The notes under the pieces: generated by a model | The model's input: the letters and a program-made list of their open reading frames with translations, nothing else | What the model was told of the DNA's origin: nothing | Databases searched by the model: none | Made by a program: the position numbers and the translations under genes | Source of the DNA: Bacilli bacterium | GTDB lineage: Bacteria; Bacillota_I; Bacilli_A; RF39; UBA660 | Length of the DNA: 64,000 nucleotides | Direction: 5' to 3' | NCBI GenBank assembly: GCA_017548925.1 | Contig: JAFYYX010000001.1 | Location: 30,829-94,828, forward strand | Part shown: piece after piece, positions 1 to 64,000 of the stretch | Numbering within the stretch: position 1 is the first letter of the stretch | How the letters are laid out: every line of letters starts with the position of its first letter

Positions 1-120
1 TATCTAGCTATATTAAATGAATAGCAATTAAGCACCTTTTCTTTGTTTTGAGATACTACCCACATACTAACAATCCCTTCTTAATAAATTATATCACAAT
101 AACTATTTAAGAAAAGAAAA

Positions 121-145
121 AAGATTTCATTTTTAATGAAATCTT
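121..145 (-). terminator. Rho-independent terminator (hairpin aagatttcat/atgaaatctt, then a T-run on the minus strand) after the small 36-aa ORF
   Basis: Inverted repeat 121-145 flanked by an A-run on plus (T-run on minus), immediately 3' of the stop of ORF 144..254. Confidence 0.5.
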
Positions 146-254
146 ATTTAGTTTTCTTTTTTGGGTCTTTTTGAATAAATTTTACTTTAACACCTTTAAC
201 TTTACCAAATTGTTTTTTAACACCTTCTGGTAAATTCTTCTTAATAACTTTCAT
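144..254 (-). CDS. Small lysine-rich 36-aa protein (MKVIKKNLPEGVKKQFGKVKGVKVKFIQKDPKKKTK), function unknown
   Basis: Not in the ORF track because it is shorter than the cutoff. Strong SD (AGCAAGGAGTG) sits 7 nt upstream of the ATG at 254, with a terminator hairpin just downstream. It lies downstream of and co-oriented with the HD-domain gene. Confidence 0.4.
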   Translation of the reverse strand: MKVIKKNLPEGVKKQFGKVKGVKVKFIQKDPKKKTK

Positions 255-313
255 ACTTTCACTCCTTGCTTTGAAATTATAGCATTATAAATATAAATTG
301 TAAATTATTTTTA

Positions 314-856
314 TTAATGGAAAATGCTAGCAAACATCATTACAAATAGCATTGCATAATTAGCAGCTCTTTTTGCAACAGGTACTACTGTCTCACTAGT
401 AGATGTATATTTATCAACAAATGATATTAAAAATGATTCTTTATATTTAGGAAACTTTCTTAAAGTAAGTGGCCACATATGTTTTTCTATAATATCTTTT
501 TCCATATCATTAAGTGAAAAATATTTATTAGCATTTTCTAAAGCTTTTTGAGGATGAGTAAATCCATGTTTTTGAAATAATGGATCACCTTTTGGTAGTA
601 AATGCCAATCATATAAAAATAAATCATGCAAAAGTCCTGCTCTTGCAGCAGACTTACAATCTAGATGAAGTAATTTTGCTAATTTATATGAATGATATGA
701 AACATTAATGCAATGTTCTAAAGTTGTAGTTGAACCATGCTGTATATATTCATCCATCTTTTTAACAGCATCAGAATAAAATACGTCTTCAACGCATTTC
801 ATATATTCTTTATTATTAATGATTTTATTGTATTTATTTTGAAATCCAATGCTCAT
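314..856 (-). CDS. HD-domain metal-dependent phosphohydrolase
   Basis: 180-aa ORF with an H..HD..D pattern (LEHCINVSYHSYKL...LLHDL...D) typical of the HD superfamily. Confidence 0.6.
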   Translation of the reverse strand: MSIGFQNKYNKIINNKEYMKCVEDVFYSDAVKKMDEYIQHGSTTTLEHCINVSYHSYKLAKLLHLDCKSAARAGLLHDLFLYDWHLLPKGDPLFQKHGFTHPQKALENANKYFSLNDMEKDIIEKHMWPLTLRKFPKYKESFLISFVDKYTSTSETVVPVAKRAANYAMLFVMMFASIFH

Positions 857-923
857 TAAAACTACTTCTTTCCAAAAATAATTATACTATAAGTTTATAA
901 TATTAAAAATAAAATATTATTAA

Positions 924-1202
924 TTATCTATGATTTACACTTGATTTTTCATCAAGCTTACTTTCTACTTTAGCAATAACTTCAGCATTAGGATGTAAAT
1001 ATTCATACTCAGTTATGCCATAGTTTTCATAAATATTATCAAATTCTTCATCCTCAAGTATACCAATTAGATTCATCAAACTCATGGCATATGTATTTTC
1101 TTCATTACTATATCCATTAAGAGATTCTTCTTTAAAACTAGAAGTAATATCATAATCTTTTGATTCTGGATTTGAAAACTCTCTAAACTCCATTAATATC
1201 AA
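924..1202 (-). CDS. Hypothetical small acidic protein
   Basis: 92-aa ORF rich in E/D/Y. No recognisable motif. Confidence 0.3.
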   Translation of the reverse strand: MILMEFREFSNPESKDYDITSSFKEESLNGYSNEENTYAMSLMNLIGILEDEEFDNIYENYGITEYEYLHPNAEVIAKVESKLDEKSSVNHR

Positions 1203-1326
1203 CTCCTATAACAATTATAACAAAAACATATAAAAATAATAATATTAAAAAACTTTACAATATTAATTTTACAAATATAAAATATATAAATTATTAATGT
1301 TATAATTAATTAAGGAGGTAATTTAA

Positions 1327-1896
1327 TTGAAAATATCAAACATTAAAGAATTTTTAAATGAAATAAAGACTCCTAATCAATTACTAAATTATATGGAAAA
1401 CAATATTACATATGGTTTTGTTGGAAATAATGGTAAATACTATGATAATCCAGATAGTGATGAATGGAATGATTGGTATAGTGTTTGTTACGTACAAAAT
1501 GCAAAGCAATTACTTAAAAGTCATATAGGAATATGCTGGGATCAAGTTGAACTTGAAAGAGAATGGTTTTCTCATAATCAATTTAACTATATAACTATAT
1601 TTATATGGTTTAGTGTGGAACATAAAAATGATTACCCTACACATTCGTTTTTAATATACGAAGATAATAATAAATGGTATTGGTTTGAAAATGCATTCTT
1701 TGATTGTACAGGAATCCATGAATATAATTCAAAAACAGATGCAATTAATGATATAAAAGAAAAGTTTTTTTCTTACGCCATAGAAAATGGATGGGCTAAG
1801 CCAGAAGATAAGGGTTTAATCATGACTAACGAATATTCAAAACCAAAAGATAACTCAACTGTTCAAGAATATTTAAATCATGTTACAAATAATTAA
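1327..1896 (+). CDS. Hypothetical protein with a Cys...His motif (possible papain/transglutaminase-like fold)
   Basis: 189-aa ORF. SD AAGGAGG lies 6 nt upstream. Motifs GICWDQ and YPTHSF are present. Followed by terminator hairpin 1899-1924. Confidence 0.45.
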   Translation: MKISNIKEFLNEIKTPNQLLNYMENNITYGFVGNNGKYYDNPDSDEWNDWYSVCYVQNAKQLLKSHIGICWDQVELEREWFSHNQFNYITIFIWFSVEHKNDYPTHSFLIYEDNNKWYWFENAFFDCTGIHEYNSKTDAINDIKEKFFSYAIENGWAKPEDKGLIMTNEYSKPKDNSTVQEYLNHVTNN

Positions 1897-1898
1897 AA

Positions 1899-1924
1899 AA
1901 CACTAACAAATTGTTAGTGTTTTA
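1899..1924 (+). terminator. Rho-independent terminator (cactaacaa/ttgttagtg plus TTTT)
   Basis: Perfect 9-bp stem, 1-nt loop and a T-run directly after the stop of 1327..1896. Confidence 0.6.
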
Positions 1925-1995
1925 ATAATCTTAATGGCACGTATATCATAAGGGTTTTTAACTACTTATAATATTTTTTAATGACAAGATTCTTT

Positions 1996-2241
1996 CTAGC
2001 AAACATTTCTATTGCCACCTGATGGAGGATTATCATCATATCCAGTTGGGCAGGAACCATCCTTATTTGGGTATTTATATATATACCTGCAACACATACC
2101 ATCAATTTCAACTTCCCCCATATTACATTCTTTAGAATTAACATTTGTATTACTCGAATTACTTCCATTTGTATTATCTGAACATCGAGATAATATAAAT
2201 ACTATTAATACTAAAAATATAATTAGAATCTTTCTTTTCAT
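1996..2241 (-). CDS. Small secreted cysteine-rich protein (81 aa, 6 Cys) with signal peptide or lipoprotein-like N-terminus
   Basis: N-terminal MKRKILIIFLVLIVFILSRC hydrophobic leader. Mature part carries 6 Cys including a CC pair. Overlapping alternative-frame ORFs are probably noise. Confidence 0.4.
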   Translation of the reverse strand: MKRKILIIFLVLIVFILSRCSDNTNGSNSSNTNVNSKECNMGEVEIDGMCCRYIYKYPNKDGSCPTGYDDNPPSGGNRNVC

Positions 2242-2259
2242 ATTATCTACTTAATTAAA

Positions 2260-2808
2260 TTATTCCATTATCTTAAAACTAATTTTATTATCATCTTGAT
2301 ATACATTTAATAATTCTACTTTATATATAGTTTCTTTTTCAAGATGATTACTATCATGTGAAAAAAACAAATTAATACCACTAGAATGAGATAAATCCAC
2401 ATCTTTAAACTTTATTTTTTTTAATAAGCCATTAGCTCCCAAAACTGCAAATTCAAAACTAAAATTATTTCTTGGAACATTAAATTTTGCAAATTCAATA
2501 TATATTCTTTTATTAGATTGAGGTGCAAATAATTCATTACCATCAAGTCTGATTCTAGTTATTGCAACATCAACTTTATCATATTCAGGTGTATTTTCTA
2601 AGTCAGAAAAAAACTTTTCTTTCTTTTCTTTGAATTCTTTTTCTTTTTTAGTAGGTGTCGTCATAATAAAAGCAAATATAACAAATAACCATACAAACCA
2701 GGTTTCTGATAATGGCATAGTGAATAATGCAATTACTAGTATCACTAATAACAGCAGATAATGAATTGCAACTCTACCTATAGCTATCTTATTCCATATC
2801 TTTTTCAT
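2260..2808 (-). CDS. Membrane-anchored hypothetical protein (2 TM plus soluble domain)
   Basis: 182-aa ORF. Two hydrophobic helices lie in the first 55 aa. Confidence 0.45.
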   Translation of the reverse strand: MKKIWNKIAIGRVAIHYLLLLVILVIALFTMPLSETWFVWLFVIFAFIMTTPTKKEKEFKEKKEKFFSDLENTPEYDKVDVAITRIRLDGNELFAPQSNKRIYIEFAKFNVPRNNFSFEFAVLGANGLLKKIKFKDVDLSHSSGINLFFSHDSNHLEKETIYKVELLNVYQDDNKISFKIME

Positions 2809-2894
2809 AATTACTCCAATCCTTCATCTATCTCACAACCTTATATATCTATTATAACATAAAAAAAATAGCCTAAGCTACTTTATAAACTAAA

Positions 2895-2968
2895 TGGCAG
2901 GGGATGCAAGAATCGAACTCGCAACAGTGGTTTTGGAGACCATTATTATACCATTTAACTAATCCCCT
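2895..2968 (-). tRNA. trnW: tRNA-Trp (anticodon CCA), with the CCA end encoded
   Basis: Reverse complement reads AGGGGAUUAGUUAAAUGGUA...UGGUCUCCAAAACCA...GAGUUCGAUUCUUGCAUCCCCUGCCA. The cloverleaf has a 7-bp acceptor stem, anticodon loop CU-CCA-AA and T-loop GTTCGATTC. GC-rich island in an AT-rich context. A hairpin plus T8 terminator lies downstream (2860-2894). Confidence 0.85.
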
Positions 2969-3040
2969 GTAAGGCAAATAAATTATAACATAGTAAATAT
3001 CGATAATTCAAGCAATTTCATATAATATACTGGTGATAAA

Positions 3041-3463
3041 ATGATAATAAGTTATACAGAAAATGATGTTGATATGCTTGCTAGAATCATGAGAGCTGAG
3101 GCTTTAAATGAAGGAGAACTTGGAATGCTCATGGTTGGTAATGTTGTAGTAAATAGAGTTTTAGCTAATTGCTTAACATTTAAAAATATAAGAAGTATAT
3201 ATGATGCAATATACCAAAAGAATCAGTTTACTGGTATTAATTCTCCCTTATACCAAGCATCTGCAACTACTTATGAAAAAGATTTAGCTAAAAGAATATT
3301 AAATGGTGAATATTATTATCCAGCAACAAATGCTTTATGGTTTTATTCCCCAAGTAAAGGAGCAAGTTGTAAATCATCATGGTATAATCAAAAATTATCA
3401 GGAAGATACAAAAACCATTGTTTTTATATTCCTGAGGCAGGACTTTGCAATTCAATATACTAA
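3041..3463 (+). CDS. SleB/CwlJ-family cell-wall hydrolase (Hydrolase_2 domain), spore-cortex lytic enzyme-like
   Basis: ARIMRAEALNEGELGMLMVGNVVVNRV matches the Hydrolase_2 signature. 140 aa. Confidence 0.75.
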   Translation: MIISYTENDVDMLARIMRAEALNEGELGMLMVGNVVVNRVLANCLTFKNIRSIYDAIYQKNQFTGINSPLYQASATTYEKDLAKRILNGEYYYPATNALWFYSPSKGASCKSSWYNQKLSGRYKNHCFYIPEAGLCNSIY

Positions 3464-3468
3464 AAAAT

Positions 3469-3494
3469 AATCAGTTCATATTTTTGAACTGATT
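3469..3494. terminator. Bidirectional terminator hairpin (aatcagttca/gaactgatt) between convergent genes
   Basis: Stem-loop flanked by an A-run and a T-run between the 3' ends of 3041..3463(+) and 3498..4388(-). Confidence 0.6.
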
Positions 3495-3497
3495 ATT

Positions 3498-4388
3498 TTA
3501 TGGTATTAATAATTTTTGACCAACATATATAGTTGTTGATTTAAGATTATTCTTATTAATAATATCTGTTACTGTTGTATTAAACTTTCTCGATATTGAG
3601 TAAAGTGTATCTCCTTTTTGTACAATATATTCAATAGTATTACTTGGAATAATTAGCTTTTGACCTATAACTATTAAATTTGAAGATAAATTATTAATAC
3701 TTTTAAGTTTATTAACAGTTGTTTTATACTTATTAGCAATACTCCATAATGTGTCTCCTTTTTGAACAATGTAATAATCACCATTTATAGAAGATAATGG
3801 TTCTTTATAGGAAACCCCCATATATTCTGCAATTGATTTAACCATAGCTTCAGCTAATTTTTCATAATCATTTTTAATTTGATTAACATCATCTTTAGTT
3901 GAATCAACAAAACCATATTCCATAAGTATAGATTCATTATTTGCTGTATCCCTAATAATAAAATAGTAGTCTTTTGAAGGATTACTAGGAAGTCGTCTTT
4001 GATAGTATTTTCTTACGTTTTGACCTTCATTTTCTATATTTTTAGCAATTAATTTAGAAAATGTATCAGTATTTCTAAGTCCATATATTATTTCTGCTCC
4101 ATCTCCACCACCAGAATTAAGATGATTTGATATTAATAAAACATCATTACCAGTACCATAAATACTCTTGATTTTTTTAACTCTATCACTTGGAGATAGT
4201 GTCTCATCAGTAGTTCTTGTTAAAGTATTAGGTATACCAAGTTCATCTAGTCTTTTGGATATATATTTACTTATTTTTAAGTTATAATCTTTTTCAACTA
4301 TTCCATTTGCACTTGTTCCAGGATCAGCTCCACCATGTCCAGGATCTAATATTACCTTTTTAATAATTCTATCACTCATGATTATCAC
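3498..4388 (-). CDS. N-acetylmuramoyl-L-alanine amidase (Amidase_3) with two C-terminal LysM domains (CwlD/CwlC-like)
   Basis: VILDPGHGGADPG amidase_3 motif. Two YIVQKGDTL...LIIP LysM repeats. Confidence 0.8.
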   Translation of the reverse strand: MIIMSDRIIKKVILDPGHGGADPGTSANGIVEKDYNLKISKYISKRLDELGIPNTLTRTTDETLSPSDRVKKIKSIYGTGNDVLLISNHLNSGGGDGAEIIYGLRNTDTFSKLIAKNIENEGQNVRKYYQRRLPSNPSKDYYFIIRDTANNESILMEYGFVDSTKDDVNQIKNDYEKLAEAMVKSIAEYMGVSYKEPLSSINGDYYIVQKGDTLWSIANKYKTTVNKLKSINNLSSNLIVIGQKLIIPSNTIEYIVQKGDTLYSISRKFNTTVTDIINKNNLKSTTIYVGQKLLIP

Positions 4389-4496
4389 CTAAAGTATTAT
4401 ATGAGTAAACTGATTTTAATGTGTGTTATATGAATATATAACTTTATAAATGGATAAATTTATGATATATTTTATACATAATTGTGGTGAATTAAT

Positions 4497-5489
4497 ATGA
4501 CAAAGAAAAGAAAAAAGAAAAAGCTTAAACTTAAAAAAAGCATTAAACTTATGCTTCTTTTATTAATATTAGTTTTATTTGCTTACTCACAAAATTTCTT
4601 TGGAATATTTGAATATAAAAGAAAAAACATTTCCGCTGAAACAACTGAAGAACATAAAGGTGTTATAAGAAAAATGCGTTATGATAATTGCATCAAAGAT
4701 GGAATTACAGAAGAAAATTTTAATGATAACACCATAAATGCAAAAAACGAACTAACAAAATACTTAAATAATAATGACATATATTATTATTATCAAGATA
4801 AAGACTATGGATATGAAATAAAAAGAAAAGAAACAACATCAATATATGGCGCTAGTTTAGTTAAGCTATCAACTGCATTATATTTAATAGATAATGATGT
4901 TGATTTATCTACAGAGCTAGTATATCTTGCTAAATTTAAAACTGCATATAGTACTGGAATGCAAAAACATAAAATTGGGGATAAAGTATCAATTGGAGAA
5001 TTAATGAAATACTCTATTACTTATAGTGATAACACAGCTCATCATATGATACTAAACTATATTGGTAAAACTAAACTTCAAGAGTACTCTAAATCATTAG
5101 GAGCTAAAGTATTATTAACAGGTTGGGATGATTTTGGAAATCAAACGGCTGAAGATATGAATATTTATTTAAATAGAGCATATGAACTATTTACTGAAAA
5201 AGAAAATGGAAAACTCCTAAAAGAATATATGAATAATACTGATACTAATGCTCTTAACTTTGATGATGTAACATTTATGCATAAATATGGATCATATTCA
5301 CTATACTTTCATGATGTAGGTATATATAATGGAAATCATCCATATAATGTATCTATTTTAACAACTAAAACTGAAGCAAAAGGTCCATCATACGTAAATA
5401 AAGTATCAAAACTAACATATGATTTTCATAAAGCATACTATGAAAACTTAGATAGTTATTGTAAGAAATTAGTATATGGAGAAGACTAA
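4497..5489 (+). CDS. Exported serine hydrolase of the class-A beta-lactamase / D-Ala-D-Ala carboxypeptidase-like type
   Basis: Signal peptide. SxxK (SLVK), SDN (YSDNTA) and K[ST]G-like motifs. The N-terminal Lys-run is encoded by an A-rich homopolymer tract. Confidence 0.55.
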   Translation: MTKKRKKKKLKLKKSIKLMLLLLILVLFAYSQNFFGIFEYKRKNISAETTEEHKGVIRKMRYDNCIKDGITEENFNDNTINAKNELTKYLNNNDIYYYYQDKDYGYEIKRKETTSIYGASLVKLSTALYLIDNDVDLSTELVYLAKFKTAYSTGMQKHKIGDKVSIGELMKYSITYSDNTAHHMILNYIGKTKLQEYSKSLGAKVLLTGWDDFGNQTAEDMNIYLNRAYELFTEKENGKLLKEYMNNTDTNALNFDDVTFMHKYGSYSLYFHDVGIYNGNHPYNVSILTTKTEAKGPSYVNKVSKLTYDFHKAYYENLDSYCKKLVYGED

Positions 5490-5511
5490 TTATAAATTAG
5501 TCTTCTTTTTA
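5481..5511 (+). terminator. Rho-independent terminator (gaagactaat/attagtcttc plus T5)
   Basis: 10-bp perfect stem overlapping the stop codon of 4497..5489. Confidence 0.6.
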
Positions 5512-5537
5512 TGTTATAATTACTATTAGGTGATAAT

Positions 5538-7370
5538 ATGTGTGGAATAGTAGGCATCATTGATGATAGTAGTAAAAAAGAAAAAAAGAAAAATATTAAA
5601 TTAATGGCTGATAGAATAATTCATAGAGGTCCTGATGCAGAAGGATACTATGTAGATGATAAAGTAGCTTTAGGTCATAGAAGACTTTCTATTATAGATT
5701 TAAAAGGTGGAGATCAACCACTTTATAATGAAAAAGAAGACATAGCACTTATATTTAATGGTGAAATATATAACTATAAAACTATTAGAGAAGATTTAAT
5801 AAAAAAAGGTCATAAATTTAAAACTAATACCGATAGTGAAGTAATTGTTCATGGTTATGAAGAATATGGAACAGTTATTTTTAGTAAATTAAGAGGTATG
5901 TTTGCCATTTTGATATATGATATTAAAAATAATATTGTAGTTGGAGCAAGAGACCATTTTGGTATAAAACCTTTTTATTACTATAAAAATGATGGAATAT
6001 ATTTATTTGGTTCAGAAATTAAATCATTTTTAGAATATCCTAATTTTCAAAAAGAAGTTAATAAACAAGCACTAAAAATGTATTTAGTATTTCAATATTC
6101 TATCTATGAAGAAACATTTTTTAAAAATGTGTATAAATTAAAACCTGGTCACTATTTTGTTATAAAGAATAATGAAATGACAATAACAAGATACTTTGAA
6201 CCAACATTTGATAAAACAAATAATTCTTATAAATCATACAGAGAAGATATTAAAGAAGCTTTAGAAGAAAGCATTCATGCTTATCAAATATCAAGCGATG
6301 TCGAGGTAGGATCTTATTTATCTGGTGGTGTTGATTCATCGTATGTTGCAGCCGTTGCAAAACCAGATAAAACATTTAGTGTAGGTTTTAAAACTGAAGG
6401 TTTTGATGAAACTGAAAAAGCTCAAGAATTATCAAAAGAACTAGGTATTAAAAATAAAAGAAGATATGTTACACCTGATGAATTTTTTGATATTCTTCCA
6501 ACAATTCAGTACCATACTGATGAACCACATGCAAACCTATCTACAGTACCACTATTTTTCTTAAGTGATTTAGCTAGTAAAGATGTTAAAGTTGTATTAT
6601 CAGGCGAAGGTGCAGATGAATTCTTTGGTGGTTATCCAGAATATAATGATCCTCTTGCTGTTAGAATGTATTCAAAAATACCATCAATACTTAAAAAACC
6701 ACTAGCTGCTATAATTAAACCATTACCTCATTTCCCAGGTAAAAATACATTAGTTAAATATAGTAAACCTTTCTATGAAAGATATATAGGTCATGCATTT
6801 GTAATGGATGAAAAAGAAGCTAATGAAATTTTATGTGATGAATTAAAAGATAATGTTACTTTAAAAGATATCTTATATCCTTATTACGAAAAGGTAAAAG
6901 ATAAAGATGAACTAATTAAAAAAATGTACTTTGATTTTCATTTTTGGCTTCCACAAGATATTTTATTAAAAGCTGATAAAATGTCTATGTCTCATTCACT
7001 TGAACTTAGAGTACCACTACTTGATCAAGACTTATTTAAACATAGTAAAGTTGTACCAAGTAAATACATGGTAAAAGATAAACAAACTAAATATATGTTT
7101 AGAGACATTGCTCTTGAAAAATTACCTGAAGATTGGGCTAAAAGAAGAAAACTTGGATTCCCTGTTCCTTTTTCAAAATGGATTAGAGAAGATAAGTTTT
7201 ATAATAAAGTTAAAGATATGTTTAACGAAGAGTTTGTTAGTGAATTCTTTGATAAAAACTTTATTAATAAGTTATTAACTGATCACTATAATAATAAAGT
7301 AAATAACGGAAGAAAAATTTATAATATTTATATTTTCCTAATTTGGTATAAAGTATATTTTTGTAATTAA
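5538..7370 (+). CDS. asnB: Asparagine synthetase (glutamine-hydrolysing)
   Basis: N-terminal MCGI (catalytic Cys2), an SGGxDS PP-loop (SYLSGGVDSS) and 610 aa. Confidence 0.9.
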   Translation: MCGIVGIIDDSSKKEKKKNIKLMADRIIHRGPDAEGYYVDDKVALGHRRLSIIDLKGGDQPLYNEKEDIALIFNGEIYNYKTIREDLIKKGHKFKTNTDSEVIVHGYEEYGTVIFSKLRGMFAILIYDIKNNIVVGARDHFGIKPFYYYKNDGIYLFGSEIKSFLEYPNFQKEVNKQALKMYLVFQYSIYEETFFKNVYKLKPGHYFVIKNNEMTITRYFEPTFDKTNNSYKSYREDIKEALEESIHAYQISSDVEVGSYLSGGVDSSYVAAVAKPDKTFSVGFKTEGFDETEKAQELSKELGIKNKRRYVTPDEFFDILPTIQYHTDEPHANLSTVPLFFLSDLASKDVKVVLSGEGADEFFGGYPEYNDPLAVRMYSKIPSILKKPLAAIIKPLPHFPGKNTLVKYSKPFYERYIGHAFVMDEKEANEILCDELKDNVTLKDILYPYYEKVKDKDELIKKMYFDFHFWLPQDILLKADKMSMSHSLELRVPLLDQDLFKHSKVVPSKYMVKDKQTKYMFRDIALEKLPEDWAKRRKLGFPVPFSKWIREDKFYNKVKDMFNEEFVSEFFDKNFINKLLTDHYNNKVNNGRKIYNIYIFLIWYKVYFCN

Positions 7371-7372
7371 TA

Positions 7373-7399
7373 AAAAACCTCTATTCAGAGGTTTTTTTA
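7373..7399. terminator. Bidirectional terminator (aaaaaacctctattcagaggttttttt)
   Basis: Hairpin flanked by A7 and T7 between convergent asnB and the 7381..8040 gene. Confidence 0.65.
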
Positions 7400-8040
7400 T
7401 CATCAACAAAATACCATTCAATAAATCTTTTTTTCATATATTTATCATTATATTTTTTATCAATATACCTAGTAAATTTATTAGTTGGTTTACTATTATA
7501 ATTATGTCTATTTGCCCATCTTACTATAGCAACAGTTGTTATTGATAAATTAATAATCATAAATACTGTAAAAAATGGAACAATAAAATTAAATACTTTT
7601 TTTCTTGTTAATTTAATGAATTTATCAGTATATTTATTAGTTTTTTCAAAGACAAAGCCTAATATACCCCAAATAATAAACATTCTAAAACATATAAGTC
7701 CCATAAAATTTAGAAAACAATTTTCATAACTCCAAGACATCATTTTTAATCCATATAAAAGTAAAAGTCCACATATAAGTTCAATTAAAGTTCCAAGTGC
7801 AGCATATATCAAGAATCTAATAATGACATTAAATTTTTTTATATAATGAGATAATGTGTAGTAAAAAACTATACCCACACCATATATAATGCAAAAATGT
7901 CCATATACCGAAACTACATGACTCTCCCATTTTCCAAATTTAAGTAAGCAATAAAGGCCTTCAAATATAAGGCCAACATAACTAGCTATAATAAATAGCC
8001 AAAACAAATCAGAATATTTAATATCTACTTCTTTTTTCAT
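7381..8040 (-). CDS. Polytopic membrane protein, function unknown
   Basis: 219 aa with about 6 hydrophobic segments and a basic C-terminus. Confidence 0.4.
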   Translation of the reverse strand: MKKEVDIKYSDLFWLFIIASYVGLIFEGLYCLLKFGKWESHVVSVYGHFCIIYGVGIVFYYTLSHYIKKFNVIIRFLIYAALGTLIELICGLLLLYGLKMMSWSYENCFLNFMGLICFRMFIIWGILGFVFEKTNKYTDKFIKLTRKKVFNFIVPFFTVFMIINLSITTVAIVRWANRHNYNSKPTNKFTRYIDKKYNDKYMKKRFIEWYFVDDKKTSE

Positions 8041-8091
8041 AACAAAATTATATAATAAATAATAAAAAAAATATATGATTAAATCATATAT

Positions 8092-8517
8092 TTATTTTAC
8101 TTTAACAAAGCCATCACTTATGTATATATCTGATATTTCATCTTCACTCATAGCTTTATAATCAATTATATCTTTATCCAAATAATAAAGAACTAAAGCA
8201 TTTTTCACAACTTTGCAATCTTTATACTCTTTACTTTCTTTATAAATTTTAGAAGCATTTTTTGCTGTTTCTTTAGAATCAAAATAAAGTGATAAAGTTA
8301 CGTTTTTTAATCTCTTATTTGAATAAATAAAGGACACCCTTTGAGTTAATCTGGATTCTTCATAATAATCAAATTTAATTGTATAATTATTTTTATTGTC
8401 TTTAGCTTTCTTATTTTTATTAATTTTTGATGCAAAAATTACAGCAAGAAAAACAGCTAATACTAATAAAACAATTCCAAAAATTACGAACTTTTTCTTA
8501 TTTTTCATATCTAACAC
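8092..8517 (-). CDS. Membrane-anchored or exported hypothetical protein
   Basis: 141 aa with an N-terminal TM or signal anchor. Co-oriented downstream of htrA. Confidence 0.4.
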   Translation of the reverse strand: MLDMKNKKKFVIFGIVLLVLAVFLAVIFASKINKNKKAKDNKNNYTIKFDYYEESRLTQRVSFIYSNKRLKNVTLSLYFDSKETAKNASKIYKESKEYKDCKVVKNALVLYYLDKDIIDYKAMSEDEISDIYISDGFVKVK

Positions 8518-8557
8518 CTACCATTAAAAGAATACCATATAGATAGTTAAAAAACAA

Positions 8558-9667
8558 TTATGAGTTATTTTTACCTAAAGTAACATTAACTGTTGATTCT
8601 TTGCCATCTCTTAAATAAGTAACTTTAATTTTATCTCCAACTTCATGTTTATATAAAATATATCTTAAGTATGCTATATTCTTTGTTTTAACATTATCAA
8701 TTTTTAAAATTATATCACCTTGTTTAAGTCCAGATTTAGATGCAGGGGAACTACTTTCAACAGTAGCTACAACAACTCCGCTTTCGACTTTTGAAGACTC
8801 AACAATACTTCTAAATTCACGATAATAATATGCTTCGTTGATATTAAGCATTGATACGCCAATATATGGTGTAATAATTTCTTCTTTATTTATTATTTTT
8901 TCTGCATATTTTAAAGCTGTTTCAATTGGAATAGCAAAACCCATTCCTTCAACACCACTACTAACTAATTTAAGTGATGTAATTGCAATAACCTCACCAT
9001 TTCCATTAGCAAGAGGTCCTCCAGAGTTACCAGAATTAATGGCAGCATCTGTTTGAAGTACATTCATTAAATATGAATCACTATAAATAGATCTAGAATT
9101 TGTATCACTTTGTGATACTTCAACTAATCTATCTTTACCTGAAAGTATTCCTCTTGTAACAGTCCATGAATAAGCACTATCAAGAGGAGCTCCTACAGCA
9201 AATACAGTATCACCTATTTTAGATTTATCACTACTACCAATTTCAGCATAAGCAATTACTTTAGAGCTATCAACTGATAAAACAGCAATATCAGCCATTG
9301 TATTACTTCCAACAATCTCTACTTTTTCAGTATTACCATTTGTTAAAGTAATATATACTTCATCAGCATTTTTTATAACATGTGCATTAGTTAAAATGTA
9401 AGAAGTATTTCCATCTTTTTTATATACAAAACCTGTACCACTTGCATAGGCTGATGCATTTTTATAAGTTGAAACTGTAACTACAGAATCATACACTTTT
9501 TCTACTGCTTCACTAATTCCAGTATCATCAATTTTTACTTTTCTTTCAGATTTAGTAATTATTTTTTGAAATGTTGCAGGATGTTTACTAATGTAAAAAT
9601 ACATTGCAAAACTTCCAACAAGTAAACAAATAATACATAATCCTGAAAATATTAAGTTTTTTTTCAT
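8558..9667 (-). CDS. htrA: HtrA/DegP-family serine protease (trypsin-like domain plus PDZ)
   Basis: N-terminal TM, catalytic triad context (TNAHV...D...GNSGGPL) and a C-terminal PDZ. 369 aa. Confidence 0.85.
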   Translation of the reverse strand: MKKNLIFSGLCIICLLVGSFAMYFYISKHPATFQKIITKSERKVKIDDTGISEAVEKVYDSVVTVSTYKNASAYASGTGFVYKKDGNTSYILTNAHVIKNADEVYITLTNGNTEKVEIVGSNTMADIAVLSVDSSKVIAYAEIGSSDKSKIGDTVFAVGAPLDSAYSWTVTRGILSGKDRLVEVSQSDTNSRSIYSDSYLMNVLQTDAAINSGNSGGPLANGNGEVIAITSLKLVSSGVEGMGFAIPIETALKYAEKIINKEEIITPYIGVSMLNINEAYYYREFRSIVESSKVESGVVVATVESSSPASKSGLKQGDIILKIDNVKTKNIAYLRYILYKHEVGDKIKVTYLRDGKESTVNVTLGKNNS

Positions 9668-10596
9668 TATAATCTAATTATCTCCTTATAGTTTGGAGGA
9701 AATCCCATTCTATCAAGTACTTTTGATATATTGATAGTATGAAGTTTTCCACCTAAAACATCGAGTTCATAAGATATTTCATTCATACATGCACTAAAAT
9801 CTTCTTTTCTTAAAACAGACTTTAAAATAATTATAAGAGAAAATAAGTCATTTAATCCATAGATATACTCTTCATCTATTTTAGGTATTTCTAATAAACT
9901 ATGATATAGCGTAGGATAAATACTTGTTAAACTCTTATGTTCATAACAAATATCTTCATGAGCACATAAATTTCTATAATTACTTAAAACTGGTAAATAT
10001 ATAAGTAAGTTTTCTACTTTTGTATTAAAGTATGAGGCTATCTCTTCTTGATCATCTTTAGTTAAAATGCTATATACTTCACTAATAATACCAAAGGATA
10101 ATACTTTAACTACGATCCATAAAGGTAAATATCCATAATTTTGAATATAGTGTTTTGTTGCATTATGTTGTTTTCCATTAACCTTAATCTGTCTTTTCAT
10201 CTTTCTTATTAAATCGTTAATTTGTCTAACCTTATGTTGATCTTTAGTAAAAATAGATGAATCCAAATATGAAGATTCTTTATAACCATGATTTTTAGAA
10301 ATAACATATGAATATATACTTTTTACGTTATTTTCAACAATTAAAATATTTTTAAATAAAATATTTCTTAATTGTCTATCAAACGAAAATAAAGCATATA
10401 ATTCTGAAAAATTCGTTCCTTCAATAAATGCACTATCATTTTTTGATTTTAAAAATAGATGTCTATAACCATTTAAGAAGAAATAATTTTCACGAACTAA
10501 AACATCATCTGGATTCTCGAAATTATCGAATGATAATCCCTTATTTTTAAGAATTTCAATTTGTTCATCGATAGTTTTGAATATTTTCTTACCCAT
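9667..10596 (-). CDS. Abi-family (Abi_2/AbiD-AbiF-like) abortive-infection protein
   Basis: N-terminus MGKKIFKTIDEQIEILKNKGL resembles the conserved Abi_2 N-terminal motif. 309 aa. Its stop overlaps the htrA start (TAATG). Confidence 0.55.
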   Translation of the reverse strand: MGKKIFKTIDEQIEILKNKGLSFDNFENPDDVLVRENYFFLNGYRHLFLKSKNDSAFIEGTNFSELYALFSFDRQLRNILFKNILIVENNVKSIYSYVISKNHGYKESSYLDSSIFTKDQHKVRQINDLIRKMKRQIKVNGKQHNATKHYIQNYGYLPLWIVVKVLSFGIISEVYSILTKDDQEEIASYFNTKVENLLIYLPVLSNYRNLCAHEDICYEHKSLTSIYPTLYHSLLEIPKIDEEYIYGLNDLFSLIIILKSVLRKEDFSACMNEISYELDVLGGKLHTINISKVLDRMGFPPNYKEIIRL

Positions 10597-10695
10597 ATAA
10601 TTATCACCTATTCTAAGTGAAATTATACCATATTATTTATCAAAATAATATTAAATAAAGATTAAATTATGATATAATACCAAAAGGTGATAGAA

Positions 10696-11670
10696 ATGCC
10701 ATCTATATATACACACAACTATTTTGCAAGAGATTCTTATAAAAAATTAGAAAAAGAAAATATCCATAAATTAAACAATAAATTATATTATGAGATATTT
10801 GCTCAAAGCTTTGATAATCTTTTTTATTATAATTTTTATAAATTAGGTAAAGGAAAAGAATACCGTAATCTTGGTTATTATGCACAAAAACATAATGTTT
10901 GGCTTTATTTTAAAAATATGCTTGAATATATCAAAAAACATAAATTATATAATGACGAAATTTTAGGTTATCTTTATGGATCTTTGTCACATTATGCACT
11001 TGATTCTACATGCCATCCTTATATTCATTATATAAGTGGAAAACTAAACAAAAAAAATATTAAAGAAACAAAAAAATATATAGGTAATCATGCAAAAAAT
11101 GAAATAATGATAGATTCAATATATTATTATAAAGATAACAAAGATAAATACTCTAAATATAAATTATACAAAGATTTAATTCCAAAAACTACATTTCCAA
11201 AAGATTTAGTTGATACTATTTCATATACCTTTAAAACTACATTTGATAAAGACAATATTGGTGAAATATTTAATAAATCTTATAATCATATGAGACTTTC
11301 ATATAAATATTTAATGTATGATAAAACTGGTTTAAAAAAAGTGATATATAAAATTGTTGATATGATAACACCATTTAAACACTATAAAGCATATAATTAT
11401 TCACATTATATAAATACACCAGATTATAGTGTAATGAATAGCAAAAGAAACACATGGATACATCCAATAACAGGAGAAAAACATAACGAATCATTTGAAG
11501 ATTTATATAGTATTGCTCAAGACAAATTTATAAGTTATGTAAAAATATGTAATAAATTTTTAAATGGTAAATGCAAAATTAATGATGTTGAAAAAGTACT
11601 AGGTAATATTTCATATTCGTCAGGATTAGATCTTAAAATTAAACCTATTTTCAAATATTTTAAATATTAA
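10696..11670 (+). CDS. Zinc-dependent phospholipase C-like family protein (putative)
   Basis: Starts MPSIYTHNYFA with a His/Asp-rich pattern (LSHYALDSTCHPYIHY). SD AAAGGTGA lies 5 nt upstream of the ATG at 10696. The ORF-track start at 10687 is GTG. Confidence 0.4.
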   Translation: MPSIYTHNYFARDSYKKLEKENIHKLNNKLYYEIFAQSFDNLFYYNFYKLGKGKEYRNLGYYAQKHNVWLYFKNMLEYIKKHKLYNDEILGYLYGSLSHYALDSTCHPYIHYISGKLNKKNIKETKKYIGNHAKNEIMIDSIYYYKDNKDKYSKYKLYKDLIPKTTFPKDLVDTISYTFKTTFDKDNIGEIFNKSYNHMRLSYKYLMYDKTGLKKVIYKIVDMITPFKHYKAYNYSHYINTPDYSVMNSKRNTWIHPITGEKHNESFEDLYSIAQDKFISYVKICNKFLNGKCKINDVEKVLGNISYSSGLDLKIKPIFKYFKY

Positions 11671-11671
11671 A

Positions 11672-11698
11672 AACACGAACTAACTTCTAGTTCGTGTT
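11672..11698. terminator. Bidirectional terminator (aacacgaactaa/tagttcgtgtt)
   Basis: 11-bp stem flanked by A and T runs between convergent genes. Confidence 0.65.
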
Positions 11699-12150
11699 TT
11701 TCTTTCACCATTTTCTAATCTTACAGTATTAAGCATACTTTCAATAATATGTTGATTCCATAATTGATATATTTGGGCCATACTATCAATAGATGAATCT
11801 AGCTTACTAAGGAAATCTTTAAAGTAATATTCTTTATAACTAACTAATATATACTCATCTGTTACTGAATACTTTTCATTGTGAAAATACTTTTTATTTC
11901 CGTCATTTAAAATATTACAAAATAAATACTTTTCTTTTGTAGCAACATCTCTAGCATATGCTTTACTTAGTGTTCTAGTAGTAAAAACATATTTTTCTAC
12001 TTCATAATTATCAGTTAAATCTCCACAATGATTGTTTTTTCGTTTAAGTAAAACTGAATAATCTACCTGAACATTATTTATATAACTTATAAATTCATAG
12101 TCATCAGTTAAAAAACCATTAAATTTTAGTTCGCCATTAGAATTTATCAT
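11680..12150 (-). CDS. Hypothetical protein
   Basis: 156-aa ORF. No motif recognised. Confidence 0.35.
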   Translation of the reverse strand: MINSNGELKFNGFLTDDYEFISYINNVQVDYSVLLKRKNNHCGDLTDNYEVEKYVFTTRTLSKAYARDVATKEKYLFCNILNDGNKKYFHNEKYSVTDEYILVSYKEYYFKDFLSKLDSSIDSMAQIYQLWNQHIIESMLNTVRLENGERKTRTRS

Positions 12151-12168
12151 AAATTTAAACCTCCTGAA

Positions 12169-13344
12169 TTATCTAAATAGTTCCTTCCATGAAATTATAA
12201 TACACTCTGGAGCATATTTTTGCAAACCGTTTTGAGTTCCTTTAGATAATATCTTTTTTAAATCATCATCTTTTAAATATTTTATAATGCTATTAGCCAT
12301 CGCTTCTTTATCCCTGTTAGATATTAAAATACCATTATCATTATTTATAAGTTGGCAAGCACCATTTGCAGAATCAAATGCAATAGCAGGTACCCCAAAA
12401 GAAAACGCCTCAAGTAAAACTATACCAAAAGATTCAGTAAAACTAGTCATAACATAAAGCGCTGAATTAGATAAATATTCATAAACATCATTAGAAGGTC
12501 TATAACCAAGTAAATGTATATTTTCTCCTAATCCTTTTTCATTAACATAATTAAGAACATCATTAAATAAAGGTCCATCACCAATTAAGTTAAGATGAAT
12601 ATCATCTATTTTTTCTTTTACTAAACCTATTACATCTATTAAATCAAAAATTCCTTTTTCTTTACTAAGTCTAGATACAGTAATTAAGTTGTTATTATTT
12701 AATTTAGAAAGTTTTGGATTATTAATGGAAATCATATTTGGTATATAAACGCATTTACAACTAGTATTAGATAAAACTTTATTATAATCATTATATAAAT
12801 CATTAGAAACTAATACAAAATAATTAAGATTCTTTACTGAATTACATATTTTATTAAAATATTTTTTATTATTATTGTGATGATTATGTTCCCAACCAAT
12901 TCCAATTTGAGAATCCTTTTTAGAGCTACCTACAACTTTATTAATAAAATCTCTTGTTGATATAAAAATATCATCATTTGAATTTTTAATATAATTTCTA
13001 ACGAGTTTTCTTTTATTAATTACATTTATTACACTTAATACAGTATCTTTTGCCAAACGAAAAATATTAAAGTGATAATCTTTAAATAATTGTTTAAATA
13101 ACGTTATAAATTTTAAACTTTTAATACTTCTTTTATATTTATCAGTTTTTAACGCAATATTTCCACTCATTAGATATTTAATATTAACGTTAGAATTTAC
13201 TTCAAAAGGTACTTCATCATAAAGTTTATAGATTGAAAGTATTTTAACATCATAGCTAGAAGATAGTTCATTAGCAAGATTTATAACTGCTTTTTCTATT
13301 CCCCCATAACCTAAATGAAGTGCAATTATTGTAATTTTTTTCAT
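12169..13344 (-). CDS. Glycosyltransferase family 4 (GT-B, Glycos_transf_1)
   Basis: N-terminal GYGGIE motif and a C-terminal E...E motif region (EAFSFGVPAIAFD). 391 aa. Confidence 0.8.
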   Translation of the reverse strand: MKKITIIALHLGYGGIEKAVINLANELSSSYDVKILSIYKLYDEVPFEVNSNVNIKYLMSGNIALKTDKYKRSIKSLKFITLFKQLFKDYHFNIFRLAKDTVLSVINVINKRKLVRNYIKNSNDDIFISTRDFINKVVGSSKKDSQIGIGWEHNHHNNNKKYFNKICNSVKNLNYFVLVSNDLYNDYNKVLSNTSCKCVYIPNMISINNPKLSKLNNNNLITVSRLSKEKGIFDLIDVIGLVKEKIDDIHLNLIGDGPLFNDVLNYVNEKGLGENIHLLGYRPSNDVYEYLSNSALYVMTSFTESFGIVLLEAFSFGVPAIAFDSANGACQLINNDNGILISNRDKEAMANSIIKYLKDDDLKKILSKGTQNGLQKYAPECIIISWKELFR

Positions 13345-13350
13345 ATAAAT

Positions 13351-14397
13351 CTATCCTATAAATTTTTCGAATTTTTTTAATATATGTTGATTTTCTTCCC
13401 AAAAATTATTTACGCCATTATAAACAACTTTTTTAAGTAAAATATTGTTTATATCATTTGCAATTTTATTAGGATCTGGAGAAATAATATAAACATTATT
13501 ACCTTGATCATCTGGATTTGTACTAAATATTGGTTTTTCAAGAACACGTGCTTCAATTAAAGCAGTTGATGTATCATAATTATCTGAAGTATTTAGATAA
13601 TAATCAGCTAATTTCATATAAGGATATGGGTTATTCTTAAAACCAAATAATTTAATATAATTATCAAGATTTGATTGCTTAACAAGCATTTTAATATTAA
13701 CCAAATCAGGCCCATCACCTAAAATCCATAGTTCAACATGGTTATTAATCTTGATTAAGTTTTGCATCATTTTAATCATTAAAGTAAAGTTTTTAGATCT
13801 ATCATTTAATGTACCTACAGAAACAAATAATGTTTTATGATTTGGTTTTTCAACACTAATTCCTGTTTTTGACATATCAATTATGTGTTTATCATCAATT
13901 AGATACTCTAAAACTTCGCATTGATCTGCGTATAGCTCATGTAATTTAATAAATTCACTTTTAATTCTTTCGTTAGGAAATAAAAACATATTAAATTTTA
14001 AAATATTATGAGCTCTAACAAAACCATAATAAGTTGAATCTACAACGTATATACCTCTATAGTTTTTATGTAGATATATTGCATTTCTCTTGGATGATGA
14101 AATAACAAATTCTGATAATTTAACATCACCAACATCATACATCAAACTAAAATCATATCTTTTATGATATTTAAATTTGAATAGAAAATTTATTTTGGAT
14201 GTATCAAATGGAGAATCGATTATATTAACACTAGATGGAATTTGATTAAGCATATTTGTTTGTGATTTAATAAAGATTAAATCTACACTAATATTTGTAT
14301 AATCAATTCTATTTAGTAAATTAACTAAACTTATACCTATACTATTTGCAAAAAACTCATTAATACATATTAATATTTTCTTTTTCATTTTATTCAA
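13351..14397 (-). CDS. Putative glycosyltransferase (GT-B-like)
   Basis: 348 aa. N-terminus KILICINEF and C-terminal half resemble retaining GT-B enzymes. It sits in an operon with GT4 and the Alg13/14 genes. Confidence 0.45.
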   Translation of the reverse strand: MNKMKKKILICINEFFANSIGISLVNLLNRIDYTNISVDLIFIKSQTNMLNQIPSSVNIIDSPFDTSKINFLFKFKYHKRYDFSLMYDVGDVKLSEFVISSSKRNAIYLHKNYRGIYVVDSTYYGFVRAHNILKFNMFLFPNERIKSEFIKLHELYADQCEVLEYLIDDKHIIDMSKTGISVEKPNHKTLFVSVGTLNDRSKNFTLMIKMMQNLIKINNHVELWILGDGPDLVNIKMLVKQSNLDNYIKLFGFKNNPYPYMKLADYYLNTSDNYDTSTALIEARVLEKPIFSTNPDDQGNNVYIISPDPNKIANDINNILLKKVVYNGVNNFWEENQHILKKFEKFIG

Positions 14398-14944
14398 CCT
14401 TCTTTTTAATTCTACAATATTTATCTGACATATTTAATACTTTATCCCTAAATGTATCAGTATCTATGTCAAAAATGTTTTTGATTTCTAAATATTCTTT
14501 TCTTAAATGAATACCAACTAATACTAAACCAAGTGATGCAACTAATACTGCTTTCAAAGCATTATCATCAAACTGTGCATGAGCAATTGAATATCCAAGT
14601 CCAATAGAACCAACAATACCTACAAAAGACATTATATTTTTAAACATATATTCTTTATGATATTCTAGCATTTTATCAAGATCTTTATCAAGTTTTTGAT
14701 ATAAATCCTTATCATTTATTTCTACCAGTTTTAACACAGTCGCATACTTTAATTTATTTAATTCTTTTCGTTCAGAACTAACATCATCATATACTTCATG
14801 ATATTCTTCTTGAAACTTTCCTTGATCTAACTTGAAATAAGTAGCTTCAATTCTACTACCTGGATAATATTTTATTTTTGATAAAAATACTCCTGTAGCA
14901 GACTTATCGTTAAAAAGAGAAAGATCGAAATCAAAATCATCCAT
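14390..14944 (-). CDS. Hypothetical protein with C-terminal TM segments
   Basis: 184 aa. Overlaps neighbouring genes by a few nt, consistent with an operon. Confidence 0.4.
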   Translation of the reverse strand: MDDFDFDLSLFNDKSATGVFLSKIKYYPGSRIEATYFKLDQGKFQEEYHEVYDDVSSERKELNKLKYATVLKLVEINDKDLYQKLDKDLDKMLEYHKEYMFKNIMSFVGIVGSIGLGYSIAHAQFDDNALKAVLVASLGLVLVGIHLRKEYLEIKNIFDIDTDTFRDKVLNMSDKYCRIKKKVE

Positions 14945-14955
14945 AACAAAACCTC

Positions 14956-15438
14956 CTAGCCAATAAAATCCGTAATAATATCAAGTATTTTTTTATTATC
15001 AAATTTTGGAAATTTTGGCTTAAACTTATGTAATTCTGTATATTCTCTTACAAAATCATCATAATCAACAATTTTTTTAATATAACCCAATTTATAAAAT
15101 TTATCTACAATTTGTAGTTGATGATCATTTATATGTTCTTTATATTCAGCTAATCTAGCAATTGCAAAAACTTTTTTCTTATTAAGAAGAGCAGTTGTTA
15201 AAATACCTACCCCACCATGAGTTACAATTAAATCCGCATTTGAGATGCACTCATTCATTTTTTTATCTGACATAAATTTATAAGTTTTAATAAAATTACT
15301 TTTAAATTTAGTATGACCTATTTGAGCAATTACTTCTTCTTTTACTATGCCTCTTCTAATAGCATTATCAACAATTTTCAATAATCTTAAAAATTGTTTA
15401 TCTTGTGTACCAACAGTTAAAAAAATCATATTATCCAT
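14956..15438 (-). CDS. Alg13-like glycosyltransferase catalytic subunit (Glyco_tran_28_C, EpsF/Cps14G-like)
   Basis: MIFLTVGTQ...THGGVGIL matches the Alg13/MurG C-terminal domain. 160 aa. Confidence 0.7.
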   Translation of the reverse strand: MDNMIFLTVGTQDKQFLRLLKIVDNAIRRGIVKEEVIAQIGHTKFKSNFIKTYKFMSDKKMNECISNADLIVTHGGVGILTTALLNKKKVFAIARLAEYKEHINDHQLQIVDKFYKLGYIKKIVDYDDFVREYTELHKFKPKFPKFDNKKILDIITDFIG

Positions 15439-15896
15439 CCTCCATAAGTGGCTTTTGGATAAACTTTAAGCATATCTTCCCACTGAACAATAAATAAATC
15501 TGCAAACTTATATACTTTACTTCCCGTAACTGTAGGTGTATTTATATTTGCCATGGTTTCTATAAAAACTATTTTACTTTTAAATATCTTACCAATACAG
15601 CACATTGGCCCAGCAGTATGAGCACCTGTAGTAACAATATATTTTGGGCGATAAATAATAAAATAAAACAAACTAATAAAACAATTTATCAATAATTTTA
15701 TATAATTAAATATTTTAAATTTTGAATGACTTAATAAAAAATGAATATTGTATTTTTTATAATCATTTTTTAACTTTTTCTTGTTAGGTGATGTTTCGGT
15801 AACAATAGTTACTTTATAATTAGTAAATATTGGTTCTAATCTCATAAGTTCGTTAAAGTGACCACCTGTACTTGAAATAAACATAACTTTTTTCAT
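15426..15896 (-). CDS. Alg14-like membrane anchor/activator subunit (EpsE/Cps14F-like)
   Basis: MKKVMFISSTGGHFNEL N-terminus is typical of Alg14-like proteins. Overlaps the Alg13-like gene by 13 nt. Confidence 0.65.
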   Translation of the reverse strand: MKKVMFISSTGGHFNELMRLEPIFTNYKVTIVTETSPNKKKLKNDYKKYNIHFLLSHSKFKIFNYIKLLINCFISLFYFIIYRPKYIVTTGAHTAGPMCCIGKIFKSKIVFIETMANINTPTVTGSKVYKFADLFIVQWEDMLKVYPKATYGGWII

Positions 15897-15906
15897 ATTA
15901 TCACCT

Positions 15907-16401
15907 TTAATCGCTTATGGAACATAAGCTTGACTTAACATCAGCACTTTCTTCACCGCAATATAAAGATGCTGTTTCTTTTGATTCAATTAGATTATTA
16001 GCTGCTGGATTATCATATCCATCAAGTAAATAATAACCATTACTAAGCCACATGTTCGAAATAAATAAATCATCGTTAGTATAAACTAATATGCTTCCTG
16101 ATAAAGAAGTATTTTTATCTAAATCCTGAACACTATAACACTTACAAGGATCATTACTATTTGCATTTTCTGCTAATGTTTGTAACTTAATTGCTTCCGA
16201 TATAAATGCATCCCTACTTGGAACTATTTCCGTATTATCATCTTTTTCAATTTTATTATTTGTATTGTTACTTTTTTTATTAGTACCTTTATTAGTATTA
16301 TTAGTTTGTTTATTATCTTTATTATTATATTTAGTTAATCCATAATAAACTCCAGCAGATCCAATTGCAATAATTAATAAATATATTAATACTTTTTTCA
16401 T
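15907..16401 (-). CDS. Secreted hypothetical protein (signal peptide, N/T/K-rich linker)
   Basis: 164 aa with an N-terminal signal peptide. Confidence 0.4.
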   Translation of the reverse strand: MKKVLIYLLIIAIGSAGVYYGLTKYNNKDNKQTNNTNKGTNKKSNNTNNKIEKDDNTEIVPSRDAFISEAIKLQTLAENANSNDPCKCYSVQDLDKNTSLSGSILVYTNDDLFISNMWLSNGYYLLDGYDNPAANNLIESKETASLYCGEESADVKSSLCSISD

Positions 16402-16465
16402 AATACATACCTCTTAAATATTATAACAAATAAATACCTTTTTTAAAATTACAAGTAATAAAAAA

Positions 16466-16487
16466 ACTCAAATTAAATTTGAGTTCT
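16466..16487 (-). terminator. Terminator hairpin (aactcaaatt/atttgagtt)
   Basis: Stem-loop with a T-run on the minus strand at the 3' end of 16473..17126. Confidence 0.5.
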
Positions 16488-17126
16488 TCGTTCTTCAATA
16501 TCAGTTATATTGTTATTAAGTGCATAATTAGAAATAGCCATAAAATTTTCATCGTAGTTATAGTGTTTTTGCCAGAATTTAAGCCAAGCTTCAGACCATG
16601 AATTATTTTTAACTAAATCTCTAACTTCTTCATTTTTGATAGAAACATTATTTTCTTGATCATTTAAATCAACGCAGTGCTCTTCATCATAAAGCTTACA
16701 TTGTAAATCACATTCTAATCTATCACATTGATTAGCAAATCTTGATTCTTTAGTTTCTTTTGCATCAAACTCTAAAAATAGTTCTTCTATATCTTTAGAT
16801 TTTAGTAAATTACCAAGAATCTTATGAACAGCATCATGTTCAATCTTTATTTTTTCAGCCTTTGTTATTTCAAATGGAGTTAAATCACCAATTAATATTT
16901 CTCCTAGCTCATGAATAGCTATCATATAAATTACTTTAAATATATCTATATCATAATCATATTCAGAATAAATACCAATTGCTAACATTTGTACACCATA
17001 AATATGTTCAGCTATACTTTCTACACGTTCTCTTTTAACATTCCAATCTTTCCAACCTGATCTAATTACGTTTTTAAGTTTATTACATAGTACATAAAAT
17101 TCTATTACGTTTTTTTCTTTAGACAT
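16473..17126 (-). CDS. HD-domain hydrolase (YfbR-like 5'-deoxynucleotidase fold) with C-terminal extension
   Basis: IAEHIYGVQMLA...IAIHELGEILIGDLTPF gives an H..H..HD..D pattern. True start is probably MSKEKN at 17126, which has SD GGTGA. The ORF-track start at 17186 lacks an RBS. Confidence 0.6.
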   Translation of the reverse strand: MSKEKNVIEFYVLCNKLKNVIRSGWKDWNVKRERVESIAEHIYGVQMLAIGIYSEYDYDIDIFKVIYMIAIHELGEILIGDLTPFEITKAEKIKIEHDAVHKILGNLLKSKDIEELFLEFDAKETKESRFANQCDRLECDLQCKLYDEEHCVDLNDQENNVSIKNEEVRDLVKNNSWSEAWLKFWQKHYNYDENFMAISNYALNNNITDIEERRTQI

Positions 17127-17153
17127 ATTAATCACCTGCCTACTATTATAACA

Positions 17154-17178
17154 TAAAAAAAGCCCCAAAGGGCTTTCT
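17154..17178 (-). terminator. rpsI terminator (agccc caaa gggct plus T-run on the minus strand)
   Basis: GC-rich hairpin immediately after the rpsI stop. Confidence 0.6.
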
Positions 17179-17198
17179 TGAAACATTTGAAATAAATA

Positions 17199-17618
17199 TT
17201 AACGTTTTGAGAATTGTGGAGCACGACGTGCTTTTTTAAGACCATATTTTTTACGTTCTTTAACACGTGGATCACGAGTAACAAAACCATTTACTTTTAA
17301 TATTTTTCTGTAAGCAGTATCACTAGATTGATCAGTATTAGCGTCAAAAGCAAGAAGTGCTCTTGTAATACCTAAACGGATAGCTCCAGTTTGACCAGAG
17401 AATCCTCCGCCTTTAACTGTAACTTCGATATCAAATCTATTTTCATTATTAGTAACAACTAATGGTTGTTTAAGATCCATAACTAATGTTGCATAAGGCA
17501 TATAATCATTAACATCTTGTCCGTTAACAGTGATTTTACCAGTTCCGCCAACCATTCTAACTTGAGCGATTGATCTTTTACGACGACCTGTAGCAGTCCA
17601 AACTTGTTTATTAGCCAT
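17199..17618 (-). CDS. rpsI: 30S ribosomal protein S9
   Basis: C-terminal GLKKARRAPQFSKR. 139 aa. Confidence 0.95.
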   Translation of the reverse strand: MANKQVWTATGRRKRSIAQVRMVGGTGKITVNGQDVNDYMPYATLVMDLKQPLVVTNNENRFDIEVTVKGGGFSGQTGAIRLGITRALLAFDANTDQSSDTAYRKILKVNGFVTRDPRVKERKKYGLKKARRAPQFSKR

Positions 17619-17629
17619 TGTTAACCTCC

Positions 17630-18061
17630 TTATTTAACTTCCATAACTTCTGGTTTTTGTGCTTCATGTTTGTGATCAGCACCAGCATAAACGAATAACT
17701 TCTTACCCATTGCTCTTCCAAGAGGATTATGAGGAAGCATTCCTTTAATAGCTCTTTCAACCATTTCTTCTGGATATTTTTCAATCATAGTTTTAGCGTT
17801 ACGTTCTCTTAGTCCTCCAGGAAATCCACTATGGTTATAATACATTTTGTCATCTAACTTATTACCAGTTAATACAACTTTTTCTGCATTAATAACAATT
17901 ACATAATCTCCGCAGTCAATATGAGGAGTATATGTTGGTTTGTTTTTTCCTCTAAGAACTGTTGCAACTTGAGTAGCAAGACGACCTAAAGTTTTACCCT
18001 CAGCATCTACTACATACCATTTACGTTCAACTGTTTCTTTCTTTTGCATAAATGTTTTCAT
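17630..18061 (-). CDS. rplM: 50S ribosomal protein L13
   Basis: 143 aa. Conserved L13 sequence in rplM-rpsI operon order. Confidence 0.95.
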
Positions 18062-18063
18062 AA

Positions 18064-18195
18064 TTTTTTCCTTTCATCACCTTTATCACTTTGCTTTCCC
18101 ACGGCATTGCAACTTAGGTAAATAAAATGTACCGATTAAAATTATATGAAATTAAGTATAAAAAGTCAATTGAAAATAGCATAAAATCGTGCTTT
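18064..18195 (-). promoter_or_regulatory. rplM promoter (TTGACT-17-TATAAT) plus about 85-nt 5' leader (possible L13 ribosomal leader)
   Basis: Minus strand reads TTGACTttttatacttaatttcaTATAAT, followed by a leader carrying a GC-richer hairpin-forming segment (ccgugggaaagcaaag) before the SD GGAAAAAA. Confidence 0.35.
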
Positions 18196-18212
18196 TTTCA
18201 TACTTTTTACAT

Positions 18213-18926
18213 TTAATAATATATTTTTTCTAATGTAAGACCTTTAGCAGGGGCTGTTGATAGCATTTTATCAGTCTTTTTTGAATTTAATAATTCGGTA
18301 ATTCTCTCAGGTTTTGCCTTGTGTTTTCCAACATCTATTAAAGCACCAACCATATTTCTAACCATATATCTATAGAAACTTTTTCCATAAAAATGAATAG
18401 TTAACTTATTGAAAATCTTTCTAAATTTAATATTATAAACAATACAATCATAATTATCTCTTGTTCCACTTACAAAATTTTGAAAATTATGAACACCAAT
18501 AAATAATTTTGAAGCCTGCTTCATTTCTTTTATGTCTAGTTTTTTCTGATAATAAAAATATTCACTATCAAAATCTTTTTTATCAAAACTTATTTTATAA
18601 GAATAATGTTTCTTTTTAACAGAAAATCTTGAATGAATATCATCTGAAACCATATGAATCTTTCTGATTTTGAAATCAGTAGCTTGTTTATTTATAAATT
18701 TTTTAAGTTTAGATATCGATACTGATTTATCAATATTAAAGTGTGCCATCTGGCCTTTTGCATGAACTCCTCTATCTGTTCTGCCGGCACCTTTAATCTT
18801 AATATCATAACCAAAATAAGATGACAATATATCTTCTATATCTTTTTGCACAGAACGCAAATTATTTTGTCTTTGAAAACCATAAAATTTGCTTCCATCA
18901 TAAGATATTTTTATTAAATATCTCAT
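18213..18926 (-). CDS. truA: tRNA pseudouridine(38-40) synthase
   Basis: MRYLIKISYDGSKFYGFQRQ...GAGRTDRGVHA catalytic motif. Confidence 0.9.
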   Translation of the reverse strand: MRYLIKISYDGSKFYGFQRQNNLRSVQKDIEDILSSYFGYDIKIKGAGRTDRGVHAKGQMAHFNIDKSVSISKLKKFINKQATDFKIRKIHMVSDDIHSRFSVKKKHYSYKISFDKKDFDSEYFYYQKKLDIKEMKQASKLFIGVHNFQNFVSGTRDNYDCIVYNIKFRKIFNKLTIHFYGKSFYRYMVRNMVGALIDVGKHKAKPERITELLNSKKTDKMLSTAPAKGLTLEKIYY

Positions 18927-19507
18927 TTTAACTCCCTATAAATGGCTTTTAAAACATCATTTATTTCAGTATAATCATCCGTTAAATGGTTATAATTTCT
19001 AGATTTTAAGACAAAATCTATTAGCTGGTGTTTATCATAATACTCATATACTTTTTCCTTATAAATATCTTTTTTTGAAATATTTTTAACTATTCTATTT
19101 TTATCAAATATTAAGTATTCATCAACTAAATTAATACAAAATGAAAAATCATTTGTTTTTATATAAAAACTTATTCCATAATTTTTTGATAATTTTCTAA
19201 ATAGTCTTTTAAAATATTCTTTTTCTTTGTAACATAAACCTCTATCAAAATAATCTAAAATTATCACTTTTTCATTATTAACAAGATCATTTACTAATCT
19301 TAATTTATTATATTCAGTATTTGAAATATCATTAGATTTTTTTAATAGATAATCTTCTGTTAAATTAACCATTTTTAAAGCTTCTAGAATCTTTTTTGTA
19401 TCTGAATATTTTTTAATATTATCAAGAACGTATACTTCTTTTTTTAAATTTAAAGTTGAGTAAATATTATCACCAATATATGAGTAAATCTTTCCCTTTA
19501 CTTCCAT
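18923..19507 (-). CDS. Degenerate ABC-ATPase-like protein (EcfA' position). Lacks Walker A
   Basis: The C-terminal half aligns by eye to the Walker B / H-loop / C-terminal region of ABC ATPases (KVIILDYFD..., ...YIKTNDFSF..., DEYLIFDKNRIV). No GxxGxGK[ST] anywhere. Sits where ecfA' sits upstream of truA in Firmicutes. Confidence 0.35.
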   Translation of the reverse strand: MEVKGKIYSYIGDNIYSTLNLKKEVYVLDNIKKYSDTKKILEALKMVNLTEDYLLKKSNDISNTEYNKLRLVNDLVNNEKVIILDYFDRGLCYKEKEYFKRLFRKLSKNYGISFYIKTNDFSFCINLVDEYLIFDKNRIVKNISKKDIYKEKVYEYYDKHQLIDFVLKSRNYNHLTDDYTEINDVLKAIYRELK

Positions 19508-20139
19508 AATTCATTCACCAACTTTTCTAAACTATAATATTCTTTGTCTAAAATCCCATAATCTTTTAAATGAGTTGAAAGTTCAACAACAAAAGGTAAA
19601 GAAAAACCATTATGTTTAAGTATTTTTTCTTCTTTTAATACAGACTTAGTACTACCTTCAACAATAACGCCAGAAGCTGATAGTGCAATTAAATATTTAG
19701 TAAACAATACTTCTTCGATATCAGATGTAAAATTATAAAAAATTATATTATTGTCTTTAATATACTTTAAAATTAGATATTTTTGTTTATCGTTTAAAAA
19801 TGTTAAAACGTCATCAAATACAATTCTTGATTTAGTATCACATATTAATGAGATAACTTTAATAAATAATTGTTCTTCAAAAGAAATGTTTATATATCTT
19901 TCATTAAGTAAATCTTTTAAATTATAGTAAGGTATTAACTTCATATCAAATTTTAATGATTTTAATACATCTTTAACACTTAAGTTACCATCAAAAACTT
20001 TAGAATCAATAACAAGAAAGTCTTTTTTAATTAATTCATGAATAATTTTATTTTTAATAATTTCCTCATTATATATTACTGATGTAGAAATATCTGAAAT
20101 ATAAAATTTATACTTATCTATACCAAATATCTTTTGCAT
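19498..20139 (-). CDS. Degenerate ABC-ATPase-like protein (EcfA position). Lacks Walker A and signature motif
   Basis: ISFEEQLF aligns to LSGGQKQR, RIVFDDV to the Walker B, NFTSD to the H-loop, and LKHNGFSLPFVVELS to the EcfA C-terminal LxxxGLDxPFxxEL motif. No P-loop. Confidence 0.35.
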   Translation of the reverse strand: MQKIFGIDKYKFYISDISTSVIYNEEIIKNKIIHELIKKDFLVIDSKVFDGNLSVKDVLKSLKFDMKLIPYYNLKDLLNERYINISFEEQLFIKVISLICDTKSRIVFDDVLTFLNDKQKYLILKYIKDNNIIFYNFTSDIEEVLFTKYLIALSASGVIVEGSTKSVLKEEKILKHNGFSLPFVVELSTHLKDYGILDKEYYSLEKLVNELWK

Positions 20140-20228
20140 ACTATCACCACGTCAAATTATTATACTAAATCTTTTAAAAAATAAAAAGAATTAATACATA
20201 TGTAATAATTCTTTAAAAACTAATCTAA

Positions 20229-20528
20229 CTAATTGCTGCGAATTATAATTTCATCAGGCATTGAATACAAATACTTTTCTCTTGCATACCTTGCTACATA
20301 TTCAGGATTTTCTAGTTTTGTTACTTCTGACTTTAAAGATGCTTCTTCATCAAGCAATTGTTTCTTTTGCATAGTTAATGAATGAATTTGTTTATTATTA
20401 TTCATTATTTGTACCCAATCAGAAAAGACGCTTTTAATCAAAAAAGCGGATAAAGAAATTATTAAAAATGTTATAAGAAACATTCTTCTTTTTTCCTTTT
20501 TACTCTTTCCTTGTTTCATAGACACCAC
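20229..20528 (-). CDS. divIC: Septum formation initiator DivIC/FtsB family
   Basis: Basic N-terminus, single TM, coiled-coil. Synteny yabP-yabQ-divIC. Confidence 0.7.
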   Translation of the reverse strand: MVSMKQGKSKKEKRRMFLITFLIISLSAFLIKSVFSDWVQIMNNNKQIHSLTMQKKQLLDEEASLKSEVTKLENPEYVARYAREKYLYSMPDEIIIRSN

Positions 20529-20568
20529 CTATTGTGTCTAAATTATATCACTTATAAAATGAAAATAA

Positions 20569-20853
20569 TCAATTTTTATGTCGCTTTACATATGACTTTA
20601 CTAAATAAAATAAATATCCTCCACATATCCAAAATACAATAAAACTATAATGTATATACCCGTGATTAATCTTGTAATAAAAATAAATTAAAACTAAAGA
20701 TATCATTATAATAAATACAAAAGAACTAAATATTTTAATAAGCATATTTTTATTAAGTATTAACTTCCTATAAATAGTTAAAATAATTAAGTAAATAAAA
20801 CCCGCAAAAATAGATGATAACCAACTAAATAATTGTAAATTACTACTAATCAT
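20569..20853 (-). CDS. yabQ: YabQ-like small membrane protein (spore cortex biosynthesis)
   Basis: Hydrophobic 94-aa ORF overlapping the yabP stop. Synteny. Confidence 0.5.
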   Translation of the reverse strand: MISSNLQLFSWLSSIFAGFIYLIILTIYRKLILNKNMLIKIFSSFVFIIMISLVLIYFYYKINHGYIHYSFIVFWICGGYLFYLVKSYVKRHKN

Positions 20854-21125
20854 TTAAATAGTTTTGTAAGAATAGATTCTTTGTTATTCTTTTTTGAATC
20901 AGTATAAATAATACTATTAATTTTTCCTTTAATCCTTACATCTCCTTTATCTATATCAAGCAAAGTTATTTCTAAATTACTTCCTTTAACATAAATATTT
21001 CCCATAACTGAATCTAAATAAAATTCTGTATCATCAAAATTATCAATCTTTTTTATTCCTGTTAAAGATAATATTTCTCTATTAAGCATTTTTACCTCAT
21101 GCGTTTTATAAGTATTATTATCCAT
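20850..21125 (-). CDS. yabP: Sporulation protein YabP
   Basis: LTGI..E.FDDTEF.L.SVMG...KG.NL.I..LD.DKGDV.IKG....I.Y...KLFK matches B. subtilis YabP throughout. Confidence 0.8.
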   Translation of the reverse strand: MDNNTYKTHEVKMLNREILSLTGIKKIDNFDDTEFYLDSVMGNIYVKGSNLEITLLDIDKGDVRIKGKINSIIYTDSKKNNKESILTKLFK

Positions 21126-21164
21126 TATTATTCACCTATAAAAATATATGAAATAAATAAATTA

Positions 21165-21190
21165 AAAATACTCTACAAGTAGAGTATTTT
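21165..21190 (-). terminator. spoVG terminator (aaaatactctac aagt agagtatttt)
   Basis: 12-bp stem immediately 3' of spoVG on the minus strand. Confidence 0.6.
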
Positions 21191-21197
21191 AATTATT

Positions 21198-21473
21198 TTA
21201 TTCTCCTGAAGGAATATCTTCAGCTTTCTCATATTCTGCAAGAATTGCGTCTTGGAATTCTTTTCTAACGTCAGAATTTAAAGGATGACAAATATCGCTA
21301 AATCCACCAGTAGCTTTTTTCTTGCTTGGCATAGCGATGAATAAACCATTTTCTCCTTCTATAATTCTTATGTCATGAATAGCAAATGCATCGTCTAGTA
21401 CAACAGAAGCAAATCCTTTGACATTTGATCCTTCACGATCAAATTTTCTTACAGTAACTGATGTAATTTTCAT
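21198..21473 (-). CDS. spoVG: Septation protein SpoVG
   Basis: MKITSVTVRKFDREGSNVKGFASVVLDDAFAIHDIRIIEGENGLFIAMPSKK is close to B. subtilis SpoVG. Start moved to the ATG at 21473, which has SD AGGAGGA. The ORF-track 16-aa extension has no RBS. Confidence 0.9.
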   Translation of the reverse strand: MKITSVTVRKFDREGSNVKGFASVVLDDAFAIHDIRIIEGENGLFIAMPSKKKATGGFSDICHPLNSDVRKEFQDAILAEYEKAEDIPSGE

Positions 21474-21529
21474 TATATCCTCCTTTACCATATAAATATT
21501 ATACCATATTTTTACAAACACAATAAAAA

Positions 21530-21742
21530 TTATTGATATTTTATAATAATTGTTTTTGTAGCGATATCTGAGTAAGCAAATGTTTTTTCACCAGATTTTG
21601 TCATGATACTAAAAATGTTTGGATAAAGTTTATAAATATACCCTTCAAAAATACTTTTTCTATTTCTCATGCCTTTTTCAGTAATAATAACATTTTTATT
21701 TAGTTTCTTTTCAAGTTCGTCTTTAATTACATTTAAATTCAT
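21530..21742 (-). CDS. veg: Veg-like small DNA-binding / biofilm-related protein
   Basis: 70 aa. Synteny ksgA-yabG-veg. Sequence style of Veg (..GYIYKLYPNIFSI..). Confidence 0.7.
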   Translation of the reverse strand: MNLNVIKDELEKKLNKNVIITEKGMRNRKSIFEGYIYKLYPNIFSIMTKSGEKTFAYSDIATKTIIIKYQ

Positions 21743-22512
21743 TATCTAGGAAACCCCACATACATTAAGCCATTTCCTATAAGTCCGCCCATTCCATCAG
21801 CGCCATACTTAGTTTTATTTAATAACTTAATTAAATCAATCTCTTTATTTTTTTCTGTAATTGCAACACACGATGCTATTATCGCAGGATCAAGAGCATG
21901 AATATTTATCCTTTTGGGACTTGATGCATAATTAGCACCAGCCTTAATTAAATCCTCATAATCACTCTGACAAGCACCAGCTATAATAACAAGTTTCTCG
22001 TGGCTTTTTTCATAACTTCTTGCAATTTTTACTGAATCAACATAATATTTTGAATTCTTATAATTATTAATATCTTCTTTATTACCCTTTTTCTTATAAT
22101 ATGCGTCATGCCCTGTAATAACTAAAATATCAGGTTTATATTTATTTAATAATATTTTAATTTGATTAGACATATTTTCTTCTTTAACTTTTTTTCCTAT
22201 TGCATATACCTTTTTAGATTTATAAAACTTTAAACAACTATCTAAATATTCACCATCTCCATCAAGATGAAGAATCTTTCCTGGTAGATAAAAATATTCT
22301 TTATTTCTATCTTCATTATTAGTTATTTCAACATCAAAAGAATTTATATTTGCGTCATTACAAATTTTTAAGTCGTTAGTTGGCGCATCAGCAAGAAGTC
22401 GAACTTCTACACCTTTTAAATATGTTTTATCATTTTCTATCTTAATGATTTTAAAAATCACATCATTATTATAACTGTTGCGAGAAACAATATCCCCAAC
22501 ATTAAAAATCAT
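21742..22512 (-). CDS. yabG: Sporulation-specific protease YabG (peptidase U57)
   Basis: The N-terminus (GDIVSRNSY..DV.FKII.IEND...LKG.EVRL.ADAP..DL) parallels B. subtilis YabG. Synteny. Confidence 0.75.
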   Translation of the reverse strand: MIFNVGDIVSRNSYNNDVIFKIIKIENDKTYLKGVEVRLLADAPTNDLKICNDANINSFDVEITNNEDRNKEYFYLPGKILHLDGDGEYLDSCLKFYKSKKVYAIGKKVKEENMSNQIKILLNKYKPDILVITGHDAYYKKKGNKEDINNYKNSKYYVDSVKIARSYEKSHEKLVIIAGACQSDYEDLIKAGANYASSPKRINIHALDPAIIASCVAITEKNKEIDLIKLLNKTKYGADGMGGLIGNGLMYVGFPR

Positions 22513-22536
22513 AGAATCACCTAATGAATTCTATGA

Positions 22537-23322
22537 TTAATTATAAAGTTTATTACTTATTTCAATATATACATTTAATGGTATTTGTTCAGCTCTAACA
22601 TTATTATCAAAACCATGATCTAATAAAATACTTTGTATTATAGCAAAATTGTCGTTACCTAAATTGTTTTTTAATGTTTTTCTCTTATGACTAAATGCTA
22701 AAGAAGTTACTTTCTTTAAATTATCAACATTAACATTTATATATTGATTCCTATCTTTAATTTTAAAATTTACAACTGCACTTTCAACTTTAGGCACGGG
22801 ATCAAAACAGTATTTACTTACAACAAATAATTTAGATAAATCATATTTATAATTTAATAAAACCGTCATCATTCCATAACTACTTGTTCCAGGTTTAGCA
22901 CAAAATCTATCAGCAACTTCATTTTGAACCATTACTGTCATCTGATCTATATTAATATCAAGAAAAATTAATTTTTCGATTATAGGAGTTGTTATATAGT
23001 ACGGAAGATTAGCTATAACATATAATTTATCATATTTATATTTTGATAATACATTTGTTAAATTAATCTTTAAAATATCTTCATATACTACATTAATTTT
23101 ATCATCTTCTAATTTATCTAAATATTCATGCATTCTTTCATCTATTTCAAACGCTAAAACTCTAGCATTATTTTCTTTTAATACCTTAGTTAAAGCTCCT
23201 TTGCCAGGGCCAATTTCAATTACTAAATCTTTTTCAGTAAAACCTATAGATGAAACAATTTTATTTATAATATTTTTATCTTTTAAAAAGTTTTGTCCAA
23301 AACTTTTTTTCGCTTTTACCAT
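22537..23322 (-). CDS. rsmA: 16S rRNA (adenine1518/1519-N6)-dimethyltransferase
   Basis: KKSFGQNFL..D..I...IV and the NLPY motif. Confidence 0.9.
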   Translation of the reverse strand: MVKAKKSFGQNFLKDKNIINKIVSSIGFTEKDLVIEIGPGKGALTKVLKENNARVLAFEIDERMHEYLDKLEDDKINVVYEDILKINLTNVLSKYKYDKLYVIANLPYYITTPIIEKLIFLDINIDQMTVMVQNEVADRFCAKPGTSSYGMMTVLLNYKYDLSKLFVVSKYCFDPVPKVESAVVNFKIKDRNQYINVNVDNLKKVTSLAFSHKRKTLKNNLGNDNFAIIQSILLDHGFDNNVRAEQIPLNVYIEISNKLYN

Positions 23323-23353
23323 TTTATATCACTCCTTATTAAAAAATAGAATG

Positions 23354-23893
23354 TTACCATCCTATTCTTAAAACATCATAAGTTATAGTAGATCTACCAA
23401 TATATTTGCTAGCATATTCTTCAGTAGAGGTTAATAAATCAAGATTATTCCCCGGAACCCCTCTATCTAATACTATAGCAATTACGGGATCTGGAGAAAT
23501 ACTCTTTTTATTAAACCTAATAATTGTTCCACATGGAAGATTTTTAGATGATGCAACAATTTTTACGATTCCATATTCTTTATCAGGATAATAATCTCTT
23601 CTATCTCTAACATTATACTTGTATGCACAAGCTAAAGTACCTCCACATAAAGGACAATCATGTGCATATCCAGTTAACTGACCAGTATAAGTATCTTTAA
23701 CAGAATATAAATCATTTTCAATCATTTCATTAACTTTTAAAGCCATTGTTGTTAAATCAACATTACGATTAACATTTTCATTTTCAACCTTATTAAGTTT
23801 TACAGTTGTACTTGATCCAGCAATAAAAACGACAAAAAATATTAAGGAAATCTTAATAGATGTAAAGATATATTTCGATAATCTTTTTATCAT
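23354..23893 (-). CDS. 3D-domain (RlpA/MltA-like double-psi beta-barrel) protein, YabE-like
   Basis: N-terminal TM. C-terminal NLPCGTIIRF..IAIVLDRG...LDL 3D-domain motif. Start moved to the ATG at 23893, which has SD GAGAGGTGA. Confidence 0.6.
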   Translation of the reverse strand: MIKRLSKYIFTSIKISLIFFVVFIAGSSTTVKLNKVENENVNRNVDLTTMALKVNEMIENDLYSVKDTYTGQLTGYAHDCPLCGGTLACAYKYNVRDRRDYYPDKEYGIVKIVASSKNLPCGTIIRFNKKSISPDPVIAIVLDRGVPGNNLDLLTSTEEYASKYIGRSTITYDVLRIGW

Positions 23894-23936
23894 ATTATCA
23901 CCTCTCAAATTTGCATATATTCTAACATAATAGCAC

Positions 23937-24698
23937 TTATATGTCAAAAATGTTACTTACATTTTTCCTAGTAATTTCTGCCAATTCTTCCATAGAAATA
24001 TTAAATAAATTTGTTAAGAATTTTGCTATTATAACGATATTTTTACTCTCGTTTTTTTCACCCCTGTAAGGATGAGGTGTCATATATGGAGAATCAGTTT
24101 CTAAAACTATATCAGTTGGAGATAATTTTATTAAAGTATCTTTTAAATTACAATTTTTGAATGTAACTACACCATTAATTCCTAATTTAAACCCCATATC
24201 AAGATATATTTTAGCAACTTCATATGAACCGCTAAAAGAGTGAATAACTCCTTTGACATGATATTTTTTTAATATATCAATAGTATCTTGAACAGCATCA
24301 CGGCTATGAATAACAACAGGAAGATTATATTTTTCAGCTAATTGTAATTGTTTTTCAAATAATTCAAACTGCTTACTTTTATCAAAACCATCATAATGAT
24401 AATCAAGACCTATTTCCCCAATTCCTACTACTTTCTTATTAGATAATTGTTTTTCAAGTTTAATTAATTCTTCATCGGTTACAATAAATGCTTGATCAGG
24501 ATGATAACCAATTGTTGCAAATATGTTTTCATGTGTATTTGCAACATCTATTGCTTCAGTATTTGCAGATTTAGAACATCCACAAGCAATTAATAAATTA
24601 ACGCCTGACTCTTTAGCATTATTAATAACGTTTTCAAAATCATCATAATATTGTTTTTCAAAATGACAATGTGTATCAACAAACATTACAATCACCAC
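23937..24698 (-). CDS. tatD: TatD-family metal-dependent DNase
   Basis: FVDTHCHF...GEIGLDYH...HSRDA...HSFSG motifs. Confidence 0.85.
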   Translation of the reverse strand: MVIVMFVDTHCHFEKQYYDDFENVINNAKESGVNLLIACGCSKSANTEAIDVANTHENIFATIGYHPDQAFIVTDEELIKLEKQLSNKKVVGIGEIGLDYHYDGFDKSKQFELFEKQLQLAEKYNLPVVIHSRDAVQDTIDILKKYHVKGVIHSFSGSYEVAKIYLDMGFKLGINGVVTFKNCNLKDTLIKLSPTDIVLETDSPYMTPHPYRGEKNESKNIVIIAKFLTNLFNISMEELAEITRKNVSNIFDI

Positions 24699-24737
24699 AT
24701 AAATTATAACAAAAAAATATTTCCTAAGATATATTTC

Positions 24738-25232
24738 TTAGGAAATACTTAATAAATTATTTAAATAAATACATAAAAATTTTATTAGTTTTGTATATTT
24801 ATTAATATCACTTACATCAAATAAAACTATAAATCCAGCAGCATTATTATCAAAAGAATATATAAATAAATATAAGTCTTTATTCTGAACAATATTATTA
24901 CTGATTTTAATACATTCTTCTTTACTATTTAAAAAACTAATTAACTTATTATTCATGAAAGTATCAATTAAACTTTTATTACTTGAATATAAAACTTTTT
25001 CTCTATCCGTTATTATATATTCTCCATCTATTACTGAACTTAGTGTTCTATCAATATCTTCAAGAACTTTAATATTTTGTTTTGAGGTTGATTTTTTTTG
25101 CAATAAAATAACATCATTATTAATTGTAAATTCTATATTTTCTCCTTCATTAATATTTAGATATTTTCTTATTTCAACAGGTATTACAACCCTACCTAAT
25201 TCATCAATTCTTCTTATTATACCTTTAGTATT
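24738..25232 (-). CDS. spoVT: Stage V sporulation transcription regulator SpoVT (AbrB-N swapped-hairpin domain plus GAF-like C-terminus)
   Basis: KGIIRRIDELGRVVIPVEIRKYLNINEGENIEF is AbrB/SpoVT-like. A C-terminal part of about 110 aa follows. Probable TTG start at 25232 preceded by GGGAGTGG. The ORF-track N-terminal 56 aa are likely spurious. Synteny mfd-spoVT. Confidence 0.7.
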   Translation of the reverse strand, partial: NTKGIIRRIDELGRVVIPVEIRKYLNINEGENIEFTINNDVILLQKKSTSKQNIKVLEDIDRTLSSVIDGEYIITDREKVLYSSNKSLIDTFMNNKLISFLNSKEECIKISNNIVQNKDLYLFIYSFDNNAAGFIVLFDVSDINKYTKLIKFLCIYLNNLLSIS

Positions 25233-25336
25233 CAAAATACCACTCCCAATAATATTTTGATTTGATGTAAAGGATTTTATACTATTAATTGACTTTTTAA
25301 CAAATAAAAAAGATAATAATTTAAAGAGGTAATAAT

Positions 25337-25819
25337 ATGATAGTTGAAGCAACAATTGAAATACCAATGGGTACACAAAATAAATATGAAGTTGATCCAA
25401 TTACTAGAAGAATTAAATTAGATAGAGTATTATATTCTAGCGTAAGTTATCCTAGTGAATATGGATTTATTGAAAATACTTTATCGGGAGATGGAGATCC
25501 TTTAGATATACTAGTTCTAACAAGTCATCCAACATTTCCTGGATGTATCGTAAAAGGAAGAGTCTTAGGTTATTTGGAACTAATTGATAATGGTTTTACT
25601 GACGAAAAAGTTCTTACAGTTAATGCAACGGATCCAAGATATGATCATATAAAAAACATTGCAGACTTACCTGAGCATACAATAGAAGAGATTAAAGAAT
25701 TTTTTAAAACATATAAACACCTTCAAGGAATAAAAGTTGAAGTTGGTAAAATATATGGTGAAGCTGAAACATTAAAATTAATTGATGAATGTAAAAAAAG
25801 ATTTATTGATAATCAATAA
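25337..25819 (+). CDS. ppa: Inorganic pyrophosphatase, family I
   Basis: IPMGTQNKYEVD...DGDPLDILV...D..D motifs. 160 aa. Confidence 0.9.
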   Translation: MIVEATIEIPMGTQNKYEVDPITRRIKLDRVLYSSVSYPSEYGFIENTLSGDGDPLDILVLTSHPTFPGCIVKGRVLGYLELIDNGFTDEKVLTVNATDPRYDHIKNIADLPEHTIEEIKEFFKTYKHLQGIKVEVGKIYGEAETLKLIDECKKRFIDNQ

Positions 25820-25827
25820 ATCTTTTT

Positions 25828-28800
25828 TTATATTATCTTTTCAAGAAGTGGTACTAAGTAATATAAGAAATGTTTATCATCTTTTTTAATAAAAAACATA
25901 ATTGTTATACAATCATTAGCATACTTAAACTTAAAGTTTGGACTAATTTGCATAGCTTCAATGAATAATAAATCTCCTTTTATTTCCTGGGAAATATTTT
26001 TTGGAAGTGTAATTTCTACCATTCTTTCATTTTGAACTACTCTTGTTATACCGCAAGATTTAGCCATACTATCGAACCATTCTTCATACATATAAATTTC
26101 AAGAGACTCTGGTAATTTACCAAATCTATTTTCAAGTTCTGATTTAACATCATTAAAGGTTTCACTTGAAACAACTTGATTAATAAGTTGATGAATTTCA
26201 ATTTTAATATCTTCATCACTAACATAATCATCACTAATATGAGTCTCAACTTCAACTAAACTATTTGTATCATTAGTTTCTTCTAAAATATCTTCATCAT
26301 TGCCAGACAAACTCTCAGAAATTAGTTTAGTATATAAACTAATACCTATAGAATCTATAAATCCAGCTTGCTCACTACCTATAATATCTCCAGCACCCCT
26401 AATAGATAAATCTTTCATAGCTACTTTATATCCACTACCAAGTTCAGTATATTCTTTAATTGCCTCTAATCTTTTAGATGCAGTTTCAGTTAATATTTTA
26501 CCTGGCCTATATAGTAAATAGGTATATGCTATTTTATTACTTCTACCAACTCTACCTCTAAGTTGATATAACTGACTTAATCCAAATTTATCAGAATCAT
26601 AAACAATTAATGTGTTTGCATTTGATATATCAATACCCGTTTCGATAATAGTAGTACATATTAAAATATCGTATTTATAGTCATAAAAATCATTCATTAT
26701 ATCTTCTAGATCAGTCTTACTCATTTGTCCATGTGCTACACATATTCTTGCATCTGGCGCTAACTTCTTAATTTGATTAGCTTTATTTAATATATGTTCT
26801 ACTGAATTATATAAAATAAATACCTGACCATCTCTGGATAACTCTTTATAAATAGCATCTTTAACTAATAAGTCATTTTCTTCAATTACATATGTTTGAA
26901 TAGGATATCTATCAACAGGTGGTGTATCAATAATAGACATATCTCTTACGCCAGATAAAGCCATTTTCATAGTTCTTGGTATTGGAGTTGCAGATAAAGT
27001 TAAAACATTAACATTAGTTTTTACCTCTTTTATCTTTTCTTTGTGTGCAACACCAAAACGTTGTTCCTCATCTATAATTAATAAACCTAATTTTTTAAAC
27101 TCTATTTCATCATTTAATAATCTATGAGTACCAAAAACCATATCTATTTTTCCTGATTTTAGTCCCTCAACAATATTTTTATATTCTTTTTGTGTAGTAA
27201 ATCTATTAACTAATGCTATTTCTACTGGGTAGTTTTTGAATCTTTCAACAGCACATAAATATTGTTGGTGAGATAAAATTGTTGTTGGACATAAGTACAT
27301 TACTTGATGATTATTAAACACAGTTTTAAACATAGCTCTAAATGCAACTTCAGTTTTACCAAAACCAACATCACCACATAAAAGTCTATCCATTGGTTTT
27401 CTACTTCTTAAATCATCATTAATATCCGATATTGCTCTTACTTGATCTTTTGTAAGTTCATAAATAAATTCAGATGCAAATACATCTTCTTCAGGAACAT
27501 CTACAAAAGCATCACTTAATACATTAGATCTTTCTTTATATAATTTTATTAATTTTTCAGAAATATCATTAATTTTCTTTTTAATTGCAGCTTTAGTTTT
27601 AGCCCAAGTAGTAGAATTTAATTTATTAAGTTTAGGCGGAGTTCCATCTGCATCACCATATTTATATAAGTTATTAATTTTTTCAACTGGTACATATATT
27701 TTATCGTTACCAGCAAAATCAAGTTGTATATAATCTTTGGAAATACCATTTTTAGTAAGATTAATCATACCAACATACTGACAAATACCATAGGTAACAT
27801 GAACTACATAATCTCCTTTTTCTAATTGATCAGAAGATTTTATTTTTTTACCAAAATGATAACTATTTTTAAATTTTATTTTATTATCAACAGTTCCTTC
27901 TAAATCATTAGAAGTAAATACTGCAAGATTATTAACTATAAAACCTTTATTAACTTCAATAGGAAGTACTTTAATTCTATTACTAAGTTCAGAAGCTATT
28001 TTTTCTTTTAATTCTTTATTTTTAGTACAAAAATATACTTTTTTGTTAGAAAGCAATAACTTATCAACATCATCTTTAAATAAATCAAAATTTCCTTTAT
28101 AATTACTAGCTTCTTTTGAATTTAGATCAATATCATCGGTTGAATAATTAAGTTTATTTAAATAATTAAATTTTTTTATTTGAATATCATCAAAGTTGAA
28201 CATTATTTTTTGATATTCTTCATCTTTTCTTTCAAAGTACTCAACTATATCACTTACTAATTTTTTGTAAGCAGCATCAATTTGGGGTTTATCAATGTAA
28301 TAAACCCAATCAGGGTTTATATAATCAACTAAAGAACTATGTTCTTTATCATTAATCTCAGTAAATGGTGTGATTTTTAATGTTGATAACTTATTAGTAG
28401 TCATCTGTGTATCATAATCAAATTCTTTAATACTTTCTACTTCATCATCAAAGAACTCAATTCTAACTGGATAATTACTTCCCATTACGAAAATATCAAC
28501 AACAAAACCTCTTACAGCAAACTCACCAGTTGAAGTAACAAGTGAATCTCGTTTATAACCTAAATCATTAAGTTTTTTAACAAGTTCATCTCTAGATATT
28601 TTAGAACCTATCTTAATATCAATTATACTTTCTGAGTAAGTATGTTGCTGCGGTAAATATCTTAAATAACCCATCAAATTAGTAATAATAATATGATGTT
28701 TATAATTACTATTTAAAACATCTAATCTTGATGCCTTAAACTCAGGAGAAACAGCAATAGCAACAGATGTAATAAAATCATCCATTGGAAACATAGCTAC

Positions 28801-28986
28801 ATTATTTGTATAATTCAATATTGATTTATATATATTGTTTGCTTCGTATAAAGTATTTGTTACAACTAGTATGTTTCCATCAGTATTTTTATATTTGTTT
28901 AAAACGCAAAAAACGCTTAACTCAGTTGTTAAGCCGGATATAGATTTACCAGATTCATAATTTAAAAAATTAAAAATCTCTTCCAT
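25828..28986 (-). CDS. mfd: Transcription-repair coupling factor
   Basis: 1052 aa. DEAD/H helicase motifs (GDVGFGKTEVA, DEEQRFG), a UvrB-interaction domain and a TRCF C-terminal domain. Confidence 0.95.
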   Translation of the reverse strand: MEEIFNFLNYESGKSISGLTTELSVFCVLNKYKNTDGNILVVTNTLYEANNIYKSILNYTNNVAMFPMDDFITSVAIAVSPEFKASRLDVLNSNYKHHIIITNLMGYLRYLPQQHTYSESIIDIKIGSKISRDELVKKLNDLGYKRDSLVTSTGEFAVRGFVVDIFVMGSNYPVRIEFFDDEVESIKEFDYDTQMTTNKLSTLKITPFTEINDKEHSSLVDYINPDWVYYIDKPQIDAAYKKLVSDIVEYFERKDEEYQKIMFNFDDIQIKKFNYLNKLNYSTDDIDLNSKEASNYKGNFDLFKDDVDKLLLSNKKVYFCTKNKELKEKIASELSNRIKVLPIEVNKGFIVNNLAVFTSNDLEGTVDNKIKFKNSYHFGKKIKSSDQLEKGDYVVHVTYGICQYVGMINLTKNGISKDYIQLDFAGNDKIYVPVEKINNLYKYGDADGTPPKLNKLNSTTWAKTKAAIKKKINDISEKLIKLYKERSNVLSDAFVDVPEEDVFASEFIYELTKDQVRAISDINDDLRSRKPMDRLLCGDVGFGKTEVAFRAMFKTVFNNHQVMYLCPTTILSHQQYLCAVERFKNYPVEIALVNRFTTQKEYKNIVEGLKSGKIDMVFGTHRLLNDEIEFKKLGLLIIDEEQRFGVAHKEKIKEVKTNVNVLTLSATPIPRTMKMALSGVRDMSIIDTPPVDRYPIQTYVIEENDLLVKDAIYKELSRDGQVFILYNSVEHILNKANQIKKLAPDARICVAHGQMSKTDLEDIMNDFYDYKYDILICTTIIETGIDISNANTLIVYDSDKFGLSQLYQLRGRVGRSNKIAYTYLLYRPGKILTETASKRLEAIKEYTELGSGYKVAMKDLSIRGAGDIIGSEQAGFIDSIGISLYTKLISESLSGNDEDILEETNDTNSLVEVETHISDDYVSDEDIKIEIHQLINQVVSSETFNDVKSELENRFGKLPESLEIYMYEEWFDSMAKSCGITRVVQNERMVEITLPKNISQEIKGDLLFIEAMQISPNFKFKYANDCITIMFFIKKDDKHFLYYLVPLLEKII

Positions 28987-28987
28987 A

Positions 28988-29530
28988 TTACATTTTTTGA
29001 ACCTTTTCTATTCCACCATCAATAAAAGTGTTAATAACTTTAAAATAGTGTTCCATATCTTTATCTACTTGTAATAATTCCTTCTTAGTTAATTTACCAA
29101 GAACGTAATCTATAGTATTTATTTCATGTTCTTTTGCTAATCCTATTTTTAATCTTAAAAACTTATTAGTACCTAATCGATTAATAATAGATTTGATTCC
29201 GTTATGACCGCCATCAGAACTTTCATATTTAATTCTACTTTTTCCAAGTTCAATTGCAATATCATCTTGGATAACTAATAGATCATCAATATAAGCTTTA
29301 TAATACTTAATAATATCTCTAATAGCATCACCAGAATTATTCATATAAGTAAGTGGTTTTACAAAAACTACTTTTTCATCATTAATAACATCTTCATATA
29401 TTAATGCATTTTGTTTAGTCTTTTTCCACTTAACATCTCCAAGATATTTATCTAATACATAAAAACCGATATTATGTCTTGTTAATTCATATTTTTTTTC
29501 AGGATTACCAAGACCAACAATAATTTTCAT
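28988..29530 (-). CDS. pth: Peptidyl-tRNA hydrolase
   Basis: MKIIVGLGNPEKKYELTRHNIGF..HNG motifs. Confidence 0.9.
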   Translation of the reverse strand: MKIIVGLGNPEKKYELTRHNIGFYVLDKYLGDVKWKKTKQNALIYEDVINDEKVVFVKPLTYMNNSGDAIRDIIKYYKAYIDDLLVIQDDIAIELGKSRIKYESSDGGHNGIKSIINRLGTNKFLRLKIGLAKEHEINTIDYVLGKLTKKELLQVDKDMEHYFKVINTFIDGGIEKVQKM

Positions 29531-29534
29531 AAAA

Positions 29535-30248
29535 TCACTCCTTTCGAAATATATTTTTGAATGTTTTTCTATCCTGTATTGAAATAATAGGTCTTATTTT
29601 TATTCCAGGATTAGAACCTTTTACACATTTTACTAATACTAAAGTTGGTTCCTTACCATCTTTAGTAGATACTAACTGAATATTTTTTACATTAATATTA
29701 TATTTAAAACAACAGTTAATAATCTCATCTAATCTTTCAGGTCTATGAACTAAATATAATTCACCATCTTTTTGTAAAATATTTGAAGATATTTGAATTA
29801 TTTCATCTAAACTAATCAATAACTCATGTCTTGCAATAGCTTTTACTTTATCATCATTAATATATGATGTACTATCCTTCTTAAAATATGGTGGATTACA
29901 TACTATTACATCAATATTATTTCCTGGGAAATAATTTTTCACATCTTTAACATCAGAAAGAACGAGATTTATTTTATCACTTAATTTATTATATTCAATA
30001 GATTCTTTGCCTAATTCATATATTTCTTTTTGCACCTCAACGGCAGTGATCTTTGCATTTGTTTTGGTTGATAAGATCATTGACACAGCACAATTACCAG
30101 AACATAATTCTATAATGTTTTTAGTTCTATTTGTAAGATTAACATATTCGGCTAATAGTACCGAATCTAATGAAAATTTAAAATATTTATCATCTTGATA
30201 TATTTTTAAAGGTACATAATCATATAGATCATTTAACATTTTAGTCAT
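29535..30248 (-). CDS. tRNA (adenine37-N6)-methyltransferase-like SAM-dependent MTase (YabB/TrmN6-like)
   Basis: NPPY motif (VCNPPYFKK), a SAM-binding motif (IELCSGNCAVS) and synteny next to yaaT. Confidence 0.65.
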   Translation of the reverse strand: MTKMLNDLYDYVPLKIYQDDKYFKFSLDSVLLAEYVNLTNRTKNIIELCSGNCAVSMILSTKTNAKITAVEVQKEIYELGKESIEYNKLSDKINLVLSDVKDVKNYFPGNNIDVIVCNPPYFKKDSTSYINDDKVKAIARHELLISLDEIIQISSNILQKDGELYLVHRPERLDEIINCCFKYNINVKNIQLVSTKDGKEPTLVLVKCVKGSNPGIKIRPIISIQDRKTFKNIFRKE

Positions 30249-31018
30249 TAATCAACGAATACCTCTATTAATTCATCATCTACATTAATTACATACTTTT
30301 TACTTAATATATCAATGGAAACAACTGTTCCCTCTTTACCTTTATACTTCTTCTTTTGACCCACTTTTGGCATATTCTTAGAATATTCAGTATAAACATC
30401 ATCTTCATATGATAAGCAACATAAAAGTCTTCCACATGCTCCATTTATTTTAGATGGATTAAGAGCTAAGTTTTGATTCTTAGCCATATTCATTGTAACT
30501 GAATTTAGTTGTGTTAAGAATCTAGAACAGCAAAGAGTTTGTCCGCACTTTCCAATGCCACATACTTCTTTAGCTTTATCTCTTGCACCAACTTGATGGA
30601 GTTCAATTCTGGTTTTATAAATACTTGCGAGTTTTTTTGCTAAATCTCTAAAATCTACTCTATCATCAGAAACAAAGTTGATCATTAATGTATCTTTATC
30701 TAAAGTAAAATTTGCTGATAGCAATCTCATATCTAATTCTAATTTAGTTACTAAGTCTTTTGCTTTTTCAAATGCTTCCTTAGCATCTTTTAAATTAGAC
30801 ATGTATTTATCATAATCTTCATCAGTTGACTTTCTATATATTGATTTAATTTCGTTTATATTTATATCTTTTGTTACTTCCTTAGAATAAACAACTTTTG
30901 CAATTTGATAACCTTTATCTGTTTCTACTACAGCTAAATCACCTTTAACAAATTCTTCATTACTTTTAAAATTATATACTTTTCCATTATCATGAAAAAC
31001 TAATCCATATATTTTCAT
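30248..31018 (-). CDS. ricT: PSP1-domain protein YaaT/RicT (stage 0 sporulation / RNase Y regulator)
   Basis: PSP1 C-terminal Cys cluster (CGIGKCGQTLCCSRF...CGRLLCCL). Synteny holB-yaaT. Confidence 0.8.
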   Translation of the reverse strand: MKIYGLVFHDNGKVYNFKSNEEFVKGDLAVVETDKGYQIAKVVYSKEVTKDININEIKSIYRKSTDEDYDKYMSNLKDAKEAFEKAKDLVTKLELDMRLLSANFTLDKDTLMINFVSDDRVDFRDLAKKLASIYKTRIELHQVGARDKAKEVCGIGKCGQTLCCSRFLTQLNSVTMNMAKNQNLALNPSKINGACGRLLCCLSYEDDVYTEYSKNMPKVGQKKKYKGKEGTVVSIDILSKKYVINVDDELIEVFVD

Positions 31019-31803
31019 TATAATCTACCTACTTCTATAATCAGTTTATCTAATAATAAATTAACGTTACAATTTCTATTTATATTAGATTTCATATCAA
31101 TAATTAACTTTAAAATTTCATATTCTTTTTTAATTATATCAAAATTATTAAGCGTACTAATATAATTTTTAATTTTATCTATAACGCAATCAACAAAATT
31201 ATTAAAATCCAATATATTCTTATAAGTATCTGCAAAATACTTATTATCTATGATATTTAGATTATTATTTAAACTGTTTATAAATTTTAAAGCATCGTTT
31301 TTAATGTCTTCATCATAATCATGGTCTACATCATAAACTAATGATATGTATTGTGATCTACTTTGAATAGTTTGCATTACATTATTTACATTGTTACAGA
31401 TAAAAAAACCTAATATATCACATTCAGGTTCTTCTATAATTTTTAACATAGAATTTCCTGACTTTTGATTTAGTCTTTCTGCTTCACAAATAACAAAATA
31501 ATTTTCTTTTGTAATAACAGGTATTGCTTGTAATTTAGTAATTAATTCTTCGATAACATCTGTTTTTATCTCAGCTGTTTCGGGTCTAATTACTGATAAT
31601 GTAGGCAAAGAATCACTTTGAATAAGTTTTTCTATATCATTATCAGTTGACCCTTGATTGATTTTAATTATAAGGTTTTTAATATCATTAAGTGCTAATT
31701 CAATATCATTTGTTTCAACCAAATAAACGTGAGAATTTTTATTCTCACGGTATTTATTATATATATTATTTAACTTTTCTTCATTTTTCATATAAAACCT
31801 CAA
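31018..31803 (-). CDS. holB: DNA polymerase III delta' subunit (divergent)
   Basis: SHVYLVE approximates the SHAYLFEG motif, with a C-terminal helical domain and a syntenic position upstream of yaaT. Degenerate P-loop, as is usual for delta'. Confidence 0.55.
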   Translation of the reverse strand: MRFYMKNEEKLNNIYNKYRENKNSHVYLVETNDIELALNDIKNLIIKINQGSTDNDIEKLIQSDSLPTLSVIRPETAEIKTDVIEELITKLQAIPVITKENYFVICEAERLNQKSGNSMLKIIEEPECDILGFFICNNVNNVMQTIQSRSQYISLVYDVDHDYDEDIKNDALKFINSLNNNLNIIDNKYFADTYKNILDFNNFVDCVIDKIKNYISTLNNFDIIKKEYEILKLIIDMKSNINRNCNVNLLLDKLIIEVGRL

Positions 31804-31994
31804 ATTAAAAAATATATTAAATTAATTGATATTATACCAGGTATTCCAAAAACAACAATTAGAAAAATTGAAATTATATTTATTGGTATAAATATTAAAA
31901 AACTTCCACATATAAAATTAAAACAATTTATTATTAAAAACGCACATATAATTCTTTTTAATACTTTATATATTAATTTTTGAATAACCATCAT
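31800..31994 (-). CDS. Small hydrophobic protein (2 TM), unknown
   Basis: 64-aa ORF. Its stop overlaps the holB start (ATGA). Composition could also be AT-bias noise. Confidence 0.3.
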   Translation of the reverse strand: MMVIQKLIYKVLKRIICAFLIINCFNFICGSFLIFIPINIISIFLIVVFGIPGIISINLIYFLI

Positions 31995-32021
31995 ATCTAA
32001 TTTTATTATTTAAGATATTTT

Positions 32022-32630
32022 TTATGCTTCGTCTTCAATCTCTCTTCTGTCATCTAAAGCTTTGTTTAAAGATATCATATCAATATAATCAAGACTCATT
32101 CCAAGAGGAACACCATATGATAATCTAGTTACTTTTACATTATATTTAGATAATACTCTTTTTAAATAAAGCATTGTCATTTCTCCCTCTATTGAAGAAG
32201 TTAAAGCTATTATTACTTCTGGATTATCCATATTCTTAATTCTTTCTACTAAAGAATCAATGTTTAAATCTTCAGGATTAATATTATCCATCGGATTAAT
32301 TAATCCCCCAAGCACATGATATGTGCCATCAAAAATGTTATTCTTTTCAAATGAAAAAACACTTTTAAAATCTTCTAAAACGCAGATAATATTATGGTTT
32401 CTATCAGGATTAGAACATATTTCACATATTTCGTTATCAGAAATATTACCACACACAGAACATTTTTTAATAGATTCTTTTAAATGTAATAAATTATCAG
32501 ATAGTTTAGATAATGTTTTATCATCCATCTCATATGTTGAAAGAGCTAATCTAACAGCATTTTTTTCACCTATTCCAGGAAGAGATTTATAAAAATCTAT
32601 TAAATCATTAAGTTTTTCAGGATATTTCAT
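32022..32630 (-). CDS. recR: Recombination protein RecR
   Basis: LPGIG.K.A.R.A, a C4 zinc finger (CSVCGNISDNEICEIC) and a Toprim domain. Confidence 0.95.
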   Translation of the reverse strand: MKYPEKLNDLIDFYKSLPGIGEKNAVRLALSTYEMDDKTLSKLSDNLLHLKESIKKCSVCGNISDNEICEICSNPDRNHNIICVLEDFKSVFSFEKNNIFDGTYHVLGGLINPMDNINPEDLNIDSLVERIKNMDNPEVIIALTSSIEGEMTMLYLKRVLSKYNVKVTRLSYGVPLGMSLDYIDMISLNKALDDRREIEDEA

Positions 32631-32932
32631 TAAAATAATCCGCCTAAGCCGCCTGCATTATATGATCCTAATTGTTTTTCAGTTTCTTTGTTGATCTTAT
32701 TAATTACATCATTTACTGCAATTTTAATCATATCTTCTAATGCTTCTACATCATCAGAATCAAGGCTACCTTCACATTTAATATTAACTGATAATATTTC
32801 TTTCTTACCTGACATCTTAACATCTACAAGTTCAGAATTACCATCAAACTCCATATTATCAATTTCTTCTTTTTTCTTTGTTATATCTCTTTGCATTTTT
32901 TGTGCTTGAGCCATTAAAGCTTGCATATTCAT
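32630..32932 (-). CDS. ybaB: Nucleoid-associated protein YbaB/EbfC
   Basis: MNMQALMAQAQKMQRD and C-terminal GGLGGLF. 100 aa. Confidence 0.9.
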   Translation of the reverse strand: MNMQALMAQAQKMQRDITKKKEEIDNMEFDGNSELVDVKMSGKKEILSVNIKCEGSLDSDDVEALEDMIKIAVNDVINKINKETEKQLGSYNAGGLGGLF

Positions 32933-32936
32933 TTTA

Positions 32937-34544
32937 TTATTCCTCCACTACTATATTATTTTCACCAAATATGTTATTTGCTAAATCTTCGATTTCACTC
33001 TTTTTTTCTTCAAGTTTTGGTTCTTCAATATATTCATACTTAATTTTTTTATTAGTTTTGTCTTTATAATCACTTACTAATTCGTTCCATTTATTCTTGT
33101 CAACGAATACTATTTTTTTATCTAGTGATAAATCAGCTATAATTTTTGATTCTTTTTCATTTAATAATTTAGCTGAAGCATCAGAATCACAAACAAATAA
33201 AATATTTGTTGCAGATACTACACCTACTTCAGTATCAATAAATAAAGAATATATATCAGAATCATTCTTTAATTTTTCAATTAGTTCAGAAAGATTTTTT
33301 TCTAAATCACTTTTCATTTTCTTATTTGCATTAGCAAATGAGTTATTAATTCTAATATTAATAATATCTAAGTTGTTGTTTACACTAGGTAAATTATTTG
33401 TTTCTTTTACTTCATTATTTATTTCCTGGGAAATATTTTTTTCTTCTTTTTCAACAATAATTTCAGTTTTATCATTATTATCAAGTTTCTTTTCATCCAA
33501 AATATTATTACTATCAGAAACATCGTTAATGACATTATCACAGGCCAAATTAGATACTATTATCATCTTTATTACATCATAATAATTAAAATTAACTTTA
33601 AAGTTATCAATTTTTATTGTTTCAAATACTATATTTTTAAGATTAGGTACTTTAGAACTGTCATTAATAGAACATATTTTGTTTGTTAAGACACTAATGA
33701 ATTTACTTACAAAAGATTTTTCATTAAATCCAAATTCTTTCAATGAATCAAAAATTTTTTTAATATTAGCAACATCATTATTGATAATTGATTCAACTAA
33801 GTTAACAATTACTGATTCTGAAACAATTCCAAATTGTTCATTTAATAAATCAGCATTAATAGGTTTATTTAGTGTAATTAATTGATCAAGGATACTTAAA
33901 GCATCTCTTAACCCACCATCAGATAAATCAGCTATTTCTTTAACAACATCATCATCTAATTCCATTTTTTCTTGCTGAAGAACATAATTTATTCTATCTA
34001 CTAAAGCTTTTTTAGAAATTTTGCTAAAAGCAAATTGTTGGCATCTTGATAAAATTGTTTGTGGAAGACTCTCTGGATTAGTTGTAGCTAAAATGAATAT
34101 TGCATGACTAGGAGGTTCTTCCAATGTTAATAAAAATGCATTTGCAGCACTTGGAGTAAGCATATGAACTTCATCAATAATGTATATTTTATATTTAGAA
34201 CCAGCTGGTGCTAATTTTACATTATTTACTATTTCTCTAATATCCTCCACTTTATTATTAGAAGCTGCGTCTAATTCAATAATATCTGGATTTTTATCAA
34301 AATTTAAACAAGAATCACATTTTCCACATGGTTCTCCATCTTTTGGATTTACACAATTAATTGCTTTGGCAAATACTTTTGCTGTAGATGTTTTACCAGT
34401 TCCTTTTGGACCAGAAAAGATATATGCATGTGAAATTTTATTGTTAATAATTGATTCCTTTAATGTATCAGTTATAAATTTTTGATCTACAATGTCATTA
34501 AAGTTGGATGGTCGATATTTTCTGTATAAAACCTTATAACTCAT
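32937..34544 (-). CDS. dnaX: DNA polymerase III subunits gamma/tau
   Basis: YRKYRP..F.D..GQ, GPKGTGKTS Walker A and a CxxC zinc module (CGKCDSC). Confidence 0.9.
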   Translation of the reverse strand: MSYKVLYRKYRPSNFNDIVDQKFITDTLKESIINNKISHAYIFSGPKGTGKTSTAKVFAKAINCVNPKDGEPCGKCDSCLNFDKNPDIIELDAASNNKVEDIREIVNNVKLAPAGSKYKIYIIDEVHMLTPSAANAFLLTLEEPPSHAIFILATTNPESLPQTILSRCQQFAFSKISKKALVDRINYVLQQEKMELDDDVVKEIADLSDGGLRDALSILDQLITLNKPINADLLNEQFGIVSESVIVNLVESIINNDVANIKKIFDSLKEFGFNEKSFVSKFISVLTNKICSINDSSKVPNLKNIVFETIKIDNFKVNFNYYDVIKMIIVSNLACDNVINDVSDSNNILDEKKLDNNDKTEIIVEKEEKNISQEINNEVKETNNLPSVNNNLDIINIRINNSFANANKKMKSDLEKNLSELIEKLKNDSDIYSLFIDTEVGVVSATNILFVCDSDASAKLLNEKESKIIADLSLDKKIVFVDKNKWNELVSDYKDKTNKKIKYEYIEEPKLEEKKSEIEDLANNIFGENNIVVEE

Positions 34545-34585
34545 ACATTCTCACCTCGCATTAATTATACCATAAAATGCCCATT

Positions 34586-34999
34586 TTATCGCAATTTATT
34601 AAAGAAACTTTGCAACATTTTTTGACACTTTTCAGTATATAAATTTTGTTGATAAATATACTTGGTTTTATTGTATTCTTTTTTTGATTCAAGTCGTTCA
34701 GTAAGATAATATACATTACTAATTCTTGCATTGTTAATAACTTTAGTGCACATTTCGCACGGTTTTAAAGTAACATATAAGTCGCAATCATATAAAAAAT
34801 ATGATTTAAGTTTCTTGTTAGCTTTAAGTATTGCATCTATCTCAGCATGATTGATAATTTTATTTTCCTTTTCACGTTTATTATAACTTTTAGAAACAAT
34901 CTTATTATTTTTAACAATAATAGCACCTACTGGTACATCTCCGTATTTCAATGATTTTTCGGATAATTTAACTAATTTATCATAAATATTCATTTTCAT
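34586..34999 (-). CDS. tadA: tRNA-specific adenosine deaminase
   Basis: HAE...PCEMC CDA-fold zinc motif. 137 aa. Synteny tadA-ffs-dnaX. Confidence 0.85.
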   Translation of the reverse strand: MKMNIYDKLVKLSEKSLKYGDVPVGAIIVKNNKIVSKSYNKREKENKIINHAEIDAILKANKKLKSYFLYDCDLYVTLKPCEMCTKVINNARISNVYYLTERLESKKEYNKTKYIYQQNLYTEKCQKMLQSFFNKLR

Positions 35000-35011
35000 A
35001 ATTCACCTACA

Positions 35012-35092
35012 TAAAAAAAGTGCACACAAACAGGGATTGACGTGGCTGCTTTCTTCCGAATCTGACCAGATTACAATATATTTGTTGCACGT
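35012..35092 (-). ncRNA. ffs: Signal recognition particle RNA, small (4.5S-like) form
   Basis: Minus strand reads GUGCAACAAAUAUAUUGUAAUCUGGUCAGAUUCGGAAGAAAGCAGCCACGUCAAUCCCUGUUUGUGUGCAC-U7. Domain IV consensus GGUCAG-N3-CGGAAG-N-AAGCAGCCA is present. The 5' and 3' ends pair (GUGCA.ACAAA with UUUGU.GUGCAC) and are followed by a U-run. GC-rich island. An upstream TTGATA-17-TATTTT promoter is present. Confidence 0.75.
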
Positions 35093-35136
35093 TATTAAAA
35101 TAACATATCAATTAATAAATATCAAATAATTAATTA

Positions 35137-35152
35137 TGTTCCACGTGGAACT
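35137..35152. promoter_or_regulatory. parS: parS site 1 (TGTTCCACGTGGAACT, 15/16 palindromic)
   Basis: Matches the Firmicute parS consensus TGTTNCACGTGAAACA in both half-sites. About 9 kb from oriC. Confidence 0.7.
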
Positions 35153-35179
35153 ATAAATATAATTATTTAAAATTATTAA

Positions 35180-35195
35180 TGTTCCACGTGGAACA
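35180..35195. promoter_or_regulatory. parS: parS site 2 (TGTTCCACGTGGAACA, perfect 16-bp palindrome)
   Basis: Perfect palindrome matching parS half-site TGTTCCAC twice. 43 bp from site 1, between the gyrA terminator and the ffs promoter. Confidence 0.75.
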
Positions 35196-35198
35196 TAA

Positions 35199-35226
35199 AA
35201 AAAGATGAGTTACTACTCATCTTTTA
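35199..35226 (-). terminator. gyrA terminator (agatgagt tact actcatct plus T-run on the minus strand)
   Basis: 8-bp stem overlapping the gyrA stop codon. A7 on plus equals U7 on minus. Confidence 0.6.
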
Positions 35227-37798
35227 CTTCAGTTGGTTCAGCAACTTCTAGATCATTAGTATCTAAACTATCATCAGATTCTTTATCTACTAAACTTACT
35301 GTAGCTACTTTTTGTTCATCTTTAAGATTAATTAATCTTACACCTTGAGTTGCTCTACCTAAAACGGATACTTGATCCAAACTCATTCTCATAGTCATAC
35401 CAGAATCAGTCATAATAATAGCATCTGGTTCACCATAAATAAGTTTAACTGCAACTATATGTCCATTTTTGTCAGTAATGTTGATAGCTTTAACACCTTT
35501 ACTACCTCTGTTAGTTTCTCTGTAGTCATTTACTCTAGATTTCTTACCATATCCATTTTCTGTAACTATTAAAATTATGTCATCATCTCTAACTACTTCA
35601 AGACTAATACATTTGCTATCAGCTAAATTAATACCTCTTACACCAGCAGCTGTTCTACCCATTACACGAACGTTATCTTCTTTAAACTTAACCATTCTTC
35701 CTGCATCTGATGCCATCATAATCATTTCTTCTCCTGATGTTGGTTTAACAGCAAGTAATTCATCGTTATCTTTTAGTGTAATTGCAATTTTTCCTGAGTT
35801 TCTAATATTTTCAAACTCTCCTATTGGAGTACGTTTAATAATACCATTCTTAGTAGCAAATGCTAAATAGTTGATATTATCGTTTGTTGATATCTTTAAC
35901 ATACTGCAAATAAATTCGTCTTTATCAATTTGAAGTAAGTTGACAATAGGTAAACCTTTACCTTGTCTAGAATATTCAGGTACTTCATAACCTTTAAGTC
36001 TATAAACTCTACCTTTATTACTAAAGAATAGTACATAATCATGTGTTGATAAGTTAATTAAGTGATCAACTTTATCATCTTCATTAGTTGTCATACCTTT
36101 AACTCCTACACCACCACGGTTTTGTGTCTTGTATGTAGAAGATGGAACACGTTTAATATATCCCTTTTCAGTAAGTGAGATAATAATATTTTCTTCAGGT
36201 ATTAATGATTCATCCTCAATATAATCAACTGCTGTCATATCAATTGTTGTTCTTCGATCATCGGAATATTTACGCTTAATTTCAGACATTTCGTCTTTAA
36301 TTATACCCATTACTTTTTCTTCACTTGCTAGAATTGAACGTAATTCTTCAATTGTTTTATGTAATTCTTCTAAATGATTTTCAATATCTTCTCTAGCTAA
36401 TCCAGTTAATCTTCTTAACTTCATTTCTAGAATGGCTTGTGATTGAATTTCATCTAAACCAAATTTTTCCATTAAGCCAGATTTAGCTTCATCATCAGTT
36501 TTAGATGCTTTAATTAATTTAATAATTTCATCAATATTATCTAAAGCAATCTTTAATCCTTCATAAATATGAGCTTCTTCTTCAGCTTTCTTTAAATCAA
36601 ATTTAGTTCTTCTAATAATAACTTCTTTTTGATGATCAATATATTTTGAAATAATATCTTTTAGACCTAGTGTTTTAGGCGTTTTATCATCAATCATTAA
36701 TAAAATTATTCCATAACTAACTTGGAAGTTAGTAAGTTTAAATAATTTGTTTAAAACTACTTGTGCATTTGCATCTCTTTTAAGAGTAATTGTAATTTTT
36801 AAACCATTTTTAAGATCTGTGTGATAATCAGATATACCATCAATTATCTTATTGTGGACAAGTTCAGCAACTCTATTCTTAAGATCTTGTGTATTAACTC
36901 CATATGGAACTTCAGTTATTACTATATTTTGATGTGTTCCTTTATCTTCGATTTCTGCCTTACTTCTAATAGTAATTGTTCCTCTACCAGTTTCATATGC
37001 TTTTTTAATACCACTATTTCCTAAAATAATACCACCTGTTGGAAAATCAGGTCCTTTAATGTATTGCATTAAACCTAAAGTATCAATTTCAGGATTATCA
37101 ATATATGCTATACATCCATCAATAACTTCTCCTAAATTATGTGGAGGAATGTTGGTAGCCATACCAACAGCAATACCCATAGTACCATTAACTAAGATAT
37201 TAGGAAATTTAGATGGAAGAACTACTGGTTCTTCGTAAACTTCATCAAAGTTAGGTATCATATCTACAGTATCTTTTCTAATATCTCTTAAAAGTTCAAG
37301 AGAAATCTTAGATAATCTTGACTCTGTATAACGGTAAGCAGCAGCACCATCACCTTCGATGTTACCAAAGTTACCATGACCATCAATTAACATATATCTT
37401 TCATTGAAATCTTGAGCAAGTCTTACCATAGCTTCATAAATTGATGAGTCACCATGTGGATGGTAACGACCCATAACATTACCTACAGTAGTAGCACATT
37501 TTCTATGAGGTTTATCTGGAGTATAACCATTTTCATACATTGACCATAAAATACGTCTATGTACTGGTTTTAAACCATCTCTTAAATCCGGAATTGCACG
37601 AGATGTAATTACAGATACAGAATAGTCAATAAATGATTTTTTTATTTCTTTTACAATGTTATTTTCGATGAAACTATCTCTTTCATGAAATTCTCCACCA
37701 TAATTAGTTTCTTCTTCAATAGTGTTCTCTTCTACTTCTTCAGTTACTTCAGTATTTTCAACTGGAGTTTCTTCAACTTTTATTTCTTCATTATCCAT
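35213..37798 (-). CDS. gyrA: DNA gyrase subunit A
   Basis: 861 aa. Active-site region AAMRYTE approximates AAYRYTE, with six C-terminal beta-pinwheel repeats. There is an acidic N-terminal extension of about 25 aa. Confidence 0.97.
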   Translation of the reverse strand: MDNEEIKVEETPVENTEVTEEVEENTIEEETNYGGEFHERDSFIENNIVKEIKKSFIDYSVSVITSRAIPDLRDGLKPVHRRILWSMYENGYTPDKPHRKCATTVGNVMGRYHPHGDSSIYEAMVRLAQDFNERYMLIDGHGNFGNIEGDGAAAYRYTESRLSKISLELLRDIRKDTVDMIPNFDEVYEEPVVLPSKFPNILVNGTMGIAVGMATNIPPHNLGEVIDGCIAYIDNPEIDTLGLMQYIKGPDFPTGGIILGNSGIKKAYETGRGTITIRSKAEIEDKGTHQNIVITEVPYGVNTQDLKNRVAELVHNKIIDGISDYHTDLKNGLKITITLKRDANAQVVLNKLFKLTNFQVSYGIILLMIDDKTPKTLGLKDIISKYIDHQKEVIIRRTKFDLKKAEEEAHIYEGLKIALDNIDEIIKLIKASKTDDEAKSGLMEKFGLDEIQSQAILEMKLRRLTGLAREDIENHLEELHKTIEELRSILASEEKVMGIIKDEMSEIKRKYSDDRRTTIDMTAVDYIEDESLIPEENIIISLTEKGYIKRVPSSTYKTQNRGGVGVKGMTTNEDDKVDHLINLSTHDYVLFFSNKGRVYRLKGYEVPEYSRQGKGLPIVNLLQIDKDEFICSMLKISTNDNINYLAFATKNGIIKRTPIGEFENIRNSGKIAITLKDNDELLAVKPTSGEEMIMMASDAGRMVKFKEDNVRVMGRTAAGVRGINLADSKCISLEVVRDDDIILIVTENGYGKKSRVNDYRETNRGSKGVKAINITDKNGHIVAVKLIYGEPDAIIMTDSGMTMRMSLDQVSVLGRATQGVRLINLKDEQKVATVSLVDKESDDSLDTNDLEVAEPTEVKDE

Positions 37799-37814
37799 AT
37801 ATTACACCCCCATC

Positions 37815-39740
37815 CTAAATATCTACATCCGCATATCGTGCGTTTTCTTCAATAAATTGTCTTCTCGGTTCAACTTCTTCACCCATTAATTGAGAGAAGA
37901 TAGCATCTGCTTCAACTAAATCATCAACATTTATTCTTCTTAATACTCTAGTGTTGATATCCATAGTTGTTTCATATAGTTCATCATCGTCCATTTCACC
38001 AAGTCCTTTCATACGAGTAACTTCGGCTTTTGCACGATCTGATTCTTTAAGTGTATTTAAATATGCTTCTTTTTCTGCATCATCTAATACATATTTTCTT
38101 GTTTTACCATGCATTATTCTAAATAATGGTGGTTGAGCAGCATAAACATGTCCTGCTTCAACTATTGGTCTAAAATATCTAAAGAACAATGTTAATAATA
38201 ATACTCTAATATGAGATCCATCGACATCGGCATCGGTCATAATAATAATTTTGTCATATCTTAATTTAGATAAATCAAAATCAGCACCAATTCCTGTACC
38301 AAATGCAGTAATAATAGATCTAATTTCTTCATTAGATAAGGCTTTATCTAATCTTGCTTTTTCTACATTTAAAATTTTACCTCTTAAAGGAAGAATTGCT
38401 TGTGTCATTGAATCTCTACCTAATTTCGCAGATCCTCCGGCAGAATCTCCCTCGACTATGAATATTTCAGATTCACTTGGATCTTTACTTTTACAATCAG
38501 TTAATTTACCAAAGAAACTTCCAATTGATAAATCTGATTTTCTTGAAGCTTCTCTAGCTCTTTTAGCGGCATTTCTTGCTCTACAAGCTGAAATAGCTTT
38601 TTCTATAATTAATTTAGCTTCAGTTGGATTTTCCATTAGGAATCTTTCAAAACCTTGTGAAAATACGCTATCAGCTAATTTTCTTACTTCTGAGTTACCT
38701 AATCTACCTTTTGTTTGACCTTCAAACTGTGGATTTGGATGCTTACAAGAAACGATCATTGTTAATCCTTCTTTAACATCATCACCAGTTAAAGATTCAT
38801 CTTTTTCTTTTAAGATATTATTTTTTCTTGCATAACTATTAATTACTCTTGTTAAGGCACGTCTAACACCCTCTTCATGAGTACCACCATCATGTGTATT
38901 AATATTATTAACAAATGATAGTATATTATCTTGGTAAGTAGTGTTATATTGCATTGCAACTTCAAACATAACACCATCTTCTTCACCTTCTAGATGAATA
39001 ATATTTTCATGAATTGGAGTTTTTCCTTTATTTATAAATCTAACGTATTCAGAAATACCACCTTCATACATAAATGTTTCTCCAGTAGTATCTTCTTCAT
39101 CTCTATCATCTCTTAAATTAAGTGATAAACCTCTATTTAAGAAAGCAAGTTCCCTAGTTCTTACTTTTAAAGTATCATAATCATATATTTCTGAATCAAA
39201 TATTTCAGGATCTGGTTTAAAAGTTACTGTAGTACCAGTTCTATTAGGCTCACATGTACCAATTTCTGTAAGTGGTTGAACAGTTTTTCCACCATTTTCA
39301 AACTTACATTCGTAAATTTTTCCATCTTTATAAACTGTTACATTAACCCATTTGGATAGTGCGTTAACAACAGATGCACCTACACCATGTAGACCACCAG
39401 ATACTTTATATCCGCCTCCACCAAATTTACCACCGGCATGAAGTACAGTATATACTGTTTCTACTGTAGAAATACCAGTTTTTTTATGAATTTCAACAGG
39501 TATACCACGTCCATCATCTTTAACTGTAATTGAATTATCTTTGTTAATAATTATTTGAATATTTTTACAATATCCAGCTAATGCCTCATCTATTGAGTTA
39601 TCAACAATTTCCCATACTAGATGATGTAGTCCCTTAACATCAGTAGTACCAATATACATACCTGGTCTTTTACGAACAGCTTCAAGACCCTCTAAAACTT
39701 GAATATCATTAGCATCATAATGTGTTTCTTCGTTTTTCAT
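37815..39740 (-). CDS. gyrB: DNA gyrase subunit B
   Basis: GHKL ATPase motifs, Toprim EGDSAGG and a [12 protein letters not shown] motif. Confidence 0.97.
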
Positions 39741-39741
39741 T

Positions 39742-40827
39742 TCAATTTACCTCCACGTTGCTATTTTCTACCTTTATTACTTTTGCATTATTTAATATAT
39801 TTTCACTAAAATAATCAATACTTGTAGTAGTAATAAATGTTTGTACCTTCTCATCAAACATACCAATAATGTTATTTATTTTATTTTTATCTAGTTCACT
39901 AGATAAATCATCAAATATTAATATAGGATAATAACCTTTTTCTTTATTAACAATGTCTATTTCTGATAGTTTAAAAGCAATTATTGCGTTTTTTTGTTGT
40001 CCTTCAGAACCACAATCTTTTAAGGAATAACCATCAAGTTCAAATTCTAGATCATCTCTATGAATTCCAAATGTAGTTTTACCAAGTAACATATCTTTCT
40101 TTAAATATTGTTGATATTTTTTAAGTATGTTTTCTTTCTCATCTGCATAATCAGATACATATTTAATAGTTAAATCACCATATTCAAATATTTTTAAATA
40201 ATTTTTTGATATAGTTTCTGATACACTATTTATAAATTTTTTTCTTATCTCATATATTTTTATACCAAAATCAACCATTTTTTCTGTCATGATGTCTAAA
40301 TAATTTTTAGATAAAGTACCATTTATATACATTTCTTTTAAGTAGATATTACGTTGTTTTAAAATTTTATTATATCCATTTAAATAAAGTATATAGTTTC
40401 TATCTAACTGAGATAATTCTATATTTATAAATTTTCTTCTTAGCGCAGGTGATTCTTTTATAATTTTTAAATCATCAGGATTAAATAAAATCATAAATAT
40501 ATCAGCTACATAATCACTTAGTTTATCTATTTTATTATTATTAATTTTGACTTTTTTTTCGTGATTTTGAAGAATTAACTGATAATTTTTAGTACCATTA
40601 TTTATAATATTTGCTTCTACCTTTGAAACATTTTTATCTTTCATAATCATTAAATTATCATTGTTAGTTCTAAATGATTTAGTCAGTGAAAGCGCATAAA
40701 TAGCCTCGACTATGTTGGTTTTACCAGCACCATTCATACCATAAATAATATTAAGTTTTGGATTAAATTTTAAATTTAATGTTGAATAAGATCTAAAATT
40801 TAATAGTTTTAAATCATCAATTATCAT
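39742..40827 (-). CDS. recF: DNA replication and repair protein RecF
   Basis: Walker [13 protein letters not shown]-like signature and Walker B ([12 protein letters not shown]). Confidence 0.9.
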
Positions 40828-40928
40828 AAAAACCTCTTTTTTAAGTCCATTTAAAAGATTTTGTGATTATGTGTACTCCTGTACATAAAATAATTATATC
40901 ATAAAATTAAGGTATTTAAAACAATATT

Positions 40929-41375
40929 TTATATTTTACGGTACCTAATAATGCTTTCTAATCTTGATGATCTTAGTATTTGATTATTAATTGTTTCATA
41001 TGAACAATTTAAATATATTTTATTATTATCTATAAACTCAATTTCTACCTTATTTTCAGGCATTTTTCTATAACTTTTAATATATTTATTTCTAATCCAT
41101 GAACATTCATTTAATCTACTAGATGTTGTAGGAAAAAAGATAATTTCATTACTTTCTTCTATAATTATTGGAACTTTGTGAGTAATTCCAGTTAATTTGT
41201 TAGTACCTTTTACTCTTCCATCATAACTAGAACCAAAATATTCACAACTATACTTAATAATTTTATTAGGTAATACATTATCTAATATAAACTTGTTATT
41301 TTTTTCATATACAATAGTTTTGTTACTATCATATATTAATGCAATTGTATTATTATTAATTTCATAATTTAACAT
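40929..41375 (-). CDS. comK: ComK-family protein (competence transcription factor homolog), short form
   Basis: CEYFGSSYDGRVKGT and THKVPIIIEESNEIIFFPTTSSRLNECSWI parallel B. subtilis ComK CRFFGSSYAGRKAGT and SHKPPIMVDPSNQIFLFPTLSSTRPQCGWI. 148 aa. Lacks the ComK C-terminal region of about 40 aa. Confidence 0.7.
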   Translation of the reverse strand: MLNYEINNNTIALIYDSNKTIVYEKNNKFILDNVLPNKIIKYSCEYFGSSYDGRVKGTNKLTGITHKVPIIIEESNEIIFFPTTSSRLNECSWIRNKYIKSYRKMPENKVEIEFIDNNKIYLNCSYETINNQILRSSRLESIIRYRKI

Positions 41376-41440
41376 AATATTTCCCCCTAGAAATAATTAT
41401 GTTATATCACATAAAAAGACTATATTTTGTCGAATATAGT

Positions 41441-42553
41441 CTAATATGTCTTAATTGGTAAAATTAATTGAATTAATGATTCATCATCAACTGATTTAAT
41501 AATAATTGGTTTAATATCACTGTTAAGTAAAATTAATATATCTTCATCTTTAAATGTTTTTAAAGCTTCTAACATATATTTAGAACTAAATGAAATTTCT
41601 AATTTTTCTTTATTATTACATTCAATGTTAATAGTTTCTTCTACTTTACCTATTTCAGATGCAAAAGAATTAATATTCATAATATTATCATTAACAATCA
41701 TTTTAATAATATTTTTATCTTTTGCTTGTGTTAAAAGTGCGGCTCTATCTACAGCAGCAGCAAATGTTGATAAGTTAGTTTTAATAATATATTTGAATTC
41801 AGTTGGTATTAAATTATTTGTATTAGGATAATTTCCAGCTAATAAATTAGTTTGAAAGAATATATTAGAATATTTAAATAATACTTTATTACTAAATATA
41901 TGAACTTCTACATCTTCATCATTTGGAAGTGTTTTTTCAAGTTCTATTACATTTTTACCAGGCAAAATAATATTTACTTCACCATTAAATTTCACTGAAT
42001 CTGTTTTTTTGGCAAGTCTATATGAATCTGTTGCAACACATTCTAAATTATCTGCCATAATTTTTAAATTTAAACCTGTTAGAAGTGGTCTTAATTCTTG
42101 AGTAGATATTGCAAATATAGTTTGATGAATAATTTCTTTTAATTTGTTACTATTAATAACTAATGGATCTTTACTTTCTTCTATTTTAATTGTTGGATAT
42201 TCACTTGGATCCATACAATTTAAATTATAATTGTTAGTATCAGTAAATATCTTTATTTTAAATCCATCTAATACTTCAAAATCAATTATATCATTAGGCA
42301 TTTTTCTAATTATATCTAATAAATATTTACTTTGAACAATAATAGTTCCTTCTTTATCTATATTTTTAATATCTTCTTTTTTTATTAATTGTTTAATATT
42401 TAGTTCACTATCACTTGCTGTTAAATATAATCCATCTTTATTAAGTTCAAATTTAATACCATTTAATATAGGTATTATGTTTCTCATTGATATTGCTTTA
42501 CTTACATTATTTAAAGCTTCTAATATAACATTCTTTTCAATTGTAAATTTCAT
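41441..42553 (-). CDS. dnaN: DNA polymerase III beta sliding clamp
   Basis: 370 aa with three-domain clamp architecture. Synteny dnaA-dnaN. Confidence 0.95.
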   Translation of the reverse strand: MKFTIEKNVILEALNNVSKAISMRNIIPILNGIKFELNKDGLYLTASDSELNIKQLIKKEDIKNIDKEGTIIVQSKYLLDIIRKMPNDIIDFEVLDGFKIKIFTDTNNYNLNCMDPSEYPTIKIEESKDPLVINSNKLKEIIHQTIFAISTQELRPLLTGLNLKIMADNLECVATDSYRLAKKTDSVKFNGEVNIILPGKNVIELEKTLPNDEDVEVHIFSNKVLFKYSNIFFQTNLLAGNYPNTNNLIPTEFKYIIKTNLSTFAAAVDRAALLTQAKDKNIIKMIVNDNIMNINSFASEIGKVEETINIECNNKEKLEISFSSKYMLEALKTFKDEDILILLNSDIKPIIIKSVDDESLIQLILPIKTY

Positions 42554-42671
42554 TCTATATCCTTCTTTCTTTTAATAGTTTTATTAATAAGGTTAATAAT
42601 GTTTATAACTTAAATTTTTCTTTATTTTAAAAGAAATATTCATGTTTATAAGTTTAAAATTATTAACTAAA

Positions 42672-44021
42672 TTATAAACTAGATTTAATTTTATTAATTG
42701 TATCAACTAATTCAATATCACTTTTTATTTCTTTATCAATCTTATCACAAGCAAATATAACTGTTGAATGATCTCTACCACCAAATTCTAAACCTATTCT
42801 TTCAAGGGTTTCATCTGTTTCCATCTTACATAGATACATAGCAATTTGACGTGGATAAGCAATATTATTTGTTCTTTTCTTACCTTTCATATCATCAACT
42901 GTTATTTTAAAGTAATCAGCTACTATTTTTTGTATTTTAGATATACTACTTTCAACATATACATTTTTATTAACAAAATCTTTTAATGATTCTATTGCAA
43001 ATTCAAGAGTTATTTTTTCAGGTACATATATAGCAGTACATGCTGTTAATCTATTTATTGTTCCTTCAATATGTCTTACATCTGATGGACATGCATTTGC
43101 AATATATTCAATAACATCTTCATCAATTTTATTTTCAATTGATGTATTTTTAATTTTTTCTTTAATAATTCTACATCTAAGTTCAAAATCAGGTGGATAT
43201 ATATCAACAGGTAATCCCCACATAAATCTTGATCTTAATCTTTCTTCTAATTTTTTCAAATCATCTGGTGATCTATCAGAAGAAATAATAATTTGTTTGT
43301 TAGTTTTATGTAGATAATTAAATGTATTAAAAAATTCTTGTTGAGTTTTTTCAGCACCTACTAAAAATTGAATATCATCTATAATAAGTACATCTACATT
43401 TCTATATTTACTTTTAAACTGATTAGCATAATCAATTGTATTACTATTTTTACTAACATCTGCAATACCAGTAAAATCATTCATAAACTCATCACTTGTT
43501 ACATATAAAACTTTTTTATTACTGTTTTTCATAATAAAGTTTCCTATAGCATGCATCAAATGAGTTTTACCAAGTCCACTTTTTCCATATATAAATAATG
43601 GATTATGAATAGTTCCTGGAGCTTCGGCAACAGCACTTGCTGCTATAAAAGCTAGTTTATTTGAAGCACCAACAACAAAATTTTCAAATGTTAAATTAGG
43701 ATTTAAATTAGATTTCCATTCAAGTTCATTATCTATATCATTATTAACACTATCTATAAAGTTATTTTCACCAGCAAGAATAAAGTTGATGTCATATTCT
43801 ATTCCTGTTAATGAAAGAAATATGTTTTGAATAATATTATAATATGTAGTTCCAAGTATTGTTTTATGAGTTGGCATCGGTACTTGAATAGTAATATTTT
43901 TGTTATCCATATGAACCAGTTTTAAGTCTTTAAACCAAACTTGATAAGAAGTAATATTAACTTGTTTTTGTACTTCTTCAAGAAAGCTTGACCATACGGT
44001 TTCAATTTTCAACCTTATCAC
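42672..44021 (-). CDS. dnaA: Chromosomal replication initiator protein DnaA
   Basis: AAA+ Walker A GKSGLGKTHL, sensor motifs, C-terminal HTH (DHSTV). Confidence 0.97.
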   Translation of the reverse strand: MIRLKIETVWSSFLEEVQKQVNITSYQVWFKDLKLVHMDNKNITIQVPMPTHKTILGTTYYNIIQNIFLSLTGIEYDINFILAGENNFIDSVNNDIDNELEWKSNLNPNLTFENFVVGASNKLAFIAASAVAEAPGTIHNPLFIYGKSGLGKTHLMHAIGNFIMKNSNKKVLYVTSDEFMNDFTGIADVSKNSNTIDYANQFKSKYRNVDVLIIDDIQFLVGAEKTQQEFFNTFNYLHKTNKQIIISSDRSPDDLKKLEERLRSRFMWGLPVDIYPPDFELRCRIIKEKIKNTSIENKIDEDVIEYIANACPSDVRHIEGTINRLTACTAIYVPEKITLEFAIESLKDFVNKNVYVESSISKIQKIVADYFKITVDDMKGKKRTNNIAYPRQIAMYLCKMETDETLERIGLEFGGRDHSTVIFACDKIDKEIKSDIELVDTINKIKSSL

Positions 44022-44153
44022 CCCACCAACTATATAACGATTAAAATTATTTTAAACCAATTGTTAGTAAAATAAAAGAAAAAAATAAGTAAGAAAAATT
44101 ACTAACATCAGTTATTAACAAACAATTTTCGGTAGAATTTATTATAAAACAAG

Positions 44154-44171
44154 TTATCCACATTATCCACA
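44154..44171 (+). promoter_or_regulatory. Two tandem perfect DnaA boxes (TTATCCACA-TTATCCACA)
   Basis: Exact match to the DnaA box consensus TTATNCACA, twice in head-to-tail arrangement. Confidence 0.8.
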
Positions 44172-44260
44172 ATTTTTAATTTTTTTAATAAACAATTAAC
44201 AATTGATAAAAAATAGTTATCAACAATAATGTTAATAACTAAGTTTTCTTAGGTTTTTCC

Positions 44261-44290
44261 TTGACTTTATAATGTTTATAATATTATAAT
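44261..44290 (+). promoter_or_regulatory. rpmH promoter (TTGACT-17/18-TATAAT)
   Basis: Consensus-like -35 and -10 elements about 35 nt upstream of the rpmH ATG. Confidence 0.55.
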
Positions 44291-44323
44291 ATACACGCTT
44301 AGTTAGTTTTGGAGGTGTGAATT

Positions 44324-44455
44324 ATGAAGGCAATGGGATGTACTTATCAACCAAATAATAGAAAAATGAAAAAGAAACAAGGATTTTTTGCTAGAACTGA
44401 ATCTAAAATTTTAAAAACTCGTCGTGCAAAAGGTCGTAAGAGACTTACAAAATAA
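44324..44455 (+). CDS. rpmH: 50S ribosomal protein L34
   Basis: MKAMGCTYQPNNRKMKKKQGFFARTESKILKTRRAKGRKRLTK. The TYQPNNRK...RRAKGRKRL core is L34. Not in the ORF track. SD GGAGGTG lies upstream. Confidence 0.85.
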   Translation: MKAMGCTYQPNNRKMKKKQGFFARTESKILKTRRAKGRKRLTK

Positions 44456-44465
44456 CCACTAGTAT

Positions 44466-44831
44466 GTGGTTTTTTTAAAATTAAAATATAGAAAGGGTGA
44501 TATTGTGAAAAATAATTATATTATAAAGAAACATGAAGAGTTTAATAATATTATTCAAAATGGTAAAAGATTAAAAGGTAATATAGTTACTATTTACTAT
44601 CATCCATCTGAAGATAATAAAAAATATTTTGGTTTTGCTGTTGGAAAGAAAAATGGAAACGCAGTAACTCGAAATTTTATAAAAAGAAGACTTAGAATGC
44701 TAGTTTCTACAAACCAAAATTTATTTTCAAACAAATATAAATATATTATAATGGTAGGGAAGGGCGCATTAAACTATCCTTATAATATATGGAATCAAGA
44801 TTTAGTGCAGTTAATAGGAAAGGTTGAATAA
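44466..44831 (+). CDS. rnpA: Ribonuclease P protein component
   Basis: IKKHEEFNNIIQNGKRLKGNIVTIYYHP...RNFIKRRLR motif. The true start may be the GTG at 44505, which is preceded by AAAGGGTGA. Confidence 0.8.
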   Translation: MVFLKLKYRKGDIVKNNYIIKKHEEFNNIIQNGKRLKGNIVTIYYHPSEDNKKYFGFAVGKKNGNAVTRNFIKRRLRMLVSTNQNLFSNKYKYIIMVGKGALNYPYNIWNQDLVQLIGKVE

Positions 44832-45831
44832 AATGAAAAAATTTAGAGCAATATTAGTAGTACTTGTAGTTTTATTAACAACTGGTTGTGGATCTGCAAT
44901 CAAGGATGAAAATAAAAAATTAGTTGTATATAAGGAAACAGGTCAATCAATACAAAATAATATTTTATGTAGACCAACAAATAAGAAATTACTAGAATTA
45001 TATAGTAAATATGATAAACAATTAAAAGTATCTCTTAAAAAATTACCTGAATGTAAGAACTTTAAAGTTACTTCAAATAAAAGTTCAGGAATATGGGAAT
45101 TTATATTTGTTAAACCTCTTGCTTATTTAATCTTAAAATTAGGTTACGCTATTAAAAACTTCGGTTTATCTGTAATGATTATTGGTATTTTAATTAGAGT
45201 AATATTATTACCATTCTCAAAGAAAAGCCAATTACAAGCTGAAAATATGAAAAAGGCTACACCAGAGATTCAAAGACTTGAAGTTAAATATAAAGATAAA
45301 ACAGATCGTGAATCTATGATGCAAAAGAGTCAAGAAACAATGTTAATTTACAAAAAATATGGAATTAATCCTATTTCAGGATGTTTACTTGCATTTATAC
45401 AATTACCTTTATTCTTTGGATTCTTACAAGCAATTAATAGAGTTCCAGCAATTTTTGAAGGAAAATTCTTAAATTTATCTTTAGGTATGACTCCTTCAAC
45501 TGGTATATCAAAAGGAAACTATGTTTATATAATATTAATCGTATTAGTTATCTTAACAACATATTATTCATTTAAAAAATCACTTGCACAAACAGCATCT
45601 GCTCAACCTAATCAAGGAAAATCAATGTTAATTATGATGCTTGTAATGATTTTTGTTGCATCATTTAGTTTACCAACTGCAATTGCGTTATATTGGATTT
45701 CAACAAATGCATTTATAGTTGCTCAAACATATATAATGGAAAAAAGTATAGCTAATAAAGATAATAAAAAGGGTAAAACTAAAACTAAAATTTCTATTAA
45801 AGAAAAATCAGAAAAAAGAAGAGGTAATTAA
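44824..45831 (+). CDS. yidC: Membrane protein insertase YidC/SpoIIIJ (lipoprotein type)
   Basis: Lipobox LTTGC. 5-TM 60-kDa-IMP core. Basic C-terminal tail. Confidence 0.85.
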   Translation: MNKMKKFRAILVVLVVLLTTGCGSAIKDENKKLVVYKETGQSIQNNILCRPTNKKLLELYSKYDKQLKVSLKKLPECKNFKVTSNKSSGIWEFIFVKPLAYLILKLGYAIKNFGLSVMIIGILIRVILLPFSKKSQLQAENMKKATPEIQRLEVKYKDKTDRESMMQKSQETMLIYKKYGINPISGCLLAFIQLPLFFGFLQAINRVPAIFEGKFLNLSLGMTPSTGISKGNYVYIILIVLVILTTYYSFKKSLAQTASAQPNQGKSMLIMMLVMIFVASFSLPTAIALYWISTNAFIVAQTYIMEKSIANKDNKKGKTKTKISIKEKSEKRRGN

Positions 45832-45833
45832 TA

Positions 45834-46442
45834 ATGAAATGTAGTTCATTTACAGCAAAGACATTAGAAGAAGCTTTAGAAGAAGCAAATACAAGTTTAA
45901 ATTTAACTGATGAAGATTTTGTTTATAGTTATGAAGAAACAAAAGGTAAATTATTTAAAGCTGGAAGCTTTAATGTTAGTGTTTATACATTAACTGATAT
46001 TTGTTCTTATCTTAAAGATTATTTAAAAAAATTAACTTCTGATATGGGAATAGAAGTTAACTTTGAATCTAAGATAAGAGAAAAAACAATAGAAATTAAA
46101 ATGATTTCAGATAATAACCCCATACTTATTGGTAGAAATGGACAAACATTAAAAGCACTAGAGTGCATTTTAATGCAAGTTGTAAGTAAAGAAACATCTA
46201 AACATGTTAGAGTAGCACTAGATGTTGAAGGTTATAAAGAAAAACAAATTAAACGTCTTGAAAGATTAGCTATTAATCTTGCAAAAGATTGTGTTAGAAC
46301 TAAAACTGATGTTCATATGGAAGCAATGAATGCATATGAAAGAAGAATAGTTCATAACAAACTTACTGATTTTAAAGGTGTTAAAACTGAAAGTATTGGC
46401 GAAGAACCAAATCGTCATTTAGTAATAAAATACGTTAAATAA
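45834..46442 (+). CDS. jag: Jag/KhpB RNA-binding protein (KH plus R3H)
   Basis: Synteny yidC-jag. C-terminal R3H-like HNKLTDFKGVKTESIGEEPNRHLVI. Confidence 0.8.
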   Translation: MKCSSFTAKTLEEALEEANTSLNLTDEDFVYSYEETKGKLFKAGSFNVSVYTLTDICSYLKDYLKKLTSDMGIEVNFESKIREKTIEIKMISDNNPILIGRNGQTLKALECILMQVVSKETSKHVRVALDVEGYKEKQIKRLERLAINLAKDCVRTKTDVHMEAMNAYERRIVHNKLTDFKGVKTESIGEEPNRHLVIKYVK

Positions 46443-46486
46443 GATATTTCCCAGGAAATATCTTTTTATGTTAGAAAGGTGATTTT

Positions 46487-47848
46487 ATGGAAGATACAAT
46501 ATGTGCAATATCTACTTCTAAGGGAGTAGGGGCTATATCTATTATTAGAGTTAGTGGTAGTGATGCTATAGAAATAGTAAATAAAATATTTAGTGGTAAA
46601 GATCTAACTAAAGTTGATTCTCATACTATAAATTATGGTCATATTGAATATAAAGGTGAAGTAATAGATGAAGTATTAGTATCTATTATGAAAGGACCTA
46701 AAACATTTACTACTGAAGATACTGTAGAAATAAATACTCACGGTGGTATTGCTCCAACTAATAAAGTATTAGAAATACTTCTTGAAATAGGTTGTAGACT
46801 TGCTGAACCAGGAGAATTTACTAAAAGAGCATTCTTAAATGGAAGAATAGATCTTTTAGAAGCTGAAGCTGTTATGGATATGATTGATTCAAAAACAGAA
46901 ATTCAAAGAAAAATGGCTACTAATCAAATTAGTGGTAAAACATCAAGTTTGATTAATGAACTTAGAGATGATATGGTTCAAATTATATCTAATATTAATG
47001 TTAATATTGATTATCCTGAATATGATGATGTTGATATCATCACAAATGATGTACTTTTACCTAAAATTACTAAATTAAAAGAAAAAATTACCAAGATATT
47101 AGAAGAATCTAAAAATGGTAAGTTAATTAAAGAAGGTATTAAAACTTCAATAATTGGTAGACCTAATGTTGGTAAGAGTAGCTTACTTAATGCTTTACTT
47201 GAAGAAGATAAAGCAATAGTTACCGATATTGCCGGTACCACAAGAGATATAGTTGAAGGACAAATATCAATAAATGGTATTTTACTAAACATTATTGATA
47301 CAGCAGGAATAAGAAATACTGAAGATATGATTGAAGCTATAGGTGTAGAAAAAAGTTTAAAAACTATGGAAGAATCAGATTTAGTATTATTCATGCTTAA
47401 TAATAATGAAGTAATTACTGATGATATAAAAGAATTAATATCTAAGATTAAAGATAAAGAATATTTAGTACTTATTAACAAAACAGATCTTGAATCTAAA
47501 CTTGATTTAAATAGTATTAATATTGATAAAAATAGGGTAGTATACCTAAGTATTATTAATAATGAAGGTATTGATGAACTTAAAAATAAAATATCTGAAA
47601 TATTTAATATAAGTAATATTACTTCAACTGATCCAACTTATTTAAATAATGCAAGAAGCATTAGTATTTTAAATAAATGTTTAGATAAAGTAGGGGAAGT
47701 AGAAGAAGCAGTAAAAAACAATATGCCTATAGATATGATAGAACTTGATATTAAATCTATTTGGGAAGAACTAGGAACTATTAACGGTAGTACCTATGAA
47801 GAAGAATTATTAGACGAAATGTTTAAAAGATTTTGTCTTGGAAAATAA
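46487..47848 (+). CDS. mnmE: tRNA modification GTPase MnmE
   Basis: G-domain GRPNVGKSSLLN, DTAG and C-terminal CxGK (FCLGK). Confidence 0.95.
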   Translation: MEDTICAISTSKGVGAISIIRVSGSDAIEIVNKIFSGKDLTKVDSHTINYGHIEYKGEVIDEVLVSIMKGPKTFTTEDTVEINTHGGIAPTNKVLEILLEIGCRLAEPGEFTKRAFLNGRIDLLEAEAVMDMIDSKTEIQRKMATNQISGKTSSLINELRDDMVQIISNINVNIDYPEYDDVDIITNDVLLPKITKLKEKITKILEESKNGKLIKEGIKTSIIGRPNVGKSSLLNALLEEDKAIVTDIAGTTRDIVEGQISINGILLNIIDTAGIRNTEDMIEAIGVEKSLKTMEESDLVLFMLNNNEVITDDIKELISKIKDKEYLVLINKTDLESKLDLNSINIDKNRVVYLSIINNEGIDELKNKISEIFNISNITSTDPTYLNNARSISILNKCLDKVGEVEEAVKNNMPIDMIELDIKSIWEELGTINGSTYEEELLDEMFKRFCLGK

Positions 47849-47865
47849 AAAAGAAGGTGAAATGT

Positions 47866-49740
47866 ATGGGTTATGAGATTATTGTCGTAGGTGGTGGTCA
47901 CGCTGGTTGTGAAGCTGCTTATGCTTGCGCAAAAAAAGGACATAAGACATTATTAGTAACTGGAAACATAAAGAACATCGCAGATATGCCTTGTAACCCA
48001 CATATTGGTGGTAGTGCAAAGGGTATCGTAGTAAGAGAAATAGATGCTCTTGGTGGTATCATGGGTAAAATTGCTGATAAAACACATCTTCAAATAAAGA
48101 TGCTTAATAGTGCAAAGGGTCCAGCAGTTCAATCTTTAAGAGCACAAGGAGATAAGATAACTTATCCAAAAGAAATGCTTAATACTCTTAATTCTTTAGA
48201 AAATTTAGAGATTAGAGAAGCAATGGTAGAAGATTTAATTGTTGAAGATGGTGTTGTTAAAGGAATTATATTAGAAGATGGAGAAAAAATAGATTCTAAC
48301 ATAGTTATTTTAACAACTGGTACTTATTTAAAAGCTGATATATTAGTAGGATCTACTAGAACAAGACAAGGTCCTCATGGAGAAAAACCATCCCTTCATT
48401 TAAGTGATAAATTAAGAGAATATGGTTTTACTATTAAAAGACTTAAAACAGGAACTCCTCAAAGAATTGATAGAAGTTCTATAGATTTTTCAAAAACTAA
48501 ACCAGAACTAGGTGATGATAAGTTATTAACATTTAGTTTTGATTTAGAACCACAATATAAAATAGAAGATCAAGAGCCATGCTATTTAACATATACAACT
48601 CCAGAAACACACAAGATAATTATGGATAACTTAAATAAATCTTCAATGTATGGTGCCCTTGATGATATTGAAGGAATAGGTCCAAGATACTGTCCTTCAA
48701 TTGAAGATAAAGTTGTAAGATTTTCTGATAAAGAAAGACATCAACTATTTATTGAACCTGAAAGTAGATACTATGATGACATGTACTTACAAGGATTCTC
48801 AACATCAATGCCACCAGAAGTACAAGAACAAATGGTACATAGCTTACCTGGTTTTGAGCATGCAAAAATATTAAAGTATGGATATGCAATCGAATATGAT
48901 GCAATTTATCCAACACAACTACATGCATCACTTGAAACTAAAGTCCTTGAAAATCTATTTACTGCTGGTCAAATAAATGGAACAAGTGGTTATGAAGAAG
49001 CTGCTTGTCAAGGATTAATGGCTGGTATTAATGCATCGCTTAAACTAGAAGGTAAAGAGCCACTAGTTCTTAAAAGAAACGAAGCATATATTGGTGTACT
49101 TATTGATGACTTAATAACAAAAGGTATTAGAGATCCATATAGATTATTAACATCTAGAGCAGAATTTAGATTACTTTTAAGAAGTGATAATGCAGACCAA
49201 AGATTAAGAAAACATGGATATGAAGTTGGATTAATTGATGATGAGCAAATGTCTAGATTAAATAAGAAACTAGATGATATTGATAAATGTATGGAGTTCT
49301 TAAAGGAAAATAAACTTAAGATAACAAGTGATGTCGAAGCAGTATTTAATGAAAACATTATTCCTGTTCCACAAACGACTTTATCTTTCGAACAATTATT
49401 AAGAAGACCAGAAGTAACAATCGAATTTATTGAAAACTTTGTCGAAATTCCATTTACTGAAGATATAAAAGAACAAGTTTATATTAACTTAAAATATGAA
49501 GGATATATTAAAAAAGCATATAAAGAAGCAGAAAAAATGTTAAAACTTGAAGAAAAACAAATCCCTGAAGATATCGATTATGATAAAGTAAAAAATATTG
49601 CTAGTGAAGCAAGACAAAAGTTAAAAGAGGTAAGACCTACAACAATTGCTCAAGCAATAAGAATAAGTGGAGTAAATCCAGCTGATATTTCGATATTATC
49701 AGTATATTTAAAGAAGGAATATGCTAATGACAATAGATAA
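47866..49740 (+). CDS. mnmG: tRNA uridine 5-carboxymethylaminomethyl modification enzyme MnmG
   Basis: FAD-binding VVGGGHAGCEA. Start set to the ATG at 47866, which has SD AAGGTGA. The ORF-track start has none. Confidence 0.95.
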   Translation: MGYEIIVVGGGHAGCEAAYACAKKGHKTLLVTGNIKNIADMPCNPHIGGSAKGIVVREIDALGGIMGKIADKTHLQIKMLNSAKGPAVQSLRAQGDKITYPKEMLNTLNSLENLEIREAMVEDLIVEDGVVKGIILEDGEKIDSNIVILTTGTYLKADILVGSTRTRQGPHGEKPSLHLSDKLREYGFTIKRLKTGTPQRIDRSSIDFSKTKPELGDDKLLTFSFDLEPQYKIEDQEPCYLTYTTPETHKIIMDNLNKSSMYGALDDIEGIGPRYCPSIEDKVVRFSDKERHQLFIEPESRYYDDMYLQGFSTSMPPEVQEQMVHSLPGFEHAKILKYGYAIEYDAIYPTQLHASLETKVLENLFTAGQINGTSGYEEAACQGLMAGINASLKLEGKEPLVLKRNEAYIGVLIDDLITKGIRDPYRLLTSRAEFRLLLRSDNADQRLRKHGYEVGLIDDEQMSRLNKKLDDIDKCMEFLKENKLKITSDVEAVFNENIIPVPQTTLSFEQLLRRPEVTIEFIENFVEIPFTEDIKEQVYINLKYEGYIKKAYKEAEKMLKLEEKQIPEDIDYDKVKNIASEARQKLKEVRPTTIAQAIRISGVNPADISILSVYLKKEYANDNR

Positions 49741-50440
49741 GTTTATTGAAGAATTAAAAAAAATAAATATTGTATTAACAGATGATCAGTTAGAAAAATT
49801 TAAAAAATATGCTGATTTTCTTCTTGAGTATAATAAAACTACTAATCTTACTGCAATTAGAGATATAGAAGGAGTATATTTAAAACATTTCTATGATTCT
49901 TTATTGGTTTTTGATAATGATATTGTTGATTATTCTAAAGTAAATAGTTTAATTGATATTGGAACAGGAGCTGGATTTCCAGGAGTTGTAATAAAATTAA
50001 TGCAGCCTCATATTAATGTTACATTACTTGATTCAAATAACAAAAAAACAACATTTTTAAAAGAACTTGTTAAAGTTCTTGAATTAGAAAATGTAACAAT
50101 TGTTAATGATAGAGCAGAAAATTTTGTTAAAGAAAATAGACAAAAATTTGATATATCAATAGCTCGTGCTGTTTCAGAATTAAGAGTAATTTCTGAATTA
50201 TGCTTACCACTTACTAAAGTAGATGGATATTTTATAGCATTGAAAGGAAATTATGTTGATGAAATTAAACTTGCATCCCTTGCAATAAATAAACTTAATT
50301 CAGAGATTGTATCAATACAAGAAAGACAATTACCTGTTGAAAAATCATATAGATCAATAATATATATAAAAAATAATAGAAAAATTGATGATATGTATCC
50401 TAGAAGATACGAACAAATTGTTAAAAAAGCATTGAAATAA
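49721..50440 (+). CDS. rsmG: 16S rRNA (guanine527-N7)-methyltransferase
   Basis: DIGTGAGFPG SAM motif. Synteny mnmG-rsmG. Confidence 0.9.
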   Translation: MLMTIDKFIEELKKINIVLTDDQLEKFKKYADFLLEYNKTTNLTAIRDIEGVYLKHFYDSLLVFDNDIVDYSKVNSLIDIGTGAGFPGVVIKLMQPHINVTLLDSNNKKTTFLKELVKVLELENVTIVNDRAENFVKENRQKFDISIARAVSELRVISELCLPLTKVDGYFIALKGNYVDEIKLASLAINKLNSEIVSIQERQLPVEKSYRSIIYIKNNRKIDDMYPRRYEQIVKKALK

Positions 50441-50497
50441 CTTTATAAATAAGATAAAATTAAATAAGAATAAAATAGTAAAAAGGGGTCGAGAACG

Positions 50498-51922
50498 ATG
50501 GATGAAACTAAAGAAGTACGTCAAATTCCGATTGAGGATATAATTCCCAATCGTTTTCAACCACGCATAAATTTTGATGAAAAAGCATTAAATGAACTTG
50601 CTGAATCAATAAAACAACATGGAATAATTCAACCACTTGTTTTAAGACCTTTGGGTGATAAATTTGAAATTATAGCTGGCGAAAGAAGATTTAAAGCAGC
50701 TACATTAGCTGGATTATCAACTGTACCAGGTATTGTAACTGAAATGGATGATAATACTAGTGCAGAAGTTGCACTAATTGAAAATGTTCAAAGAAAAGAT
50801 CTAAGTGCTATTGAAGAAGCTAAATCATATAAAAATATGCTTGAAAGAAGTAATATAACTCAAGAAGAACTAGCTAAAAAAATGGGGTTATCTCAATCAA
50901 CTATAGCTAATAAGTTAAGACTTTTGAATTTATGTGATGAAGTTCAAAATGCGCTTTCACAAGAAAAGATTTCAGAAAGACATGCAAGAGCACTTCTTGC
51001 AATATCTGATAAAGATGAACAAATTAAATGGTTAAATAGAATTATCAATGAAAGACTAACTGTTAGACAATTAGATTTAGCTATTAAAGATGAACAAAAA
51101 GAAGAAACAGAATTCGAAGAAGATATTCCAAAAGTAAATATTAATCCTGATATTGATAGTATTATAAATAATGCTAGTGATATTAATGCTAACGTTAAAC
51201 CTGTTGAAAACAATGCAACTAATGATGTTTTAACTGATAATGTTGCACCAACTGAAATAAAACCGGGCAAATTCTTTAATTATTTAGAAGATGAAGAAGT
51301 TAATATGAATGTTTCTACTGAACCTGAAGAAGAAAAACAACCTGTTAATGATGGAATGTTTAATTTTACTCCAGAATTTGCTGAAGCATCAGATAATCAA
51401 CCTGAACAACCAACTGAAGAAATTGATTCTCTTGATTTTGAACCAACTCAATCAGTTCAACCTGATGAACCAATATATAATGAAGAAACTATTACAAATG
51501 ATATAAATAATCAAGTTGTTAATGAACAAGTTACTCCTGATATACCTCAAGATGATCAAGTTGATGTGGTTAATAATTCTCAAGAAACTTCTGTTTCAAA
51601 TGAAGAACCAGAGTTTATATTTGATGATGAAGATGATGATGAAGGAACTACTTCAGCTAAACCTGTAACTGATGATGTAAAAGTTGAACCTATTCCAGTA
51701 ATGGAAGGTGAAGGAATAACTGATCCAGTTTCATATTATGATACACTTGATCCAAATTTTATGGACAAAGTAAAAGAATTTATTGGTCTAGATTTAAAAA
51801 ATGCTATTAGTTCTTATCGTAACGTAACAAATGACTTAATAGCTTCTGGATTTAATGTAACAATTGATGAAACAGATTTAGAAGATAAATATAAAATAGA
51901 AATTAATATTAATAAAGATTAA
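50498..51922 (+). CDS. noc: ParB-family protein of Noc type (ParB N-domain plus HTH) with a roughly 270-aa acidic low-complexity C-terminal tail
   Basis: IPNRFQPR, GERRFKAA, and HTH GLSQSTIANKLRLLNL plus ISERHARAL closely parallel B. subtilis Noc (GKGQSTIANKLRLLKL, ITERHARAL). The tail is rich in D/E/P/T/N/V and ends in a short, probably folded segment. Confidence 0.75.
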   Translation: MDETKEVRQIPIEDIIPNRFQPRINFDEKALNELAESIKQHGIIQPLVLRPLGDKFEIIAGERRFKAATLAGLSTVPGIVTEMDDNTSAEVALIENVQRKDLSAIEEAKSYKNMLERSNITQEELAKKMGLSQSTIANKLRLLNLCDEVQNALSQEKISERHARALLAISDKDEQIKWLNRIINERLTVRQLDLAIKDEQKEETEFEEDIPKVNINPDIDSIINNASDINANVKPVENNATNDVLTDNVAPTEIKPGKFFNYLEDEEVNMNVSTEPEEEKQPVNDGMFNFTPEFAEASDNQPEQPTEEIDSLDFEPTQSVQPDEPIYNEETITNDINNQVVNEQVTPDIPQDDQVDVVNNSQETSVSNEEPEFIFDDEDDDEGTTSAKPVTDDVKVEPIPVMEGEGITDPVSYYDTLDPNFMDKVKEFIGLDLKNAISSYRNVTNDLIASGFNVTIDETDLEDKYKIEININKD

Positions 51923-51948
51923 TACTAAAAAAGTATTAATCTTTTTTT
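51919..51948. terminator. Bidirectional terminator (ttaatac taaaaaa gtattaa plus T7) between convergent noc-like and PBP genes
   Basis: Hairpin flanked by T-runs. Overlaps the PBP gene stop. Confidence 0.5.
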
Positions 51949-53858
51949 ACATTTTCTGAACCTTTAAGATAATAATAAAGAGCTGTAGTATTTTTATTTT
52001 TAGTATTTTTACCCGTTGTTGCATCTAAAGGTATAGCAATAATATTTTCTGGAGTTTCGTACCATGAGTTCTCTTTATCACTTACATTAACATTTTCTAT
52101 AGTATCAGCAAAAATATTTTTTGTAATGTAACTTTTAGAAGGTGAGACATCAGAAGAATCATCATTTCCAACCCAAATAAGCATTAATTTATTTTTATTA
52201 TACCCAATAGTCCAAAAATCAGTATTTGTAGTCCCCGTTTTAATTGCATATTTTTCTTTTAGTTTATCACTAATTATAAGAGCAGTAGGATTAGTATAAT
52301 CTATAAATGCTTTGTTGTATGTATTAGATAACATTTCACTTAAAATATAGGTATAATTAGGATTTAGTACTTGGTTAGAACTTTTCTTATATTCATACAA
52401 TACATTTCCATCAGAATCTTCTACTTTATTTATAAAGTGTAATTTATTATACATACCTTCATTTGCTAGTGTTGCATAACCTTGGGCATAATCTATCATG
52501 GACATTTCAATTGTTCCAAGAGGTAGTGAAGGAATATTTTTAAGTTTTTGTTTTATACCTGACTTATTAACTACTTCAATTAATTTTTCGCCACCTAAAA
52601 ATATATTTGTTTTAATTGCATATATATTATCAGATAGTGCAATTGCTGATGCCATAGTTATATCTTTATTAGCATATTTATTTCCATAATTTTGTGGAGA
52701 GTATGTTTTTCCGTTTTCACTTTTAAATGTACTTTGTTCACTTGAAAATGTTGAAGAAGACGTAAGATTGTTTTCAAGAGCTGCATAATATAAAAAAGAT
52801 TTCATTGTTGAACCTACCTGTCTTTTTGCATTTGTTGCTCTATTAAACTGGGATTTAGTATAATCTAATCCACCAGATAAAGCTAAAACTCCACCATCTC
52901 TGGGATCAATAATTATACTTGCAACTTGCATTGTTTCACCCTTCATATAATTATTTATATTTTCTTCGAGATTTTTTTGTACATTTATATCTAGATTTGT
53001 ATAGATTTTAATACCTTTCTTCTTAATTATATCTTCAGGAATTCTAACAGTTTCCTTAAGTTCATCTAAAACAGCATCTTGATAATACATTAACGTATTT
53101 AAATTTTCTTTATTGTTTTTTCCATATATATCAATTTTGTTTTTGAATAATTTATTTGCATCTTTTTTTGATATTTTTTTGTTTCTTACCATACAATTAA
53201 GTACAATTTTTGCTCTTTCAATTGATTTTTCATAGTTTGAAACAGGATTATAATTATTAGGACTTTTAGGAATTCCAGCTAATATGATTGATTCTTCAAG
53301 TGTAAGTTTGCTTGGATCTTTATTAAAGTAGTAAATTGATGCATCGGCTATTCCAATATTTCCTTGACCAAAATTAATGGTGTTAATGTATCCTTCTAAT
53401 ATTTCATCTTTACTATAGTTTACTTCAAGGTTTAAAGTTAAAATTGTTTCTTTCCATTTTCTTTCCCAAGATTTATTGAAATTTTGGTACAAATTTTTAA
53501 TATATTGCTGAGAAATGGTTGATGCACCTTCAACAATTTTCTTATTTGAAACATTTTTTATCATCGCTTTAATGATTCTTGGATAGTCAAACCCATTATG
53601 TTTATAGAAGTTCTTATCTTCAATTGATATAACTGCATCAATATAATATTTACTAACATCATCTAGTTTTACCCACTTACTTGAACTTGAACCTTGGTAA
53701 ATAATTTGATCATTTCTATCGTATATATAATATTTATTGGCATTTTTAATTATTGTTTTTGGCACTAAATATGCATAAACGTACATTCCCACAATACATA
53801 TTGAAAATAAAAGAATAGAAAGAAAAAAGACTTTAATAATAGTAGAAATTATTTTCAA
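51936..53858 (-). CDS. Class A penicillin-binding protein (bifunctional transglycosylase-transpeptidase, PBP1A-like)
   Basis: N-terminal TM. GT51 motifs (EDKNFYKHNGFD, RKWKE). Transpeptidase motifs STMK (GSTMKSF), SDN and KTGT. Confidence 0.85.
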   Translation of the reverse strand: MKIISTIIKVFFLSILLFSICIVGMYVYAYLVPKTIIKNANKYYIYDRNDQIIYQGSSSSKWVKLDDVSKYYIDAVISIEDKNFYKHNGFDYPRIIKAMIKNVSNKKIVEGASTISQQYIKNLYQNFNKSWERKWKETILTLNLEVNYSKDEILEGYINTINFGQGNIGIADASIYYFNKDPSKLTLEESIILAGIPKSPNNYNPVSNYEKSIERAKIVLNCMVRNKKISKKDANKLFKNKIDIYGKNNKENLNTLMYYQDAVLDELKETVRIPEDIIKKKGIKIYTNLDINVQKNLEENINNYMKGETMQVASIIIDPRDGGVLALSGGLDYTKSQFNRATNAKRQVGSTMKSFLYYAALENNLTSSSTFSSEQSTFKSENGKTYSPQNYGNKYANKDITMASAIALSDNIYAIKTNIFLGGEKLIEVVNKSGIKQKLKNIPSLPLGTIEMSMIDYAQGYATLANEGMYNKLHFINKVEDSDGNVLYEYKKSSNQVLNPNYTYILSEMLSNTYNKAFIDYTNPTALIISDKLKEKYAIKTGTTNTDFWTIGYNKNKLMLIWVGNDDSSDVSPSKSYITKNIFADTIENVNVSDKENSWYETPENIIAIPLDATTGKNTKNKNTTALYYYLKGSENVKKD

Positions 53859-53948
53859 TATTTATCACCACATATATTATGTAAAAATTTTGATTAAATA
53901 TAAGTGCAAAGTGGTAATCATTATGGTATAATTTGAAACGAAAAAAAG

Positions 53949-54308
53949 GTGATATTATTGAAATTACTACACTATATTAATGGTAATTTATCCGATACAA
54001 CTTCTAAAATAGATATTGAAGAAGAAAAAAATTTAAAAAAATATAAATTTTTTCTTGATAATATTATAAATTACATATATATTACTGATAGACTAGTTTT
54101 TATAAGAGAAAGCGACGATTATATTTTCGAGTTAAATATCTCTGATAATGTTAGTTGTAAATTATATTTAAAATCAGAAAATAAGGAATTTAAAATAGAT
54201 GTAAAAAAGTCTATTTATTCACAAAATGATAAATATATAGATTTTAGTTACATTTTAGAAACAAATGATGAAGAAGAACATCATATTATTTTAAAGATTG
54301 GTGATTAA
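53949..54308 (+). CDS. Hypothetical protein
   Basis: 119-aa ORF with a non-ATG start (GTG or TTG), immediately upstream of argS. Confidence 0.3.
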   Translation: MILLKLLHYINGNLSDTTSKIDIEEEKNLKKYKFFLDNIINYIYITDRLVFIRESDDYIFELNISDNVSCKLYLKSENKEFKIDVKKSIYSQNDKYIDFSYILETNDEEEHHIILKIGD

Positions 54309-54310
54309 TC

Positions 54311-55969
54311 ATGAAAAATAAAATTATTTCAGATATAGCTTCGTTACTAAATGTTGATAAAGATTTAGTTAAAATTGAGTATCCTAAAGATAGAACATTT
54401 GGTGACTATGCTATTCCATGCTTTCAATTTTCAAAAGAATTACATAAAAGTCCTATTGAAATAGCTAATTATTTAAAAGAAAATCTTAATTATGAATCTA
54501 ATGTTGTTAATGGATATTTAAATATATTTATGAACAAGGTAGAAACAACAAAAAGTGTTATTTCAACTATATTAGCTGAAAAAGATGATTACGGTAACAA
54601 CAGTTATGGTGCTGGTAAAAATATCGTTATTGAGTATTCTTCACCTAATGTTGCAAAACCTTTTGGTATGGGACATTTAAGAAGTACAGTAATTGGACAA
54701 GCATTAAATAATATTTCAAAAAAATGTGGTTATAATGTTACTTCAATTAATTACTTAGGTGATTATGGAACGCAATTTGGTAAGTTAATTTATGCATATA
54801 AAAAATGGGGAAATGAAGATGCACTAAATGAATCACCCCTTGATGAATTAAAAAGAGTATATGTTAAGTTTCATGAAGAAGCTGAAAAAGACCCTTCTCT
54901 TGATGATGAAGGCAGAATGTGGTTTAAAAAATTAGAAGAAAATGATGAGGAAGCTTTAAAATATTGGAAATACTTTAAAGAAGTTTCTATTAAAGAATTC
55001 CAAAAAACATATGATCTTTTAAATATTAATAAATTTGATTCTTATGAAGGTGAGTCATATTATAAGGATAAAATGGATCCTGTTATTGATGAACTAGAAT
55101 CAAAAAATTTACTTAAAATTAGTGAAGGAGCAACAATTGTAGAATTAGATGGTATAGTTCCTGCACTAATTAAAAGATCAGATGGAGCATCACTTTATAT
55201 AACAAGAGATATTGCTGCACTACTTGATAGAAAGAAAAGATATAATTTTGATGAAATATTATATGTTGTAGGAAATGAACAATCATTACATTTTGAACAA
55301 GTAAAACAAATTATTAATAAATTGGGTTATGATTTTTCTGAAAATGTTAAACATATTGGATTTGGCATGTTACTTTTAAATGGTAAGAAAATGTCTACAA
55401 GACATGGTAAGAGCGTTATTTTAAAAGATGTATTAGACGAATCAATTGATCTTGCTAAAAAATATATACTTGAAAAAAATCCAAATATTGATAATATTAA
55501 TGAGGTAAGTAAAAAAATTGGTGTTGGAGCAGTTATATTTAATGATTTAAAGAATTATCGTATTAATGACATTGAATTTAACTTAGAAGACACATTAAGA
55601 TTCGAAGGTAATACAGGACCTTATTTACAATATACTTACGCAAGAATTAATTCTCTATTATCTAATAAACAAAATATAGATTTTACATATGATAATATTG
55701 ATATTGATGAAAATAAATGGAATTTAATATGGAGTCTTGCTAAATATGAAGAAACAATTATTACAGCAAAAGAGAATAATGATCCTTCAATTATAGCTAA
55801 GTATTTACTTGATTTAGCAGCAGATTTTAATAAATTCTATGCTCATGAAAGAATAGTTGATGATAATGTTAACTATGCTGAATTTAAACTAAGTTTGTGT
55901 GAAGCAGTTGCTATTGTAATTAAAAATGGACTTGGTTTACTTAATATTGATGTAATTAAACAAATGTAG
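54311..55969 (+). CDS. argS: Arginine--tRNA ligase
   Basis: HIGH-like (PNVAKPFGMGHLR), KMSKS-like (KMSTRHG) and a C-terminal DALR anticodon-binding domain. Confidence 0.95.
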   Translation: MKNKIISDIASLLNVDKDLVKIEYPKDRTFGDYAIPCFQFSKELHKSPIEIANYLKENLNYESNVVNGYLNIFMNKVETTKSVISTILAEKDDYGNNSYGAGKNIVIEYSSPNVAKPFGMGHLRSTVIGQALNNISKKCGYNVTSINYLGDYGTQFGKLIYAYKKWGNEDALNESPLDELKRVYVKFHEEAEKDPSLDDEGRMWFKKLEENDEEALKYWKYFKEVSIKEFQKTYDLLNINKFDSYEGESYYKDKMDPVIDELESKNLLKISEGATIVELDGIVPALIKRSDGASLYITRDIAALLDRKKRYNFDEILYVVGNEQSLHFEQVKQIINKLGYDFSENVKHIGFGMLLLNGKKMSTRHGKSVILKDVLDESIDLAKKYILEKNPNIDNINEVSKKIGVGAVIFNDLKNYRINDIEFNLEDTLRFEGNTGPYLQYTYARINSLLSNKQNIDFTYDNIDIDENKWNLIWSLAKYEETIITAKENNDPSIIAKYLLDLAADFNKFYAHERIVDDNVNYAEFKLSLCEAVAIVIKNGLGLLNIDVIKQM

Positions 55970-55981
55970 GAGGAACAAAAA

Positions 55982-56416
55982 ATGAAATTAAAAGATATAT
56001 CAAAAGAAGACCTTGAAATGATGGGTTATGCAGAACTTGCAGAAATCGTACTTAATGAATCAAAAAAGAAAATGAAAATAGCTGATATTTTCAAAAAAAT
56101 ATGCAAAGCATTAGGTTTAACTGATGCAGAATACGAAGATAGAATATCAGAATTTTTTGAAATAGTATCAACTAATAAATTATTTACAATTTTACCACAA
56201 GGTTATTGTGATTTAAAAACAAGACATAATACTAAAGTTATTATTGATGATGATGAAGAAGAAATTGTTGTTGATGAAGAAATAGAAGATGAAGAACCAG
56301 AAGAAGATGAAGAAAATGAAGACATCTTCTATGATGATACTGAAGACGATGATCTTCCTGATGATGATCTACAAGATTTTGTTGTAGTTGATGAAGACGA
56401 GGAAGTAAACTCTTAG
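55982..56416 (+). CDS. rpoE: DNA-directed RNA polymerase delta subunit
   Basis: N-terminal HARE-HTH-like domain followed by a long D/E-rich tail. 144 aa. Confidence 0.8.
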   Translation: MKLKDISKEDLEMMGYAELAEIVLNESKKKMKIADIFKKICKALGLTDAEYEDRISEFFEIVSTNKLFTILPQGYCDLKTRHNTKVIIDDDEEEIVVDEEIEDEEPEEDEENEDIFYDDTEDDDLPDDDLQDFVVVDEDEEVNS

Positions 56417-56461
56417 CTTAGTTGTTTTTTTAAAAACAATTTAGAAAAGAGGATGAAAATA

Positions 56462-57526
56462 ATGTTTAAAAGATTAGATGCAATCGTTGAAAAGTACTTA
56501 GAGTTAGAAAAAGAATTATCTACTCCTGAAGTACTTAACGATTACAATAAATTGAGAGAGTTATCTAAAGAAAAAAGTGATTTAGAAGAAACTTATCTAA
56601 AATATGAAGAATATAAGAAAACTAAAAATGATTTAGAAGAAGCAGAATCAATGAAGAATGATCCAGAACTTGGAGAAATGGCACAACTTGAAATATCTGA
56701 GTTAAAACCAAGATTAGATGAAATTCATTCTGAACTTGAAATCTTACTTGTTGCTAAAGATGAAAATGATGGTAAAAACGTTATCATGGAAATTAGAGGA
56801 GCAGCTGGTGGAGATGAAGCCAATATTTTTGCTGGTGACTTATTTAGAATGTATACTTACTATGCTGAAAGACAAGGTTGGAAAATTGAAATTATCAACG
56901 AAGTTGAAGGTGCTAGTGGTGGTTATTCTCAAGTAGAGTGTATGATAAAAGGTGAAGATGTATATTCAAAATTAAAATATGAAAGTGGATCTCATAGAGT
57001 TCAAAGAGTTCCTGCTACAGAAACTCAAGGTAGAGTTCATACATCAACAGCAACTGTACTTGTAATGCCAGAAGTTGAAAACGTTAACATTGATATTAAA
57101 GAATCAGATTTAAAAATTGATGTATTCCATTCAAGTGGAGCTGGTGGACAATCAGTAAATACATCTAATAGTGCTGTTAGAATTACACACGTTCCAACAG
57201 GTGTTGCAGTTGCATGTCAAACAGAAAGAAGTCAACTTCTTAATAAAGAAAAAGCAATGCAACTACTAAAAATTAAATTAAATGATGAAATTCAACATAA
57301 ACAAGAACAAGAACTAGGTGCTGAAAGAAAATCAAAAATTGGTACTGGTGACAGATCTGAAAAGATTAGAACATATAATTATCCACAAAACAGAGTTACA
57401 GATCATAGAATTAATTTTTCTGTAATGGAACTTGATAGAGTAATGGATGGACATTTGGATTCAATTATTGAAGCTCTTCAAAATGAAGATCTAAAACTTA
57501 AATTAGCTGGAGAATCATTTGAATAA
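56462..57526 (+). CDS. prfA: Peptide chain release factor 1
   Basis: GGQ motif (SGAGGQSVNT) and PxT-type (PATE) decoding motif. Start set at the ATG at 56462, which has SD AGAGGA. Confidence 0.95.
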   Translation: MFKRLDAIVEKYLELEKELSTPEVLNDYNKLRELSKEKSDLEETYLKYEEYKKTKNDLEEAESMKNDPELGEMAQLEISELKPRLDEIHSELEILLVAKDENDGKNVIMEIRGAAGGDEANIFAGDLFRMYTYYAERQGWKIEIINEVEGASGGYSQVECMIKGEDVYSKLKYESGSHRVQRVPATETQGRVHTSTATVLVMPEVENVNIDIKESDLKIDVFHSSGAGGQSVNTSNSAVRITHVPTGVAVACQTERSQLLNKEKAMQLLKIKLNDEIQHKQEQELGAERKSKIGTGDRSEKIRTYNYPQNRVTDHRINFSVMELDRVMDGHLDSIIEALQNEDLKLKLAGESFE

Positions 57527-58241
57527 TATTTCAAAGATTGATTTAGAATTATTAAAACAAAAATATCAAGGCGAAAGCCTTGATATTGCTTTAAATAAAG
57601 TAAACGAAGGCTATCCAGTACAATATTTGATAGGTAATGTAAATTTTTGTGGAAACATTATAAATGTTAATGAAAATGTACTAATTCCTAGATATGAAAC
57701 AGAATTCTTAGTTCAATTGGTATTAAAAAATATTTCAAAAGATTTTAATGGAAACATTTTAGATATTGGCACAGGTAGTGGTTGCATTAGTATTTCAATT
57801 GCCAAAGAACTTACAAAAGCTAATATAACTGGTATTGACGTATCAAAAAAGGCAATTGAGTTAGCAGTAGAAAATAAAAATATTAATAAAACAAATAACG
57901 TTAAATTCGAAATCAAAGATTTATTTGAAATTAATAATTTGAGTGGATATGAAATTATTGTTAGTAATCCACCATATGTTTCATATAATGAAGAAGTAGG
58001 ATTTGAAACAAAATATGAACCACAAAATGCAATATTTGCAGATAATAACGGTTTAGTATTTTATGAAGAAATAATAAAAAAAGTATCTAAATCAAAAAAT
58101 ATAAAACATATATTTTTTGAAATAGGTATGACTCAAGCAAAAGATATTATGAATTTTAAAAAAGAATATTTACCTGAATATAAAATGGATGTTTATAAAG
58201 ATCTAGCTGGTAAAGATAGATATATACATATATATGAATAA
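57519..58241 (+). CDS. prmC: Release factor glutamine methyltransferase PrmC/HemK
   Basis: NPPY motif (VSNPPYV) and SAM-binding DIGTGSGCI. Confidence 0.85.
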   Translation: MNNISKIDLELLKQKYQGESLDIALNKVNEGYPVQYLIGNVNFCGNIINVNENVLIPRYETEFLVQLVLKNISKDFNGNILDIGTGSGCISISIAKELTKANITGIDVSKKAIELAVENKNINKTNNVKFEIKDLFEINNLSGYEIIVSNPPYVSYNEEVGFETKYEPQNAIFADNNGLVFYEEIIKKVSKSKNIKHIFFEIGMTQAKDIMNFKKEYLPEYKMDVYKDLAGKDRYIHIYE

Positions 58242-58282
58242 TTTATAACTATTTTTCTCAATATTATCTTAGGTGATAAAAA

Positions 58283-58783
58283 ATGAGAAAAATAGTTATT
58301 TTTATTTTTATGATAACATTACTAATATGTATTTTAAATAAGAAAAATAGTGTTTTAATACCTAATTTAGCTGTTAGAATAAGGGTAATAGCTAACAGTA
58401 ATGATATAAAGGATCAAGAAATAAAAAACATAATTAAAAACGAAGTAAGTTCACTTTTATATTCAAAATTACAAAATATTGATAATTATAAAGCAGCTAG
58501 TAAGATTATCGAAAGTACGATACCGGAAGTAAAAAATATAATAAATAAATACACAAATAATTATGAAATAAATTATGGAGAAAACTACTTTCCAGAGAAA
58601 GAATATAAAGGTGTAAGATACGAAAAAGGTGATTATAAATCATTACTAATAAAACTAGGTGAAGGAAAAGGAAATAATTTTTGGTGTGTGTTATTTCCTC
58701 CGCTATGCATGATTGATGAATCAAAACTAAATAATGTGGCGTATAGCCTTTATGTTACTGAATTACTAAAAAAGATTAAATAA
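58283..58783 (+). CDS. spoIIR: Stage II sporulation protein R
   Basis: Signal anchor and IRVIANSNDIKDQEIK (approximating SpoIIR R(L/F)HV(I/L)ANSDS..DQ.LK). Synteny prfA-prmC-spoIIR as in Bacillus. Confidence 0.7.
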   Translation: MRKIVIFIFMITLLICILNKKNSVLIPNLAVRIRVIANSNDIKDQEIKNIIKNEVSSLLYSKLQNIDNYKAASKIIESTIPEVKNIINKYTNNYEINYGENYFPEKEYKGVRYEKGDYKSLLIKLGEGKGNNFWCVLFPPLCMIDESKLNNVAYSLYVTELLKKIK

Positions 58784-58807
58784 CATATATTTAAAAAGGG
58801 GGGATAT

Positions 58808-59317
58808 ATGTTATGTTTAGAGTTATTCTTTATTGGAATTAGCCTAAGTATAGATGCATTTTCTCTAGCAGTAAGTATAGGCATTAATAGCAAAATATAT
58901 AAAAAACATAAGTTATATGCATTTATAGTAGGTTTATTTCATTTTTTTATGCCTATATTTGGTTTTTTATTAAGAACAGTAATAAATTATATCGTTATAC
59001 TTCCAAATAAAATGATATTTTCAATTGTTTTAGTTTTGATAATGTTTGAAATCATAACTGAAAAAGAAAATACTAAATCATATATAAATCCAGTGATATT
59101 TGCATTTTCCGTAAGTTTAGATAGTTTTACTATTGGTATTTCGTTAGATAAATCAAAAATATTAATAGCATCATTGATTTTTTCTATTACAAGTTTCTTG
59201 TTTTCTTATTTTGGTTTTATTATTGCAAATAAGATAAGAAAGAAATTTAGTAAAAATCTAAAATTCATTTCAATTGGTATTTTACTTATTATTCTTGTAT
59301 ATAATATCCTTATTTAA
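58808..59317 (+). CDS. DUF204 / MntP-YtaF family membrane protein (putative Mn2+ efflux or sporulation YtaF-like)
   Basis: Two DUF204 repeats (SIDAFSLAVSIG and SLDSFTIGISL). 6 TM. Confidence 0.6.
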   Translation: MLCLELFFIGISLSIDAFSLAVSIGINSKIYKKHKLYAFIVGLFHFFMPIFGFLLRTVINYIVILPNKMIFSIVLVLIMFEIITEKENTKSYINPVIFAFSVSLDSFTIGISLDKSKILIASLIFSITSFLFSYFGFIIANKIRKKFSKNLKFISIGILLIILVYNILI

Positions 59318-59389
59318 TGTAAAGAAATAGGTGTGTTTTATTGACAAAATATTATATAAAACATATATTAAAAGTGGAGGATGTTATTT

Positions 59390-60229
59390 ATGAATATTAA
59401 AGAGACTTTATTAAAGGCAAAAAATGAAAAATATGCAATACCTCAATTTAATATAAATAACCTTGAATGGGCTAAATATATACTTGAAGTATGTGAAGAA
59501 GAAAAATCACCTGTTTTTTTAGGTGTATCTTCTGGTGCAGCAAAGTATATGGGTGGATTTGATGTTATAGTTGGTATGGTTAATGGACTTAAAAAAGACT
59601 TAAATATAACTGTTCCAGTTATGCTACATTTAGATCATGCAACTACATTTGAATTATGTAAGGATGCTGTTGATGCAGGATTTGATTCAATCATGTTTGA
59701 TGGTTCAAAAGGCTCATATGAAGATAATATAAAAACAACTAACGAAGTTAAAAACTATTTAAAAGGTCAACTTTTAGAAGCTGAAATAGGTAAAATAGGT
59801 GGAGAAGAAGATGGTATAGCTAATGAACTATACTTTACTTCAGTTGAAGAAGCAGAGGATTTTATTAGTAAAACTAATATTGATATGCTTGCACCTGCTT
59901 TAGGTTCAGTACATGGAATTTACAAGGGAGAACCTGATATAAAATTAGATATTATGAAAGAAATATCTGATAAAACTAATATGCCATTAGTTTTACATGG
60001 TGGTAGTGGAATACCTGAAGAAATATTAAAACAAGCAGTACAAAATGGAATTTGTAAAGCTAATTTTAATACAGAATTACAACTAGGATGGCACAAAGCA
60101 GTTTTAGAATTTGTTGAAAATAATAAAGATGTATATGATCCAAGAAAAGTAATATCTTCTGGAGAAGAAGGACTTAAAAATGTTGCAAGAGAATACATCC
60201 GTATTCTAGGTTCTAAAGGAAAAGCATAG
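59390..60229 (+). CDS. fba: Fructose-bisphosphate aldolase, class II
   Basis: AIPQFNINNLEW...HLDH motifs. Start at the ATG at 59390 (SD GGAGG at proper spacing). Confidence 0.9.
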   Translation: MNIKETLLKAKNEKYAIPQFNINNLEWAKYILEVCEEEKSPVFLGVSSGAAKYMGGFDVIVGMVNGLKKDLNITVPVMLHLDHATTFELCKDAVDAGFDSIMFDGSKGSYEDNIKTTNEVKNYLKGQLLEAEIGKIGGEEDGIANELYFTSVEEAEDFISKTNIDMLAPALGSVHGIYKGEPDIKLDIMKEISDKTNMPLVLHGGSGIPEEILKQAVQNGICKANFNTELQLGWHKAVLEFVENNKDVYDPRKVISSGEEGLKNVAREYIRILGSKGKA

Positions 60230-60230
60230 T

Positions 60231-61505
60231 ATGAAGAAGATTATTATTAATGGTGGAAATAAATTATCAGGCACAATACCTATATCTGGTGCCAAAAATA
60301 GTGCTGTTGCAATAATACCTGCAGCAATTTTATGTGATGAACAATCAAGTATTTATAATGTTCCAAATATAAGTGATAGGGATGCTTTAATAGATATTCT
60401 TCATTTACTTAATTGTGAAACAAGTTTAAATGGTGATCTATTAAAAATTGATTCATCAAAATTAGAAAACAAAAAAATACCTCTAGAGTTAAGTAAAAAA
60501 ATGAGAGCATCATATTATTTCATGGGTGCACTTTTATCAAAATTTAAACACGTAGAAATGTACTTCCCTGGAGGATGTAATATAGGTAAAAGACCTATAG
60601 ATATTCATATTAAAGGTTTTGAAGCTTTAGGCGCTAAAGTAAAAATTAAAGGTGATTTATATACAATTGATGCAAAAGAATTAAATGGAACAAATATTAC
60701 TTTAGATTTTGCATCTGTTGGCGCAACAATTAATATTATGTTTGCTGCTGTTAAAGCAAAAGGAAAGACTATTATTAGAAATGCTGCTAGAGAAGCAGAA
60801 ATTGTTAATATTGCTACATTCTTAAATAACATGGGAGCTAAAATAACTGGTGCTGGTACGAGCATTATTCGTATTGAAGGTGTAGAACACTTACATAGAA
60901 CAATGATTGAGGTAATACCAGATCGTATTGAAGCAGCAACATATATTATTTTAGGTGCTATGATTGGTGATAATTTAAAAATTGAAAATATTATTCCTGA
61001 ACATATTGATGCATTATTATCAAAATTAAAAGATATGAATGTTAAGTATGAAGTTGACGAAACAAGCGTTACAATATCAAAATGTGATAACGTTAAATCA
61101 ACCAATATAAGAACAGAAGTATATCCAGGTTTTGTTACTGATATGGGTCAACCAATGTCTGTACTACTTACTCAAGCTCATGGTGTTTCTCTATTTGAAG
61201 AAACTATTTGGGAAAATAGAATGGGACATGTTAAATATTTAAATAAAATGGGTGCCAATATTAAAAATGGTAATACAAATTCTGTAACTATAGGACCGAC
61301 ACCTCTTTATGGTTGTGAAGTTGAAGCAACAGATTTAAGAGGTGGAGCAGCAATGGTACTTGCTGGTTTAATTGCTGAAGGTACAACAACTATAACTTCT
61401 ATTGAACATATATTAAGAGGGTATGATAGTATCATTACAAAACTTAAAAATGTTGGAGCAGACATAAAAATAGAAGATGACGAAAAAGATTTAGTCAATA
61501 TGTAA
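60231..61505 (+). CDS. murA: UDP-N-acetylglucosamine 1-carboxyvinyltransferase
   Basis: MKKIIINGGNKLSGTI.ISGAKNS. Catalytic Cys context (GGCNIGKRPID). Confidence 0.95.
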   Translation: MKKIIINGGNKLSGTIPISGAKNSAVAIIPAAILCDEQSSIYNVPNISDRDALIDILHLLNCETSLNGDLLKIDSSKLENKKIPLELSKKMRASYYFMGALLSKFKHVEMYFPGGCNIGKRPIDIHIKGFEALGAKVKIKGDLYTIDAKELNGTNITLDFASVGATINIMFAAVKAKGKTIIRNAAREAEIVNIATFLNNMGAKITGAGTSIIRIEGVEHLHRTMIEVIPDRIEAATYIILGAMIGDNLKIENIIPEHIDALLSKLKDMNVKYEVDETSVTISKCDNVKSTNIRTEVYPGFVTDMGQPMSVLLTQAHGVSLFEETIWENRMGHVKYLNKMGANIKNGNTNSVTIGPTPLYGCEVEATDLRGGAAMVLAGLIAEGTTTITSIEHILRGYDSIITKLKNVGADIKIEDDEKDLVNM

Positions 61506-61526
61506 TTGTTACAAAAGTCCTGAAAT

Positions 61527-61555
61527 TTGACAAATTTGTGTAAATATGGTAATAT
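61527..61555 (+). promoter_or_regulatory. Strong sigma-A-type promoter (TTGACA-17-TGgTAATAT) driving the downstream noncoding region
   Basis: Perfect -35. 17-nt spacer. Extended -10 TGnTAATAT. Confidence 0.6.
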
Positions 61556-61561
61556 TTAATA

Positions 61562-62084
61562 CATACATGTGGAGCACTATTCTAGTCGCATATGTTGTTT
61601 GAAGGTAGGGCTAAAAATCTACCAATCGCGAAAAGACACTTTGTATATTAGCTTCATCCGCCCAGGTTGGGGTGATATATAATTTTAAGCCTAAGGAAAG
61701 TTATAATGGCATATAACCTATAGTCCTTTTGCTACGTCCGTTAATTAAAAATCGTGTGTCGTGAGTGATTATGTGGGATAAACATATAAGAGTACTGCTA
61801 TTGATCAAGCTTTCATCTGTTTTGAAAACATAGTTGCAAAAGCGAATAAGAACAGCCTCTATAGCGTCAGGGAAAACCTCTAGAGTGTATATATTGTAGG
61901 TATTAAAGTATGGACTAAGTGGCAATCGAGTATTGTGGACGGTATTAATAGTTGCAATAGATTCATTAAGGAGAAATCGCCTAAGGGTAACCTATGGTTG
62001 AATCTAGAGAAATTCAACTCGACCTAAGCCATAAAATTGATTTACAATATACCATTTATGTATATTTTTAATTAAAGAACTTTA
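61562..62084 (+). ncRNA. Candidate large structured noncoding RNA (about 520 nt), possibly OLE-like
   Basis: No ORF longer than 60 aa on either strand. GC is about 38-43% versus about 26% for the window. It is promoter-driven and has multiple local hairpins (e.g. GGUAG..CUACC at 61604-61623, GUUGAAU..AUUCAAC at 62006-62027, UUAGCUU..AAGCCUAA at 61648-61694). CCUAAG is repeated three times. It runs directly into a 4-TM protein gene. Confidence 0.45.
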
Positions 62085-62100
62085 AAGGAGAGGGTTTTAT

Positions 62101-62616
62101 TTGAAAAATCTTAACTGGCCTATTAAAGTTTTTTTTATTACTTTTTTCTTAGCAGCAATATTTAGTGGAGCAACTTCTTTAGTAGCTAATCTAAATGTTA
62201 TTGCATTAAGTATCATATTAATATTTGTAATATTTATAGGTATTATTTTTGATATGGTTGGTGTTGCTGCTTTAACAAGTAAAAAAGAAAACTTTCATGC
62301 AATGGCATCTAAAAAAATTAAAGGATCAAAAGAAGCCATTAATCTACTTAAAAATCCGAATATGGTAGCTACTGTATGTAATGATGTAGTAGGAGATATA
62401 TGTGGTATTGTAAGTGGTGGATTTGGTGCTTTACTTGCAATTGCTATTGCTGAAGGTATAGATATATCAGTTGTTGTTTCAACAATTATAGTTACAGCAA
62501 TTATTTCATCTCTTACTGTAGGCGGAAAAGCAATAGGAAAAACTATTGCTATAAAAAAAGCTGACAGTATTATTTATACTGCCGCAAAATTAAAGAAAAT
62601 GTTAAGTATTAAATAA
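62101..62616 (+). CDS. Small 4-TM membrane protein with DxxxD motif (OapA-like candidate)
   Basis: 171 aa. TTG start with SD AGGAGAG. Four predicted TM helices. NDVVGD (D95-x3-D99) lies between TM2 and TM3. A GxxxG-rich TM3 (GIVSGGFGALLAIAIAEG) is present. Confidence 0.5.
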   Translation: MKNLNWPIKVFFITFFLAAIFSGATSLVANLNVIALSIILIFVIFIGIIFDMVGVAALTSKKENFHAMASKKIKGSKEAINLLKNPNMVATVCNDVVGDICGIVSGGFGALLAIAIAEGIDISVVVSTIIVTAIISSLTVGGKAIGKTIAIKKADSIIYTAAKLKKMLSIK

Positions 62617-62709
62617 TTTATGCTTGAAAGAGCATAAAAGTATGATATAATACCTATGCGAATGAAAAAAACTATGTTATGGATTTAACATGGCGAAAGG
62701 AGAATATAG

Positions 62710-62928
62710 ATGAAAAAGAATATCCATCCTGAATTAAAAGATTGTACAGTTACTTGTGCATGTGGAGCTTCATTTAAAACTAAATCAACAAAAGAAAATA
62801 TCTCTGTTGAAGTTTGTAGTGAATGTCATCCATTCTATACTGGTAAACAAGGTAGAAATAAAAAAACAGGAAACATTGAAAAATTTAACCGTAAATATGG
62901 ATTAGATAAAGATAATAAAGCAGCATAA
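62710..62928 (+). CDS. rpmE: 50S ribosomal protein L31 (Zn-ribbon type)
   Basis: MKKNIHPE... with two CxxC pairs (CACG / CSEC). Confidence 0.95.
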
Positions 62929-62990
62929 TTAGTTGCTTTTTATTTTTATTTATAAGATAATTATTTATAGAAAGAATGTGTGATTAATTC

Positions 62991-63434
62991 ATGAAAATAT
63001 TTATAGCAGCAGACCATAAAGGCGTAGAACTTAAGGAAGAAGTAATTAATTATTTAACTAATAATAGTATTGAAGTAGAAGATATTGGACTTAAAAACTA
63101 TGAATTAGATGATTATCCTGATTTTGCATTTGCAGTTTGTGAGAAAGTCGTTAAAACTGAAGATAGTTTAGGAATTTTAATTTGTGGTAATGGTATCGGA
63201 ATGAGTATTGCTGCAAATAAAGTTAAAGGTATTAGAGCTGCAAGGGCTGTTACTGTAGATGATGCTTTTAAAGCAAAAAATCATAACGGAGCAAATGTTA
63301 TAGCTTTAAGTAGTGAAGTAGATATTGCAACAACTAAAGAAATTATTGATACGTTCTTAATTACTAAAGCAGCTGATGATGAAAGATTCATAAGACGTAT
63401 TGATAAAATAGCCAAATACGAAAGTAGTAATTAA
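62991..63434 (+). CDS. rpiB: Ribose-5-phosphate isomerase B (RpiB/LacAB family)
   Basis: MKIFIAADHKGVELKE...ILICGNGIGMSIAANK motifs. Confidence 0.85.
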   Translation: MKIFIAADHKGVELKEEVINYLTNNSIEVEDIGLKNYELDDYPDFAFAVCEKVVKTEDSLGILICGNGIGMSIAANKVKGIRAARAVTVDDAFKAKNHNGANVIALSSEVDIATTKEIIDTFLITKAADDERFIRRIDKIAKYESSN

Positions 63435-63435
63435 T

Positions 63436-63633
63436 ATGAATTATAAAACATATATTTATATTGTAAGTGTGTTACTTTCAACATTTGCAATATCAGGCAT
63501 AAATTTTAGTAATGTTTTTAGGAAGAATAAAGTAGTTGAAGCAAAGATATTAGTTGTACTTTTATCAATAGCTCTAGGATATCTTGTTGGAACATTTGCA
63601 ATAACTTTTATCGAATGTAGTAAAATTATATAA
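63436..63633 (+). CDS. Small 2-TM membrane protein, unknown
   Basis: 65-aa ORF starting 2 nt after the rpiB stop. Confidence 0.3.
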   Translation: MNYKTYIYIVSVLLSTFAISGINFSNVFRKNKVVEAKILVVLLSIALGYLVGTFAITFIECSKII

Positions 63634-63645
63634 GGAGACATGATT

Positions 63646-64000
63646 ATGCTTAATAAATTACTTGCATTCATAGTTATAATTGAATTACTGTTTTTATTTA
63701 TTGTTAATCCAAGCGATAATAAAAAAGTAAATTATAAGTATTCAGTAAATATCTATAAACCAAGTGATTTGGATAAAGCAAAACTAGAAAATTATGTTAT
63801 TGGAGTAGTAGCAGCAGAAATGCCTGCTACTTTTTCTGTTGAATCATTAAAAGCGCAAGCTGTTGCTGCACGTACGTTTGCATATAAAAAAATTATTAAT
63901 AACAAGCTAGATTATAATAATTTATCAACAGACAAAGGCCAAGCATATATTACAGTAGATGAAATGAAGAAAAAATGGGGTTTAAAGTTTGATGAATATT
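63646..64000 (+). CDS. spoIID: Stage II sporulation protein D (SpoIID/LytB domain), 5' partial (runs off window)
   Basis: Signal anchor, then YVIGVVAAEMPATFSVESLKAQAVAARTFA, the hallmark SpoIID motif. SD TAAGGAGA lies 7 nt upstream of the ATG at 63646. Not in the ORF track because there is no stop in the window. Confidence 0.8.
   Translation, partial: MLNKLLAFIVIIELLFLFIVNPSDNKKVNYKYSVNIYKPSDLDKAKLENYVIGVVAAEMPATFSVESLKAQAVAARTFAYKKIINNKLDYNNLSTDKGQAYITVDEMKKKWGLKFDEY

Follow-up and report, generated by a model that had tools for sequence, protein, structure and literature searches.

A probable parS pair in the gyrA-ffs spacer of an uncultured Bacilli bacterium and its counterparts in related gut species

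Results

Genes and features around the origin

The window is the whole stretch of 64,000 nucleotides that was analyzed here. Its G+C content is about 25%. The minus strand encodes dnaA, dnaN, a ComK-family gene, recF, gyrB, and gyrA. The dnaA gene lies at 42672-44021 (minus strand). The spacer between dnaA and rpmH (44022-44465, no strand assigned) contains the oriC region, with DnaA boxes and a GC-skew switch. Two perfect DnaA boxes were found, at 44154 and 44163. The GC skew switches sign at ~44,000.

The gyrA gene (35213-37798, minus strand) matched DNA_topoisoIV at 3.2e-163 and also contained DNA_gyraseA_C. Its intrinsic terminator (35200-35225, minus strand) consists of an 11-bp stem and then a T-run. 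The SRP RNA gene ffs was found at 35005-35101 (minus strand; Rfam, 54.6 bits). It is followed by tadA (34586-34999) and dnaX (32937-34544), and ybaB and recR come further downstream, beyond dnaX. The ffs promoter (35097-35125, minus strand) contains a -35 hexamer TTGATA, a 17-bp spacer, and a TG-extended -10 element TATTTT. We infer a transcription start near 35090 (GTGCAAC).

Two palindromes occupy the spacer between gyrA and ffs. The order on the minus strand is gyrA stop, terminator, parS-B, 27 bp, parS-A, 11 bp, -35, -10, and SRP RNA. The gyrA gene is transcribed toward the pair, with its terminator directly upstream of parS-B, and ffs is transcribed away from it. The pair lies 8.8 to 9 kb from oriC and is thus origin proximal. 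An earlier reading of the sequence alone (the sequence-only reading) had placed two parS sites about 9 kb from oriC, in the interval that separates gyrA from the SRP RNA promoter and close to the -35 of an ffs-tadA-dnaX unit. The open reading frame calls and the Rfam match agree with that position. The GC skew, dnaA, and the DnaA boxes agree with the distance, and 11 bp separate the -35 hexamer from parS-A.

The window contains several other features. The ComK-family gene (40929-41375, minus strand; Pfam, 6.3e-40) lies between dnaN and recF and is also present on a metagenome copy of the locus (L001). The interval between dnaN and recF usually holds a small S4-like gene (yaaA/remB). A full-length OLE RNA (61553-62071, plus strand; Rfam, 234.7 bits) was found in this gut-associated MAG of 25% G+C. 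It is followed by a 171-amino-acid open reading frame (the identical gene of L087 had no Pfam hit) and an L31 leader (62672-62702). The sporulation genes SpoIIR, YabG, and SpoIID were found at 58283-58783 and 21742-22512 of the window and at L087:10656-11537. The main contig is only ~1.04 Mb, which would be very small for the genome of a spore former. GATC is underrepresented in the window (123 observed versus 183 expected under a Markov model) and in every relative checked. The observed/expected ratio of CpG in the window is ~0.44.

The two palindromes

parS-A is the promoter-proximal site (35137-35152, no strand assigned). It reads TGTTCCACGTGGAACT, also given as TGTTCCACGTGGAACt, and is palindromic at 15 of 16 positions. 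The single break is at base 16, which is T and not A. parS-B is the gyrA-proximal site (35180-35195, no strand assigned). It reads TGTTCCACGTGGAACA and is palindromic at 16 of 16 positions. Together with a flanking A and T it forms an 18-bp palindrome (35179-35196), the form typical for the lineage. The two sites are 43 bp apart from start to start, with 27 bp of AT-rich DNA between them. The pattern search returned the same pair of 16-bp palindromes at the same spacing as the sequence-only reading, which had called both of them perfect. This is correct for parS-B but not for parS-A.

The core of both sites reads TGTT..CACGTG..AACA. parS-B differs from the strict consensus TGTTNCACGTGAAACA at one position, with G for A at position 12. 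parS-A contains the same G12 and one more mismatch, T16. The match to the Firmicute consensus that had been claimed is therefore exact in the core and fails at position 12 in both sites. Both sites are a palindromized version of the TGTTCCAC half-site (the C5/G12 variant). Both carry G1/A6 in the TNTTNCNCGNGNAANA frame and are thus of the parS type and not of the NBS type.

Shuffled sequence gave an expectation of 0.04 matches per window at three or fewer mismatches, and none of 100 shuffles gave three matches. The pattern search returned a third match at this threshold at 23525, and the degenerate consensus at two or fewer mismatches added 26158. Each of these parS-like sequences (23525-23540, TGTTCCACATGGAAGA; 26158-26173, GGTTTCACTTGAAACA) has two mismatches and falls within a coding region, and each is probably either a chance match or a decayed site.

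Three other identities were ruled out for the pair. A LexA Cheo box reads GAAC-N4-GTTC and the window sites read GTTC-N6-GAAC, so that the exclusion made from the sequence alone stands on both the orientation and the spacing of the half-sites. The half-sites do not fit the CcpA cre consensus TGWNANCGNTNWCA. The sites are not NBS sites, as they carry G1/A6 and not the A1/C6 of TATTTCCCGGGAAATA.

Conservation of the array in related species

We retrieved 80 origin loci from species-representative genomes by a DnaA-based search (DnaA identity, 61 to 79%). All were from uncultured gut MAGs of the "Bacilli / Tenericutes / Mycoplasma sp. CAG:776" type. The gyrA C terminus, SRP RNA, tadA, and dnaX were used as anchors for the spacer, and the loci of 53 species span gyrA to ffs. 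The ffs-tadA-dnaX order is kept in the relatives, and the gyrA-ffs spacer measures between about 100 bp and 1.4 kb.

All 53 species contain parS palindromes in this spacer. There are 221 sites, with 1 to 9 per genome and a mode of 4. Only 11 of 232 parS sites lie outside the spacer in ~1.4 Mb of origin-region DNA. This concentration shows that the 16-mer is not a dispersed repeat unrelated to the origin, a possibility that the sequence-only reading had named as a check on itself. The canonical sequence TGTTTCACGTGAAACA is the most common, with 136 copies. The C5/G12 variant of the window has nine further copies, and it shares arrays with canonical sites in L006, L032, L048, and L074. The flanking bases A...T surround 213 of 240 sites in the relatives.

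The invariant blocks of the alignment of short spacers (A1) are the A-TGTTnCACGTGnAACA-T palindromes, the TTG of the -35, the extended -10, and the 5' stem of the SRP RNA. The promoter letters TTG, TGnTAnnnT, and GTGCAAC are unchanged in it. This phylogenetic footprint and the presence of sites in the same spacer of 53 of 53 relatives bear out the reading of the pair as origin-proximal parS sites. The pair falls toward the bottom of the lineage's range in copy number. The sequence-only reading had regarded the tandem pair as a strong nucleation point, which does not fit with two copies in a range of one to nine.

The arrays differ in age and arrangement. The array of L068 (L068:19492-19911) contains a 64-bp tandem unit in 6.6 copies with 88% match, nested in a 191-bp unit with 96% match. 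It shows that parS arrays grow by recent tandem duplication. The array of L040 is old, and the 16-mers alone survive in it. The retention of the 16-mers in diverged arrays and spacers is the pattern that selection on the protein-binding site itself leaves. The spacing between sites in the relatives is continuous from 34 to 553 bp, which rules out a fixed helical phasing. The parS sites of L023 (L023:19323-20140) flank the SRP RNA gene, with two sites before ffs and three between ffs and tadA.

NBS-type sites

The window also contains four sites of a separate class, given here as context. An NBS-type site, TATTTCCTGGGAAATA, lies at 25981-25996 (no strand assigned). Identical copies were found at 29918-29933 and 33420-33435, and a copy in the other orientation was found at 46445-46460. 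None of the four is more than 18 kb from oriC, and the outer 62 kb examined contained no such site.

The window and the 80 loci (1.39 Mb) contain 190 parS-type sites (G1/A6) and 75 NBS-type sites (A1/C6, TATTTCCCGGGAAATA) in a shared palindrome frame. G1/A6 and A1/C6 distinguish parS sites from NBS sites (PMC7383237). Essentially no G1/C6 or A1/A6 hybrids were found among these sites, about 265 in total. The parS sites gather at a single locus, whereas the NBS sites are dispersed. Two classes without hybrids and with these two layouts imply two readers.

Seven relatives (L063, L065, L075, L078, L080, L081, and L083) contain one to three NBS sites inside the gyrA-ffs spacer. The NBS sites are interleaved with parS in L065 (L065:18739-19434). 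They follow the last parS site and precede ffs in L081 (L081:19652-19815) and in L063. Binding sites of two paralogues thus appear to be co-clustered in these spacers.

The four NBS sites of the window share one asymmetric change, CCTGGG or CCCAGG for CCCGGG. The nearest relatives, L005 and L007, have the same change. CCCGGG is absent from the whole window. Avoidance of CCGG was ruled out as the source of the variant, with nine CCGG observed and 7.9 expected.

The Noc-type protein

The sole ParB-family gene within ~84 kb of oriC lies at 50498-51922 (plus strand). It encodes 474 amino acids and directly follows rsmG. The next gene, on the opposite strand, is a PBP gene. The protein matched Geobacillus Noc structures at 2.8e-59 and Bacillus subtilis Spo0J at 7.6e-51. 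The NCBIfam Noc model TIGR04285 gave 289.9 bits, below its cutoff of 315, and the generic ParB model gave 181.6 bits. The TIGR04285 alignment covers model positions 1 to 221 of 255, and the missing C-terminal part was attributed to a long linker. This linker is acidic and of low complexity, comprises ~200 residues, and connects the HTH domain to a C-terminal domain that resembles that of ParB by eye.

The recognition elements of the protein read QSTIANKLRLLNL...SERHAR. The four specificity positions (173, 179, 184, and 201) are Q-K-N-R, which matches the Noc set Q173, K179, K184, and R201 at three of four residues. The corresponding residues are Q-K-K-R in B. subtilis Noc and R-H-T-G in B. subtilis Spo0J. 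Among the matches listed, 119 of 120 orthologue clusters have Q-K-N-R. A single permissive lysine, at 179 or 184, is reported to suffice, whereas Q173 recognizes adenine 1 of the Noc-binding site and R201 its cytosine 6 (Jalal et al., PMC7383237). We therefore regard the protein as Noc type, given these residues and the Noc model as its best family. It is predicted to read NBS and not the parS sites of the window.

The protein does not contain an N-terminal amphipathic membrane-targeting helix, which textbook Noc requires. Only 16 residues of its open reading frame precede the PNRFQPR motif, and an upstream extension is impossible. The same short N terminus was present in 109 of 120 orthologue clusters (336 to 573 amino acids) among the matches listed.

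L040 encodes the only ParB-family protein with a divergent recognition helix (L040:703-1302; SVNTIQNKLKLL, V-K-T-R). All nine sites in its array (L040:19213-20230) read TGTTACACGTGTAACA, and no NBS site was found in its 21 kb. The pairing of helix and sites may be covariation, or it may only be a result of greater divergence.

The cognate reader of parS

No ParB with R173 and a small residue at 201 was present in the ~84 kb around oriC or in the related loci. The N terminus of the ParB-family protein of the window was used as a tblastn query against the window, the 80 DnaA loci, and four same-species copies, and no second ParB was found. No ParA was found in the same set with B. subtilis Soj (an approximate sequence) as the query. 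Pfam scans of the window open reading frames gave no second ParB and no ParA. The 10 kb past either end of the window likewise contain neither. Three more distant neighborhoods of the orthologue have the synteny rsmG / noc-type / PBP and contain no second ParB and no ParA. The homology search matches listed were orthologues of the Noc-type protein only, a listing that would not have brought out a paralogue. The sole nearby ParB-family protein is of the Noc type and there are two site classes, so the parS reader is placed elsewhere by elimination. We infer that it is a canonical ParB encoded outside the ~84 kb around oriC.

Alternatively, the canonical ParB may have been lost, and the Noc-derived Q-K-N-R protein may read both parS and NBS and act as the centromere protein. 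We consider this unlikely. It would explain why only one ParB-family gene was seen, both within ~84 kb of oriC and across all the related loci. The absence of the membrane helix, which makes textbook Noc action impossible, is also consistent with it. Dual-specificity variants occur in the mutational scan of 160,000 variants, but all parS-specific variants among the 1,385 strong parS binders had R173 (PMC7383237), where this protein has Q. The NBS sites inside the parS-bearing spacer of seven relatives, and the position of all four NBS sites of the window within 18 kb of oriC, could point to one reader. The overall layout of clustered parS and dispersed NBS is nevertheless that expected of two systems, and a loose dual reader would tolerate the hybrids that are essentially missing. 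The V-K-T-R helix of L040 coincides with nine sites that all read TGTTACACGTGTAACA. However, the change in these sites is at a position that is already N in the Bacillus consensus, and L040 is the most diverged genome, which makes the coincidence weak evidence.

Such a lineage would have neither a canonical ParB nor ParA, and an anchorless Noc-derived CTP clamp with an acidic linker would serve both parS and NBS. This version of events is likewise improbable. If it were true, a nucleoid-occlusion paralogue would have been repurposed as a centromere protein. The published four-residue code for ParB and Noc specificity would then not be transferable to the scaffold of this protein.

Promoter and terminator context

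The proximal site lies 2 to 11 bp from the -35 hexamer in the window and in the aligned short-spacer relatives. It ends 26 to 37 bp before the start of the SRP RNA model in 37 of 53 relatives. These distances would suit operators of a transcription factor, possibly ParB, that chiefly control the ffs-tadA-dnaX promoter. This is very unlikely, as the sequence is the universal parS and the copy number and spacing (34 to 553 bp) vary freely. Distal copies can be as far as 1.3 kb from the promoter, and the last parS site is 369 to 457 bp from ffs in six relatives. The adjacency may simply arise because the promoter bounds the spacer. Given the short distance to the -35, the sites may have a secondary effect on ffs transcription.

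As RNA, parS-B could form a weak hairpin (-7.9 kcal/mol), and a terminator scan flagged it with its T-rich tail as terminator-like. Folded jointly with the gyrA terminator hairpin, it gave -19.9 kcal/mol. parS-A does not have a T-run. The first site of the relatives often lies directly after the gyrA stop codon, and T-runs were found at 26% of first sites and 6% of inner sites. That the palindromes are mainly RNA hairpins, which act as backup gyrA terminators or as insulators before the ffs promoter, is hardly credible, as a much stronger dedicated terminator already lies upstream in the window, arrays of up to nine sites ~100 bp apart and inner sites without T-runs would be unaccounted for, and the exact parS is kept rather than any GC-rich stem. 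At most, termination is a side function that the first site has in some relatives. A first site with a T-run may help to end gyrA transcripts in about a quarter of them.

Discussion

The palindromes in the window are most likely chromosomal parS sites and the two-copy form of the array that this lineage of uncultured, AT-rich gut Bacilli with small genomes carries between gyrA and ffs. This reading is based on the match to the consensus core, the chance expectation of 0.04, the conservation in 53 of 53 species, the proximity to the origin, and the two site classes. Sequence comparison strongly supports the identity of the pair as parS.

We propose that a canonical ParB/Spo0J dimer, with arginine at 173, would nucleate on each palindrome of 16 to 18 bp. 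It would bind CTP, close to a sliding clamp, and spread outward into the neighboring DNA, including the ffs promoter. The resulting ParB complex would mark the origin region and load SMC. The nucleation, CTP clamp, and SMC-loading steps are those of the ParB family in general. Convergent gyrA transcription, with its terminator, borders the array at one end, and a strong ffs promoter that fires outward borders it at the other. Since no ParA gene was seen near the origin, the system is probably ParA independent, like those of Streptococcus pneumoniae and Staphylococcus aureus.

ParA-less ParB-parS-SMC systems have been documented in these two species (PMC7333895). Like them, the system described here has few parS sites close to oriC and no ParA seen near the origin. 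The role of the sites here is likely SMC loading rather than ParA-driven transport. S. aureus also carries Noc. The Noc-type protein described here differs in that it has no membrane helix and contains an acidic linker of ~200 residues. The absence of ParA in this lineage holds for the loci covered here, and the presence of a canonical ParB is presumed.

In B. subtilis, parS sites are spread across the part of the chromosome near the origin. This lineage instead packs its copies into one gyrA-ffs spacer, and it has no soj-spo0J operon beside the noc-type gene. The sites resemble the Spo0J parS of B. subtilis and other Firmicutes (TGTTNCACGTGAAACA) in the 16-bp core, the proximity to the origin, the multiple copies, and the non-Noc discriminating bases (PMC7383237).

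Clustered parS arrays are usually adjacent to parAB in Caulobacter, Pseudomonas, Corynebacterium, Myxococcus, and Streptomyces. The array described here lies instead in the fixed gyrA-ffs spacer and grows by tandem duplication. It is similar to the arrays of those genera in that the clustered sites are near the origin and their copy number varies by species (PMC7333895). The lineage also has the elements of the Noc-NBS system (TATTTCCCGGGAAATA), with NBS sites, a Noc-type protein, and a palindrome frame common to parS. The window pair differs from NBS in its G1/A6 bases.

A parS pair in the window is expected for the origin region of a Firmicute and adds little alone. The lineage is worth flagging for a Noc-type paralogue without a membrane anchor and a parS reader that is probably encoded away from the origin region. 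It is established that parS copy numbers range from 1 to over 20, and a review raised the question of why the number varies and why the sites cluster (PMC7333895). The series of 53 species, with one to nine parS sites in one fixed spacer, bears on both the variation in number and the clustering.

Follow-up and report, generated by a model that had tools for sequence, protein, structure and literature searches.

A probable Noc orthologue with a long acidic internal linker beside rsmG in an uncultured lineage of Bacilli

The DNA analysed here is a stretch of 64,000 nucleotides (the window) from an uncultured, low-GC lineage of Bacilli of the gut or rumen. Within it, a gene of the ParB family, referred to here as the noc-like gene, has rsmG before it and a convergent gene for a class-A PBP directly after it, an arrangement that the original prediction had described correctly. 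The ATG of the noc-like gene is preceded by AAAGGGG, and an in-frame extension upstream of it is impossible. The open reading frame is real and encodes a Noc-type ParB protein. Proteins of its family carry the generic label ParB/RepB/Spo0J at NCBI and nothing finer. The features of the gene, and the DNA sites considered alongside it, are collected in Table 1.

Table 1. Positions of the noc-like gene, the parts of its product, and the associated DNA sites in the window.
Feature	Coordinates	Strand	Details
NBS-like site TATTTCCTGGGAAATA	25981..25996	.	inside mfd
NBS-like site TATTTCCTGGGAAATA	29918..29933	.	inside methyltransferase gene
NBS-like site TATTTCCTGGGAAATA	33420..33435	.	inside dnaX
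Two parS sites	35137..35195	.	between gyrA and SRP RNA
NBS-like site TATTTCCCAGGAAATA	46445..46460	.	jag-mnmE intergenic region
rsmG	49721..50440	+	Pfam GidB; upstream neighbour, marks the canonical noc position; synteny in relatives
noc-like gene	50498..51922	+	474 aa plus stop; open reading frame, ribosome-binding site
N-terminal CTP-binding domain	50513..50791	+	aa 6-98; Pfam ParB_N, E 1e-33
DNA-binding HTH domain	50795..51097	+	aa 100-200; Pfam HTH_ParB; Q133, K139, N144, R161
Acidic intrinsically disordered linker	51113..51712	+	aa 206-405; 54 D/E, 7 K/R
Conserved linker motif KPGKFFNYLEDEEVNM	51260..51307	+	aa 255-270
Noc-type C-terminal (dimerisation) domain, predicted	51713..51919	+	aa 406-474; conserved across the family

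The first two CTP motifs, PNRFQPR and GERRFKA, fall inside the N-terminal domain, and the third, ENVQRKDL, spans aa 95-102. The residues of these motifs are invariant in an alignment of 31 relatives and intact in the noc-like protein, and the domain is predicted by AlphaFold with pLDDT values of 78-90. The third arginine of the GERRxR motif is replaced by lysine in this protein. Mutation of the equivalent arginine in Bacillus subtilis Noc (R91A) did not abolish the formation of foci (Adams et al. 2015).

The specificity of the DNA-binding domain can be read from its HTH sequence (GLSQSTIANKLRLLNL ... ISERHARAL). On alignment to the Noc structure 7NFU, Q133, K139, N144 and R161 occupy positions 173, 179, 184 and 201, respectively. 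Positions 173, 179 and 201 are Noc-specific; Q173 reads A1 and R201 reads C6, and a single lysine, at either 179 or 184, suffices for Noc specificity (Jalal et al. 2020, PMC7383237). Deep mutational scanning in the same study found R173 in every variant that bound parS, and mostly T or S at position 201 in variants of dual specificity. A Noc-type HTH bearing the characteristic Q and K had been proposed for this protein, and the alignment of Q133, K139 and R161 with positions 173, 179 and 201 confirms it. Alignments of relatives show Q..K..R in every part of the noc-like family, and the modelled HTH domain fits onto that of the Noc DBD-NBS complex 6Y93 with a deviation of 1.1-1.6 A. The noc-like protein has Q133 and R161 where Spo0J carries R173 and, at 201, a small residue.

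The window also contains the expected type of target. An exact search for the B. subtilis NBS found no site in the window; when one mismatch was allowed, four identical 16-bp sites were recovered (TATTTCCYRGGAAATA), each matching the B. subtilis sequence at 15/16 positions and differing from it only at the central base pair. Fewer than 0.2 matches would be expected in the window, even with two mismatches allowed. The earlier statement that no NBS-like site occurs anywhere in the window was therefore wrong, with TATTTCCTGGGAAATA or its reverse complement present four times, and A1 and C6 are found in both halves of all four sites. Coding constraint was rejected as an explanation of the three intragenic sites: they lie in three unrelated genes, and, by ORF-coordinate arithmetic, the reading frame of the methyltransferase site is neither that of the mfd site nor that of the dnaX site. 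At the intergenic site, two related loci (L005 and L006), whose noc-like proteins have 66% and 55% identity, share an identical stretch of 24 bp with the window, and 16 of 39 related loci have an NBS at this jag-mnmE position. Perfect copies of the NBS (TATTTCCCGGGAAATA) number 86 in 1.47 Mb of related loci. Because the protein has the standard Noc set of residues, and standard NBS sites are present in the genome and its relatives, its specificity is ordinary, and the suggestion of an unusual specificity is not supported.

The other end of the protein is shorter in disorder than first thought. It had been described as a disordered tail of ~270 aa, but disorder is confined to ~200 aa (206-405) and the last ~69 aa are folded and conserved. 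For the last 77 aa the sole NCBIfam match is to positions 209-255 of the Noc model, at an E-value of 0.0018, which is weak but specific, and AlphaFold predicts a helix-helix-hairpin arrangement with pLDDT 70-78. On this weak but specific evidence, the last ~69 aa are predicted to be a Noc-type dimerisation domain. Since a conserved folded domain fills the end of the protein, the acidic region is an internal linker.

The beginning of the protein is equally distinctive. It starts 16 aa upstream of the PNRFQPR box, with the sequence MDETKEVRQIPIEDII, and therefore has no N-terminal membrane-targeting helix. The absence of this amphipathic helix had been predicted, and it holds given the short N-terminus and the impossibility of extending it upstream. 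It is also a property of the family, as the N-termini of 31 homologues, 51 copies at genome loci and 150 cluster representatives all lie ~16 aa before PNRFQPR. An amphipathic helix, which in B. subtilis comprises aa 1-10, was found in every Noc homologue examined and is necessary for function; the K2E and R7E substitutions abolish membrane binding, and flanking positive charges are needed (Adams et al. 2015). When the helix is exposed is controlled by the N-terminal domains, through their CTP-dependent engagement (Jalal et al. 2021). For comparison, the N-termini of canonical Noc were taken from 7OL9 and 7NFU.

The noc-like protein can be set beside two known systems. Noc of B. subtilis and Geobacillus thermoleovorans (7OL9, 7NFU, 7NG0, 6Y93) is alike in its ParB-type CTP-binding N-terminal domain, its HTH with Q173, K179 and R201, its 16-bp NBS target (unchanged in relatives, and different here at one central base pair), its Noc-type C-terminal domain, and the position of its gene right after rsmG. 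It differs in having the N-terminal amphipathic helix and a following helix, both missing here, and K184, where the noc-like protein has N; its linker between the DBD and CTD is short and basic, whereas that of the noc-like protein is a ~200-aa acidic disordered segment with conserved motifs. The noc-like C-terminal domain is net acidic, in contrast to that of Noc, and soj-spo0J is adjacent to canonical noc but not to this gene. Spo0J, represented by the B. subtilis protein (6SDK) and the 294-aa ParB of L093, the locus of a more distant family member, shares the fold, the CTP-binding motifs, an origin-proximal gene, and ~45% of the residues in the N-terminal and DNA-binding domains. It differs in reading parS through R173 and a small residue at 201, in its N-terminal LG[KR]GL ParA-interaction peptide, in the location of its gene beside parA, and in its size of ~290 aa with a short linker.

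The linker is strongly polyanionic, with a net charge of -47 over ~200 aa, and its pLDDT falls below 50 over aa 232-393. In 39 related species, where the linker was measured as everything between the DNA-binding domain and the last 45 aa, its length ranges from 103 to 326 aa, and it is always net negative. Conservation within it is divided: most columns are unconserved among relatives, while the acidity is kept and several islands are invariant. The most prominent of these has the consensus NKFFN[FY]LEDExxNM, in which K258, F259, F260, N261, L263, E264 and M270 are invariant across 31 relatives, and a [KR]FF motif is found in 38/39 species. Shuffles give an expectation of 2.2 occurrences of the strict motif, whereas 30 were observed (~14-fold). 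In the same 31 relatives, other conserved islands combine aromatic and acidic residues (FxFxPEF, EEIExLD and EFIFDDE). More distant members vary the theme: both L093 and L095 have N/Q-rich linkers, with the variant ENQFLPNFDDM, which is without a basic residue, in L093 and four copies of the motif in L095. AlphaFold confidence is low at the motif, which resembles the canonical Noc membrane helix in its F-x-x-F-hydrophobic pattern and acidic continuation. Its hydrophobic moment is 0.57, compared with 0.50 for the B. subtilis Noc helix, and its net charge is -2 to -3. These conserved short motifs keep plausible the original suggestion that the acidic region is a protein-interaction platform; the other suggestions made for it were condensate or ribosome-exclusion-like behaviour. 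Two more specific identifications were rejected: motif 1 (DIPxV) as a mimic of the FtsZ C-terminal peptide, as its D and I are unconserved in the alignment, and the FF peptide as a beta-clamp-binding motif, as its register does not fit the QL[SD]LF consensus of such motifs.

Taken together, the evidence makes the protein a probable NBS-specific Noc orthologue with an internal linker. Its HTH, through Q133, K139 and R161, would read NBS sites, which in this genome take the form TATTTCCYRGGAAATA. Because the N-terminal domain keeps all of the ParB CTP-binding motifs, the most likely behaviour of the dimer is CTP-dependent closure into a sliding clamp that would spread from NBS, with the C-terminal ~69 aa presumably acting as the Noc-type dimerisation domain. 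The ~200-aa polyanionic disordered linker stands in place of the short basic DBD-CTD linker of canonical Noc, whose N-terminal helix is missing here, and our best guess is that the NKFFN[FY]LEDExxNM peptide takes over the job of that lost helix. The peptide may link NBS-loaded DNA to the membrane, or to a division protein associated with it, and the clustering of many clamps would give this link its strength. That the motif is specifically a relocated membrane anchor is a possibility to which we give somewhat less than an even chance. Its negative net charge argues against this, as canonical Noc needs positive flanks, and so do the distant variants without a basic residue and the low AlphaFold confidence; the invariant N and M that follow the aromatic core are more suggestive of contact with a protein than of anchoring in lipid.

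It is also possible, though again short of an even chance, that the linker peptide is a short linear motif binding a protein partner and not lipid, in a protein that is still an NBS-bound, Noc-type clamp. The partner could be a component of the divisome, of Min or of SMC, or the protein's own N-terminal domain, with the linker as a flexible tether or platform. The (near-)invariance of N269 and M270, 8-10 residues past the aromatic core, the conservation of LEDE, the negative charge of the motif, the further aromatic-acidic islands, and the existence of variants without a basic residue all fit a protein partner. The likeness of the motif to the canonical membrane helix points the other way; the four repeats in L095 fit weak, avidity-based binding to lipid or protein alike. 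If the motif does bind a divisome component, there is an analogy with SlmA, the nucleoid occlusion factor of E. coli, which binds DNA at specific sites and prevents division over the chromosome by direct contact with a division protein. SlmA has an unrelated TetR-family fold, and has neither a CTP switch nor a sliding clamp.

Both of these readings assign a function to the linker. It might instead be a mostly neutral, lineage-specific, low-complexity spacer in a Noc that merely lost membrane binding. Such a spacer would account for the variation in length, which covers the whole range of 103-326 aa in close species and across the family at large brings the entire protein to as much as 848 aa, and for a composition that is acidic here and N/Q-rich in L093 and L095; the low pLDDT and the many unconserved columns agree with it too. 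We nonetheless consider it improbable, since invariant islands stand in an otherwise unalignable linker, the strict motif lies ~14-fold above shuffled expectation, and the linker is net negative in 39/39 species, with lysine and arginine nearly excluded here (7/200). In addition, the best 150 clusters at 50% identity are all long-linker forms.

Classification of the protein as Noc type, as had been put forward from the sequence, agrees with several comparisons in addition to the specificity residues. The NCBIfam Noc model (TIGR04285) scores it at 289.9 bits, against 181.6 for the generic ParB model, and once the linker is removed all 255 positions of the Noc model (1-255) are aligned, with a score of 303.2 bits. 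Both the native and the linker-less scores fall short of 315 bits, the curated cut-off for Noc; the model misses the family because of the linker insertion. Relatives of the protein score 280-287 with the same model, and a true Spo0J scores 231.5. The best sequence match in the PDB is Geobacillus Noc (7NFU; 204.8 bits, versus 177 for B. subtilis Spo0J), and Noc (7NFU) was also on top in a fold search. The ranking is reversed for the true Spo0J of L093 (201.9 for Spo0J versus 160.8 for Noc). Overall similarity alone is no proof of Noc orthology, and B. subtilis Noc itself reaches 171.8 bits against the noc-like protein, compared with the 177 of B. subtilis Spo0J. The best 150 clusters have bit scores of at least 246, above the 204.8 of the best canonical Noc; they range from 227 to 848 aa and include no Noc of canonical length.

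These scores bear on whether the family could be the product of a separate ParB duplication, with Q/K/R and the NBS acquired by convergence, and hence not orthologous to Noc. The score under the curated cut-off, the absence of an N-terminal motif that has been called extremely conserved in Noc, and a similarity to B. subtilis Noc no higher than that to B. subtilis Spo0J would be expected of such a history. Convergence is nevertheless highly unlikely: in L093 and L095 the genes stand where noc would, with rsmG on one side and soj-spo0J on the other, the C-terminal domain matches the Noc model only, the 16-bp target in relatives is identical to the B. subtilis NBS, and Geobacillus Noc is the best match in both sequence and fold.

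A Noc orthologue raises the question of which protein reads the parS sites that had been noted in the window. Both are present, at 35137-35152 and 35180-35195, the latter being the perfect palindrome TGTTCCACGTGGAACA. Arrays of 2-11 parS sites stand beside gyrA in 39/39 full-length related loci, and their origin as a product of tandem repetition was rejected. Among sites on the shared 16-bp scaffold, 221 are of parS type, 104 of NBS type, 2 mixed and 0 hybrid. The expectation that soj and spo0J would not be adjacent was correct: the noc-like gene keeps the rsmG adjacency of the canonical rsmG-noc-soj-spo0J order, and regex and BLAST searches found no second ParB and no ParA (Walker-A) in the 64-kb window or 10 kb past either edge. 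No soj or spo0J was found within ~104 kb around the origin in this genome, nor was soj-spo0J found near the origin in the 52 clade loci that reach the noc-like gene. A protein search seeded with the L093 Spo0J returned only Spo0J of the L093 lineage, none of them on a contig matching the window genome. The description of the protein as the sole ParB homologue holds only for ~104 kb around the origin. The full canonical order exists in L093 and L095, where it reads rsmG - long Noc-like - parA - parB - DUF951 - ychF, and the L093 ParB, a true Spo0J, begins with METNRRRALGKGLEELF and has the ParA-interaction peptide (LG[KR]GL..L) that is absent from the noc-like protein.

Because parS arrays are kept, the two classes of site are clean, and these two distant members retain the canonical order, relocation of soj-spo0J elsewhere in the genome is indirectly favoured of the two alternatives originally offered, even though neither Soj nor Spo0J was found within the ~104 kb. 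The universality of the arrays and the clean separation of parS from NBS also lead us to predict, indirectly, a separate parS-reading Spo0J elsewhere in the genome, and the parS sites of the window are predicted targets of that different ParB and not of the noc-like protein. It is very improbable that the noc-like protein is the only ParB-family protein of the genome and binds both the parS array and NBS. The small size of the genomes is in keeping with this idea, and so is the lack of a second ParB or ParA, both in the ~104 kb around this origin and close to the origin in 52 loci; it is opposed by Q and R at positions where parS binders invariably have R173 and dual-specificity variants mostly T/S, by two discrete classes of site with no hybrids, by the missing ParA-interaction peptide, and by relatives of the same architecture that coexist with Soj and Spo0J.

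The specificity of the noc-like protein is ordinary, and it is the effector architecture that is unusual; this architecture is widespread, uncharacterised and common to a large family. Tentatively, and with more doubt than confidence, we suggest that uncultured Bacilli have a very large, uncharacterised group of Noc orthologues that perform nucleoid occlusion without the N-terminal anchor and by a mechanism other than the textbook one, in which the effector would be one or several F-hydrophobic-x-F-L amphipathic peptides within a disordered linker of 100-600 aa (acidic or N/Q-rich) lining the lumen of the CTP clamp. Such a peptide could be an internal membrane anchor, a divisome-binding peptide, or a sticker that surrounds NBS-loaded DNA with a condensate or a polyanionic brush. 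The family is relevant to models of Noc as it keeps the NBS-reading and CTP machinery, lacks the helix, and carries a conserved peptide where the clamp encloses DNA. One possibility is that membrane tethering is supplied from another region of the protein, which would test the need for CTP gating of the anchor; others are that nucleoid occlusion works without membrane tethering, or that noc-like proteins have some other role at NBS sites. The family is, in addition, a set of natural experiments in how long a linker a ParB-type clamp can tolerate. Its distant clusters are all metagenomic.

Within a Firmicute genome of 25–27% G + C, the window covers the replication-origin region, with a sign change of GC skew near 44 kb. 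The ORF that directly follows rsmG is real: it encodes 474 aa, has a good ribosome-binding site and cannot be extended upstream. The databases list an identical protein, encoded on contigs of up to 1.04 Mb, as 'MAG: ParB/RepB/Spo0J family partition protein [Bacilli bacterium]'. A DnaN-seeded scan identified 80 related species (one genome per species), all uncultured gut or rumen Bacilli, with genomes labelled as Bacilli, Tenericutes or Mycoplasma MAGs, 'Coprobacillus sp. CAG:605' or Candidatus Ventrenecus.

Features of the window, the Noc-like protein (aa) and related loci (L-numbers)
Feature	Location	Strand	Remarks
dnaA, dnaN, recF, gyrB, gyrA	left of origin	minus
rpmH, rnpA, yidC, jag, mnmE, mnmG, rsmG	right of origin	plus
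Noc-like ORF	50498-51922	plus
ParB_N	aa 6-98		Pfam
HTH_ParB	aa 100-200		Pfam
Acidic linker	aa 206-405		54 D/E, 7 K/R
Strongest linker island	aa 255-270		P-N-K-F-F-N-[FY]-L-E-D-E-x-x-N-M, from alignment of 31 homologues
NBS-like TATTTCCTGGGAAATA	25981, 29918, 33420
NBS-like, reverse complement of TATTTCCTGGGAAATA	46445
Near-palindrome AAGATATTTCCCAGGAAATATCTT	46441-46468		24 bp, followed by T-run
Overlapping degenerate NBS-like TATTTCCTAAGATATA and TATTTCTTAGGAAATA	24718-24747		3' end of SpoVT-like gene
Two parS sites	35137-35195		just downstream of gyrA
parS arrays in relatives	L057 17286-19016; L012 17744-18746
Distant family members	L095 7379-8956; L093 6002-8209		linkers N/Q/M-rich (prion-like), not acidic
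ComK-family ORF	40929-41375	minus	148 aa, between dnaN and recF
ORF of 116-119 aa	53949-54308	plus	between PBP gene and argS; no Pfam match
144-aa protein	55982-56416	plus	just 3' of argS
OLE RNA	61553-62071	plus	full length, 234.7 bits
CNNM-like membrane ORF	62101-62616		after OLE RNA
agr-like cluster	L091 12627-15356		AgrB, small ORF, LytTR response regulator, histidine kinase

The DNA-binding region is of Noc type, as the original prediction held. Its helix-turn-helix carries Q133, K139, N144 and R161 at positions 173, 179, 184 and 201, which encode the choice between parS and the Noc-binding site (NBS); Q173 reads A1 and R201 reads C6, a single lysine at 179 or 184 is enough, and R173 is invariable among parS binders (Jalal et al. 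2020, PMC7383237). Geobacillus Noc is the top solved-structure match in both sequence and fold searches, and its DNA-bound co-crystal structure with NBS is one on which the DNA-binding domain here can be superposed at 1.1–1.6 Å. The NCBI Noc model gives 289.9 bits, below its curated cut-off of 315, versus 181.6 for generic ParB. Judged by these residues, the specificity looks like that of a standard Noc.

The expected target is also present in the window and its relatives. The exact sequence ATTTCCCGGGAAAT is absent from the window; with one mismatch allowed, a single 16-mer occurs four times (expected number below 0.2, even at two mismatches), which overturns the earlier statement that no NBS-like site occurs there. 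A1 and C6 are kept in both half-sites of all four, and the central CG alone is changed, to TG/CA, a variant that may be explained by the strong depletion of CpG in the window (observed/expected 0.44; CGCG found once against 17 expected; no CCCGGG). The TG/CA centre is common to all four sites, and CG is found in most relatives. Three sites are intragenic, in the unrelated genes mfd, a methyltransferase and dnaX. The fourth, in the jag-mnmE intergenic region, is set within 24 bp that are identical in two relatives with proteins of only 66% and 55% identity. It forms the core of a near-palindrome that could double as the jag terminator, and all four sites share one orientation relative to the leading strand. 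Perfect B. subtilis NBS 16-mers (TATTTCCCGGGAAATA) number 86 in 84 related loci (1.47 Mb), and the TG/CA-centre variant occurs 14 times; of the 39 full-length loci, 36 have at least one NBS.

This clade clearly has a live centromere: each of the 39 full-length related loci has a tight cluster of 2–11 parS sites, 4.5 on average, just 3' of gyrA. One relative has 11 within a 1.7-kb ORF-free stretch, for which a tandem repeat was ruled out. Sites built on the common scaffold, counted over 1.53 Mb, divide into 221 parS-type and 104 NBS-type, with 2 mixed and 0 hybrids, a clean split that is the pattern expected of two separate readers.

As first reported, soj and spo0J are not adjacent: there is no second ParB or ParA in the window, in 10 kb past either edge, or in 52 clade loci reaching the noc-like gene. 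In two loci with more distant family members, L093 and L095 (735 and 525 aa), the order is mnmE-mnmG-rsmG-[long Noc-like]-parA-parB-DUF951-...-ychF, matching the B. subtilis order, noc-soj-spo0J. The downstream ParB of L093 has Spo0J hallmarks, namely an N-terminal LGKGL peptide, KSRS in the helix-turn-helix, which places R at 173, and T at 201; its top PDB match is B. subtilis Spo0J (201.9 bits vs 160.8 for Noc). This gene order makes the long-linker genes positional orthologues of noc and shows that their products can occur alongside Soj and Spo0J. A protein search seeded with the L093 Spo0J surfaced none from the window genome. The Noc-like protein, having Q at position 173 and R at position 201, is not expected to recognize parS, and this, together with the split between site classes, makes it highly probable that Spo0J is encoded elsewhere in the genome. 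Of the two explanations originally offered for the missing partners, relocation is the most likely, given universal parS arrays and two site classes, so that their absence most likely reflects a change of gene order; unusual specificity is not supported, the residues and target sites being those of a standard Noc.

It is in its effector architecture that the family is unusual: the N-terminal anchor is absent, and a large disordered linker, here polyanionic, carries a conserved amphipathic-acidic peptide. The canonical Noc N-terminus is MKHSFSRFFGLGEKEQE in B. subtilis (checked against 7OL9) and MKHPFSRLFSFGEKEQEE in Geobacillus (checked against 7NFU), and this motif is present in all Noc homologues examined and necessary for function (Adams et al. 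2015). The original prediction was right that it is missing: in 31 homologues and 51 genome-locus copies the protein starts some 16 residues ahead of the PNRFQPR box. The 'acidic tail' of about 270 aa, by comparison, proved to be an internal linker. Among the 31 aligned homologues (391–572 aa) a C-terminal block of about 65 aa is conserved (GLDLK.AI..YR......GF.I.I.E.D....Y.I.I.I.K), and the last 77 aa, scanned alone, matched one of 18,950 NCBIfam models, that of Noc, over its C-terminal 47 positions (E 0.0018). In-silico deletion of the linker let the protein align to the Noc model over its full length (1–255 of 255; 303.2 bits). AlphaFold is confident for aa 4–205 (the N-terminal and DNA-binding region), gives pLDDT <50 across aa 232–393 and predicts a helix-helix-hairpin domain at aa 410–472 (pLDDT 70–78). 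The linker would sit inside the predicted clamp. In 39 related species, taken as the stretch between the DNA-binding domain and a point 45 aa short of the C terminus, it spans 103–326 aa and is net negative in all 39 (−0.08 to −0.22 per residue). The earlier observation was real, and partly misread, in taking NBS to be absent and the linker to be a tail.

On sequence evidence this architecture is common to a large uncultured family. When 1.84 billion cluster representatives were searched exhaustively with HMMER, 84,728 ParB-family proteins were obtained; the 150 highest-scoring (227–848 aa, median 443) have at least 246 bits, all above the 204.8 bits of the best canonical Noc in a PDB search. 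Most of these 150 have the short N-terminus and, where the pattern is readable, Q..K..R. No paper was found on Noc homologues that lack the N-terminal helix or have long linkers.

Conserved islands stand inside the otherwise unalignable linkers of the 31 homologues, and in the strongest K258, F259, F260, N261, L263, E264 and M270 are invariant. [KR]FF occurs in 38 of 39 related species, twice in ten of them, and the strict motif was found 30 times in 98 analysable representatives, where shuffled linkers would give 2.2. Variants occur in more distant members (KKLFNIFE...SLEDE.VNL, NRFIPSFEEE..NM, ENQFLPNFDDM), and the N/Q-rich linker of L095 has [DN]SFM.FL..YD four times. The motif mirrors the canonical Noc helix in its F-x-x-F-hydrophobic core followed by acidic residues; membrane binding of Noc is lost when F5 or F9 is mutated, and these residues align with F259 and L263; the hydrophobic moments are comparable (0.57 vs 0.50 for Noc). 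It may, tentatively, be a relocated membrane anchor. Against a lipid anchor, its net charge is −2 to −3, its basic residue is not universal, and the conserved N and M resemble a protein interface, so that a partner-binding peptide is a possibility of similar standing.

The 144-aa protein 3' of argS matches HARE-HTH weakly and is very acidic in its C-terminal half, a second polyanionic tail near the noc-like gene; by position and build it is probably the RNA polymerase delta subunit. The ORF of 116–119 aa is kept at the same position in all related loci inspected, and the ComK-family ORF also occurs in L001 and L005. Sporulation genes spoIIR, spoIID and spoVT are grouped close to the origin, and the agr-like quorum-sensing cluster lies about 2–5 kb right of the window end, near SpoIID. 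The ornate large extremophilic (OLE) RNA is found here in a genome of 26% GC from gut/rumen Bacilli.
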